Virus record (IMG/VR): IMGVR_UViG_3300016666_000042
Span: 1-36,931 of that record
Reading direction: 5' to 3' (one strand)
Origin: a virus
Taxonomy: Duplodnaviria > Caudoviricetes
DNA length: 36,931 bases
Part shown: positions 1 to 36,931 of the stretch, piece by piece
Layout: each line of letters starts with the position of its first letter
How positions within the stretch are numbered: the stretch's first letter is position 1
Program-made: the position numbers and the translations under genes
Notes under the pieces: generated by a model
What the model was told of the DNA's origin: nothing
Database searches by the model: none
Seen by the model: only the letters and a program-made list of their open reading frames with translations

Positions 1-22
1 CCTTGACTGATGGCGCAACAAT
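1..22. repeat. Terminal direct repeat, copy 1 (circular assembly overlap)
   Basis: ccttgactgatggcgcaacaat is identical at 1-22 and 36910-36931. Confidence 0.95.
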
Positions 23-299
23 TACTCCTGACTTGTCAGACTCAAATAACTTTAGCGTTACTTTGGGTGGTAATCGCACACTAGCTAATCCAACAAACAT
101 CACAGCAGGTCAATCTGGATCAATATTTATTAGCCAAGATGGTACTGGTAGCCGCACACTTGCTTATGGTTCTTATTGGGATTTTGCTAATGGAGCAGCT
201 CCTACACTATCTACGACTGCAAATGCGGTTGACCGTATTGATTATATAGTGCGTACATCTACATCAATTCACGCAGTATTTACTTCTAATTACTCATGA
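3..299 (+). CDS. C-terminal part of the tail fibre protein that starts at 36477 and crosses the circular junction
   Basis: Position 3 equals 36912, in frame with ATG 36477; LTDGATITPD...TLGGNRTLANPTN...QDGTGSRTL is a typical phage tail-fibre C-terminal domain. Confidence 0.85.
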   Translation: MTDGATITPDLSDSNNFSVTLGGNRTLANPTNITAGQSGSIFISQDGTGSRTLAYGSYWDFANGAAPTLSTTANAVDRIDYIVRTSTSIHAVFTSNYS

Positions 300-2665
300 G
301 CATAATTAATTCTCAGCCGTTAATAGGTGCATCTGGCTCTGCTGGTTATCAAATTAGCCGATCAGTTAGGCTAAGGGCAAGTGCTACTGCATATTTTAAT
401 AGAACATTTGGTACGCCAACGGATAATAAAAAATGGACTTTATCCGCATGGATTAAAAAAGGTGGATTAGGAACAGCAATTGCCAACGGAGATCAACCTT
501 TACTTGCTGCGCCAAATGGAGTTAATGCAGATATATTTTTTATTGAAGATAATGGAACAGATCAATTTTCATTCTTTATAAATTCTGTTATTCAGGCAAG
601 ATGGACTCCTGTTTACCGTGATCCATCTGCATGGTATCACGTTGTATTAAATTATGATTCCGCAAATGCTACGCAAGCAAATAGATTACTTCTTTATATA
701 AATGGTACACAAATAACTACCCTTTCAACTCCTGTCGGTATTTCATTGAACCAATCAACAACTATTAATGCAAATGCCGTTATTAATAGAATTGGTAATA
801 ATGCAATTAATACAAGATGTTTTGATGGATATTTAACAGAAGTTAATTTTATAGATGGTCAAGCATTAAGCCCATCAAATTTTGGCGAAACAAATACAAT
901 TACTGGCGTATGGCAGCCTAAAAAATACAATGGCACATACGGTACAAACGGTTTCTATTTGAATTTCTCAGACAACAGTGGCGTTACAGCTACTACTATT
1001 GGTAAAGACTATTCAGGCAACGGCAACAACTGGACACCGAACAATATCAGCGTGACTGCTGGTGCAACGTATGACTCAATGCTGGATGTTCCTACGCTGT
1101 GGGCTGATGGCGGCAATGGGCGGGGGAATTATGCGACGCTGAATCCGCTTTCAACTTTATACACTGTTACTAATGGCAACTTAGATTTTACTTATACAAA
1201 CAGTACATCTGGTGTTTGGTACTTAAAGGATACTTTAGCTGTTTCGTATGGAAAATACTATTGGGAAGTTACGCCTACCAATGTCGGTGCAGGGTTAAAT
1301 ATTTCCATAGGTATTATTCTAGACACAAATACACAGACAAATACAACCACGATAAATCTAGTTACAGATGGTTATGTGTACCATTCAGATGGGAATAAAT
1401 ACAGTGGTTCAACTGTTGCCGCATATGGCGCAACTTACACCAACAACGATGTTATCGGAGTTGCTTTAGATTTAACTGCAGGAACACTGGTTTTTTACAA
1501 AAACAATGTAAGCCAAGGAACAGCTTTCACTGGATTAACCTCCTCTTATATGCTATTGGTTTGCTGTCATTTGGGCGGTACATCAAGAACAGTTGCTGGT
1601 TTTGTCAATGCAGGCCAGCGCCCATTCGCCTACACACCACCGTCCGGCTTCAAAGCACTGAATACGCAGAACCTGCCGACACCGACTATCCTGAAGGGCA
1701 ATCAGTATTTTGATGCGACGCTGTGGACTGGTAATCAAGCAGCACGAACCATCACGAACAGCGGAGAGTTTCAGCCCGATCTTATCTGGACGAAATCACG
1801 CAGCGATGCAGAAAGCCATCGTCTGCATGATTCTGTCCGAGGTGGTAATGGCTCTGTTTTGTATGAACTCAATTCGAACGAAACATCGGCTGAAGGAACT
1901 GACACGCTTGTAAGCGGCTTTGCTTCTAATGGATTCACGATTGCATCGGGGGTTAATACACCAAACATTACCAGCAGAACCTACGTCGGCTGGCAATGGA
2001 AAGAAGGCGCGACGCAGGGATTCGATATTGTGACTTACACGGGCAACGGGACGAGCCAGAACGTGAACCATTCGCTGGGCGTCGCTCCTGCGATGATTAT
2101 CGTGAAAGATCGCGTTAACGCTGTGAACTGGGCCGTGTGGCACAAGTCGCTGCCGTCAGGAACAAACGTCATTGAGGGTTTGAACACCACGTCTGCCGCG
2201 ACAAACCAGACCGTTTGGACTTCTGGTGGTGGCACCTACACGCCGACATCGACGCAATTCAGCGTCAATGGCACCAGTAACATGACAAACAGCGTTGGTG
2301 GGCACGTCGCCTACCTATTCGCAGAAGTCGCAGGCTTTTCCAAGTTCGGCAGCTACACAGGCAACGGGTCTTCTGATGGGCCTTTTGTATTTTGTGGGTT
2401 TAGGCCTAGATGGATTATGGTCAAGCGCACTGATTCAACTGGTGAATGGTATTTAAGAGATACAAGTAGAGATTTGTACAACGTATCAACTCAAGCGTTA
2501 TATGCAAATCAAAGTTCAGCAGAAACCACATCTTCATATTTATTTGACTTGAATTCAAATGGATTTAAATTAAGGTCAAGTGGAATAGAGACAAACGCCA
2601 ATGGCGGCACATACATCTACGCTGCCTTTGCTGAAAACCCATTTAAATATTCACTAGCGAGGTAA
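296..2665 (+). CDS. Tail/receptor-binding protein with a LamG/ConA-like and a SPRY-like domain
   Basis: WTLSAWIKK, RDPSAWYHVV, LYING, FDGYLTEVNFIDG (LamG-like); GKYYWEV, DVIGVALDL, VFYKN (SPRY-like); repeated YTGNG motifs; ATGA overlap with the upstream gene. Confidence 0.8.
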   Translation: MSIINSQPLIGASGSAGYQISRSVRLRASATAYFNRTFGTPTDNKKWTLSAWIKKGGLGTAIANGDQPLLAAPNGVNADIFFIEDNGTDQFSFFINSVIQARWTPVYRDPSAWYHVVLNYDSANATQANRLLLYINGTQITTLSTPVGISLNQSTTINANAVINRIGNNAINTRCFDGYLTEVNFIDGQALSPSNFGETNTITGVWQPKKYNGTYGTNGFYLNFSDNSGVTATTIGKDYSGNGNNWTPNNISVTAGATYDSMLDVPTLWADGGNGRGNYATLNPLSTLYTVTNGNLDFTYTNSTSGVWYLKDTLAVSYGKYYWEVTPTNVGAGLNISIGIILDTNTQTNTTTINLVTDGYVYHSDGNKYSGSTVAAYGATYTNNDVIGVALDLTAGTLVFYKNNVSQGTAFTGLTSSYMLLVCCHLGGTSRTVAGFVNAGQRPFAYTPPSGFKALNTQNLPTPTILKGNQYFDATLWTGNQAARTITNSGEFQPDLIWTKSRSDAESHRLHDSVRGGNGSVLYELNSNETSAEGTDTLVSGFASNGFTIASGVNTPNITSRTYVGWQWKEGATQGFDIVTYTGNGTSQNVNHSLGVAPAMIIVKDRVNAVNWAVWHKSLPSGTNVIEGLNTTSAATNQTVWTSGGGTYTPTSTQFSVNGTSNMTNSVGGHVAYLFAEVAGFSKFGSYTGNGSSDGPFVFCGFRPRWIMVKRTDSTGEWYLRDTSRDLYNVSTQALYANQSSAETTSSYLFDLNSNGFKLRSSGIETNANGGTYIYAAFAENPFKYSLAR

Positions 2666-2666
2666 T

Positions 2667-3086
2667 ATGTTTTTACTCAACGGAAATCCACTCGGAATTG
2701 ATGTTTCATTTACCGTAAATGGCATTCAATATCCGCAAAATTGGCTGCGTCTTGCTAGTTCAGAAGAAAAAGCCGCTATTGGCATTACAGAAGTAGCTGA
2801 TCCAGAACCATATGATGATCGTTTCTACTGGGGCGTAGGCAATCCAAAAGACTTGGATCAATGCAAAGCAAACCTTATTTCACAGGTGAAAGCTACTGCT
2901 GCGTCTTTGCTTTCTCCTACTGATTGGAAGGTGATTCGCGCCACAGAAACTGGTATAATTTTGGAAACTGCTGTTAAGGAAGCTCGTGCTGCAATTCGTG
3001 CTGCTTCCAATACAAATGAGGCTGCAATTAATGCTTGTACAAGTGTAGATCAATTAGCTGCATTGCAATTTACTTGGCCGGAGTGA
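2667..3086 (+). CDS. Putative tail fibre assembly/chaperone protein
   Basis: Directly follows the fibre gene; YPQNWLRL, LLSPTDWKVIR, C-terminal WP; GAGGT RBS. Confidence 0.6.
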   Translation: MFLLNGNPLGIDVSFTVNGIQYPQNWLRLASSEEKAAIGITEVADPEPYDDRFYWGVGNPKDLDQCKANLISQVKATAASLLSPTDWKVIRATETGIILETAVKEARAAIRAASNTNEAAINACTSVDQLAALQFTWPE

Positions 3087-3089
3087 TAA

Positions 3090-3275
3090 ATGTCTGACGT
3101 AAAGCTATCTGATGCCCAAATTGAGGAAATCGCAGAACGTGCAGCCGAGGTTGCATTTAAGAAGATTTATGAAGAAGTGGGCAAGTCAGTAATCAAAAAG
3201 ATTTTCTGGATTGCTGGCGCAGGAGCTTTATTTCTGCTTATGTGGTTAGGCAGTAACGGGCAGATACCAAAATGA
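3090..3275 (+). CDS. Small membrane protein (lysis region)
   Basis: One C-terminal hydrophobic helix; GGAG RBS. Confidence 0.6.
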   Translation: MSDVKLSDAQIEEIAERAAEVAFKKIYEEVGKSVIKKIFWIAGAGALFLLMWLGSNGQIPK

Positions 3276-3793
3276 TTGAAGTTGCAGTTGCCTTTGCTGC
3301 TGCGGAGGCGGCTGTTGCTGGTGTTAAGAAAGCTATAGCACTTGGCAAAGAGATTCAAGAGTGCTATCACGACATATCTACATTTTTTGAAAAACAGGCT
3401 GAAGTCCAGACTGTAGTCGTTCAGGAACAGGTAGCGAAAAAGAACAAGAATATAACGCTATCTCAGGCCACAAAACAGGCATTAGACGCTACTTTCGCAT
3501 CCAGAAAGCTATACCGGATGGAAGTAGAGCTAAGAGAAATGCTGATCTATAACAATTCAGGCGAAAATGGGCTTTATGAAGAAATGTGCGCCCGTAGAGA
3601 TGCCATTATTCTGGCTGCAAAGGAAGAAGCAGAAGAAGAGGCTAGACAGGAGCGCATAAAGCTCAGAGAGGCCGCTAGAATTCGCGCAGAGCGTATTTAT
3701 TTAATTCAGAGTGTCATAGCAGCAATAGTCGGTACAGCGTGTGCTACGGCGATTTTATACGGTATTTGGTGGATGTTTCATTGGAGAGATTGA
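3272..3793 (+). CDS. Hypothetical coiled-coil protein with C-terminal transmembrane helix
   Basis: ATGA-coupled; helical charged core and hydrophobic C-terminus. Confidence 0.65.
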   Translation: MIEVAVAFAAAEAAVAGVKKAIALGKEIQECYHDISTFFEKQAEVQTVVVQEQVAKKNKNITLSQATKQALDATFASRKLYRMEVELREMLIYNNSGENGLYEEMCARRDAIILAAKEEAEEEARQERIKLREAARIRAERIYLIQSVIAAIVGTACATAILYGIWWMFHWRD

Positions 3794-4275
3794 TGCTTAC
3801 TTTATTTTCTACACTTATTTCGTTTTTATCTGGTGGATTGCCAAAATTGCTAGATTATTTTCAGGACAAATCAGATAAAAAGCACGAACTACAGTTAGCA
3901 CAATTACAACTTGAACAGCAGTTAAAGTTACAAGCTGCTGGTTATGCCTCGCAGGAGAAGATCGAGGCTATTCATACGGAGCATTTGCAGATTGAGGCTG
4001 CATCTGCTGAACGCCAGGCATTGTATAACCACGATATAGAGATCGGTAAGGGTGCTAGTCAATGGGTAATTAATATGCGCGCTATGGTGCGTCCAGCTAT
4101 TACTTTTGGTCTGTTTGGACTACTGGTATTTGTTGATGCTTTTGGCTTTTATTACGCTATCCATACAGGCGTATCCTTTGCAGACGCTATGAATATCTTG
4201 TGGGATGATGAAACTCAGATTATCTGGTCTTCTGTAGTCGCTTTTTGGTTTGGAACTCAGGCATTTAAGAAATGA
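3793..4275 (+). CDS. Putative holin (3TM GTA-holin-like)
   Basis: Start moved to ATG 3793 (TGATG overlap); three hydrophobic segments, VRPAITF and FWFG motifs; directly upstream of lysozyme. Confidence 0.65.
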   Translation: MLTLFSTLISFLSGGLPKLLDYFQDKSDKKHELQLAQLQLEQQLKLQAAGYASQEKIEAIHTEHLQIEAASAERQALYNHDIEIGKGASQWVINMRAMVRPAITFGLFGLLVFVDAFGFYYAIHTGVSFADAMNILWDDETQIIWSSVVAFWFGTQAFKK

Positions 4276-4769
4276 GAATGTCGGATAAAGCTAGAGCAAT
4301 GCTCCGGCATCATGAAGGCGTAAGAAAGAAGGCGTATTTAGATTCAGTATTGCTCTGGACTACCGGCGTAGGTCATCTGATTGCGCCAATAGAGCATCAG
4401 AAAATGACGCTGGATCAGAGGAAACAGGCTAAAGCAGAAGGCCGCTTAAATTGCCCTATAGAGTGGATGAGGACGCTAACAGATGCCGAAGTGGATCAGA
4501 TATTGCAGGATGATTTACAGCGTTTTGAGCGAGGCGTATTACGTCTTTGCCCTAATAATCTCACTCAAGGCAGGTTTGACGCTATGGTCAGCTTTGCTTT
4601 TAATGCAGGACTAGGCGCACTACAAAAGTCAAGTATCCGCATGAGGCATAATAGAGGTGATTTTGAAGGTGCTGCAAATGCTTTCATGCTGTATCGGTTT
4701 GCCTCTGGCAAGGAATTTAAAGGTTTAGTTAGACGAAGAGGCGATGAACGTGCGACTTACCTATCTTAG
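4272..4769 (+). CDS. Endolysin, GH24 phage lysozyme
   Basis: HEG-x5-YLD-x4-WTTGVGH catalytic motif, FDAMVSFAFNAG, GLVRRR. Confidence 0.93.
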   Translation: MRMSDKARAMLRHHEGVRKKAYLDSVLLWTTGVGHLIAPIEHQKMTLDQRKQAKAEGRLNCPIEWMRTLTDAEVDQILQDDLQRFERGVLRLCPNNLTQGRFDAMVSFAFNAGLGALQKSSIRMRHNRGDFEGAANAFMLYRFASGKEFKGLVRRRGDERATYLS

Positions 4770-4777
4770 GGGTTATT

Positions 4778-4990
4778 ATGAAATACCTTGTTATTGCTTC
4801 AGTCTTACTTGCCACTATTGCAGCAGCAGCGAGTTTAGACGACAATGGGAATCTTATTCTAAGTAAAGAAGAGGTTGCTAGAACTCAAGCCGTATTTAAT
4901 CAGCTGCAAACTCAAATTCATTATCAGCAAATGCGTATTGAAGAGCTAGAAAAAGCAATAATTCAGATAGAAAGGCAAAAGTGTGTCTAA
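4778..4990 (+). CDS. Small exported/membrane-anchored coiled-coil protein (possible spanin-like)
   Basis: N-terminal hydrophobic signal then Q/E-rich coiled coil; follows endolysin. Confidence 0.5.
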   Translation: MKYLVIASVLLATIAAAASLDDNGNLILSKEEVARTQAVFNQLQTQIHYQQMRIEELEKAIIQIERQKCV

Positions 4991-5186
4991 GAAGATACCA
5001 GTAGATTGTATGCCTCGATGTAAATCTTGCAGTTTCTTTGTAACAGAAAAAAATCAATCAGTGGGGGAATGTCATAGATACCCACCAGCTCTAATGCCGG
5101 ACGATGATGGAGAGATTGCAGTATTTACTTTTCCAATCACTGGCGAGGATGAATGGTGCGGTGAATTTGTCAGATTTACTAACTAA
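4983..5186 (+). CDS. Small Cys-rich hypothetical protein
   Basis: CxxC...GECHRYPP...WCGEF pattern. Confidence 0.65.
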   Translation: MSKKIPVDCMPRCKSCSFFVTEKNQSVGECHRYPPALMPDDDGEIAVFTFPITGEDEWCGEFVRFTN

Positions 5187-5197
5187 TAATTACTCAA

Positions 5198-6154
5198 ATG
5201 GCAACCATTAGTGACGCAGAATTTATTAGGCTCTGGAATATTCATCAAAGTGCATCAGAAGTAGCAAAAATAATAGGTATTTCAGAAAGAGCAGTGCATA
5301 GAAAGCGCAGGGCTGTTGAGACAAAACATACTATTATTCTTGCTGCTCAAGATCCTAGAAGTCCTACATTTCAAGTGACTTATTCGCATAATAATATCAG
5401 AACTTGCGTAGATATTGATGATGGCGTAATTATGGTGGCTTCAGACTGCCATTACTGGCCTAGTATAGTATCTACAGCTCATCGCGCATTTGTAAAAATC
5501 ATCAGTGAATTAAAGCCAAAGATGGTAGTTATTAATGGCGATGTATTTGACGGTGCTTCTATCAGCCGTCATCCACCTATTGGATGGAATAGCACTCCAA
5601 CAGTAAAGCAAGAATTAGAGGCTTGCCAGGATCGTTTAGCTGAGATTGAAAACGCAGCAGGACAAGCTAAACTGCATTGGACTTGGGGAAATCACGATCT
5701 GCGATTTAACAGCAAATTAGCAACTCAGATAGGTGATACCTTTAAGGGTATTGAAGGAATGAATCTTACTGACCATTTTGCAAAGTGGAAATTTAGCACT
5801 TCAATCATGGTAAATGAAAATACGATGATTAAACACCGATGGCATAATGGTGTTCATGCTGTTTACAATAATGCTCTTAAATCAGGAACAAGTATTGTTA
5901 CAGGTCATTTGCATAGTCTAAAAGTAACACCTTGGACAGATTACAACGGAACTCGATACGGTGTAGATACTGGAACTCTAGCTTGTCCTACTGGAGATCA
6001 ATTTGCCTATACAGAAGATAATCCAGTAAATCATCGCTCTGGTTTTGCAGTTCTTACATATTACAAAGGCAATTTAATGCCACCAGAACTTTGCGAGGTT
6101 ATTGATGAAGATGAGGGTCTGGTTTATTTCCGTGGGCAGGTTGTAGAGTGCTAA
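5198..6154 (+). CDS. Calcineurin-like metallophosphoesterase with N-terminal HTH-like segment
   Basis: SDCH, NGDVFD, GNHD, GHLH metal-binding motifs; SEVAKIIGISERAV HTH-like. Confidence 0.88.
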   Translation: MATISDAEFIRLWNIHQSASEVAKIIGISERAVHRKRRAVETKHTIILAAQDPRSPTFQVTYSHNNIRTCVDIDDGVIMVASDCHYWPSIVSTAHRAFVKIISELKPKMVVINGDVFDGASISRHPPIGWNSTPTVKQELEACQDRLAEIENAAGQAKLHWTWGNHDLRFNSKLATQIGDTFKGIEGMNLTDHFAKWKFSTSIMVNENTMIKHRWHNGVHAVYNNALKSGTSIVTGHLHSLKVTPWTDYNGTRYGVDTGTLACPTGDQFAYTEDNPVNHRSGFAVLTYYKGNLMPPELCEVIDEDEGLVYFRGQVVEC

Positions 6155-6464
6155 GAGGAATTGAGCCTATTTTCTTTCTGGCTCTATATTCTTTAGCTCT
6201 AAGTGAAGCAGATTTTTTCTTTTTAGCTTTATCTTTGCCAGCTCCAAATCGGTAAATAGGTGTGCAGTCTCTTCCTCTGCGATCTGACTCCCAGCCGCAA
6301 ATATGGACAATCTTATGCTTGTGGAATAGCCTCATAAGTCTTTGAGATGAGACAATGTGGAAACCAATTTCATCAGATAATTCATATGGAGTTGCATCAT
6401 TGGTCATTAAGTATTTTATTAGTAATGTATAGTGCAATTGATTTACCCGAATCATTTTCCGCAA
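6099..6464 (-). CDS. Putative winged-HTH DNA-binding protein
   Basis: TPYELSDEIGFH...LHK..VHICGW...PIYRFG; basic tail; last gene of the leftward operon. Confidence 0.6.
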   Translation of the reverse strand: MRKMIRVNQLHYTLLIKYLMTNDATPYELSDEIGFHIVSSQRLMRLFHKHKIVHICGWESDRRGRDCTPIYRFGAGKDKAKKKKSASLRAKEYRARKKIGSIPLSTLQPAHGNKPDPHLHQ

Positions 6465-6655
6465 ATTTTTTTCTTAGCCTCTGCCATACTTGTTTCAAAC
6501 CACCATCCTACGCAAGCATTATCTAAATCTAGCCTTTTAACTGATTTTGCTCCATCTTGAAATCCTCGATGATATTCTTGATCCATCTTATCTACTTGAA
6601 CAACTGCTAATCCCCATAAAATAACCAAAATTCCTAGAGCAAATGCAATTTTCAT
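6452..6655 (-). CDS. Small membrane protein
   Basis: N-terminal TM helix, YHRGFQDG; ATGA-coupled. Confidence 0.6.
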   Translation of the reverse strand: MKIAFALGILVILWGLAVVQVDKMDQEYHRGFQDGAKSVKRLDLDNACVGWWFETSMAEAKKKICGK

Positions 6656-6840
6656 AGCAATTCCCTTATTTTTTTAACGGGTACATTAAATGATTCATGG
6701 ATACGCAAAATTACGTCTGGAGATACTACGCTACCATGTCTGATCTTGCTGATTGTTGCTGTACTCAAGCTAAGTGCATGAGCCAGAGATCGGTCATTTT
6801 TAATTCTGTATGTTTTAAGTATGTAATCTAATAGTTTCAT
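6652..6840 (-). CDS. Small Cro/XRE-type HTH protein
   Basis: NDRSLAHALSLSTATISKIRHG helix-turn-helix. Confidence 0.75.
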   Translation of the reverse strand: MKLLDYILKTYRIKNDRSLAHALSLSTATISKIRHGSVVSPDVILRIHESFNVPVKKIRELL

Positions 6841-6846
6841 ATTTTT

Positions 6847-7089
6847 TTAATCAAACATCCAAGAAGGTAATTTCCCGCTTACATATCTTTTTGCTGCATT
6901 TTTTCTTTGCGCTTTTTCTACATTCTCTACTGTTAATTTATTAAGCTGTTTATTTTCAGGAAATGCTATTTTTTTCCCATCTGTTTTTGCTCTTTCTTCC
7001 ATGCAATTACCATGAACAAACTCATACTTCCCTTTGCCTCTTGGTAATTTGCATATTGGACATGGATTGTAAATAGATTTTTTTTTCAT
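6847..7089 (-). CDS. Hypothetical protein with CxxC...HxxC zinc-binding motif
   Basis: CPIC...HGNC; GAGG RBS upstream. Confidence 0.6.
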   Translation of the reverse strand: MKKKSIYNPCPICKLPRGKGKYEFVHGNCMEERAKTDGKKIAFPENKQLNKLTVENVEKAQRKNAAKRYVSGKLPSWMFD

Positions 7090-7100
7090 AATATCCTCGT

Positions 7101-7183
7101 TAGTGCAGGGTCACTGGCGATTGGGAGTCGAAGGAGACAGCCAGCCCCTGCTGCCGGAGTTACGCGCCACTACCGGCTGGGCG
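7101..7183 (-). ncRNA. Candidate structured small RNA B: pseudoknot plus hairpin with anti-RBS loop
   Basis: Minus strand CGCC/GGCG and GCCGG/CCGGC crossing stems; then GCAGGG/CCCUGC and GCUGGC/GCCAGU enclosing loop UGUCUCCUUCGACUCCCAAUC; GC-rich island in AT-rich operon. Confidence 0.7.
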
Positions 7184-7187
7184 TGTT

Positions 7188-7257
7188 TGGTGAGGTACTC
7201 GCTGCGTCTGTTTGATCTGATAGCTTATAGGAACTATCACAGTATCCGCTTTCCCTC
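7188..7257 (-). ncRNA. Candidate structured small RNA A
   Basis: GAGG/CCUC closing stem followed by ACCA; GAAA/GAGUA internal loop; CUG/CAG stem; inner UGAUAG/CUAUCA hairpin. Confidence 0.65.
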
Positions 7258-7262
7258 GTAAC

Positions 7263-7511
7263 TTAAAACGGTATATCGTCTGGTGGCAAATCGTCTACAG
7301 GATCAGCCTTTTTCTTTGCTGGTTTATCGTCTTTTAGCTTAAAGCTGCAAGACATAAATTTCCCAGATTTACCTTCTTTAAGCCATGCAGATACCCAGAT
7401 TGCATTTCCATCTAAATCCTTGCCATCACCCTTGTAATCAGGGTGGTTATCTGCTTCTTTCTTGTCATTCTTAAACAAAGAAAATGATCCTGGTTTAGCT
7501 TCGTATGCCAT
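7263..7511 (-). CDS. SSB-like single-stranded DNA-binding protein
   Basis: SLFKN, HPDYKG, WVSAW, acidic tail ending DDIPF; adjacent to ERF. Confidence 0.72.
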   Translation of the reverse strand: MAYEAKPGSFSLFKNDKKEADNHPDYKGDGKDLDGNAIWVSAWLKEGKSGKFMSCSFKLKDDKPAKKKADPVDDLPPDDIPF

Positions 7512-8180
7512 TTATTTACCTTTCGCTTCTTCATTCATTGTTTTCAAAGTGCTACGACATTTACTGCTTAATTGCGCCCAAACTGCTGTTGATGCTGTTA
7601 CATCAAAAGTAGATTGATCTCGCAAATCCCATGCTTCAAATGCAGCCCATTCGTTACCGGCATCAAACTGCGCCTGAATGTGAGCTGCTAACTTGTCCAC
7701 CAAAGCCGCTAAACGGCTGTCTAAGGCTTCTTTTGCACCATCTGTAGCCGAGATAGTCTTTTTCTCTTTGAGAGGCTCAGAGGCGTCTATAGCGTCATGT
7801 TCGCATATTGCCAAAGCCATAACTAACAGATAGCGAGTAATGTAGGTAATGGATGCGCCAAGGTTCTGAACTGGATGGCAACCTTTTAGGTGCGCCTCAG
7901 CCATAGGGCAACAGAATTTAATTGCTCCACCGGTTTCCTTGTCATAAATCCACATTGTTGCCAGTTCTCTGTCAAATTCAAGAGTTTGGCAAAGTCCTAA
8001 ATCTAGGAAAATCTGGTTAACGGCTGGCAGGAAGTCTCCAAGCTCAAAATAACGGTATCCTGCAAACTTATTGTGACCTGACTTTTTAAGCTCCATAGAT
8101 TGCAGCTTGATCCGTGCAGTCTGTAACTTATCGTAAATCATCCATTGCTGCTGTTCTTGCTGCTCTTGTGCTTGTCTCAT
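7512..8180 (-). CDS. erf: ERF-family single-strand annealing recombinase
   Basis: KKSGHNKFAGYRYFELGD and QNLGASITYITRYLL...D motifs. Confidence 0.85.
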   Translation of the reverse strand: MRQAQEQQEQQQWMIYDKLQTARIKLQSMELKKSGHNKFAGYRYFELGDFLPAVNQIFLDLGLCQTLEFDRELATMWIYDKETGGAIKFCCPMAEAHLKGCHPVQNLGASITYITRYLLVMALAICEHDAIDASEPLKEKKTISATDGAKEALDSRLAALVDKLAAHIQAQFDAGNEWAAFEAWDLRDQSTFDVTASTAVWAQLSSKCRSTLKTMNEEAKGK

Positions 8181-8193
8181 TTATTTAGCTCCA

Positions 8194-8364
8194 TTACTTA
8201 ACTTTATCGCGGAAATTATTGAAAGACCGAACTTTCGAAAGTGAACGATCCGCTTCAGCCTTTGCTTGCTGCTCACGAATCCTTTTAAAAGTTTCCTCAA
8301 CATTGGTCTTATGGCTCGGTACATATTTAAATCTAGGGTCTAGGATTGATTTTGGGTCTGCCAT
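8194..8364 (-). CDS. Small hypothetical protein, 56 aa (not in ORF track)
   Basis: Hand translation MADPKSILDPRFKYVPSHKTNVEETFKRIREQ...; AGGAGG RBS. Confidence 0.7.
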   Translation of the reverse strand: MADPKSILDPRFKYVPSHKTNVEETFKRIREQQAKAEADRSLSKVRSFNNFRDKVK

Positions 8365-8371
8365 ACTCCTC

Positions 8372-8482
8372 CTAAAAAGATGAAATTATAAGAGTAAACA
8401 AAATAATCAGGAACCACAATACCTTTGGATGACGTGCCAGCCAATCATCAGTATTAAACAGTTTTTTCTCTAGTTCGCTCAT
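8372..8482 (-). CDS. Small membrane peptide, 36 aa (not in ORF track)
   Basis: MSELEKKLFNTDDWLARHPKVLWFLIIFVYSIISSF; AAGGAG RBS; ATGA overlap with upstream ORF. Confidence 0.65.
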   Translation of the reverse strand: MSELEKKLFNTDDWLARHPKVLWFLIILFTLIISSF

Positions 8483-8661
8483 TCTCTTTCGTCTCCTTCT
8501 ATCTCGTTAGCTAAAAAGTGGATTTCTTGTGTCGGCAATCTAAGTGCTTCATACGCCATCATCAGTACTTCTTGTTCGCTTTCATTTAAATCCCTACGCT
8601 CAAACTTATCTACCATTTCACGTAAGACATAAACCATTTCTGCTATTGCCCATTTATCCAT
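8479..8661 (-). CDS. Small acidic hypothetical protein
   Basis: GGGAG RBS; tightly packed in operon. Confidence 0.65.
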   Translation of the reverse strand: MDKWAIAEMVYVLREMVDKFERRDLNESEQEVLMMAYEALRLPTQEIHFLANEIEGDERE

Positions 8662-8743
8662 TTGCGTACTCCCTCATTTGTTGATTAGCAGCTTCCAGCT
8701 CATCCTGGGTGACTAGATCGGGTATCTCATCAAAGTAGTCCAT
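8654..8743 (-). CDS. Small acidic peptide, 29 aa (not in ORF track)
   Basis: MDYFDEIPDLVTQDELEAANQQMREYANG; strong TAAGGAG RBS. Confidence 0.6.
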   Translation of the reverse strand: MDYFDEIPDLVTQDELEAANQQMREYANG

Positions 8744-8753
8744 TTATTTCTCC

Positions 8754-8894
8754 TTAAATTTCCTCAACAGATTCAATTTGCCACATTAATGCCAATGCTC
8801 TTAAATTTGCGTCCGACATTGATTTATGAATTTCAACATTGCGAAATTCTTTATTAAGGATTTTGCTATAAACATAAAAGGTAACTTTGAACAT
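8754..8894 (-). CDS. First gene of leftward operon, 46 aa (not in ORF track)
   Basis: MFKVTFYVYSKILNKEFRNVEIHKSMSDANLRALALMWQIESVEEI; GGGAG RBS 6 nt upstream. Confidence 0.65.
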   Translation of the reverse strand: MFKVTFYVYSKILNKEFRNVEIHKSMSDANLRALALMWQIESVEEI

Positions 8895-8931
8895 TTAAGA
8901 CTCCCAAGAAGTTGTTTAGTAGGTGAAACAG

Positions 8932-8960
8932 ATTATGAGGCAAGTATTTAGAAAAGTAAA
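8932..8960 (-). promoter_or_regulatory. Putative leftward sigma70 promoter
   Basis: Minus strand TTTACT-N17-CATAAT. Confidence 0.55.
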
Positions 8961-8967
8961 GTAAAAA

Positions 8968-9001
8968 TATTTCTATTGGTAAATTAAAGTCAATAGAAAT
9001 A
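8968..9001. promoter_or_regulatory. 11-bp inverted repeat between divergent promoters (operator-like)
   Basis: TATTTCTATTG-N12-CAATAGAAATA. Confidence 0.6.
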
Positions 9002-9006
9002 ATTCA

Positions 9007-9034
9007 TTGACGTAAACAAAAATTAGTGTAATCT
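9007..9034 (+). promoter_or_regulatory. Putative rightward sigma70 promoter
   Basis: TTGACG-N16-TAATCT. Confidence 0.55.
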
Positions 9035-9058
9035 GAAGGCTCTTTTAACGGGGGTGAT

Positions 9059-9238
9059 ATGAGAGATCCAGGGTGGTGGCGTGAATTTGAGCAGGAATAT
9101 AACGAACGTGAAGAAAGATTAGCAGAAATAGCTGAAAAACATAAGGAATGGAAGCAAAAGTTGCAACAAGAGCAAAAGCCTTCATTGTGGCGCAAACGGC
9201 AAATAGTCGGACTAGAGGAGCAAAATGAGAAAGATTGA
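9059..9238 (+). CDS. First gene of rightward operon, 59 aa charged protein (not in ORF track)
   Basis: MRDPGWWREFEQEYNEREERLAE...; GGGGGTG RBS; preferred over the antisense ORF 9004-9195. Confidence 0.65.
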   Translation: MRDPGWWREFEQEYNEREERLAEIAEKHKEWKQKLQQEQKPSLWRKRQIVGLEEQNEKD

Positions 9239-9407
9239 TGGTTTTTTACTAATAGTTATTGCTTATACGTTTTTAGTAGCGGTATCAGTAGGATCAAGTA
9301 TTTTATTAATTGAATTACTATTTTTTAAACAATCCGGCATCAAATATGACTGCACTACAGCGTCATTTAATCCAGATGCTGCTAACAGGGAGATATGCAG
9401 AAAATGA
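9225..9407 (+). CDS. Small membrane protein
   Basis: GAGGAG RBS; long hydrophobic N-terminus; YDC...FNPD...CRK. Confidence 0.65.
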   Translation: MRKIDGFLLIVIAYTFLVAVSVGSSILLIELLFFKQSGIKYDCTTASFNPDAANREICRK

Positions 9408-9610
9408 CTAATTTAGAATGCTACTTTTATTCGTTTGATGGCGGTACTTTGGAGTGCTGGTTTGAATATGAGCCAGCGGACAAGGATCTGGGATATAACG
9501 GCAATGCTTATCTAGTAAAAGCAATGGTTGGAAATGCAGATATTACTGATTTGCTAGACAAAAAAATTGTTGAGGAAATTGAGGTTGCTTGCTGCAACTC
9601 AATGGAGTGA
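9395..9610 (+). CDS. Hypothetical acidic protein
   Basis: Operon context; LECWFEYEP, DITDLL. Confidence 0.65.
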   Translation: MQKMTNLECYFYSFDGGTLECWFEYEPADKDLGYNGNAYLVKAMVGNADITDLLDKKIVEEIEVACCNSME

Positions 9611-9616
9611 GATTAA

Positions 9617-9877
9617 ATGAAACCAACACAAGAGCAAGTAATAGCATGGGCGCAAGCCGTAGGAATGGAACGATGCGATTGTGAGCCGCGTTGCCATTTG
9701 CACACTGGAGGAATGGGAAGCCTAACTGCTTTAGTTGACATCGCCTATGAAGCAGGTCGCAAGTATGAGAATGAGGAAATAGCCGTTGAGTTTGATAAAC
9801 GACATGAAGCGGTCAAGCATCGAAATAATTACTTTTTACACGCTGCCAATTATGTACGCGCAAGGAGAGAACAATGA
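9617..9877 (+). CDS. Hypothetical protein
   Basis: GGAG RBS; ends VRARREQ like many small phage proteins. Confidence 0.6.
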   Translation: MKPTQEQVIAWAQAVGMERCDCEPRCHLHTGGMGSLTALVDIAYEAGRKYENEEIAVEFDKRHEAVKHRNNYFLHAANYVRARREQ

Positions 9878-10113
9878 CTGACAAACAACCAGAAGCATTG
9901 AGGTTGGCTGATGCGTTTGGCATACCACATTGGACAGGGCTTCCAATCGCCTTACACGTAGAAGCCGCAGCAGAACTACGCCGACTGCATGAAGTGAATG
10001 CGGAGTTGGTGGAAGCATTAAGCGTAATTATTTGTGGAGTACCTGACACATGGGATGGTGTTAAACAAGCGAAAGTAATACTTGATAAAACAAAGGAGAA
10101 AAACAATGGCTAA
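9874..10113 (+). CDS. Hypothetical protein
   Basis: AAGGAG RBS; QPEALRLAD and AAAELRRLH motifs common in phage accessory proteins. Confidence 0.7.
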   Translation: MTDKQPEALRLADAFGIPHWTGLPIALHVEAAAELRRLHEVNAELVEALSVIICGVPDTWDGVKQAKVILDKTKEKNNG

Positions 10114-10300
10114 ATTACCTTACACAATTACCATCTGCCCAGACCAGCCAAACCCAAAGCAGTTCACAGCGATGACACCGGCGTTAGTTAATGCTTTGCG
10201 CTACACAAACGACTTGACGATAGACCAACGGCAGTACGTTTATCCGACAGCACCGCAAGCAGTTACACAAATCAATACGCATAAGGAGAAAAACACATGA
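10106..10300 (+). CDS. Hypothetical protein
   Basis: Start moved to ATG 10106 behind AAGGAG. Confidence 0.6.
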   Translation: MAKLPYTITICPDQPNPKQFTAMTPALVNALRYTNDLTIDQRQYVYPTAPQAVTQINTHKEKNT

Positions 10301-10731
10301 TAGAACTTCCAAAAAAAGGAACAAAACGCTATCAGATGTGTGTTAATTTCATCCGATCTGGCTATATGACTTTAGGTTCGTATATTGAAGAATATGGACT
10401 TATGGGATTTTCTAAACCTTATGGTCTTAGAGCTGAATTTGATGAGTTAATAAAAAAACAATGTTTGCGGTATTTTAACGAACGATATTCTCCTACTGTA
10501 GCATTGCTAAGTACGCTTAAAATGGACGATTACGTCTACGTTGAGCCTAGAATTCCGCCGCCATTTAAGCCAATGGAGTCTAAGCATTACTTGCCAAAAG
10601 TCTCTCCAAGAGGCGATGAAATACGTCAAATCAGTTATATAGGAATGGGAAAACATGTTGCAGCAGGAACAGAAACAACCGATACAGTATCAGTTCTCAA
10701 CGAAGTTTTGTCAGGGCTGCAAGCGGAGTAG
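10297..10731 (+). CDS. Hypothetical protein
   Basis: TAAGGAG RBS; ATGA overlap. Confidence 0.65.
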   Translation: MIELPKKGTKRYQMCVNFIRSGYMTLGSYIEEYGLMGFSKPYGLRAEFDELIKKQCLRYFNERYSPTVALLSTLKMDDYVYVEPRIPPPFKPMESKHYLPKVSPRGDEIRQISYIGMGKHVAAGTETTDTVSVLNEVLSGLQAE

Positions 10732-10801
10732 ATCGGCAGTGCAGTTTAAAAACAATGAAACTTTATGCAAAATGTGTAGATTGCGGAAACCTAAGGTATA
10801 A
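10655..10801 (+). CDS. Small zinc-ribbon protein, 48 aa (not in ORF track)
   Basis: MLQQEQKQPIQYQFSTKFCQGCKRSRSAVQFKNNETLCKMCRLRKPKV, CxxC...CxxC; overlaps end of upstream ORF. Confidence 0.55.
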   Translation: MLQQEQKQPIQYQFSTKFCQGCKRSRSAVQFKNNETLCKMCRLRKPKV

Positions 10802-10807
10802 TTTTAC

Positions 10808-10904
10808 AGGAATGGCTAGGCTTGCTACCGAAAAGACGACTTCTCACCGTCCTGCCAATTCCTACCTTATGTGAGAGCCGAGGATGACAACCTCATGAGA
10901 AAGG
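10808..10904 (+). ncRNA. Candidate structured RNA C / leader upstream of the replication initiator
   Basis: AGGAAU/AUUCCU and GGC/GCC outer stem; GACG/CGUC hairpin with loop ACUUCUCAC; TATAAT at 10797-10802 just upstream. Confidence 0.55.
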
Positions 10905-10910
10905 CACAGT

Positions 10911-11558
10911 ATGATCTTACGTCCTAAAAATTGGTCTGAATATCAGCATTACAAAGACCGAAATCCACCCTGGATTAAATTACATCGTGATCTATTAAAT
11001 GATCGTGATTTTATGTGCTTGCCTATTGCTAGCAAGGCGATAGCACCATTGCTCTGGTTGCTAGCATCCGAGTCTAAATTAGGCGAATTCAACGCAGATA
11101 TTGTCGAATTGTCATTTAGGCTTAGGCTTACTGAAAAAGAAGTAAAGGATGGGCTTAACCCATTGATTGCAAAAGGATTCTTTGTTGATGCTAGCGGTAT
11201 GCTAGCAGAGTGCTTGCAAGATGCTAGACCAGAGACAGAGAGAGAGACAGAGAAAGAGACAAATAATAATTCTAAAAACGCAATAAAAATTGATCTACCA
11301 GACTGGCTACCGGAAGTTCATTGGAAAGACTTTGTTGAGTTTAGAAAGTTTATTAAAAAGCCAATGACTGCAAAAGCCATGCAACTCATGATTAGCAAAT
11401 TAGAAAGATTTAAAGAGGCTGGTCATAACCCTATTGAGGCTTTAAATCGAAGCATTGCTAACAACTGGAGCGATGTATACGAACCTAAATCTGATTCTGC
11501 AAGCAAAAGCAAATCAACTCCTCATTTGAAGTATTGGGAGAAAGGCTACCGGCCATGA
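10911..11558 (+). CDS. Replication initiator (replisome organiser, lambda O-like role)
   Basis: KNWSEYQHYKDRNPPWIKL N-terminus; C-terminal WKDFVEFRK...SIANNW domain; upstream of helicase; internal iterons. Confidence 0.8.
   Translation: MILRPKNWSEYQHYKDRNPPWIKLHRDLLNDRDFMCLPIASKAIAPLLWLLASESKLGEFNADIVELSFRLRLTEKEVKDGLNPLIAKGFFVDASGMLAECLQDARPETERETEKETNNNSKNAIKIDLPDWLPEVHWKDFVEFRKFIKKPMTAKAMQLMISKLERFKEAGHNPIEALNRSIANNWSDVYEPKSDSASKSKSTPHLKYWEKGYRP
11188..11290. repeat. Probable replication origin: four 11-bp phased repeats, GA tract, AT-rich tract
   Basis: ATGCTAGCGGT ATGCTAGCAGA GTGCTTGCAAG ATGCTAGACCA (11188-11231), then GAGACAGAGA-type tract to 11260 and AT-rich run. Confidence 0.65.
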
Positions 11559-11905
11559 GAGGTCATCAACAGCTCATAAAGCTACGCATATCTGGTTTTA
11601 CTCCTAAAGGCGTATGGGTCAATTACGGCGAAGATAAGACAAACAACTGTCTGCACTGGACAAAGTGGGATGACACATTGCCATATCCTGAAATTGAGAT
11701 TTTACCGATAGAAAATATCAATCAACTGGACTTGCGTTTTTCTGTAGGATTAACTGTGCATTTAACGACTAAAGAAAATTATGAAAAGGCTTCAAAACTT
11801 CATAAGGCTTTCTTGGCGGCTAAAGCAAAACGGGTCATTACAGTTTGTGATGGTTATTTAATCGACAGCGAAACGGGAGTTCACAGTGACTATGTTCCTG
11901 AATGA
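11555..11905 (+). CDS. Hypothetical protein between initiator and helicase
   Basis: Start moved to ATG 11555 (ATGA overlap); DLRFSVGLTVH. Confidence 0.7.
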   Translation: MRGHQQLIKLRISGFTPKGVWVNYGEDKTNNCLHWTKWDDTLPYPEIEILPIENINQLDLRFSVGLTVHLTTKENYEKASKLHKAFLAAKAKRVITVCDGYLIDSETGVHSDYVPE

Positions 11906-12839
11906 CAACATAGACTTTGCTGCTTATCTTCATGCTACAGACCATAAGTATCTTGTTAAAGACGCATCTGTTTGGGTTGATGAGCTTGCAGACAATCTGG
12001 ATAATACAGTTATTGAAAAAGAAACAAAGATGCTTTGGGAGCAAACCAAAGACTTTGCATTTCGTCCAGGCGAGGTAACAGTATGGGCAGGTTCAAATGG
12101 TGGTGGTAAGTCCTTACTAACTGGTCAGGTTGCTCTTGGTTTAATCAAAGCTGGCGAAAAAGTGTGCGTCCAGAGCTTTGAGATGAAACCTAAAGTATCT
12201 ATTAAACGGCTTATAAGGCAGTTCTCAGGCGAAAACATAGACTGGCAAGCATCCAGATATGGACTGGACTACAAACGCGCCTTATACAACCGTTTTAAGG
12301 CTTTTGCGACAGGCAATCTTTGGTTCTACGATCAGCAGGGAACGGTTACGCCAGAGCAAGTTATCAGTGTGTCAAGATATTGCGCCTTAGAGCTTGGCAT
12401 AACGCATATCTTCATTGACAGCTTGATGAAGTGTGTCAGGGGTGAGGATGACTATAACGGTCAGAAGGCTTTTGTGGATGAGATAACTGCACTTGCTAGA
12501 GATCATAATGTACACGTACATCTAGTCCACCATATCCGCAAATTGCAGTCGGATGAGAATATGCCAAATAAGAACGATCTGCGAGGTTCCAGCTCAATCA
12601 CGGATCAGGTCGATAATGTGTTTATTGTGTGGCGCAACAAAAAGAAAGAAAACGAAATTAATCGTGGACAAGAGACAGATTTAAGTTCTCCGGACATGAT
12701 TTTGATGAACGAAAAGCAGAGGAATGGTGAATCAACAGAGTGGTATAACTTCTGGTATCACAGGGATTCAACGCAGTTCATTGAGAAATGGCAGGGTTTT
12801 CCGCAGGACTTTGATAATAAAGGGCGATTTAAAGGATGA
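11886..12839 (+). CDS. DnaB/T7 gp4-like SF4 replicative helicase (no primase domain)
   Basis: FRPGEVTVWAGSNGGGKS Walker A, SFEM, IFIDSL, HLVHHIRK, DLRGSSSITDQVDNV, KQRNG. Confidence 0.9.
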   Translation: MTMFLNDNIDFAAYLHATDHKYLVKDASVWVDELADNLDNTVIEKETKMLWEQTKDFAFRPGEVTVWAGSNGGGKSLLTGQVALGLIKAGEKVCVQSFEMKPKVSIKRLIRQFSGENIDWQASRYGLDYKRALYNRFKAFATGNLWFYDQQGTVTPEQVISVSRYCALELGITHIFIDSLMKCVRGEDDYNGQKAFVDEITALARDHNVHVHLVHHIRKLQSDENMPNKNDLRGSSSITDQVDNVFIVWRNKKKENEINRGQETDLSSPDMILMNEKQRNGESTEWYNFWYHRDSTQFIEKWQGFPQDFDNKGRFKG

Positions 12840-13039
12840 ATGAGTTTTTCGAAGAAGAACGTCACAGATGCGAAGTAAGAACGATAATTAGATGGCGGTT
12901 GCAAGATAGAAACAAAGCAATAGATTACATAGAGTTAGTTAGAAAAAAACGAGGTGATGCTGCTGCAAATAGGTTACATAAAGATGCGGTAGATCAATGG
13001 ACAAAAGGAAGTAAAGGTATTCATGGGGAGTGGAAGTGA
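12836..13039 (+). CDS. Hypothetical protein
   Basis: ATGA-coupled; RHRCEVR, KKRG, DQW. Confidence 0.7.
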   Translation: MNEFFEEERHRCEVRTIIRWRLQDRNKAIDYIELVRKKRGDAAANRLHKDAVDQWTKGSKGIHGEWK

Positions 13040-13314
13040 CATATAAGCGAGTTGATGATAACCAGGCTAAAGTAGTCCGAGCATTACGTGCTGAAGGTAT
13101 GACAGTTCAACATCTGCACGCAGTAGGTCGCGGATGTCCTGATTTGCTTGTGGGATGGAAAAATAAAAATTTATTACTTGAGATTAAAGATGGAGCAAAA
13201 GCCTGGAAACTAACACCAGATCAGGTAATTTGGCATCACAACTGGCAAGGTCAAATAGCAATAGTAATTAGTCCAGAGGATGCAATAGAGAAAGTAAAAG
13301 ATGCCATCAAATAA
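13030..13314 (+). CDS. PD-(D/E)xK nuclease (VRR-NUC-like, possible resolvase)
   Basis: RVDDNQ, GCPDLLVG, LLEIK, LTPDQ motifs. Confidence 0.8.
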   Translation: MEVTYKRVDDNQAKVVRALRAEGMTVQHLHAVGRGCPDLLVGWKNKNLLLEIKDGAKAWKLTPDQVIWHHNWQGQIAIVISPEDAIEKVKDAIK

Positions 13315-13720
13315 AAAGCCAAGAAAGAAAAGAATAATCAAGCCGCTGGTGCTGCCACAAACTATACGGCATAGCGCAGAGGCAGACACAGAAATGCAGC
13401 TTGCTCCGCATACTGAGCTGATGAAACTGAGACAAGGTTATGGTGATGAAGGTAGCTGGCATACGATAGTTTGCAGAATAAATATAGGCGTAATTGCTGC
13501 ATGGCAAAATAATATTGATAATACGGTTATCAGAAAAGGTCTGGACGCAATGATAAATGTCAGAAACAGGCATGAAAAATCTGACAAATGGGGATTATCT
13601 GGCGATGATTTGCGGAATATTGGCGAGGCATTAGTACAGACCGATAACCTGCAACTATCATTAACAAGAAGGCAATTAAATAAAGCTATTGAATACGTCT
13701 ATAAAGAGGCTGCATACTAA
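13301..13720 (+). CDS. Hypothetical protein
   Basis: Basic N-terminus MPSNKKPRKK; operon context. Confidence 0.7.
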   Translation: MPSNKKPRKKRIIKPLVLPQTIRHSAEADTEMQLAPHTELMKLRQGYGDEGSWHTIVCRINIGVIAAWQNNIDNTVIRKGLDAMINVRNRHEKSDKWGLSGDDLRNIGEALVQTDNLQLSLTRRQLNKAIEYVYKEAAY

Positions 13721-14043
13721 TGAAAAATCCACACGATGCGATTGATTACATGATTAAGCATTCAGAGGCTTATGCTAAGGCTAAAGCTAATGTTGTTTAT
13801 TTGACTGAATATAGGAAAACTAAAAAAGCAATGTGTTTTCAATCTGCTATTGGCAACACGATTGCTGAAAAAGAGGCAGCAGCGTATACACATCAGGAGT
13901 ACAAAGACGTTTTAAAAGGTCTTAAAGAGGCAGTAGAAGAAGCAGAACGACTAAGGTGGATGCTGATAGCAGCTCAGGCTAGGATTGATGTCTGGCGATC
14001 ACAAGAAGCCAGCAATAGAAGTTTAGATAAGGCCGCTCAGTAA
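13720..14043 (+). CDS. Helical hypothetical protein
   Basis: TAATG-coupled; RIDVWRSQEAS motif. Confidence 0.7.
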   Translation: MKNPHDAIDYMIKHSEAYAKAKANVVYLTEYRKTKKAMCFQSAIGNTIAEKEAAAYTHQEYKDVLKGLKEAVEEAERLRWMLIAAQARIDVWRSQEASNRSLDKAAQ

Positions 14044-14044
14044 A

Positions 14045-14224
14045 ATGAAACAAGGGCAATTGTTCAATAAAGATGAACTGCCCATAAAACTGAAAAGATT
14101 AACAAAAGAGCAAGTAAATAAGTTGGCTATAGAGCATTTTGGCAATTTACTGTATTACTATGAAGAGCAGATTATTGCTTTCGCGCAGGATATTCAAAAA
14201 AAGATAGAAGGGAAAAATAAGTGA
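14045..14224 (+). CDS. Small hypothetical protein, 59 aa (not in ORF track)
   Basis: MKQGQLFNKDELPIKLKRLTKEQ...FAQDIQKKIEGKNK fills the gap exactly; GTGA overlap with next gene. Confidence 0.6.
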   Translation: MKQGQLFNKDELPIKLKRLTKEQVNKLAIEHFGNLLYYYEEQIIAFAQDIQKKIEGKNK

Positions 14225-14415
14225 CGGATAAGAATGTACAGGCTGTGCGCCAAAAACTAGCGGATCGGGCTGAATTTGGGCTGATGAAATATGGAGTATC
14301 TACTGAGCGCAGTGATTTAACTCCGAGGCAATGGTTGATCCATGCTCAAGAAGAAGCAATGGATTTGGCTGTATATTTGGAGCGATTGATAAGCGACTTA
14401 GATGAAAAAAAGTGA
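14221..14415 (+). CDS. Small helical phage protein
   Basis: GLMKYG, WLIHAQEEAMDLAVYLE motif. Confidence 0.7.
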   Translation: MTDKNVQAVRQKLADRAEFGLMKYGVSTERSDLTPRQWLIHAQEEAMDLAVYLERLISDLDEKK

Positions 14416-14698
14416 CAAAGAATATTTATCCAAAGTAGCATCTCTAGGTTGTATAATATGCTATAGAGCAGGGTATCCAGAAACTCCGGCAGAGATTCAT
14501 CATATCCGCGATGTTGGCTTGGGATTGGGGGTTAGAAATGATAATGCTAATACCTTACCTTTATGTCCTTTGCATCATCGAGGCAATGAAGGAATACACG
14601 GAATGGGTCGAAAGGCTTGGGAGCGCAAGTTTGCTACACAATCCGAACTACTTGAACAAGTAAAGGAAATCTTAAATGAAAAAGACAGCGGCAGCTAA
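14402..14698 (+). CDS. HNH-like zinc nuclease (Ref/DUF968-like)
   Basis: GCIIC, AEIHH, LPLCPLHHR, GIH. Confidence 0.78.
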   Translation: MKKSDKEYLSKVASLGCIICYRAGYPETPAEIHHIRDVGLGLGVRNDNANTLPLCPLHHRGNEGIHGMGRKAWERKFATQSELLEQVKEILNEKDSGS

Positions 14699-14840
14699 AA
14701 AAGTCAGCAAAGTAATGAAGGAGTACGGTGCTGGCAAACTTCATTCTGGTAGCAAAAAAGGCCCAGTGGTTAAATCTCAAAAGCAAGCAGTTGCAATTGC
14801 GCTTTCTGAAGCTGGCATGAGCAAGAAGAAAAAGAAATGA
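14676..14840 (+). CDS. Small basic protein, 54 aa, DUF6496-like (not in ORF track)
   Basis: MKKTAAAKKVSKVMKEYGAGKLHSGSKKGPVVKSQKQAVAIALSEAGMSKKKKK; AAGGA RBS. Confidence 0.8.
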   Translation: MKKTAAAKKVSKVMKEYGAGKLHSGSKKGPVVKSQKQAVAIALSEAGMSKKKKK

Positions 14841-15142
14841 AGAAAACTGCTGCATGGCAACGTAAAGAAGGAAAAAATAAGTCTGGCGGTCTTAATGAAA
14901 AAGGTCGTAAGTCTTATGAAGCAGCAAATCCAGGATCAGATCTAAAGGCTCCAGTTAAATCAGGGGATAATCCTCGTAGAGCTTCATTTTTAGCCAGAAT
15001 GGGTAATATGCCTGGAGCAGAAAGAAAGCCCAATGGTGAGCCTACTAGACTTTTATTGAGTTTGCAGGCATGGGGTGCTAGTTCTAAGGCAGATGCAAAA
15101 AAGAAAGCTGCTGCTATATCAAATAGGAACAAAAAGAAATGA
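14837..15142 (+). CDS. Small basic protein, DUF6321-like
   Basis: AWQRKEGKNKSGGLNEKGRKSY, RRASFLARM; ATGA-coupled. Confidence 0.78.
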   Translation: MKKTAAWQRKEGKNKSGGLNEKGRKSYEAANPGSDLKAPVKSGDNPRRASFLARMGNMPGAERKPNGEPTRLLLSLQAWGASSKADAKKKAAAISNRNKKK

Positions 15143-15606
15143 AAGAATGTCCTAAAGTCTGTTCAGACATCCAGCTCAACCTGAAAAACAGGGATTGGGC
15201 TTTTAAGAATGTAGGCTATGGCCCAGCTAATCCAGAGGAGCCAGCAGACTTTTGGAATAAGCGCGCAGAGGAGTGGAATACAACTCCTGAAAACGCACAG
15301 ACCATGCGTTGTGGCAATTGTTCTGCATTTATTCAGACTCCTGAAATGATGGACTGCATTGTTAAGGGTATTCAGGGTGAAGAATCGGATAACGAAACAT
15401 ATGCCAATGAGGTAGTTGCAAATGCTGAACTTGGCTATTGTGAGCTGTTTGAGTTCAAATGTGCTGCTGATAGAACTTGCTCTGCTTGGCTGGTAGGTGG
15501 CCCAACGACTAAGCCAATGACTGACCGTCAGAAAACTATGCTCCGCATGGCTAAACTTGAAGTGGAAAACGAATATCCAAAAGATGAGCCATCAGAGTCA
15601 GATTGA
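15139..15606 (+). CDS. Cys-rich hypothetical protein
   Basis: YGPANP, RCGNC, GYCELFEFKCAADRTCSAW. Confidence 0.75.
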   Translation: MKECPKVCSDIQLNLKNRDWAFKNVGYGPANPEEPADFWNKRAEEWNTTPENAQTMRCGNCSAFIQTPEMMDCIVKGIQGEESDNETYANEVVANAELGYCELFEFKCAADRTCSAWLVGGPTTKPMTDRQKTMLRMAKLEVENEYPKDEPSESD

Positions 15607-16102
15607 TTTTGTAGCCAGCGTCAAAAGTCTATTTCCTGAATACTTCAAAGAAAAGAAGGTTTTGGAGATTGGCAGCTTAGATATTAACGGTTCTGTACGG
15701 ACATTTTTTGAGAATTGTATGTACATTGGCGTGGATTTAGGCGAAGGCAAAGGTGTTGATCTGGTTGCAAAAGGCGAGGATTTAGTCTTTCCTGATAACA
15801 GTTTTGACGTATCTATAAGCTGCGAATGCTTTGAGCATAATCCAGAGTGGGTAAAGACGTTTAATAATATGATCCGCATGACAAGGGGGCTAATTATTAT
15901 GACGTGTGCCACTACTGGCAGACCGGAGCATGGAACAAGTAGGACAAGCAGAGCAGACGCGCCATTCTGCGGAGACTATTACCGGAATTTAACTGCACAG
16001 GATATTGAAGATAATTGCGATTTAAGCAAGTTTCTAGTATATGAGTTTAGTACAAACGATAGTCCAGCAGATTTATATTTTTGGGGTGTAACTAGACCAT
16101 AA
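15584..16102 (+). CDS. Class I SAM-dependent methyltransferase (small-molecule/glycan type)
   Basis: Start moved to ATG 15584; VLEIGS, YIGVD, FDVSISCECFEH motifs; no DPPY or PC DNA-MTase motif. Confidence 0.85.
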   Translation: MSHQSQIDFVASVKSLFPEYFKEKKVLEIGSLDINGSVRTFFENCMYIGVDLGEGKGVDLVAKGEDLVFPDNSFDVSISCECFEHNPEWVKTFNNMIRMTRGLIIMTCATTGRPEHGTSRTSRADAPFCGDYYRNLTAQDIEDNCDLSKFLVYEFSTNDSPADLYFWGVTRP

Positions 16103-16106
16103 TATT

Positions 16107-16793
16107 ATGGAAGCTATAGTTATTTGCACAGTAGATAATCCTGGAATATCCATATTATTAGAATCAATCAGGATTTATGCGCCTAACATCCCTGTGTATC
16201 TATCTACTAATCACATTGAGCATTGCAGTAGCGATATTATTACTTTCCCAAATACCGCAAAGACATTTGGTGAGGCTTATAACAGTGCTATAGATCGTGC
16301 TTTTAAAGGCTCTTGGAATAGTGTCATTGTCTGTAATGACGATGTAGTGCTGACTCCTACAAGCTATAAGCAAATGTTAGAAGATTGGCAATTGCTACAT
16401 AAAAATAATATAAAGGTAGGGTTCTTGGGAGCCAGATCAGATTACGTCTTACCGGAACAAAATATCCGTTTTCCAGTAGAAAATGATAAAATAATTGCAT
16501 TGAAATACGAAAGTGAATCGTATATCAAAAGAGTAGGGATTATTGCGCCCATCTTTGCTTCCCTCAGTAAACAAGTATGGCAGGATGCGCGATTTCCACA
16601 CACAAATTGGTATTCTGATAACATAATATGCGATGATTTAACGAAGAAGGGCTATGAGCATTTTGTAAGCCGATCTTATGTGCATCACGCAGGAAGTCAG
16701 ACTGTAGGAACAGATTTTCAAAAGTGCCATGAAGAGCCTAGAGAATGGATAAAGGCTAACAGGCCGGACGTTTACGAGGTTTATTATGGCTGA
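16107..16793 (+). CDS. GT-A fold glycosyltransferase-like protein (GT2-like)
   Basis: FGEAYN, IVCNDDVVL, WYSDN, VHHAGSQT motifs. Confidence 0.75.
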   Translation: MEAIVICTVDNPGISILLESIRIYAPNIPVYLSTNHIEHCSSDIITFPNTAKTFGEAYNSAIDRAFKGSWNSVIVCNDDVVLTPTSYKQMLEDWQLLHKNNIKVGFLGARSDYVLPEQNIRFPVENDKIIALKYESESYIKRVGIIAPIFASLSKQVWQDARFPHTNWYSDNIICDDLTKKGYEHFVSRSYVHHAGSQTVGTDFQKCHEEPREWIKANRPDVYEVYYG

Positions 16794-18147
16794 TGGATTA
16801 TTAAGTAACGTACTAAATGCAATAGACCAGCAGAAAAGAGATACCGCTGCTAGTCTTGGCTTGCTGTTTACTGATCCACAGGCATGGCTGGTAAATGCAA
16901 ACGATAGGCTTAATGCTTACAATCAGACACAACTTGCTGCAATACCAGCAGAGCGCAATGAGCTGCGTGGCATTCCATTAACAAAAGAACAACAATTAGC
17001 AAAGCAATATGCAGATCAGCAGATGCAGGATTTGGCATTGGGATTTGCTGGAAATATTAAGCCTGTTAAACCTAGTCTAGGATTGGCTGGTACTCCTTAT
17101 CAAAGATCATTAGAGCAAGGATACGATCATGGTTGGTATCATGGGACAACTGGTGATATTAAGCAATTTAGACCTGATTTATTAGGTGAAGCTACTGGTG
17201 CAAAGAGCGCAGAAGAAGGCTTTTTCTTTGCAAGAGATCCTAGAAATCCACCTAAAGAAATGACAGGAAAGTCTAATAATCCTGAAACTATTGCATTACT
17301 TAAACGTCTTGGCAAAACAGACGAAGAAATAGCTGCAATGAATACAGTTTCAATGAAAGGGCATGGAGCGCACACAGCATCTGGATATGCACAACTTGGT
17401 GGTGATAGAGAATATAGAGAGGCCATGCGTCTTGCATCTATTGCAGAAAAGAAAGGTAACTGGCCTGAATATGAAAAGCAAAGTGCCATTGCTGAAAATT
17501 TAGCTATTGGCAAAAATAATCAGCTTCAACTATTAACAGCAAAACATGGAGAAGCTAGAGATACAATGTTATCTAAAATACAAGATACATGGTATGGCAA
17601 ACCAATGTCTCAAAAAGAGGCAGAAGCATCTGATGCTGCATTTAAAAAGTTAATGGGATATGGTTGGTATAACAATCCTGCTCAAGTTGATGTTGTAAAA
17701 AAAGAATTAGTTAATAAATTTGGTAAAGATAAAGCAGCAGATGCAATAAATGCAATTGACCATTATAAATCAGTTGTTGCTCAAAGATTGGCAGCGGAAG
17801 CACAAAGTGGTGCTAACGTACTTCCTGTTGCATTGAGGTATCAAAACCCAATGTATTATGATTTTAAGGGCAGTTCATATAGAGATCAGACTTATGCTGA
17901 TTTGGTAAAAGAGGCAAAAGCTAAAGGGCATGACGCATTGATTTTGCAAAACACTTATGATCCCGGCGCAGGAACAGCAAAACTTGTAGATGTTGGCGTA
18001 GTATTTAGTCCTGCTCAAATACGATCTAAGTTTGCTAAGTTTGATCCTAAAAATATAAATTCACCAGATATATTAGCTGCTGGTGTTCCATTAGGGCTAT
18101 TAGCAGATACAGAAATAGAAATGCCTAAAAAGAAACAAAAGAAGTAA
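16786..18147 (+). CDS. ADP-ribosyltransferase-fold protein (ART-PolyVal-like)
   Basis: WYHGT, GFFF, ASGYA, NVLPVALRYQNP, GHDALI, VVFSPAQIRSKFAKFDP in the expected order. Confidence 0.72.
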   Translation: MADGLLSNVLNAIDQQKRDTAASLGLLFTDPQAWLVNANDRLNAYNQTQLAAIPAERNELRGIPLTKEQQLAKQYADQQMQDLALGFAGNIKPVKPSLGLAGTPYQRSLEQGYDHGWYHGTTGDIKQFRPDLLGEATGAKSAEEGFFFARDPRNPPKEMTGKSNNPETIALLKRLGKTDEEIAAMNTVSMKGHGAHTASGYAQLGGDREYREAMRLASIAEKKGNWPEYEKQSAIAENLAIGKNNQLQLLTAKHGEARDTMLSKIQDTWYGKPMSQKEAEASDAAFKKLMGYGWYNNPAQVDVVKKELVNKFGKDKAADAINAIDHYKSVVAQRLAAEAQSGANVLPVALRYQNPMYYDFKGSSYRDQTYADLVKEAKAKGHDALILQNTYDPGAGTAKLVDVGVVFSPAQIRSKFAKFDPKNINSPDILAAGVPLGLLADTEIEMPKKKQKK

Positions 18148-18172
18148 CGCATGACACCAGAAAGGTAGTGCA

Positions 18173-19342
18173 ATGGAAATAGAAGTTAAATATCGCAAGA
18201 TTGAGGATTTAATTCCTTACGTCAATAATAGCCGCAAACATTCTGACGAACAAGTTGCTCAAATAGCATCTAGCATCAAAGAATTCGGCTGGACTAATCC
18301 AATATTAATAGACGGAGCCAATAGCATCATAGCTGGGCATGGTCGGCTTATGGCTGCCAGAAAGCTAAAGATGGAAGAAGTGCCGACAATAGAATTAAGC
18401 CATCTGACGGATACTCAACGAAAAGCATTAGTAATAGCTGACAATAAATTAGCGTTAAATGCTGATTGGGATACAACTTTGCTAACTATTGAGCTAGATG
18501 AACTGCTTAAAGACGGATTCGCATTAGATATACTGGGATTTAATGCTGATGAGCTAAATGCGCTTTTAGAGCCTGAGCAGGTAGATGGATTAACGGATGA
18601 AGACGCTGTTCCTGAAGTGCCGGATGAGCCTAAAACAAAGCTAGGTGACATTTATCAACTTGGCAATCATCGGTTAATGTGTGGTGATAGCACTAGCATT
18701 GATGCGGTTGAAAAGTTAGTTAATAAAATAGAAATAGATTTATGTTATACAGATCCTCCTTACGGTATTAATGAAAAAGGTGATAGAACAGCTAGAAAAA
18801 CAGGATTAGCTAAAAACCATAATTTTAAAGATTTTAAAGACGATACTATTGATTACGCTGTTGAGGCATATCAAATAGTTGAAGGAGTATTACAGGTTAA
18901 AAGACAAGTATGGTGGGGTGCAAACTACTATTGTCATGCTTTGCCACAATCAAATAATTGGTTTGTTTGGGATAAGCGAGTAGAAAATAAAATGACTGAT
19001 ACTCAATCAGATTGTGAGTTAGCTTGGGTTAAATCAAAATGGTCATCTGTGCGTATTTTTAGACATCTTTGGAAAGGCTTTAACAAAGATAGTGAAAGAA
19101 ACCAACCAAGAGTTCATCCAACTCAAAAACCAGTGGCTTTAGCTGAATGGTCATTTGACTACTTTAAAGAAGTAAATACAGTTTTAGATTTATTTGGTGG
19201 GTCAGGCTCTACTTTGATAGCTTGTGAAAAAACTAATAGATCATGTTTTATGATGGAATTTGAGCCGCATTACTGTGATGTAATAGTAAAACGTTGGGAA
19301 GATTTTACAGGTAAAAAAGCTGTATTATTAACTAATAATTAA
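18173..19342 (+). CDS. ParB-like N-terminal domain fused to N6A/N4C DNA methyltransferase
   Basis: SIKEFGWTNPILID, IIAGHGR, IADNKL; HRLMCGDST, TDPPYG, HPTQKPV, LDLFGGSGST. Confidence 0.92.
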   Translation: MEIEVKYRKIEDLIPYVNNSRKHSDEQVAQIASSIKEFGWTNPILIDGANSIIAGHGRLMAARKLKMEEVPTIELSHLTDTQRKALVIADNKLALNADWDTTLLTIELDELLKDGFALDILGFNADELNALLEPEQVDGLTDEDAVPEVPDEPKTKLGDIYQLGNHRLMCGDSTSIDAVEKLVNKIEIDLCYTDPPYGINEKGDRTARKTGLAKNHNFKDFKDDTIDYAVEAYQIVEGVLQVKRQVWWGANYYCHALPQSNNWFVWDKRVENKMTDTQSDCELAWVKSKWSSVRIFRHLWKGFNKDSERNQPRVHPTQKPVALAEWSFDYFKEVNTVLDLFGGSGSTLIACEKTNRSCFMMEFEPHYCDVIVKRWEDFTGKKAVLLTNN

Positions 19343-19359
19343 CATTTCCCCTTAATAAA

Positions 19360-19683
19360 ATGAATGAGCATATTCCAACAGACGAAAACAAACGATTAGT
19401 CGAAACATCGGCTGGTCTTGGGTTGCCTCATGAGCATATAGGGGCATTGATTGGCATTGATGACAAAACATTGCGTAAACATTATCGGAACGAGCTAGAT
19501 ATAGGCAAGGCTAAAGCCAGCGCACAGATAGCTAAAACGCTGTTTAACAAAGCTCAGGCTGGCGATACGACCGCATTGATCTGGTGGACTAAGGCGCAAA
19601 TGAGATGGGCTGAAACGCAAAAACAGGAAATAACTGGCGCAGATGGCGGCGCACAACAGCACGTTGTTACATGGCAGAAATAG
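19360..19683 (+). CDS. terS: Terminase small subunit (putative)
   Basis: HTH (IGALIGIDDKTLRKHY), GDTTALIWWTK, EITGADG tail; overlaps terL start. Confidence 0.72.
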   Translation: MNEHIPTDENKRLVETSAGLGLPHEHIGALIGIDDKTLRKHYRNELDIGKAKASAQIAKTLFNKAQAGDTTALIWWTKAQMRWAETQKQEITGADGGAQQHVVTWQK

Positions 19684-20927
19684 TCATCCCATACAAGCCT
19701 CGTGAGCAGCAGATGCAGATTCATGAGGCAATAGACAGTCACAGATTTACGGTAGTGGTAGCGCATCGAAGGATGGGCAAGACCGTAAGTGCCATCAATC
19801 ATCTAATAAAGGCTGCGATTCAATGTGACAAGCCTAACCCGCGATTTGCTTATATTGCTCCTACTTACGCTCAGTCGAAGCGCGTTGCGTGGGATTATCT
19901 ACTTGAATTTACTCGTCCACTGGGTGCTACAGCTAATATCAGCGAGCTTAGGGTGGATTTTTGGGGGCGTAGGATTAGCCTTTACGGTTCTGACAATGCC
20001 GATTCTCTACGTGGTCAGTACTTTGACGGTGTGGTGCTGGACGAAATTGGGGATCAAAATCCGAAGATCTGGAACGAAGTAATCCGTCCTGCACTGGCTG
20101 ACCGGATGGGCTGGTGCTTGTTCATTGGTACGCCCAAAGGCAGAAATCACTTTGCTGACTTCAGGGATAGGGCGGCAGAGACAGAAGGCTGGAAGCTGTT
20201 GGAGTTTAAGGCAAGCCAGACCGGAATCCTGTCTGCATCAGAGCTTAGGGCAGCAGAGCTGGAGATGGGCGAGGACAAGTACCAGCAGGAATTTGAATGT
20301 AACTTTAACTCAGCCGTGGAAGGTAGCTACTATGGGCAGATTGTCAATGATCTTGAGGCGAAGGGTCGCGTCACCAATATTGACCGTGATGATCTTTGTA
20401 AGTCTTATGTGGCTTGGGATTTGGGTATGGGTGACTCTACTTGTCTATGGGTGGCTCAGTTGGTTGGCAAGGAAGTTAGGCTTATTGATTGCGTGGAAAA
20501 CCACGGAGTTGGGCTGGATTGGTATGTTAATTGGCTTAAAGAAAACAGATATGAGCTTTTCGATCAATTCCTGCCACATGACGTTGAGGTTCGTGAGCTG
20601 GGAACAGGGAAAAGCCGCAAAGAAGTGCTGCAAGAAGCCGGACTGCAAATTACTGTCGCGCCAAGATTGTCCATAGCTGACGGCATCCAGGCTGTTCGTA
20701 GGCTGTTACCGCGGTGCTGGTTTGATCCTAAAACTAAAGCCGGACTGAACGCAATCCGCAATTATCGACGTGAATTTAACGAACGGCAGGGCGTTTACTA
20801 CGAAAAGCCGCTGCACGACTGGACAAGTCATTATTCGGATGCTTTCAGATATTTAGCAATAACACTTGACGAAAGCGCAGATTCGTGGTCAACAAGTTTA
20901 CCAATTAATACCGGATGGGTTGTATAA
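19671..20927 (+). CDS. terL: Terminase large subunit
   Basis: HRRMGKT Walker A, LRG, VVLDE Walker B, GTPKG, WDLG nuclease, HYSDAFRY. Confidence 0.95.
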   Translation: MAEIVIPYKPREQQMQIHEAIDSHRFTVVVAHRRMGKTVSAINHLIKAAIQCDKPNPRFAYIAPTYAQSKRVAWDYLLEFTRPLGATANISELRVDFWGRRISLYGSDNADSLRGQYFDGVVLDEIGDQNPKIWNEVIRPALADRMGWCLFIGTPKGRNHFADFRDRAAETEGWKLLEFKASQTGILSASELRAAELEMGEDKYQQEFECNFNSAVEGSYYGQIVNDLEAKGRVTNIDRDDLCKSYVAWDLGMGDSTCLWVAQLVGKEVRLIDCVENHGVGLDWYVNWLKENRYELFDQFLPHDVEVRELGTGKSRKEVLQEAGLQITVAPRLSIADGIQAVRRLLPRCWFDPKTKAGLNAIRNYRREFNERQGVYYEKPLHDWTSHYSDAFRYLAITLDESADSWSTSLPINTGWVV

Positions 20928-20955
20928 TAGGCAAAATATCTGTACAGGGTTTATT

Positions 20956-23052
20956 ATGGATTCGGATTCAATCAAGGCAATTCTGGAAGCAGAGATAGAC
21001 AACTCAATCGGGTTTGTCGACTCTGAAACCAGCGATGAGCGCACGAAAGCTCTCGAATATTACCTGCGTTATCCTTATGGCAATGAGGTAGAAGGTCGCA
21101 GCCAGATCGTTACTGGCGAGGTTGCAGAAGCTATTGATGGCGCATTGCCACAACTTATCCGCGTATTTACTACGACTGAGGATATTGTCTATTTCGAGCC
21201 TAAATCGCCTAATGATGAGGAATCGGCGAAACAGGCTACTGATTACTGCAATTGGGTTTTCTACCGCGAGAATGACGGTCTAATCATCCTGCATAACTGG
21301 TTCAAGGATGCTCTGCTGCAAAAGACTGGTATCGTCAAAGCCTATTGGGATGCTAAGGAAGATGTAACCAAAGAGAAGTACAAGAACCTCACTGAAGACG
21401 AACTTGCCTTTTTGCTATCTGATGAATCATTAGAAGTAGTGCGTCAGAAAGTTGAGATGGTAGACGCTGGCGTTGACCAGATGGGTATGCCTATTCAGGT
21501 TCCATCTTATTCTGTTACGGTCAAGAAGGTTAACAAGTACGGATGCGTCAAGATTGAGAACGTACCGCCAGAAGAATTCCTTATTTCTAAAGCAGCAAAA
21601 ACTATTGAGGATTCGCCATTCTGCGCCCATCGTAGGCTGATGCCTCGCTCTGATCTGATCGCAATGGGTTATCCAAAGGATGTTGTGGATAACTTGCCAG
21701 CTTATGACGATCTGACCTATACGCAGGAGCATCTTGCTCGATTCAGCAATGGCGAGGTTCCAGACGATACGCCTAGCCTAGACTTCTCGATGCAAAATCT
21801 TGAGGTATACGAGTGCTATATACGCATTGATGAGGATGATGACGGCATTGCAGAACTGCGCCGGATTGTGTACTGCGGCAGTGAGATTTTGGAGAACGAA
21901 GAAACAGATAGCATCCCGTTCCATTCAATTTGCCCGATTCCTATTCCGCATAAGTTCTTTGGTCAGTCTCTGGCAGACCGGACAATGGACATCCAGCTTA
22001 TCAAGTCAACAGTTACACGTCAGATGCTGGATAACCTGTATTTGACCAATAATGCTCGCGTTGGTGTGGTTGATGGTCAGGTCAATTTGGACGATATGTT
22101 GAACGCAACTCCAGGCGGCGTAATTCGGATGAAGAATCCCAGTGCCATCGTACCGATTCAGGTTCCTGCTGTGACGGCTCAGGCTTTCCCAATGCTGGAA
22201 TATATGGATGGCGTACAGTCTAAGCGCACAGGCGTTAGCGATCAGCAGCAGGGTCTTGATCCAGATGTGCTGAACAATGTCAGTGCTACGGCAGTGGCGG
22301 CGATGATGAAGTCAAACTCTGGCAAGCTGGAGTTGATTGCTCGTATCTTTGCTGAGACTGGCGTTAAGAGCTTGTTTAAAGGCATTTTGCATCTGCTTGG
22401 CAAGTATCAGGACAAGGCCAAGATTGTCAGAATGAGGGGCAAATATGTTGCTTTCGATCCTCGTACTTGGGCTAATGAATATGATGTGTCTGTTAATGTT
22501 GGCTTGGGTTCTGGAGATCGTGACCAGAAACTAGCCATGCTTCAAATGATTCTGGCAAAGCAAGAACAGATTCTCCAGCAATTTGGCCCATTGAATCCTT
22601 TGGTATCTGTAGGTCAATACCGTAACACGCTGGCTAAATTCATTGAATCAGCTGGATTTAAGGACGCAAACCAATTTATCAATGAGATTACTCCAGAACA
22701 AGATGCAGCTCTTGCACAGCCTCAACCGCCAGCTCCTGATGCCCAAGCAGAGGTTGCTAAGATGCTGGCTGAGGTCGAGAGAGAAAAGACACAGGCTAAA
22801 TCCCAGATTGAAGCTGAAAAGCTCCAGTTGAAGCAGCAGGAACTCGAAGCACAATATACCCAAAAGGGTATAGAGATGCAGATGAAGAACCAGCAAGCTC
22901 AGGCTGATATTAAGATCAAAGAGGCGCAGCTTGCAGTGCAGCAATTACAGGCTATTCTGGCTATGGACTTGGCAGATGAGGCAAGCCGCCAGAAACAAGC
23001 AGACATTGTATTAAAAGCAATTAAAGAACTGGGGAGCCTGACAGGTGGATAA
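20956..23052 (+). CDS. Portal protein (P22-like with long C-terminal coiled coil)
   Basis: Start moved to ATG 20956; follows terL; DALLQKTGIVK, VPPEEFLI, RQMLDNLY; Q-rich barrel tail. Confidence 0.9.
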   Translation: MDSDSIKAILEAEIDNSIGFVDSETSDERTKALEYYLRYPYGNEVEGRSQIVTGEVAEAIDGALPQLIRVFTTTEDIVYFEPKSPNDEESAKQATDYCNWVFYRENDGLIILHNWFKDALLQKTGIVKAYWDAKEDVTKEKYKNLTEDELAFLLSDESLEVVRQKVEMVDAGVDQMGMPIQVPSYSVTVKKVNKYGCVKIENVPPEEFLISKAAKTIEDSPFCAHRRLMPRSDLIAMGYPKDVVDNLPAYDDLTYTQEHLARFSNGEVPDDTPSLDFSMQNLEVYECYIRIDEDDDGIAELRRIVYCGSEILENEETDSIPFHSICPIPIPHKFFGQSLADRTMDIQLIKSTVTRQMLDNLYLTNNARVGVVDGQVNLDDMLNATPGGVIRMKNPSAIVPIQVPAVTAQAFPMLEYMDGVQSKRTGVSDQQQGLDPDVLNNVSATAVAAMMKSNSGKLELIARIFAETGVKSLFKGILHLLGKYQDKAKIVRMRGKYVAFDPRTWANEYDVSVNVGLGSGDRDQKLAMLQMILAKQEQILQQFGPLNPLVSVGQYRNTLAKFIESAGFKDANQFINEITPEQDAALAQPQPPAPDAQAEVAKMLAEVEREKTQAKSQIEAEKLQLKQQELEAQYTQKGIEMQMKNQQAQADIKIKEAQLAVQQLQAILAMDLADEASRQKQADIVLKAIKELGSLTGG

Positions 23053-23275
23053 AGCTGGATGGGCAACAAGATTGATTCAAGACCCACTGTTTGTGGAATT
23101 GATCGACAACCTAAAGAACAGAGAAATTGGAAAGTTCGTGGCTAGCGATACACACGATGTGGATGCTAGAGAGACGGCATATATCCGGCTAAGGGTGATT
23201 GAGGATATTTTTAACGAACTTGAAGGCATGGCTTCTCAAAAGAAAATCGAGGAGAAACGCTGGAAAATTTTGTAG
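23045..23275 (+). CDS. Small hypothetical head-region protein
   Basis: Between portal and scaffold; GTG start with GGGGAG RBS. Confidence 0.7.
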   Translation: MDKAGWATRLIQDPLFVELIDNLKNREIGKFVASDTHDVDARETAYIRLRVIEDIFNELEGMASQKKIEEKRWKIL

Positions 23276-23280
23276 TTCGC

Positions 23281-23297
23281 ATAGGGCGATTCCCTAT
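23281..23297 (+). promoter_or_regulatory. Hairpin in scaffold gene leader
   Basis: ATAGGG-CGATT-CCCTAT. Confidence 0.4.
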
Positions 23298-23319
23298 ATA
23301 ATTATGGAAATGAAAACAT

Positions 23320-24297
23320 ATGAGCGATACTGAAAGCACCAATCCAGAAGGAAGTGCACAGTTAAACGTAAGTAGTGCAGCTGACGCTATTTTGGGATTA
23401 ATGGGAACTGATGAAGGCTCCGAACAGGAACAACCAGAACAGTCACTAGAATCCAACGATAGCGAGGCCGAATCAGAGGAATACGAGCAATCGGAGGAAT
23501 CTGAGGTAGAACAAGAGGAAGGCGAAGAAGAGCAGCAGGAGCCTCAAAAATACCGTGTCAAAGCCGCTGGCGAGGAACGGGAGGTCACCCTAGACGAGCT
23601 TATCAAGTCTTATCAACTTGGCACAGACTATACGAAAAAATCGCAAGCTGTAGCTGAAGAACGCAAAGCGGTAGAGGCCGAACGCCAAGCAGTAGAGCAA
23701 GCTAAACAACTGCGCGATACGTATGCAGAACGACTGCAAATGATTGAGCAGATGCTTAATCAGCCACAGCAGGAAGAGAACCTAGAGTACCTGAAAGAGA
23801 CTGATCCAATTGGCTATGCCGTAAAGGTTGCCGAGCTGTCTCAAAGGGAAAAACAGTTGATGCAGGTTCGTGCTGAACGTGAGCGTATTACCGCACAGCA
23901 GGAATATGACAGGCAAGAGCAACTCAAGGCAAAGATTGCTGAAGAGTCTCAAAAGCTAGTTGCTGCATTACCTGATTATGCTGATCCTGTTAAGGGTGAT
24001 GCAATACGGAAAGAAGTGCGGAATTATGGCAAACAGGCTGGATTCTCCGATGAGGAACTGGCTGGTGTTTATGATTCTCGTGCTGTATTAACACTTTGGA
24101 AAGCTATGCAGTTTGATAAATTGCAAGCATCCAAACCTGGCATTACGAAGAAGGTAGCAGACGCTCCTAAGTCTATGAAAGCAGGAGTATCGCAACCTCG
24201 TGATAGCCAGGCAGAAGAGTTTAAGAAACTGAAGGCTCGCGCTAAACAATCTGGACGGATTGCTGATGCCGCAGCCGCATTTGAACGATTTTTATAA
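23320..24297 (+). CDS. Capsid scaffolding protein
   Basis: Acidic N-terminus, EVTLDEL, DYTKKSQ, coiled coil; directly before capsid gene. Confidence 0.85.
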   Translation: MSDTESTNPEGSAQLNVSSAADAILGLMGTDEGSEQEQPEQSLESNDSEAESEEYEQSEESEVEQEEGEEEQQEPQKYRVKAAGEEREVTLDELIKSYQLGTDYTKKSQAVAEERKAVEAERQAVEQAKQLRDTYAERLQMIEQMLNQPQQEENLEYLKETDPIGYAVKVAELSQREKQLMQVRAERERITAQQEYDRQEQLKAKIAEESQKLVAALPDYADPVKGDAIRKEVRNYGKQAGFSDEELAGVYDSRAVLTLWKAMQFDKLQASKPGITKKVADAPKSMKAGVSQPRDSQAEEFKKLKARAKQSGRIADAAAAFERFL

Positions 24298-24307
24298 GGA
24301 CTGAATC

Positions 24308-25252
24308 ATGCCTACATATCAAACATTTACCGCTGTTGGTCAACGTGAAGACCTGAGCGACATCATCTATAACATCTCGCCAACCGAGACTCCAATTTTC
24401 TCGACTATCGGTCGCACCAAAGCTACTGCTGTTTACCACGAATGGCAAACGGACAGCCTCGCTGCTGCTACGACTGCTAACGCTGCTGTTGAAGGCGCAG
24501 ATGCAACTTCGGCAACTCTGGCTCCAACGACTCGTGTTGGTAACTACACTCAGATCGTTCAGAAGACTGTTCAAGTTTCTGGCACTCTGGACACAGTTAA
24601 CAAAGCAGGTCGTAAGTCTGAAAAGGCTTATCAGCTGTCTAAGGCTTCGCAAGAACTGAAACGCGATCTGGAAACCATCATCACTGCTAATCAGGGCAAA
24701 TCGGCTGGTACTTCTACCGTTGCTCGCACGATGGGTTCTCTGCTGTCTTGGATCAAGACCAACAGCTCGCAAGGTTCAGGCGGTGCAGCTCCTGCAACTT
24801 CCGGTACTTCTACTCGTACTGACGGTACTCAGCGTACTGCAACTGAAGCTCTGCTGAAGACTGTTGTTGCTTCGATTTTCGATCAAGGCGGTATGCCTAA
24901 AGCTGTGTTTGTTGGCTCGGCTGGTAAGCAGAAGATGTCGACTTTTGCTGGTATCGCTGTTAATCGTTATCAGCTGACCAAAGCTGAACCAGGCGTTATC
25001 ATCGGCGCGGCTGACATTTATCAGTCCGACTTCGGTCAACTGTCGATCGTTCCAGATCGTTTCATGCGTAACCGCGATATGCTGATCCTTGATCCAGAAT
25101 ACGCAGCTATGGCTTTCCTGCGTCCATTCCAGACCAATGATCTGGCTAAGACTGGTGACAGCGAAAAGACTCAGATCCTCGCTGAAGTCACTCTGGAAGT
25201 GAAGAACGAAGCGGCTCACGGTATCGTTGCTGACTTGGACTTCTCGCTGTAA
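24308..25252 (+). CDS. Major capsid protein (DUF5309-like)
   Basis: REDLSDIIYNISPTETP, HEWQTDSL, NYTQI, ELKRDLE, YQSDFG, LAKTGDSEK; TAAGGA RBS; terminator downstream. Confidence 0.92.
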   Translation: MPTYQTFTAVGQREDLSDIIYNISPTETPIFSTIGRTKATAVYHEWQTDSLAAATTANAAVEGADATSATLAPTTRVGNYTQIVQKTVQVSGTLDTVNKAGRKSEKAYQLSKASQELKRDLETIITANQGKSAGTSTVARTMGSLLSWIKTNSSQGSGGAAPATSGTSTRTDGTQRTATEALLKTVVASIFDQGGMPKAVFVGSAGKQKMSTFAGIAVNRYQLTKAEPGVIIGAADIYQSDFGQLSIVPDRFMRNRDMLILDPEYAAMAFLRPFQTNDLAKTGDSEKTQILAEVTLEVKNEAAHGIVADLDFSL

Positions 25253-25259
25253 TTTAACT

Positions 25260-25287
25260 AGCCCCTAACTTCGGTTGGGGGCTTTTT
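25260..25287 (+). terminator. Rho-independent terminator after the capsid gene
   Basis: AGCCCCTAAC-TTCG-GTTGGGGGCT followed by T run. Confidence 0.9.
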
Positions 25288-25297
25288 ATAGAGATCA

Positions 25298-25597
25298 ATG
25301 ACAAACTTTAGACAACAAGTAGCACACGCGGACGATAATGGCGGCATTATTATCGAGACTAAACAAGATATATCTGACATTCTTGAACGTAACAAAGTAC
25401 TTCAAGAAGTGGATAAAGCTAGAACAGGCGCAACAGAAGATTTACATTTGATTGGCTCAATACCTTTTACGGCTATTGATAAGCTAAATCAAATGGGGAT
25501 TATGCGCGGTTTTGCGATTGTGGATGAACCAGCATTCAAAAGATGGCTGAATCATCCAGATCAAGCTCCATTAAAGATATATCGAGGCACAGTATGA
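25298..25597 (+). CDS. Conserved-looking hypothetical protein after capsid gene
   Basis: QDISDILERNK, IGSIP, KRWLNHPD. Confidence 0.75.
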   Translation: MTNFRQQVAHADDNGGIIIETKQDISDILERNKVLQEVDKARTGATEDLHLIGSIPFTAIDKLNQMGIMRGFAIVDEPAFKRWLNHPDQAPLKIYRGTV

Positions 25598-26247
25598 GAG
25601 TCGGCGTTTGTATTCCTTGTAGGGATGAAGTTCACACTGGTTTTGCTTTTGACTTTGCTCGAATGGCTGCACACGATGCTTCAGTACGCTGCAAGAACGG
25701 AAAAGGCGGTCTAAGCCTTTACACAATGCCTGGTACATTGATATTCGATCAGCGTGAAAAACTTGCTCAGGTTGCGTTAAAAGAAGGCTGCGATGCCATC
25801 TTGTTTATTGACAGCGACATGAGATTCCCGCCAGACATAATTGACATTATGTTAAGCAGGGAAGTAGGGATTGTTGGCGTTAACGCGGTTACCCGCAGAA
25901 AGCCATGTATGCCTACAACTAAGTTGCTGGTAAAGAGCGAGGATGAGAAGGGCATTAGGCATCACTGGTCTAATGTTGATTCTCGCGGCAAGAAAGGCAT
26001 GGATAAGGTTACGGCTGTTGGATTTGGTGCTGTAATGATCCGTAAGGAAGTATTTGAAAAGGTTGCTCAACCGTGGTTTGATGCTGGTTGGGGGCCAACT
26101 GGTGTAGTCGGTGAAGATGTGCATTTTTGCGTCAAGGCTGGAGATAATGGCTTTGATACATGGGTTGACCATGAGTTATCCATGCACATTAAGCACATTG
26201 GAACGTATGAATATGGTTGGGATGACTTCCAGCAATTAGAGGAATAA
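25594..26247 (+). CDS. GT-A fold glycosyltransferase-like protein within the head module
   Basis: Start moved to ATG 25594 (ATGA overlap); VCIP, LFIDSDM (DxD), GFGAVMIRKEVF, GEDVHFC, HIG. Confidence 0.82.
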   Translation: MRVGVCIPCRDEVHTGFAFDFARMAAHDASVRCKNGKGGLSLYTMPGTLIFDQREKLAQVALKEGCDAILFIDSDMRFPPDIIDIMLSREVGIVGVNAVTRRKPCMPTTKLLVKSEDEKGIRHHWSNVDSRGKKGMDKVTAVGFGAVMIRKEVFEKVAQPWFDAGWGPTGVVGEDVHFCVKAGDNGFDTWVDHELSMHIKHIGTYEYGWDDFQQLEE

Positions 26248-26248
26248 T

Positions 26249-26869
26249 ATGGCTTTTGACAGTTACAGCTCATTAAAAACTACGATTTCAAGCTATTTGG
26301 CTCGTAGCGACTTGGATTCTGTCATACCAGATTTTATTCGACTGGCTGAATACCGTTTGCAACGTGAACTGCGTATTCGCCAAATGCTGAAGGTTGCTCA
26401 GGCATCTACTACTGGTGGTGTTTCTACAGTAGGTATCCCGTCTGACTTCTTAGAGATGCGCGATATTCATATTGTTGCAAATCCTATAAAAACCTTGTCT
26501 TATGATACGCCCAATGGCTTTTACAGGAATACTCGTTCTGCTGAATCAGGTCTTCCAAATGCTTACACGGTTCTTGCAGACGATATGCAGTTTGCGCCAA
26601 TCCCTGATGGGACGTATCTTTTGCAGATGCTTTACTACGCAAAACCGCCTGTTCTAAGCAATACAAATCCAAGTAACGTATTTTTAGCAAATGTTCCAGA
26701 TGCACTGCTCTACGGTGCTTTAGGTGAGGCAGAACCGTATCTGATGAACGATGCTAGGCTGCAAACTTGGGCTGCTCTTTATGATCGTGCAGTGAATTCA
26801 ATATCTACTGCTGACCAAGCAAGTGAATACAGTGGTCAGCCTATGTCAATGTCTTATAACGCGAGGTAA
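26249..26869 (+). CDS. Head-tail adaptor (putative)
   Basis: YLARSDL, IPDFIRLAE, LPxDF-like, PDALLYGAL; position. Confidence 0.72.
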   Translation: MAFDSYSSLKTTISSYLARSDLDSVIPDFIRLAEYRLQRELRIRQMLKVAQASTTGGVSTVGIPSDFLEMRDIHIVANPIKTLSYDTPNGFYRNTRSAESGLPNAYTVLADDMQFAPIPDGTYLLQMLYYAKPPVLSNTNPSNVFLANVPDALLYGALGEAEPYLMNDARLQTWAALYDRAVNSISTADQASEYSGQPMSMSYNAR

Positions 26870-26872
26870 ATC

Positions 26873-27259
26873 ATGGCAGAAATGTCAAATTATCTGGAAA
26901 ATGCCCTGATTAATGGTACGATCAGAGGCACTACTTACACAGCTCCAAGCACTGTTTATGTTGGACTTTATACTACTGATCCTACAGATGCAAATACAGG
27001 TACTGAAGTATCTGGTGGCTCTTATGCTCGCACTTCTGTAACATTTGGTGCGCCTAGCAATGGTGCATCATTAAATAGCTCTGCTGTTGAATTCCCACAA
27101 GCTACTGCTGATTGGGGTACGGTAGGCTGGATTGGTCTGCTTGATGCATCTACTAGCGGAAATTTGCTGTATCACACTCCACTAGATGTATCTAAGACTA
27201 TTTCAAATGGCGATATTTTCAAGATTGCAATAGGTTCTTTGTCTGTAACTTTGGCGTAA
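26873..27259 (+). CDS. Virion structural protein
   Basis: [25 protein letters not shown]; tail module. Confidence 0.72.
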
Positions 27260-27266
27260 GGTTAAT

Positions 27267-28379
27267 ATGTCAACAATTGTAACCAGAGGCGATAAAGGTG
27301 CGCCATTAACGCAGGGCGAAATGGATTCAAATTTTGTCAATTTAAATACTGACAAAGTTGAAACAGCATCAAATTCTGGTGCTTCTGGTGCATCTGTATT
27401 TCAAGCAAAAACCAATACTGATCTTGCGTTTAGAAAAATTATTGGTGGCACGAATATAACAAGTACACAAAATACTAATGATATAACAATTGCTGTTGAT
27501 TTTTCTAATGGAGTTAGGCCACCAACTGGAACTTCTTCTGTTGCTCCAATTTATTTAACATCTGGAACGAATCTTACAACAGCAACAGCAGGTGCAATTG
27601 AATATGATGGAAAAACTATTTATGCGACTCCACAAGGAACGCAACGTGGGTTAATTAATACATCGCAATTTTACAGATTAAATTCAACAGATGTTGGTGT
27701 AAATGCAACTCCTGCACAGGGTGTATTTAATGGTGGAACATCAACAGCATCATCTATTTCTGGCACAACGTTAACTGTAGGTGGCACTGTTACAGGAACT
27801 TTTGCTGTAGGTCAAACAATTTCAGGCACGGGTGTTACATCAGGAACAGTTATTACTGCTTTGGGAACTGGTACAGGTGGTGCTGGAACATACACAGTTA
27901 GTGCATCGCAAACTGTTGCTTCTACAATAATTAATTCTGCAAAAGGAGTAATACTATCAGCAAATACTGTATATGCATTTGAAGGAGTTTTTGGATTTAA
28001 TAAAACGGCTGGTGGTAGTACCTCTCATACATTTAATCCTGGATTTGGTGGAACTGCAACTTTAAATAATATTGCATATAGATTAAATAGCCAAAACGTA
28101 AGTGGAATAAGTTTTACTGAAATAGCAAGGAATGAATATCCTTATTTTATACAAACAGCAGCTGCCACAGTAGTTACAAATACAATTGCTGCATCTGCTA
28201 CATATTTATCTATGAGAATGGCAGGAACTGTATCTATAAATGTTGGCGGGACATTTATTCCACAATATAGTTTAAGTGCTGCTCCAGGGCAACCTTGGTC
28301 AACTGTAACTGGATCATATTTTTTAATATATCCTGTAGGTTCTGCTGGATCAAATACAAGTGTTGGTGCATGGGTATAA
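27267..28379 (+). CDS. Tail fibre/spike-like protein
   Basis: [22 protein letters not shown]-terminal anchor; G/T-rich beta repeats. Confidence 0.7.
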
Positions 28380-28402
28380 TTTACTAGGATTATTATAAAA
28401 TA

Positions 28403-29056
28403 ATGGGCTTAGAATACGTTTATTATGGTTATTATAATCCTGGGTATGTACAGAATGATTCTACATCCCAGACTGACGTATGTGGCCCATTTAGGCTTGA
28501 TGATTTAGATATATTCGGAAGTATAGATTCATTAGCATTTTCATTGGATGATCCAATCTGGCTGCAAACTGATGTATGTGCTTTATTTAGTAGTGGTGTA
28601 ATTAATGGATCAGCGGCAGTAACAGCTAAAGGTGCATTAGTTTATTACGCATCAGGATCTATTATAGGATCAGCTACCGTTACCGCAAGTGGAATTAGGT
28701 ATAAAGTTGGAAGTGCGGCCATTACTGGAAATGCTCAAGTTGAAGCTAATGGTGTAATTTTAATTCTTGGTGCTGCATCTGTTTTAGGAACTGCAACTGT
28801 TACTGGAATTGGCGGGGTTCAATATAGCGCATCTGGTTCAATTTTAGGTGCTGCTAATGTCGAATGTAGGCCATATTCTCAATGGTCTGGCAGAGCTGCA
28901 ATTAACTCTAATGCTGTGTTTACAGGTGCTGGTGGAATTATTGGTGAGGAATGGTCAAATGTCGTTCCAACATCTAACACATGGTCAAATATTCCGGCTA
29001 CATCCAATACTTGGACAAATGTAACGCCATCAACAAATAACTGGACGATTCAATAA
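28403..29056 (+). CDS. Virion structural protein with Gly/Ala repeats and C-terminal Trp repeats
   Basis: Repeats of xIxGxAxV; WSNVVPTSNT-WSNIPATSNT-WTNVTPSTNN-W. Confidence 0.7.
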   Translation: MGLEYVYYGYYNPGYVQNDSTSQTDVCGPFRLDDLDIFGSIDSLAFSLDDPIWLQTDVCALFSSGVINGSAAVTAKGALVYYASGSIIGSATVTASGIRYKVGSAAITGNAQVEANGVILILGAASVLGTATVTGIGGVQYSASGSILGAANVECRPYSQWSGRAAINSNAVFTGAGGIIGEEWSNVVPTSNTWSNIPATSNTWTNVTPSTNNWTIQ

Positions 29057-30480
29057 TGGCAACTACTAAGATTTTATTTGGTGAATGGCTTCCAGATCAG
29101 CCTGGTGTAACTGGAGCAATGACAGATGTAGTAAATTGCTATCCAGTTGCTAATGGATATGCACCATTTCCTAGTGAATATAATCTTTCTAATAATGCTG
29201 GTGCTGATTTATTGGTTACTTTTGCTGGTAAATATGCAGGAGTAACGACATTATTTGCTGGTTCTGCTACAAATTTATACAAATATTCTGCTGGTGATCG
29301 TGATTTAGATCCTCTTACGACTACAGGTTATACGACTGTTGAATTTTGGGATACTACGCAGTTTGGTCAAAAAATGATTGCTGCTAATGGTACTGGAAAA
29401 TTACAGTCTTATGATCTAGTTTCGAGTACTCAGTTCGCTGATTTAGCTGCTGCTGCGCCATCTGCTAAATATGTGACGGTAGTTCGTGATTTTGTTGTTG
29501 CTGCTAATGCTGCTGGCTACGAAAATCGCGTATTTTGGTCAGATATTAACAATGAAACGAACTGGACTCCTAGTTCTACCAGCCAATCTGATACGCAGGA
29601 TATACCAGATGGCGGTGATATTACAGGTTTGGCAGGTGGTGAGTACGGTTTAGTGTTTTTGGAGAGAGCAATTTACAGGATGTCGTATTCTGGCTCTCCC
29701 TATTTTTTCCAGTTTGACGCGATTAGCCGTAGTTTGGGCTGTATTGCTCCTGGTTCAGTAGCTCAATTTGGTGGTTTAACCTATTTTATTGCTGACGATG
29801 GTTTTTATGTATGTGATGGTCAATCTACAAAGAATATTGGCGAAGAAAAAGTAAATCGCTGGTTCTTTAATGACTTGTCTCGTGTTTATTTGAAGACACA
29901 TACGTCATCTGCAGTAGATCCTATTAAAAAATTGGTAATTTGGTGCTATAGAACACAGTCAGGAATGGATAGACTGATTATTTACAATATTGCACTAAAT
30001 AAATGGTCTTATTGTGATACTACAGCAACCTCTGTGGCTTCTATTTTGAATCCATCTGTTACTTTGGAAGATTTAGACCTGTATAGCGCATCTATAGACG
30101 CATTAACAGCCTCTTTAGATGATCCGCAATGGGTAGGTAATCAGCTTTTATTTGCTGGAACTTCAGGTCAAAAAGTTATTACGTTTGGCGGCACAAATAA
30201 AACTGCAAGTTTGGCAACAGGTGATTTGGATATAGGCAGAAGCGTTGTAACTTTAGCAAGACCAATAGTTGATAATGGTTCTGGCTCTGTAGCTGTAGCA
30301 AGTAGGGAATTACTTTCAGGCACAGTTAATTATGGAACTGCGGTTGCTGCTGATTCTGAGGGTAGATGTAGTCTTCGATCTGCTGGACGCTATAACAGGC
30401 TAAAAGTTACGCCGACAGGCTCAAACTGGCAGACTGCTGTAGGTGTAAATGTTGATATTGTTACGCAGGGCGTAAGATGA
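29056..30480 (+). CDS. Tail nozzle/tubular protein (P22 gp10-like, putative)
   Basis: FGEWLPDQP, RVFWSDI, GCIAPGSV, DDGFY beta-propeller-like pattern; position. Confidence 0.72.
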   Translation: MATTKILFGEWLPDQPGVTGAMTDVVNCYPVANGYAPFPSEYNLSNNAGADLLVTFAGKYAGVTTLFAGSATNLYKYSAGDRDLDPLTTTGYTTVEFWDTTQFGQKMIAANGTGKLQSYDLVSSTQFADLAAAAPSAKYVTVVRDFVVAANAAGYENRVFWSDINNETNWTPSSTSQSDTQDIPDGGDITGLAGGEYGLVFLERAIYRMSYSGSPYFFQFDAISRSLGCIAPGSVAQFGGLTYFIADDGFYVCDGQSTKNIGEEKVNRWFFNDLSRVYLKTHTSSAVDPIKKLVIWCYRTQSGMDRLIIYNIALNKWSYCDTTATSVASILNPSVTLEDLDLYSASIDALTASLDDPQWVGNQLLFAGTSGQKVITFGGTNKTASLATGDLDIGRSVVTLARPIVDNGSGSVAVASRELLSGTVNYGTAVAADSEGRCSLRSAGRYNRLKVTPTGSNWQTAVGVNVDIVTQGVR

Positions 30481-31259
30481 CGGTTCAATTTAGAACGCTT
30501 CCGCCATTTGGCGGCGATCAGAGGCAAGTTGCTGAGGTTGTTCGTGGCATTATGGACGGCAAAACGAATAATACTGGACGCATAACTCTTGCAACAGGAA
30601 ATGCAACAACAACAACTATTAATGACAGCAGAATAGGCTATGACAGCCTTATTTTTTTGACTCCATTATCAGTTAATGCTGGTAATAATTCTGTTCCATT
30701 TGGTTCATTCCAAAATACTGCGAATCAAACTGCTGCTGCCGTAAATACTCCATATACTATTACATTAAATACAACAGATGTAGCTGATGGTATTTATATA
30801 TCTAGCAATAAAATATATTTTAGAAACGCTGGAACATATAACATTCAGTTTAGTTTTCAATTTGCAAACACAGATACACAAATCCATGAGTCTTATATTT
30901 GGATTGCAAAAAATGGTACAAATATAGATGGAACTACAAGTAAATATTCAGTTATTAATAGTCATGGTGGAGTTGATGGTTATTTAATTGCTGTGGCAAA
31001 CTTTTTTGTTACTGTAGTAGCAAATGATTATATAGAATTAAAGTGGGCTGTAAGCAATACAAGTATTTATATTGAGGCTTATTCATCCTCAACAAGTCCA
31101 TTTACAAGACCATCTATTCCGTCATCTGTAGTTACTGCTACTTTGGCTTCTCCTGTTGAGTCTCCATATATATCGTCAGTTTCCCAAGGAAGTGCGATAA
31201 TTACGCACTATGCAAACAGCGTATCGGATAAAACATATGGATATATTGTGGTGGGCTGA
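30477..31259 (+). CDS. Tail structural protein with internal C1q/TNF-like domain
   Basis: GKTNNTG N-domain; GTYNIQFSFQF, WIAKNG, DYIELKW. Confidence 0.65.
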   Translation: MTVQFRTLPPFGGDQRQVAEVVRGIMDGKTNNTGRITLATGNATTTTINDSRIGYDSLIFLTPLSVNAGNNSVPFGSFQNTANQTAAAVNTPYTITLNTTDVADGIYISSNKIYFRNAGTYNIQFSFQFANTDTQIHESYIWIAKNGTNIDGTTSKYSVINSHGGVDGYLIAVANFFVTVVANDYIELKWAVSNTSIYIEAYSSSTSPFTRPSIPSSVVTATLASPVESPYISSVSQGSAIITHYANSVSDKTYGYIVVG

Positions 31260-31657
31260 TGGAATTTAGATATATTCCGCCAGATCAATTACGCGCTTGG
31301 TGGCCTTCTGTGCGTCCAGGCTTAGATAAAATCAAAACTAGGAGTCCAGAGAATTGGATAGTTGAAGATGTATATACAGACCTATTTAATGGAAAATCAA
31401 TGATATGGGTTTGTATAGAAAATAACCACTATAAAGGTTTTTTCGTATTGCAGCCAATGGGATTAACTATGCATGTTTGGGCTGGATATACGTTAGAAAA
31501 TAATCAACAAATAGTGGAAAATGGTTTAAAATACATAAAAATCTTGGCAAGTCAAGCTAATGCCAAATTTATAACATTCTCTAGTCATCGTAATGGATGG
31601 CAGCGCAGGGCGGCACAATTAGGATTCCGTCCTAAACAGTGGATATGTGAGGTCTAA
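31259..31657 (+). CDS. Hypothetical protein, possible GNAT-like fold, before ejection proteins
   Basis: GFFVL, MHVW, RNGWQR; position analogous to P22 gp14. Confidence 0.55.
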   Translation: MEFRYIPPDQLRAWWPSVRPGLDKIKTRSPENWIVEDVYTDLFNGKSMIWVCIENNHYKGFFVLQPMGLTMHVWAGYTLENNQQIVENGLKYIKILASQANAKFITFSSHRNGWQRRAAQLGFRPKQWICEV

Positions 31658-31658
31658 T

Positions 31659-32381
31659 ATGGGCGGTGGCGGCGGCGGTAGTACAACGACAACTGGTATT
31701 GATCCAATGCTCAAACCATATGTGACGTATGGTTTAGAAGAGGGCAAAAGACTGTATGAAACTGCTGGCCCACAGTTCTTCCCAGGTCAGACCTATGTTT
31801 CCCCATCTGAAGCAACGCAGCAAGCTCTGCAAATGGCCCAGCAAAGGGCTGCAACAGGTTCTCCATTGGTTCAGGCTGCACAACAGCAGCAACTCCAGAC
31901 GATTCAAGGGCGAGGCGTTAATCCATTCCTGCAGGGTGCTTTGGCAGCAGGTTATCAGCCTACCGTAGAAGCAGCTCAAGAAGCGACTCGCGGTCTGCAA
32001 AGTCAGGCATCTGCTGCTGGTCGCTATGGTTCTGGCGCAATGGCTCAAATTGCTGAACGTCAGGCATCTGCGCTTGGTCGAGGTCTTGGTAGCCAATTAG
32101 CTAATTTAGCTTATGGATCATCTGAGGCTGAGGCTGCAAGACAAGCAAATGCAATTGCTGGCGCACCACAATTGGCACAGGCAGATTATGCAGATATTCA
32201 GGCTCTGCTGAAAGCAGGTCAAGGTCAGGAAAGCTATCAACAGGCTGCATTGCAGGACGCAATAAATCGCTATAACTATGAGCAAAACTTGCCGCAAATG
32301 AAACTTCAGCAGTTTGCTAATTTGTTTAGCAATACGCCAGGTGGTCAAACTACCACAACCACTCAATCAGGAGGCAAATAA
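31659..32381 (+). CDS. Internal virion/ejection protein (putative)
   Basis: Start moved to ATG 31659 behind GAGGT; MGGGGG...GGK termini, Q/A-rich, GRYGSG. Confidence 0.72.
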   Translation: MGGGGGGSTTTTGIDPMLKPYVTYGLEEGKRLYETAGPQFFPGQTYVSPSEATQQALQMAQQRAATGSPLVQAAQQQQLQTIQGRGVNPFLQGALAAGYQPTVEAAQEATRGLQSQASAAGRYGSGAMAQIAERQASALGRGLGSQLANLAYGSSEAEAARQANAIAGAPQLAQADYADIQALLKAGQGQESYQQAALQDAINRYNYEQNLPQMKLQQFANLFSNTPGGQTTTTTQSGGK

Positions 32382-32863
32382 TGTCTGGAATGGAACCTGT
32401 ATTGATTGGTGCTGCTTTGGGTGGTGGTGGCGCGGCTGCAATGGGTAAAAATCCTATTCAGGGTGCTTTGCTTGGTGGTTTAACTGGTGGTGTATACGGT
32501 GCTGCTAGTAGTGCTGCAAGTGCTGCTGCTGGTCAAGGTTTGGCTACTGAAATGGCTGCAAATCCTGCTTTAAGTTATGGCGCATCTAATTTGCCAGCAG
32601 CGCAAACAATGGTTAATCCCGGTGTTATGAATACTTTGCGACAAGTTCCATCTGCGCTAAAAGAAGGTATTTATCAAAATCCTGGTCTTGCAATACAAGG
32701 TTTTAATGCTGCACAAAGTCTGTTGACTCCAGAACAAACTCCAATGGCTCCTGCTGGTCAAGTTCGTAGAGGTGGTCAAATGGCTCCGGTTGATTTTGCT
32801 TCTGCGCTTAATCCTTATCAGGGTTCAGTAATTAAGCCACAGCCAATTTCGCTAATAGGTTAA
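32381..32863 (+). CDS. Internal virion/ejection protein (putative)
   Basis: G/A-rich, TAATG-coupled. Confidence 0.68.
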   Translation: MSGMEPVLIGAALGGGGAAAMGKNPIQGALLGGLTGGVYGAASSAASAAAGQGLATEMAANPALSYGASNLPAAQTMVNPGVMNTLRQVPSALKEGIYQNPGLAIQGFNAAQSLLTPEQTPMAPAGQVRRGGQMAPVDFASALNPYQGSVIKPQPISLIG

Positions 32864-32865
32864 TT

Positions 32866-34539
32866 ATGTCTTTATCCGATTACATTCCTCAGCTATTCGG
32901 TTCTGCACCACAAGGTTATCAGGGCTTGCTTGGTGAGGAACAGACAAAGGCACTGCAAAAACAAGCTAATTTACAAGGTCTGTTAGGTGCTGCTGTTGCT
33001 TTATCACAAGGCATGAGTGCACAAGGTGCGCCTCGATCTGCTACGCAAAACATTCTTAGTGCTTTAGCCTCTGGTTTTGGCACAACAGGTCAGGCATATC
33101 AGCAGGGATTACAGCAGTTTGGTCAGCAGCAACAATTACAAAGTCAACTTACAAGAACAAAATCTATTGCAGAAGCAAAAGCTAAGTATCCTGATATTGC
33201 TCAACTCGCTGACATTGATCCTGCAAAGTTTGTTGAAGTCGTATCTCAAAGGGAGCTACTTAAGCCAATTACAGAAGCATATAACATTCCAGTTGGTGCG
33301 ACTTCAGGTGCTGTTGGAACTCAAGTTAATCCGCTTGTTGCTCAAAAAGAAAGACTGTTGCAGGTTAATGCTCGTCTTTCTGGCATTCCTACTAAAGAAG
33401 CAAATGCAGAGCTTAAGAGCAATCTTGAAACTATTAAATCTCTTGATGAGCAAATTAACCGTCAAGCCATATCTGGATTTGACTTTACGGCACTTAAGAA
33501 CAGTGTTCCTGAGCAACTCAAGGGTAGTGTAGATCAGTTGCGTCAATTGGCTTCTACTGGCGCTATTTCTGGTGAAAATCTGCGCGCTGGTATTGAAAGC
33601 ATACAAAAAGCATCTATTGATTATCAAAAATCTAATCTGTTCTCAAATGAGGCAGCTAAAGATTATGCAAGATCAGTGTTTGGAACGGATGATATTACAA
33701 AACTTAATCCAGATCAGCGCAATAATGTTCTTGCTTATGTTAATGCTCCAAGTGATAAAGATAAGGCAACTATTGCTAACGATGCTGTAAGGCTTCGATT
33801 TGAAACTGGTATTGCTGGAACTGTTCCTAAAGCTAGGTCTGAATTTCTTGGCAGACAAGTTCCTGCTGTTCAGCCAGCAGCAGGTGCAGCAAAAGCTGGT
33901 CAGGTTCCTTCTGCTGTAGCAGAGGTTCCAGCAGTTGCTCCTGCAAAAGCTCCAGAAGCTAAAGAATTTGTTCCATTGGTTGAGCGCCCTGATTCTGTAG
34001 TCCCGTTAAAACGTAAGCAAGAATTGATTGCTGCACAGCCAACCGCAATTCAAATTAGTAATTATGGTTTGCAACAAGTTGCAGATCAGAAAAAAGCTGC
34101 TGAAGAATTATTAAGTAATCCAGCATATATTAAAGCATTAACTCAAAAAGGTTTATTGCAAGGTGGATTATCTGCTGCATTGGCAAATAGACCAGGAACA
34201 GATACATTTGAAGCGGCTAATTTGCTTAAAAACTTGCAAACTCGTGCGTTTGTAACAGAAATTAATGCAATGAGACAGGCATCTAAGACTGGTGGAGCTG
34301 TTGGATCTGTTACAGAAAAAGAAATGGAAGCACTTTCAAATATTGGTGCTGTTCTTAAGCTTGGTATGTCTGAAGATCAGCTTAAAAAGCAATTGCAAAA
34401 ATATATTGCTCGTGCTGATAACTCAGTTAAAAACATTAAAGACGATTATTCTCGTACATATAGGTATGCTGGTGAATTTGACCAGTATACAAATCCGGCA
34501 GGACTTCCAGCAGGTGTAACTGTTGAGAGGGCTAAGTAA
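32866..34539 (+). CDS. Internal virion/ejection protein (putative)
   Basis: Q/A-rich helical; GGAVGSVTEKE motif near C-terminus. Confidence 0.72.
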   Translation: MSLSDYIPQLFGSAPQGYQGLLGEEQTKALQKQANLQGLLGAAVALSQGMSAQGAPRSATQNILSALASGFGTTGQAYQQGLQQFGQQQQLQSQLTRTKSIAEAKAKYPDIAQLADIDPAKFVEVVSQRELLKPITEAYNIPVGATSGAVGTQVNPLVAQKERLLQVNARLSGIPTKEANAELKSNLETIKSLDEQINRQAISGFDFTALKNSVPEQLKGSVDQLRQLASTGAISGENLRAGIESIQKASIDYQKSNLFSNEAAKDYARSVFGTDDITKLNPDQRNNVLAYVNAPSDKDKATIANDAVRLRFETGIAGTVPKARSEFLGRQVPAVQPAAGAAKAGQVPSAVAEVPAVAPAKAPEAKEFVPLVERPDSVVPLKRKQELIAAQPTAIQISNYGLQQVADQKKAAEELLSNPAYIKALTQKGLLQGGLSAALANRPGTDTFEAANLLKNLQTRAFVTEINAMRQASKTGGAVGSVTEKEMEALSNIGAVLKLGMSEDQLKKQLQKYIARADNSVKNIKDDYSRTYRYAGEFDQYTNPAGLPAGVTVERAK

Positions 34540-36467
34540 TGGCTGATGAGTTTAAATATAAAGTCACATTGCCTGGATACGATACGCCATTTATCGTAAA
34601 GTCTCCATCAGAGTTATCTCAGCAACAGGCTTATGAATATGCCAGAAAACAGGCAGATGCAACTACGTCTGTGCAGCCTGCTCCTGATGTATCACTTGCA
34701 TCTGGTCTTACTCAAAAAGTAGTACAAGGCACTACATTTGGATTTGCTGATGAATTAGCTGGTCTTATTGGATCAGGCAAAACAAGTGGCCCTGAATATG
34801 AAATGGCTCGAAATATTGCTCGTCAAAGAGGGCAAGTATTTGGCTTAGATTATCCTATTTCATCTGGTACTGCTGAATTAACAGGTTCTTTAGCTGCTCC
34901 TTTAGGTATGTTTAAAATGCTTCCTAAGAGCGCACAAGCTGTATTAAGCCCAGCAACATTGCCAAAACAAATTGGCGTAGGAGCATTGACTTCTGGTGCT
35001 GCTGGTGCAATTTCTGGAGCTGGTGAAGCTCCTACAATGCAAGATATTCCAGAATATGCTGGTCTTACTGGTGCTGTTAGTACAGTTACTGGTGCTGGTG
35101 CGCCTATAGTTATTCGTGGTGCTGGCACTTTAATTCGTAACACGCTTAATTCCTTTGGTTTTGGCGATACTGAGAAAATATCTAATCGTATGCTTGCTGA
35201 AGCATTGCGAAAAGATAATATGACTCCAAAAGAAGCAGAACAAGTAATGAATGAACTTAGGAGCATTGGCGTTCCTAATGTTGCGCTTGCTGATATTGGT
35301 CAAAATCTAAAGGATTTGGCTTATCGAGCTTATGTTGTTCCATCTACAGCAAAAGGCACAACTAAAGACTTTTTATCTAGCCGTTTAATTGACCAACCAA
35401 ATGATATTGTTAAAGGAATTGCAAGCAAAGCAAGCCTTAATCCTAATGTCAATGGTTATGAATATTTAACATCATTGGCTGATAGTCAGCGTTTGGCTGC
35501 TCGTGCTGCTTATCCACAAGCGTATAGTAAAGATATATCTGCTGTTCCATTTAGAAAGTACGTTGATAGAGATTTGTTTCAAAAAGCATATCAAGAAGCA
35601 CAAAAACGTGCTGATGTATATGGCGAAAGATTGCCTGATATTCAGACAATAAAAACAGCGCAATTTGTTCCTACTGATGTTTTGCATCAAATAAAAATTG
35701 GATTAGATAGGGTTGTTGAAGGTGAGACAGACAAAGTAACTGGTAAAGTTACCGGATTTGGCCGTGATGTAACTGCTGTTAGAAAAGAATTTAACGATCA
35801 AATAAAAGCATTAAATACTGATTATAGAAAAGCAAATGCGGAATTTGCTGATTTTCAGGATATTAATTCTGCATTTCAAACAGGTCAAAAATATCAAAAA
35901 CTTGATCCAGCAGAGGCATTAGACAAGTTAAAAGGCTTTAATTCTGCTGAGAAAGAGGCTTTCCGTCTTGGAATGATGGCAGATATTAATAATCGTGCAT
36001 CAAATTTCAAGGGCGGTGATTTTACTCGTCAAGTATTTGTTAGCGACAAACAAAAATCATTGTTGCGTTATGCTTTTGATGATCCGGCAAAATATAATGA
36101 ATTTGTTAAGTATATAGATGGTTTAAAACAGCAGACACAAACAGCAAAACGCATTGTTGGAACAGTTCCTACTGCTGAAAATCTTGCAACTATTGGTGGA
36201 GAAGAGGCAGCAGATATGCTTACTAGAGCCGCTACTGGTGGAAAAACTGCTCTTATTGGTGATTTACTGCGACAAATTGCTCCAAGGGCAAAAGGTATTA
36301 GCGAGGAATCATCTGCGGCATTACAGAAAAAGTTATTTTCTGTTGATCCAGTTGAGCAACAAGCAATATTAAAAGAATTGCAAAAACGTATGCAAGCACA
36401 AAGAAATTTAACATTGCCACTAGGTGTTTCTGTTGGCGATATAACAGGCTTACTTGGAAATCAGTAA
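34539..36467 (+). CDS. Large internal virion/DNA ejection protein (putative)
   Basis: QGTTFGFADEL motif, G/A-rich membrane-like segment, helical C-terminus. Confidence 0.75.
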   Translation: MADEFKYKVTLPGYDTPFIVKSPSELSQQQAYEYARKQADATTSVQPAPDVSLASGLTQKVVQGTTFGFADELAGLIGSGKTSGPEYEMARNIARQRGQVFGLDYPISSGTAELTGSLAAPLGMFKMLPKSAQAVLSPATLPKQIGVGALTSGAAGAISGAGEAPTMQDIPEYAGLTGAVSTVTGAGAPIVIRGAGTLIRNTLNSFGFGDTEKISNRMLAEALRKDNMTPKEAEQVMNELRSIGVPNVALADIGQNLKDLAYRAYVVPSTAKGTTKDFLSSRLIDQPNDIVKGIASKASLNPNVNGYEYLTSLADSQRLAARAAYPQAYSKDISAVPFRKYVDRDLFQKAYQEAQKRADVYGERLPDIQTIKTAQFVPTDVLHQIKIGLDRVVEGETDKVTGKVTGFGRDVTAVRKEFNDQIKALNTDYRKANAEFADFQDINSAFQTGQKYQKLDPAEALDKLKGFNSAEKEAFRLGMMADINNRASNFKGGDFTRQVFVSDKQKSLLRYAFDDPAKYNEFVKYIDGLKQQTQTAKRIVGTVPTAENLATIGGEEAADMLTRAATGGKTALIGDLLRQIAPRAKGISEESSAALQKKLFSVDPVEQQAILKELQKRMQAQRNLTLPLGVSVGDITGLLGNQ

Positions 36468-36476
36468 GGATTAATT

Positions 36477-36931
36477 ATGCCAAAGACTAAAATCAGTGAA
36501 TTTGATACAAATCCAGCAAATAATACCGATATTAACGGTATTAACATCGCTGAAGGCTGTGCTCCTAGTGGCATTAATAATGCTATTCGACAGCTTATGT
36601 CGGATCTTAAAGAGCAGCAGACAGGAGCTAGTGGAGACAGTTTTACAGTAGGTGGTAATCTTGCTGTAACTGGAACTTCAGCATTTACTGGCAATGTATC
36701 ATTAAGTGGAAGTACAAATACGCTAGGTTCTGTTGTAATTACTGGTGGATCTGTTACTGGCATTACTGACTTAGCTATTGCTGATGGCGGTACTGGCGCA
36801 TCTACTGCTGCAAATGCTCGCACAAATCTTGGTCTTGTTATCGGCACTGACATTGCAGGTATAAATACTGTTCAGACATTTACAAAAGGTCAAATTGGTG
36901 AAATTACCGCCTTGACTGATGGCGCAACAAT
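36477..36931 (+). CDS. Tail fibre protein, N-terminal part (continues through junction to 299; 243 aa total; not in ORF track)
   Basis: AAGGA RBS; MPKTKISEFDTNPANNTDINGINIAEGCAPSGINNAIRQLM...DLAIADGGTGASTAANARTNLGL; open to the end of the window. Confidence 0.88.
   Translation, partial: MPKTKISEFDTNPANNTDINGINIAEGCAPSGINNAIRQLMSDLKEQQTGASGDSFTVGGNLAVTGTSAFTGNVSLSGSTNTLGSVVITGGSVTGITDLAIADGGTGASTAANARTNLGLVIGTDIAGINTVQTFTKGQIGEITALTDGAT
36910..36931. repeat. Terminal direct repeat, copy 2 (circular assembly overlap)
   Basis: Identical to 1-22. Confidence 0.95.

What the first reader, a model, noticed from the sequence alone, without database searches (positions are those of the whole stretch)
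7090..7262. Tandem small-RNA cassette possibly excised from the early transcript: RNA-based control in a phage with no evident repressor
Seen: a 173-nt GC-rich gap in an otherwise tightly packed AT-rich operon is almost completely filled by two different folds joined by a short linker. Their closing stems are followed by ACCA (7191-7188) and ACUA (7104-7101); the third element at 10808-10863 is followed by ACCU. Established: stem-plus-NCCA ends are RNase P determinants, and P1 c4 and P4 CI RNAs are matured by RNase P. Inference: the cassette is processed into stable sRNAs that feed back on genes upstream in the same transcript, acting as a timer, superinfection immunity or carrier-state switch. 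This is my best candidate for an undescribed system.
Basis: inference. Interest (0 to 1): 0.8.

Follow-up and report, generated by a model that had tools for sequence, protein, structure and literature searches.

The report
Swappable small-RNA cassettes in phage operon
The gap after this phage's ssb gene holds two conserved folded RNA units from a widespread family with no Rfam match; relatives stack such units in arrays with exchangeable inserts (some tRNA-like), and the first unit carries tRNA-precursor-like ends, so it is likely cut out by the host's RNase P to release small RNAs whose targets are still inferred.

Summary
The gap (GC 0.55) holds module A (7257-7192: loop-E-type stem carrying a variable insert) and unit B-C (pseudoknot 7183-7153 plus hairpin 7151-7105). 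All three folds are backed by compensatory changes, none matches Rfam, and they recur in hundreds of viral contigs. Relatives carry arrays of 1-6 such units; inserts recur across scaffolds and some are tRNA-like. Module A keeps RNase P determinants at positions no search pattern fixed (G+1 91/95, pyrimidine -1 85/95, unpaired RCC 78/95), the same end as two of four host-type 4.5S RNAs. Hairpin C's RNase P signature is weak. Feedback on upstream genes is only half supported: here the C loop is a perfect 9+9-nt complement of two upstream ribosome-binding sites (better than 342/342 non-cognate pairings), but relatives show no cognate enrichment (p 0.77-0.92). The third element is separate: an int-alpA/CI-like RNA whose loop covaries with sites before the replication gene. 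A Cro/CI-type HTH gene lies in the operon. No read-end data were obtainable. Verdict: new variant of RNase P-matured phage RNAs, apparently used as a payload-carrying scaffold.

The parts
7188..7257 (-). Module A: 4-bp closing stem (7257-7254 with 7195-7192), GAAA/GAGUA internal loop of loop-E (bulged-G) type, GC/GC pairs, GGA bulge, variable insert (about 7238-7211), unpaired ACCA trailer (7191-7188); G+1, C-1, A-2
   Evidence: the loop-E label is recalled motif knowledge
7153..7183 (-). Module B: H-type pseudoknot, S1 CGCC(7183-7180)/GGCG(7168-7165), S2 GCCGG..GU/AC..CCGGC
   Evidence: S1 2 of 4 and S2 3 of 8 pairs with two-sided changes; CUCC/GGAG variant
7101..7151 (-). Module C: 12-bp hairpin with GA bulge and invariant G-U pair, 21-nt C/U-rich loop with anti-Shine-Dalgarno tracts, trailer ACUA; one base from B in the aligned copies
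   Evidence: (G-U 30/30, fixes the minus strand)
7121..7138 (-). Two adjacent 9-nt loop tracts, GUCUCCUUC (7138-7130) and GACUCCCAA (7129-7121)
8899..8907 (-). Candidate target 1: ribosome-binding site of the first leftward gene (ATG 8894), perfect complement of 7129-7121
8491..8499 (-). Candidate target 2: ribosome-binding site before ATG 8482 (36-aa ORF), perfect complement of 7138-7130
8932..8960 (-). Candidate leftward early promoter (TTTACT-17-CATAAT); consensus match only, count of such sites not above shuffles
7512..8180 (-). Erf-family single-strand annealing protein
7263..7511 (-). Small SSB; its stop codon lies 5 nt before module A
6652..6840 (-). 62-aa Cro/CI-type HTH protein; in most close relatives its homologue directly follows the cassette
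10808..10867 (+). Third element, separate system: int-alpA-like three-way-junction RNA, loop 10839-10847, trailer ACCU
   Evidence: (34.5 bits, cut-off 35.8)
10871..10903 (+). Two sites complementary to the third element's loop (10871-10876; 10896-10903, at the ribosome-binding site of the O-like replication gene, ATG 10911)
   Evidence: cognate 6.1 vs 4.3 nt, 0 of 20,000 permutations, 8 loops

Best explanation
The gap is a two-unit instance of a widespread phage RNA cassette array in which conserved scaffolds carry exchangeable inserts, and the host's tRNA-maturation enzymes likely cut these units out of the early leftward transcript as stable small RNAs. Shown: the folds, their minus-strand RNA character, their modular gain and loss after ssb, exchange of inserts, and RNase P determinants (G+1, pyrimidine -1, unpaired RCC) on scaffold A. 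Inferred: RNase P cuts at 7258/7257 and RNase E or exonucleases trim in the A/U-rich linker after ACC, as in polycistronic tRNAs. This releases A (about 70 nt) and leaves B-C (about 83 nt) with a pseudoknot at its 5' end. Inferred: the released RNAs act in trans through their inserts. A's insert most likely acts as a structural ligand or decoy for a host factor. C most likely acts through its anti-Shine-Dalgarno loop, which in this phage could dampen two upstream genes. The same cut would also punctuate the message between ssb and the downstream genes.
For: RNase P determinants at free positions in two non-overlapping sets: G+1 96/101, Y-1 85/101, RCC 77/101; G+1 91/95, Y-1 85/95, RCC 78/95 (16 of 111 set aside: 11 nested in GUUGG stems, 5 with stems under 3 bp). 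RCC sits at offset 0 in 78 of 95 against 0-10 at other offsets, and follows 36 of 49 non-G-run stems of 18 different sequences. The closing stem covaries (G-C 61, C-G 36 of 111). These determinants are the ones described for bacterial RNase P (PMC4919922). Two of four betaproteobacterial 4.5S RNAs end G+1...stem-ACC-UUU like A, and 4.5S is a listed RNase P substrate. Arrays of up to six units; true tRNA genes lie in the same loci as such units (L458, L565) and tRNA-like bodies lie inside scaffolds (L583 30.0 bits, L554 27.7, L477 40.9). Nine 14-mers are shared between inserts of scaffolds A and D against 0.1 in shuffles. C loops hold CUCC/UCCU in 35 of 39 against 13.4 shuffled.
Against: No read-end data. 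The base after RCC is not conserved (U 58, C 25, A 17 of 101), and my stem-trimming rule unpairs a terminal U-A (20 of 95 cases; RCC is 64 of 75 in untrimmed ones). C has A at -1 in 30/30 and only 17 of 45 ACC trailers, 17 ACU, so RNase P action on C is weak. Payload-free 24-nt versions of A occur in 11 of 80 ssb loci, showing the scaffold can serve without cargo. No target was found for any A-type insert, in the own phage or in 301 Burkholderiales genomes. C-loop pairing with own ribosome-binding sites is not general. A strict T-arm pattern hit only 1 of 236 inserts, so tRNA-like inserts are a small minority.
Confidence: 0.55

Rival explanations
1. Pure mRNA punctuation: the modules are cis processing and stability signals (RNase P or RNase III sites and exonuclease blocks) that set the relative levels of erf-ssb and the downstream genes; inserts are tolerated, largely neutral stem extensions.
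For: A starts within 15 nt of a stop codon in 62 of 76 loci with an upstream ORF, and a start codon follows within 40 nt in 40 of 69. Minimal insert-free A in 11 of 80 ssb loci. B-C alone follows ssb in 37 of 45 close relatives. No targets found for inserts.
Against: Arrays of up to six different units in one gap exceed what one processing site needs. Inserts keep loop sequences while their stems change (by inspection), recur across scaffolds and include tRNA-like bodies.
Confidence: 0.22
2. c4/CI-like autoregulation: excised B-C pairs with ribosome-binding sites upstream in its own operon and shuts the early genes down as a timer or immunity factor.
For: In this phage the whole 18-nt loop core tiles two own ribosome-binding sites, 9+9 nt; this score exceeds all 342 non-cognate pairings (maximum 15) and its duplex energy ranks 1 of 34 target sets. 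Single relatives show 8-10-nt matches at upstream starts (L193, L197, L200, L223, L233).
Against: No cognate enrichment over 34 sets (p 0.92), 19 distinct loops (p 0.77) or 13 genomes (p 0.087). Seven foreign loops pair with the window's sites more strongly than its own loop. The same kind of test detects the third element's cis target clearly, so it has power. Anti-SD loops pair with many sites by nature.
Confidence: 0.15
3. The modules act uncut in the nascent transcript as antitermination or protein-binding elements (put/nut-like, or an SSB-linked regulatory element).
For: B lies in the leader after the repressor region of Pseudomonas phage F116. A follows unrelated SSB families: 12 of 50 upstream ORFs are SSB-labelled, in three PHROG groups, and 33 of 172 end in the PF tail typical of SSBs. 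No terminator in the cassette on the minus strand.
Against: It does not explain the unpaired RCC, G+1 and Y-1 pattern independent of stem sequence or tRNA-like inserts. Most upstream genes are not SSB-labelled.
Confidence: 0.08

Closest known systems
c4 antisense RNA of P1/P7 (Rfam RF01695, c4-2) and CI RNA of P4
   Same: Phage small RNA embedded in an early transcript with a closed terminal stem; CI is made by processing and pairs with sites in its own transcript (PMC4825925); RNase P maturation of c4 and CI is recalled, and 'phage-induced regulatory RNAs' are listed as substrates in PMC4919922.
   Different: No Rfam match in the window or 40 relative loci. A is a long irregular stem with a hypervariable insert and C a single hairpin behind a pseudoknot, not a three-way junction. 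Cognate targets do not covary for the cassette. c4/CI are single copies, not arrays of exchangeable units.
int-alpA RNA (RF02996), for the third element only
   Same: Full-length model match, 34.5 bits, E 0.0013; upstream of a phage gene.
   Different: 1.3 bits under the cut-off; the downstream gene is an O-like replication protein. The loop-to-downstream-site covariation points to CI-like cis control; I could not read the family's original description.
Polycistronic tRNA precursors and pre-4.5S RNA (host RNase P substrates)
   Same: G+1, pyrimidine -1, RCC trailer, A/U-rich linkers; stem-ACC-UUU end shared with 2 of 4 betaproteobacterial 4.5S RNAs; true tRNAs in some of the loci.
   Different: Units are not tRNAs (ARAGORN none in six loci including the window gap) nor SRP RNAs; the fourth trailer base is not A.
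STAXI motif (RF01728)
   Same: Pseudoknot RNA near ssb genes, sometimes near c4 RNAs (PMC2864571 section 26).
   Different: No model match in five records carrying B or the window; B is single, STAXI is repeated.
UG27 reverse-transcriptase ncRNA arrays (bioRxiv 10.64898/2026.09.22.753630)
   Same: Phage arrays of structurally conserved, sequence-diverse RNA units gained and lost singly.
   Different: No reverse transcriptase among the 60 ORFs scanned; several different scaffolds; tRNA-type ends.
Lambda LPR1/PreS small RNA (bioRxiv 10.1101/2024.10.31.621285)
   Same: Small RNA from the early left operon acting in trans on a host mRNA.
   Different: Hfq-type RNA ending in a terminator; the cassette has no terminator and no host target was found.

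Membership tests
c4 / c4-2 / P4 CI antisense RNAs (cassette A, B-C) | Match to the family covariance model | tested here: not met
   no C4 or c4-2 hit at E<=1 (window, 20 loci) or E<=0.5 (20 loci)
c4 / c4-2 / P4 CI antisense RNAs (cassette A, B-C) | Three-way junction with two target-pairing loops | tested here: not met
   A is an irregular stem, B a pseudoknot, C one hairpin; C4 alignment rows seen
c4 / c4-2 / P4 CI antisense RNAs (cassette A, B-C) | Loops pair with cognate sites of the own phage, with covariation | tested here: inconclusive
   met in the window alone, not across relatives
Bacterial RNase P substrates (module A) | G+1 in a paired terminal stem, pyrimidine at -1, unpaired 3' RCC | tested here: met
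   window copy has G+1, C-1, A-2, ACCA
Bacterial RNase P substrates (module C) | G+1 in a paired terminal stem, pyrimidine at -1, unpaired 3' RCC | tested here: inconclusive
   G+1 30/30 but A at -1 30/30; ACC 17 of 45, ACU 17 of 45; window ACUA
Bacterial RNase P substrates (A and C) | Cleavage by RNase P demonstrated | not testable with these tools
   only contigs available, no read ends
int-alpA RNA RF02996 (third element) | Score at or above the gathering cut-off | tested here: inconclusive
   34.5 vs 35.8 bits, full length, E 0.0013
P4 CI-like cis antisense (third element) | Loop complementary to nearby sites in the same transcript before replication genes | tested here: met
   cognate 6.1 vs 4.3 nt, 0 of 20,000 permutations, 8 distinct loops
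STAXI RF01728 (module B) | Model match and tandem repetition of the pseudoknot | tested here: not met
   single copy per array
tRNA | Cloverleaf recognised by ARAGORN or RF00005 in the window gap | tested here: not met
   (L188 spans the gap)
Intrinsic terminator | GC hairpin followed by a U tract on the transcribed strand | tested here: not met
   none on the minus strand in 6000-11000
Known self-cleaving ribozymes in Rfam | Model match | tested here: not met
   covariance models do not score pseudoknots, so sensitivity for B is limited
T7-type RNase III processing hairpins | Long near-continuous duplex cut by RNase III (recalled) | not tested
   C has a 12-bp stem with one bulge, A only short helices; no determinant test run

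The most novel reading that the evidence does not exclude
Betaproteobacterial phages run a plug-in RNA arsenal: standard scaffolds cut out by the host's RNase P display a library of captured RNA domains (tRNA elbows and loops, anti-SD loops, antisense seeds) that act as decoys or regulators against host defences and translation, and units are shuffled between phages by recombination at the conserved arms.
Probability: 0.3. Interest if true: 0.88.

Novelty: new variant of a known kind. Interest (0 to 1): 0.7.

Why it matters
Only a handful of phage RNAs matured by RNase P are known (recalled), each a single fixed RNA. Here one RNase P-type scaffold occurs in an estimated thousand viral contig stretches (about 370 and 710 for two insert lengths), carries over 200 different inserts and forms arrays with other scaffolds and near tRNA genes. 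If the inserts are functional, the early region of these phages holds a large untapped catalogue of RNA effectors, an RNA counterpart of the small accessory genes found there, and a natural scaffold for expressing stable small RNAs. A cultured phage, F116, carries module B before an ACCA-ended hairpin, so processing is directly testable.

Tried and rejected
Folding z-scores: not significant for the gap. Sequencing runs: no RNA holder on record; three runs held as contigs gave only short pieces and cannot show ends, so no evidence either way. Host antisense targets for two conserved insert loops of relatives: 17 of 301 Burkholderiales genomes vs 11 for the reversed control, and 45 of 301 vs about 33 (my count); the 24 hit loci inspected showed no common gene, and the most attractive hit (L389) lay antisense inside a large ORF. 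The host is unknown, so the test is weak. Own-genome antisense for 24 inserts: cognate minus non-cognate 0.07 +/- 0.18 nt. C loop vs the 60 nt downstream: p 0.79. Core host RNA: A model 1 of 150 (the seed genome) and B-C model 1 of 150 Burkholderiales genomes; B not found in E. coli genomes. Module A not found by blastn in cultured phages (split short arms limit sensitivity). STAXI rejected. T-arm pattern in inserts: 1 of 236 vs 0.11 shuffled, not informative. HTH homologue search returned only one relative. Earlier-findings look-ups by sequence and place were empty.

Full report
Setting. The window is a complete 36.9-kb virus record with direct terminal repeats. Its 60 scanned ORFs include terminase, portal, capsid, O-like replication protein and helicase, and no integrase or reverse transcriptase was labelled. 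A leftward operon runs from a promoter-like site at 8960-8932 through small ORFs, erf and ssb to the gap, then an 80-aa ORF and a 62-aa Cro/CI-type HTH. The closest capsid of a phage with a named host is from a Methylophilales phage (52%); the host is not established.

Observation. The 173-nt gap has GC 0.549 against 0.31-0.48 around it, and the stated trailers are present. Energy z-scores are unremarkable. Rfam has no hit in the gap, in 20 relative loci, or in 20 further loci apart from tRNAs and one chance-level hit.

Module A (7257-7192). A pattern made of its two constant arms matched 119 fetched IMG/VR stretches, about 370 estimated. A looser pattern with longer inserts matched 120, about 710 estimated. 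The arms form a 4-5-bp closing stem, a GAAA/GAGUA internal loop (loop-E type; label recalled), two G-C pairs, a GGA bulge and a stem that opens into a hypervariable insert. In the second set the closing stem lay outside the pattern and covaries: G-C 61, C-G 36, U-G 10, U-A 3, one mismatch at the innermost pair of 111, 0.99 paired against 0.50 shuffled. On 44 of 68 candidate relatives, 97.3% of cells pair and 5 of 12 pairs change on both sides (several inner pairs were fixed by the pattern and say nothing). A model built from these, without the window and its two closest insert relatives, finds one copy in the window at 62.1 bits.

RNase P signature. PMC4919922 (passages) gives the determinants: 3' RCC pairing with the P15 loop, U at -1, and in B. 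subtilis A at -2. In set 1 (101 distinct cores): G+1 96, pyrimidine -1 85, A-2 48, RCC 77. In set 2 (95 of 111 counted; 11 nested in GUUGG stems and 5 with stems under 3 bp set aside): 91, 85, 51 and 78. At -1, C outnumbers U (57 vs 28; 62 vs 23). RCC is tied to the stem end (78 at offset 0, 0-10 at other offsets) and independent of stem sequence (36 of 49 non-G-run stems, 18 sequences). The next base is mostly U, so this is RCC, not a CCA end. Two of four 4.5S RNAs from betaproteobacterial genomes end the same way, stem-ACC-UUU, and two do not; pre-4.5S is a listed substrate. RNase E cutting just after CCA in polycistronic tRNAs is from the abstract of PMC2190699 in a search listing.

Unit B-C. 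B is an H-type pseudoknot and C a 12-bp hairpin one base downstream. On 30 of 55 distinct copies, chosen for diversity and including the window, 96.8% of cells pair, 12 of 24 pairs show two-sided changes, and slid controls fall to 28-54%. An invariant G-U pair (30/30) marks the minus strand and RNA. A distant copy swaps S1 to CUCC/GGAG. B also occurs in 31 cultured-phage records: 27 Pseudomonas, 3 Ralstonia, 1 Cronobacter. In F116 it is followed by another hairpin ending ACCA. C's RNase P signature is weak (A at -1; ACC 17, ACU 17 of 45), so I read B-C as one RNA.

Modularity. Among the 45 closest ssb loci, 37 carry B-C alone, 7 add A or an A variant in front, and 1 is cut off (loci not dereplicated). 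Of 65 B loci, 32 carry extra units, up to six. More distant ssb loci carry none, one A, or a 24-nt insert-free A (11 of 80). A further scaffold D matched 120 stretches, about 330 estimated. Inserts recur across scaffolds: nine shared 14-mers against 0.1 in base shuffles (a lenient control). Some inserts are tRNA-like (L583, L554 in A; L477 in a third scaffold with 83 nt in place of the anticodon arm), and two loci also hold true tRNA genes. L256 looks tRNA-derived by eye but ARAGORN did not call it. A follows a stop codon within 15 nt in 62 of 76 loci. Of 50 upstream ORFs submitted (of 76), 12 are SSBs of three PHROG groups, 15 other families, 23 unassigned. In GTDB genomes the pattern hit 57 stretches; many are chance matches without a closing stem, and those with one are by inspection mostly Betaproteobacteria, in prophage-like settings or, in Comamonas, as a stand-alone unit with a terminator. 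It is not a core host RNA.

Feedback test. The C loop's core is two adjacent 9-mers complementary to the ribosome-binding sites before ATG 8894 and ATG 8482. Nine-base matches are common genome-wide (35 listed), but this double match beats all 342 non-cognate loop/operon pairings (18 vs at most 15). Against generality: no cognate enrichment in 34 sets (p 0.92), 19 distinct loops (p 0.77) or 13 genomes (p 0.087, 0.16 without the window). The loops are generically anti-SD (35 of 39). So feedback is possible in this phage but is not the family's conserved function. A-type inserts show no cognate antisense, and two conserved loops found no common host target.

Third element. 10809-10877 matches int-alpA just under the cut-off. 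Thirteen relatives have it at the same place; an ACC trailer is present in 5 of them (my count). Its loop is complementary to one or two sites in the next 70 nt, one at the replication gene's ribosome-binding site, and this covaries: 6.1 vs 4.3 nt, 0 of 20,000 permutations, 8 distinct loops. That is the logic of P4 CI (PMC4825925). It is real RNA control of replication, but a separate and largely known kind.

Mechanism. Shown: folds, strand, modularity, insert exchange, RNase P-type ends on A. Inferred: excision by RNase P with 3' trimming, stability of the products, action in trans. I give 0.55 to excised payload RNAs, 0.22 to pure punctuation, 0.15 to c4-like autoregulation as the main role, and 0.08 to uncut cis elements.

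Novelty and literature. Eight paper searches found no description; six motif strings occur in no full text of the library. Seen: bioRxiv 2026.09.22.753630 (outline, passages); PMC10690425 (part 1 of 5, supplements 3-6 searched; the alignment archives were unreadable); PMC5737381 (passages; supplement unreadable); PMC2864571 (passages, section 26, supplement searches); bioRxiv 2024.10.31.621285, PMC4825925 (passages); PMC4919922 (passages, section 20). Fremin 2023 mined the same collection for 8,495 candidates, so the single scaffolds may well be among them unnamed; the unseen supplements bear directly on priority. An earlier AI note (e1-5900656) describes a stem with a G-G mismatch carrying exchangeable RNAs, probably scaffold D; it is a lead, not independent support. 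Verdict: new variant of a known kind, interest 0.7.

Noticed in passing
window 10808-10911 (+): int-alpA-like RNA whose loop covaries with one or two downstream sites, one at the ribosome-binding site of the O-like replication gene; suggests a CI-like cis-antisense function for the int-alpA family.
   Followed up: yes
L256 2758-2866; L583 707-777; L554 707-774; L477 482-622: tRNA-like bodies (D arm, T arm, altered or replaced anticodon arm) inserted in scaffolds in place of an acceptor stem; L256 shows a UUU anticodon-like loop by eye.
   Followed up: partly
L413-L532: Scaffold D (ACGCAUG...CAGYCGU) and a following GUUGGU.../...ACCAAC scaffold form long arrays in about 330 viral stretches, with many insert families and overlapping alternative stems.
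   Followed up: partly
L049, L071, L072, L076, L563, L571 inserts: Insert hairpins whose loops end in CACCA or similar, followed by a GA-rich strand; may mimic a tRNA 3' end.
   Followed up: no
L272, L278, L292, L316 (Comamonas): Module A as a stand-alone unit followed by a C/U-rich tract and an intrinsic terminator in apparently non-phage context.
   Followed up: partly
L002 2500-2592 (phage F116): Module B followed by a hairpin ending ACCA in the leader after the repressor region; unannotated in the record.
   Followed up: partly
L658 1500-1601 (-): B variant with a compensatory S1 change plus a hairpin, between genes that look structural, so B is not confined to early operons.
   Followed up: no
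L020, L038, L056, L061, L068, L083, L125, L128, L129 and others: A small cysteine-rich ORF ending TTCC.G..C.T.C[FY] often borders or sits inside the arrays.
   Followed up: no
L028, L053, L071: Module A directly downstream of a nucleotidyltransferase gene (phrog_9528); a possible enzyme for the 3' ends.
   Followed up: no
window 16786-18147 (+): 453-aa ORF with a weak ART-PolyVal (ADP-ribosyltransferase) match below the Pfam cut-off (29.6 vs 31.2 bits).
   Followed up: no

Follow-up and report, generated by a model that had tools for sequence, protein, structure and literature searches.

A conserved two-domain phage RNA, divergently related to Proteo-phage-1, carries a variable anti-Shine-Dalgarno loop in a tailed phage early operon

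The Proteo-phage-1 RNA (RF03044), which is typed in Rfam as 'Gene; sRNA' and was reportedly described by Weinberg et al. in 2017, is the named relative of the RNA element described here. The antisense RNAs C4 of phages P1 and P7 (RF01695) and CI of phage P4 likewise combine a conserved scaffold with a variable loop within a phage operon. RsaE-type sRNAs are characterised by C-rich loops. These sRNAs and the actinobacterial 6C RNA share unpaired pyrimidine-rich loop tracts able to pair with many G-rich starts, and 6C provides a precedent for C-rich loops that pair in Shine-Dalgarno (SD) fashion with many targets (PMC6486639). The C4 b' loop overlaps ribosome-binding sites in part (PMC5320573). 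A further system of comparable shape is the put RNA of phage HK022, in the cryo-EM structure of which the 5' strand is paired into stem I, A9 pairs with the single linker base G35 and stem II is bulged (PMC9378689). The put RNAs bind the beta' zinc-binding domain of the polymerase and bring about antitermination without a protein.

The element is located in a stretch of 36,931 bases, hereafter the window, which is a complete virus record with direct terminal repeats. Comparison of 54 proteins of the genome with PHROGs identified the terminase, portal, capsid, lysis and replication genes of a tailed phage, and none of these proteins matched an integrase. The element is encoded on the minus strand of a leftward early operon, with the Erf-like and ssDNA-binding genes as its 5' neighbours and four small genes on its 3' side, and a gene of the SSB family is the closest upstream gene in 54 of the examined loci. 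Strong SD sites (AAGGAGA, GGGAGU) occur only in the early genes (6099-13314), most late genes having a weak SD or none. Elsewhere in the window, a near-cut-off match to the Rfam family int-alpA (10809-10877, plus strand; 34.5 bits, cut-off 35.8) precedes a replication gene at 10911. The features of the element and its upstream neighbours are as follows.

8180-7512, minus strand: Erf-like annealing gene (PHROGs), upstream of the element (upstream context 7263..8180)
7511-7263, minus strand: ssDNA-binding gene (PHROGs), directly upstream of the element
7188..7257, minus strand: motif A, a hairpin with a variable apex followed by ACCA, recognised by its fold; separate from and upstream of the knot
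7153..7183, minus strand: H-type pseudoknot domain, Proteo-phage-1-like by sequence, covariation and a weak RF03044 match at 7207-7149
7152, minus strand: single unpaired linker A from the knot to the bulged stem, from the sequence; A in 11 of 11 RF03044 members above the cut-off (by eye; not selected there)
7105..7151, minus strand: bulged stem P3, from folds; the upper pairs covary
7119..7139, minus strand: variable loop with two anti-SD tracts, CUCCUU (7136-7131) and CUCC (7127-7124), and a GUC/GAC mini-hairpin, from the sequence and loop counts

The initial annotation had described a pseudoknot (CGCC 7183-7180 with GGCG 7168-7165; GCCGG 7177-7173 with CCGGC 7157-7153), a bulged 12-bp stem and a 21-nt loop, all of which were recovered, the knot at exactly these coordinates, the stem at 7151-7140/7118-7105 with a GA bulge and the loop at 7139-7119. 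The 5' strand of the knot is joined to the stem by a 2-nt linker of which the last base is A7178, and the stem is lengthened by pairing of GU (7170-7169) with AC (7160-7159). P3 comprises a lower stem of 6 bp (7151-7146/7110-7105), the GA bulge (7112-7111) and an upper stem of 6 bp (7145-7140/7118-7113), the first pair of which is G-U. Pattern scans of viral contigs yielded 52, 22, 89, 71 and at least 120 stretches in overlapping sets, and the element is present in well over 100 uncultured phage contigs. The stems covary: in an alignment of 58 relatives 97.1% of the cells are paired and 12 of the 24 pairs are altered on both sides, a level reached by none of 500 shuffles, and structures slid along the alignment are only 27-54% paired. 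In this set the search pattern itself had imposed the lower part of the bulged stem, and P3 was retested with patterns ending at or just behind the knot. A stem of 6 bp with a short bulge on its 3' side and an upper stem, which were not part of these patterns, are found in 71 of 114 distinct scaffolds, as compared with 15 of 2280 shuffles; 63 of the 71 have a GA bulge. This two-domain structured RNA is thus real, beyond chance and widespread. A CsrA sponge on the opposite strand was set aside, G-U pairs and the direction of the operon favouring the minus strand, and presumed resemblances to the twister, HDV-like and hairpin ribozymes are inconsistent with the covarying pairs. No terminator or promoter bounding the RNA was found within the window, and a hairpin with a U-tract follows P3 in just two of 124 distinct 3' flanks. 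ACC or ACU comes after P3 in 41 of the 71 scaffolds, which is at most a hint of the RNase P processing that is a feature of the C4 and CI RNAs.

In a focused Rfam scan RF03044 covers the knot at 16.2 bits, against a gathering cut-off of 42, and the scaffold therefore has a named relative, although a below-threshold one that is absent from the whole-window scan, where no match was obtained at the element. Gathering-level matches to RF03044 were likewise found in none of eight relatives and none of five records, one relative (L007) being without any match. Eleven members above the cut-off were obtained from bacterial genomes (2/151 and 10/151 genomes, one shared), and they share with the window the knot core AG-stem-GUG-knot strand...AAC-stem-A, which is also borne out by the alignment of the window to the model and by the covariation among the relatives. 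The window differs from RF03044 in its knot sequence, its shorter loop and its 5' hairpin, the position 5' of the knot being occupied by a hairpin in RF03044 and by another one, motif A, in the window. Judged by this shared core, the window element is a divergent relative of Proteo-phage-1 and not a member by score. When inspected by eye, eight of the eleven members run on into a similar bulged stem around a variable insert, and anti-SD-like tracts are present in five of these eight inserts and absent from three. The 3' end of the RF03044 model falls just short of this conserved bulged stem and insert (L282, L283, L288-L296), and the bulged stem and anti-SD loop of the window type likewise lie past it. 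The Rfam model seems to end ahead of the variable domain and could be extended. A further variant occurs in a group that includes Pseudomonas phage F116, where the knot is present without an adjacent stem and another hairpin follows 6-10 nt further on. Second, weaker matches to the model are located ~1.3-1.8 kb behind the first copy in two loci (L043, 7820-7893; L021, 7293-7363).

Other searches for relatives were less productive. A pattern built from the Rfam consensus matched no viral contigs, a metagenome scan with a looser pattern gave mostly chance matches (TAAC upstream in 12 of 119 stretches), and the looser pattern matched genome contigs twice, once genuinely. No long complement in cis was found around RF03044 members or divergent members. 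A literature search returned no paper on Proteo-phage-1 or this RNA, the supplements of PMC5737381 and PMC10690425 being covered partly or not at all, and the motif may be among the candidates of PMC10690425.

The element appears to have structured company. Motif A, with the internal loop GAAA/AGUA and the strands GAAAGCGG...GCGAGUA, occurs in one or two copies upstream in 40 of the 70 discovery and 12 of the 46 replication loci defined below, matches no Rfam family and probably belongs to the same RNA array. Copies are followed by ACC, and with its stem and ACCA end motif A looks like an RNase P substrate. In L056, L062, L071, L098 and their relatives more conserved hairpins are found just behind the element, and the gap after the SSB gene would thus be an array of several structured RNAs.

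The loop of P3 varies in length and sequence, but retains UCCUU at its 5' side. TCCTT is found in 45 of 71 loops (mean 5.7, maximum 12 in shuffles) and CTCC in 33 (10.7 in shuffles), while GGAG is found in none; the 43 of 114 scaffolds in which P3 was not detected are left out of these counts, which overstate independence since the loops are related by descent. CCTT is present in 94 of 106 distinct loops and lies no more than 5 nt from the 5' end of the loop in 84. In 43 of the 94 a short hairpin of 2-3 bp could form between the CCUU and a GG that follows, and part of the conservation of CCUU may therefore be structural. Binding to an ideal SD is only slightly better than plain base composition predicts (mean -7.8 as compared with -6.8 kcal/mol; better in 16 of 22 clusters). 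The commonest loop complements, AAAGGA and AAGGAG, are within the top four hexamers of 2132 start regions. The loop counts support the view that the variable loop is selected to stay anti-Shine-Dalgarno.

In the window itself, 18 loop nucleotides form two adjoining 9-mers, GUCUCCUUC and GACUCCCAA, which, as first reported, have perfect complements ahead of the starts at 8482 and 8894; neither has another in the 36.9-kb genome.

8491..8499, minus strand: GAAGGAGAC, start region of the 36-aa ORF 8482-8372; 9-nt loop complement, not conserved as such in orthologues
8899..8907, minus strand: UUGGGAGUC, start region of the first leftward ORF 8894-8754; 9-nt loop complement, in this genome only

From this coincidence the initial annotation had proposed that the loop carries two 9-nt guides specific to this genome, which would shut off the 36-aa gene and the first operon gene in the manner of the C4 and CI antisense RNAs. 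That both 9-mers are perfect, unique and placed on start regions speaks for this proposal, yet the unlikelihood of the double match is only moderate: P is ~0.005 when foreign start regions are drawn in equal numbers for comparison, and the double match recurs in 195 of 3000 loops (0.065) in which both anti-SD cores were kept and the flanks randomised. The pairing does extend beyond the SD core, but the extending bases, GUC opening the first 9-mer and GAC opening the second, close a 3-bp mini-hairpin between them (unpaired probability ~0.2), and the bases credited with specificity are thus also a structural pair. Moreover, among 45 foreign loops ten are complementary to a start region of the window over 9 or 10 nt, thereby equalling or surpassing the loop of the window itself.

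Each loop was compared with the start regions of its own locus (phage DNA, up to 10 kb on each side) and of foreign loci, in a discovery set of 70 loci in 22 loop clusters and a replication set of 46 loci in 43 clusters. Loci of less than 4 kb, duplicates, L102 (a long insert without an anti-SD loop) and L413 (loop mis-parsed) were left out, and genes were called approximately, by a simple script that recovered the window's early starts. In this comparison, named by the initial annotation as the test of its model, loops matched the ribosome-binding sites of their own genome no better than foreign ones in the 70 and 46 loci. The 30 own-versus-foreign tests of the discovery set gave cluster mean z values from -0.34 to +0.37 (best p 0.025), the 24 tests of the replication set were null (best p 0.028), 36 double-centred tests showed no consistent signal, and neither a bipartite C4-like model nor a search for complements across the whole locus departed from the null. 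Own matches of at least 9 nt numbered nine in the discovery set, where 2.7 were expected, two of them being those of the window and the rest coming from about three clades; the replication set yielded four where 4.3 were expected, and two such matches occur together in two of the 116 tested loci.

The particular targets fare no better. Among 18 loci with an identical first guide its complement lies at a called start in none, the second 9-mer is found in one of 90 loops, and in 14 other loci the orthologue of the 36-aa gene is matched by the loop of its own locus over just 4-6 nt. An energy test for the first operon gene gave p 0.012, but this signal is confounded with clade and is not seen when match length is scored (5.15 versus 5.11). 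Across 77 gene families the difference between own and foreign is -0.03 (sd 0.36), with five families at p<0.05 and five at p>0.95. A more favourable case is that of four related genomes (L110, L124, L129 and L395), in which loops reading UUCCUUUGG pair over 9-10 bp with CCAAAGGAA before one large gene (~960 aa where complete), the start of which is located 530-800 nt behind the element; if any target is specific, this start is the strongest candidate, though in a single clade and possibly by chance. As a general target the large downstream gene was rejected as a single-clade coincidence (28 replication pairs, p 0.088), as were the start of a 67-aa gene of family 21 situated ~700 nt downstream (p 0.30 within the family) and, as a clade effect, the ERF start. 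The comparative tests largely refute the private-guide model, which we now consider very unlikely. Of the original antisense reading, the conserved scaffold, the variable anti-SD loop and the pairable early genes stand, while the two genome-specific guides do not. Loops of the window type thus differ from those of C4 and CI, which co-vary with targets in their own genomes; C4 in addition folds into three stem-loops, as opposed to a knot and one stem, and the window gives no Rfam match to RF01695, in agreement with the lack of resemblance to C4 and CI noted at the outset.

Since the loops of relatives show no preference for the genes of their own genome over foreign genes, generic damping is likelier than two tailor-made guides. 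The reading we favour, at a probability of roughly 0.4, is that the element is a generic anti-Shine-Dalgarno display which would pair in trans with many strong ribosome-binding sites. In the window, ten of 24 early starts and none of 38 other starts are complementary to the loop over at least 6 nt (Fisher p 1.8e-5), the early and late classes and the 62 starts having been defined after the data were inspected; with only early starts matching, a generic anti-SD loop would suffice to pick out early genes without tailoring. In the relatives such complementarity is found at 19% of early and 10% of late starts, whether the loops compared are own or foreign. ViennaRNA co-folding energies were not used, as co-folding cannot model loop pairing. 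The RNA would be cut out of the early transcript and released as a stable species, its 5' end shielded by the knot, and pairing of the loop over 6-9 bp with strong SD sites would block ribosome loading, such that the accumulating RNA may damp translation of early genes and probably also of the host. The two 9-mers would be the best among many generic matches and not private targets. The conserved unpaired anti-SD tract in its loop makes the element comparable to C-rich-loop sRNAs of the 6C and RsaE type, although no match to either family was obtained in Rfam scans of the window. The 6C RNA is encoded by Gram-positive hosts, is unrelated in fold and sequence and has demonstrated targets (PMC6486639), whereas the pairing of the window element is predicted. 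Pairings of 6-9 bp are short, which counts against a generic display, as do the missing terminator and promoter, the RF03044 inserts devoid of an anti-SD tract and the F116-type knots that have no stem next to them.

The same loop statistics could be read as pointing outside the phage, to particular host or rival-phage mRNAs, or to mimicry of the 16S rRNA tail that would occupy a host protein such as a nuclease or a protein of the ribosome. Whereas the anti-SD core is conserved, the bases flanking it vary and do not follow the phage's own genes, and two loops (L151, L388) read ACCUCCUUA, the sequence of the 16S 3' end, although most loops copy just 5-7 nt of that tail. Own loops also match the start of the next gene slightly worse than permuted loops do, but this avoidance shrank to p 0.03 in one of 36 tests after control for clade and GC, and an outside target is unlikely overall. 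The loop might instead fold back in cis on the ribosome-binding site of the next gene (at 7089 in the window) and block it. In 80 of 116 loci a gene starts no more than 110 nt away, and any SD yields 4-5 bp. No start is within reach at the other 36 loci, however, the window loop matches its next gene over 4 nt, and the mean pairing with the next gene is 4.61 nt for own and 5.04 nt for permuted loops, making such a cis block highly improbable.

The main alternative to a display in trans concerns the knot and not the loop. Like HK022 put, the element might act in cis on RNA polymerase and make it resist pausing or termination, the loop being secondary. Both RNAs have a 5'-strand knot, a 2-nt linker ending in A, a 5-bp stem, a 1-nt linker and a bulged second stem; in putL the corresponding elements are A3-G7/C15-U19, the 2-nt linker AA, a 5-bp stem and one linker base, with the bulge of the second stem on its 3' side (PMC9378689), and the HK022 sequence fits. 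In F116 the knot is located in the early-operon leader beside a cI-like gene, with a terminator four genes on, and a CI-like repressor is encoded upstream in six of eight tested F116-type loci, the knot thus taking the place of putL. In one locus (L010) a BstA abortive-infection gene (4041-4952, plus strand) is found between the CI-like repressor and the knot-bearing leader. The position just behind an early promoter, as for put, is, however, seen in F116 and not in window-type phages, where the element is located mid-operon (median distances of 1.7 kb to the start and 1.0 kb to the end of the gene run). The adjacent second stem, which put needs, is missing from F116-type members. The linker base is A7152 in the window, whereas put requires G35 and the G35A change abolishes its activity (PMC9378689). 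A model built here (R1) found neither put site in the HK022 stretch, and terminators behind the element are without clear enrichment (2 of 68 behind it and 0 upstream; 10 of 40 as compared with 4). A put-like action would also leave unexplained the conserved UCCUU of the long anti-SD loop, a feature of the window element in which put differs. We regard antitermination of this kind as a possible but doubtful explanation. A combination of both activities, in which the knot clamps the RNA on RNA polymerase and the anti-SD loop sits at the exit channel and catches emerging ribosome-binding sites, is conceivable but has little probability.

Through these observations a catalogued but unexplained phage RNA motif gains a second domain and, with it, a strong functional clue, in that the loop appears to be selected to resemble the anti-Shine-Dalgarno tail of the ribosome. 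Cultured phages such as F116 carry the knot. Should a put-like action prove true, protein-free antitermination would extend well beyond the enterobacterial phages, and were the loop clamped on the polymerase, one RNA would control elongation and silence early genes with strong SD sites but spare late genes with weak ones, constituting a protein-free early-to-late switch. If, on the favoured reading, the RNA acts in trans, phages could time their programme through strong early SD sites, weak late ones and, subsequently, a generic SD blocker.
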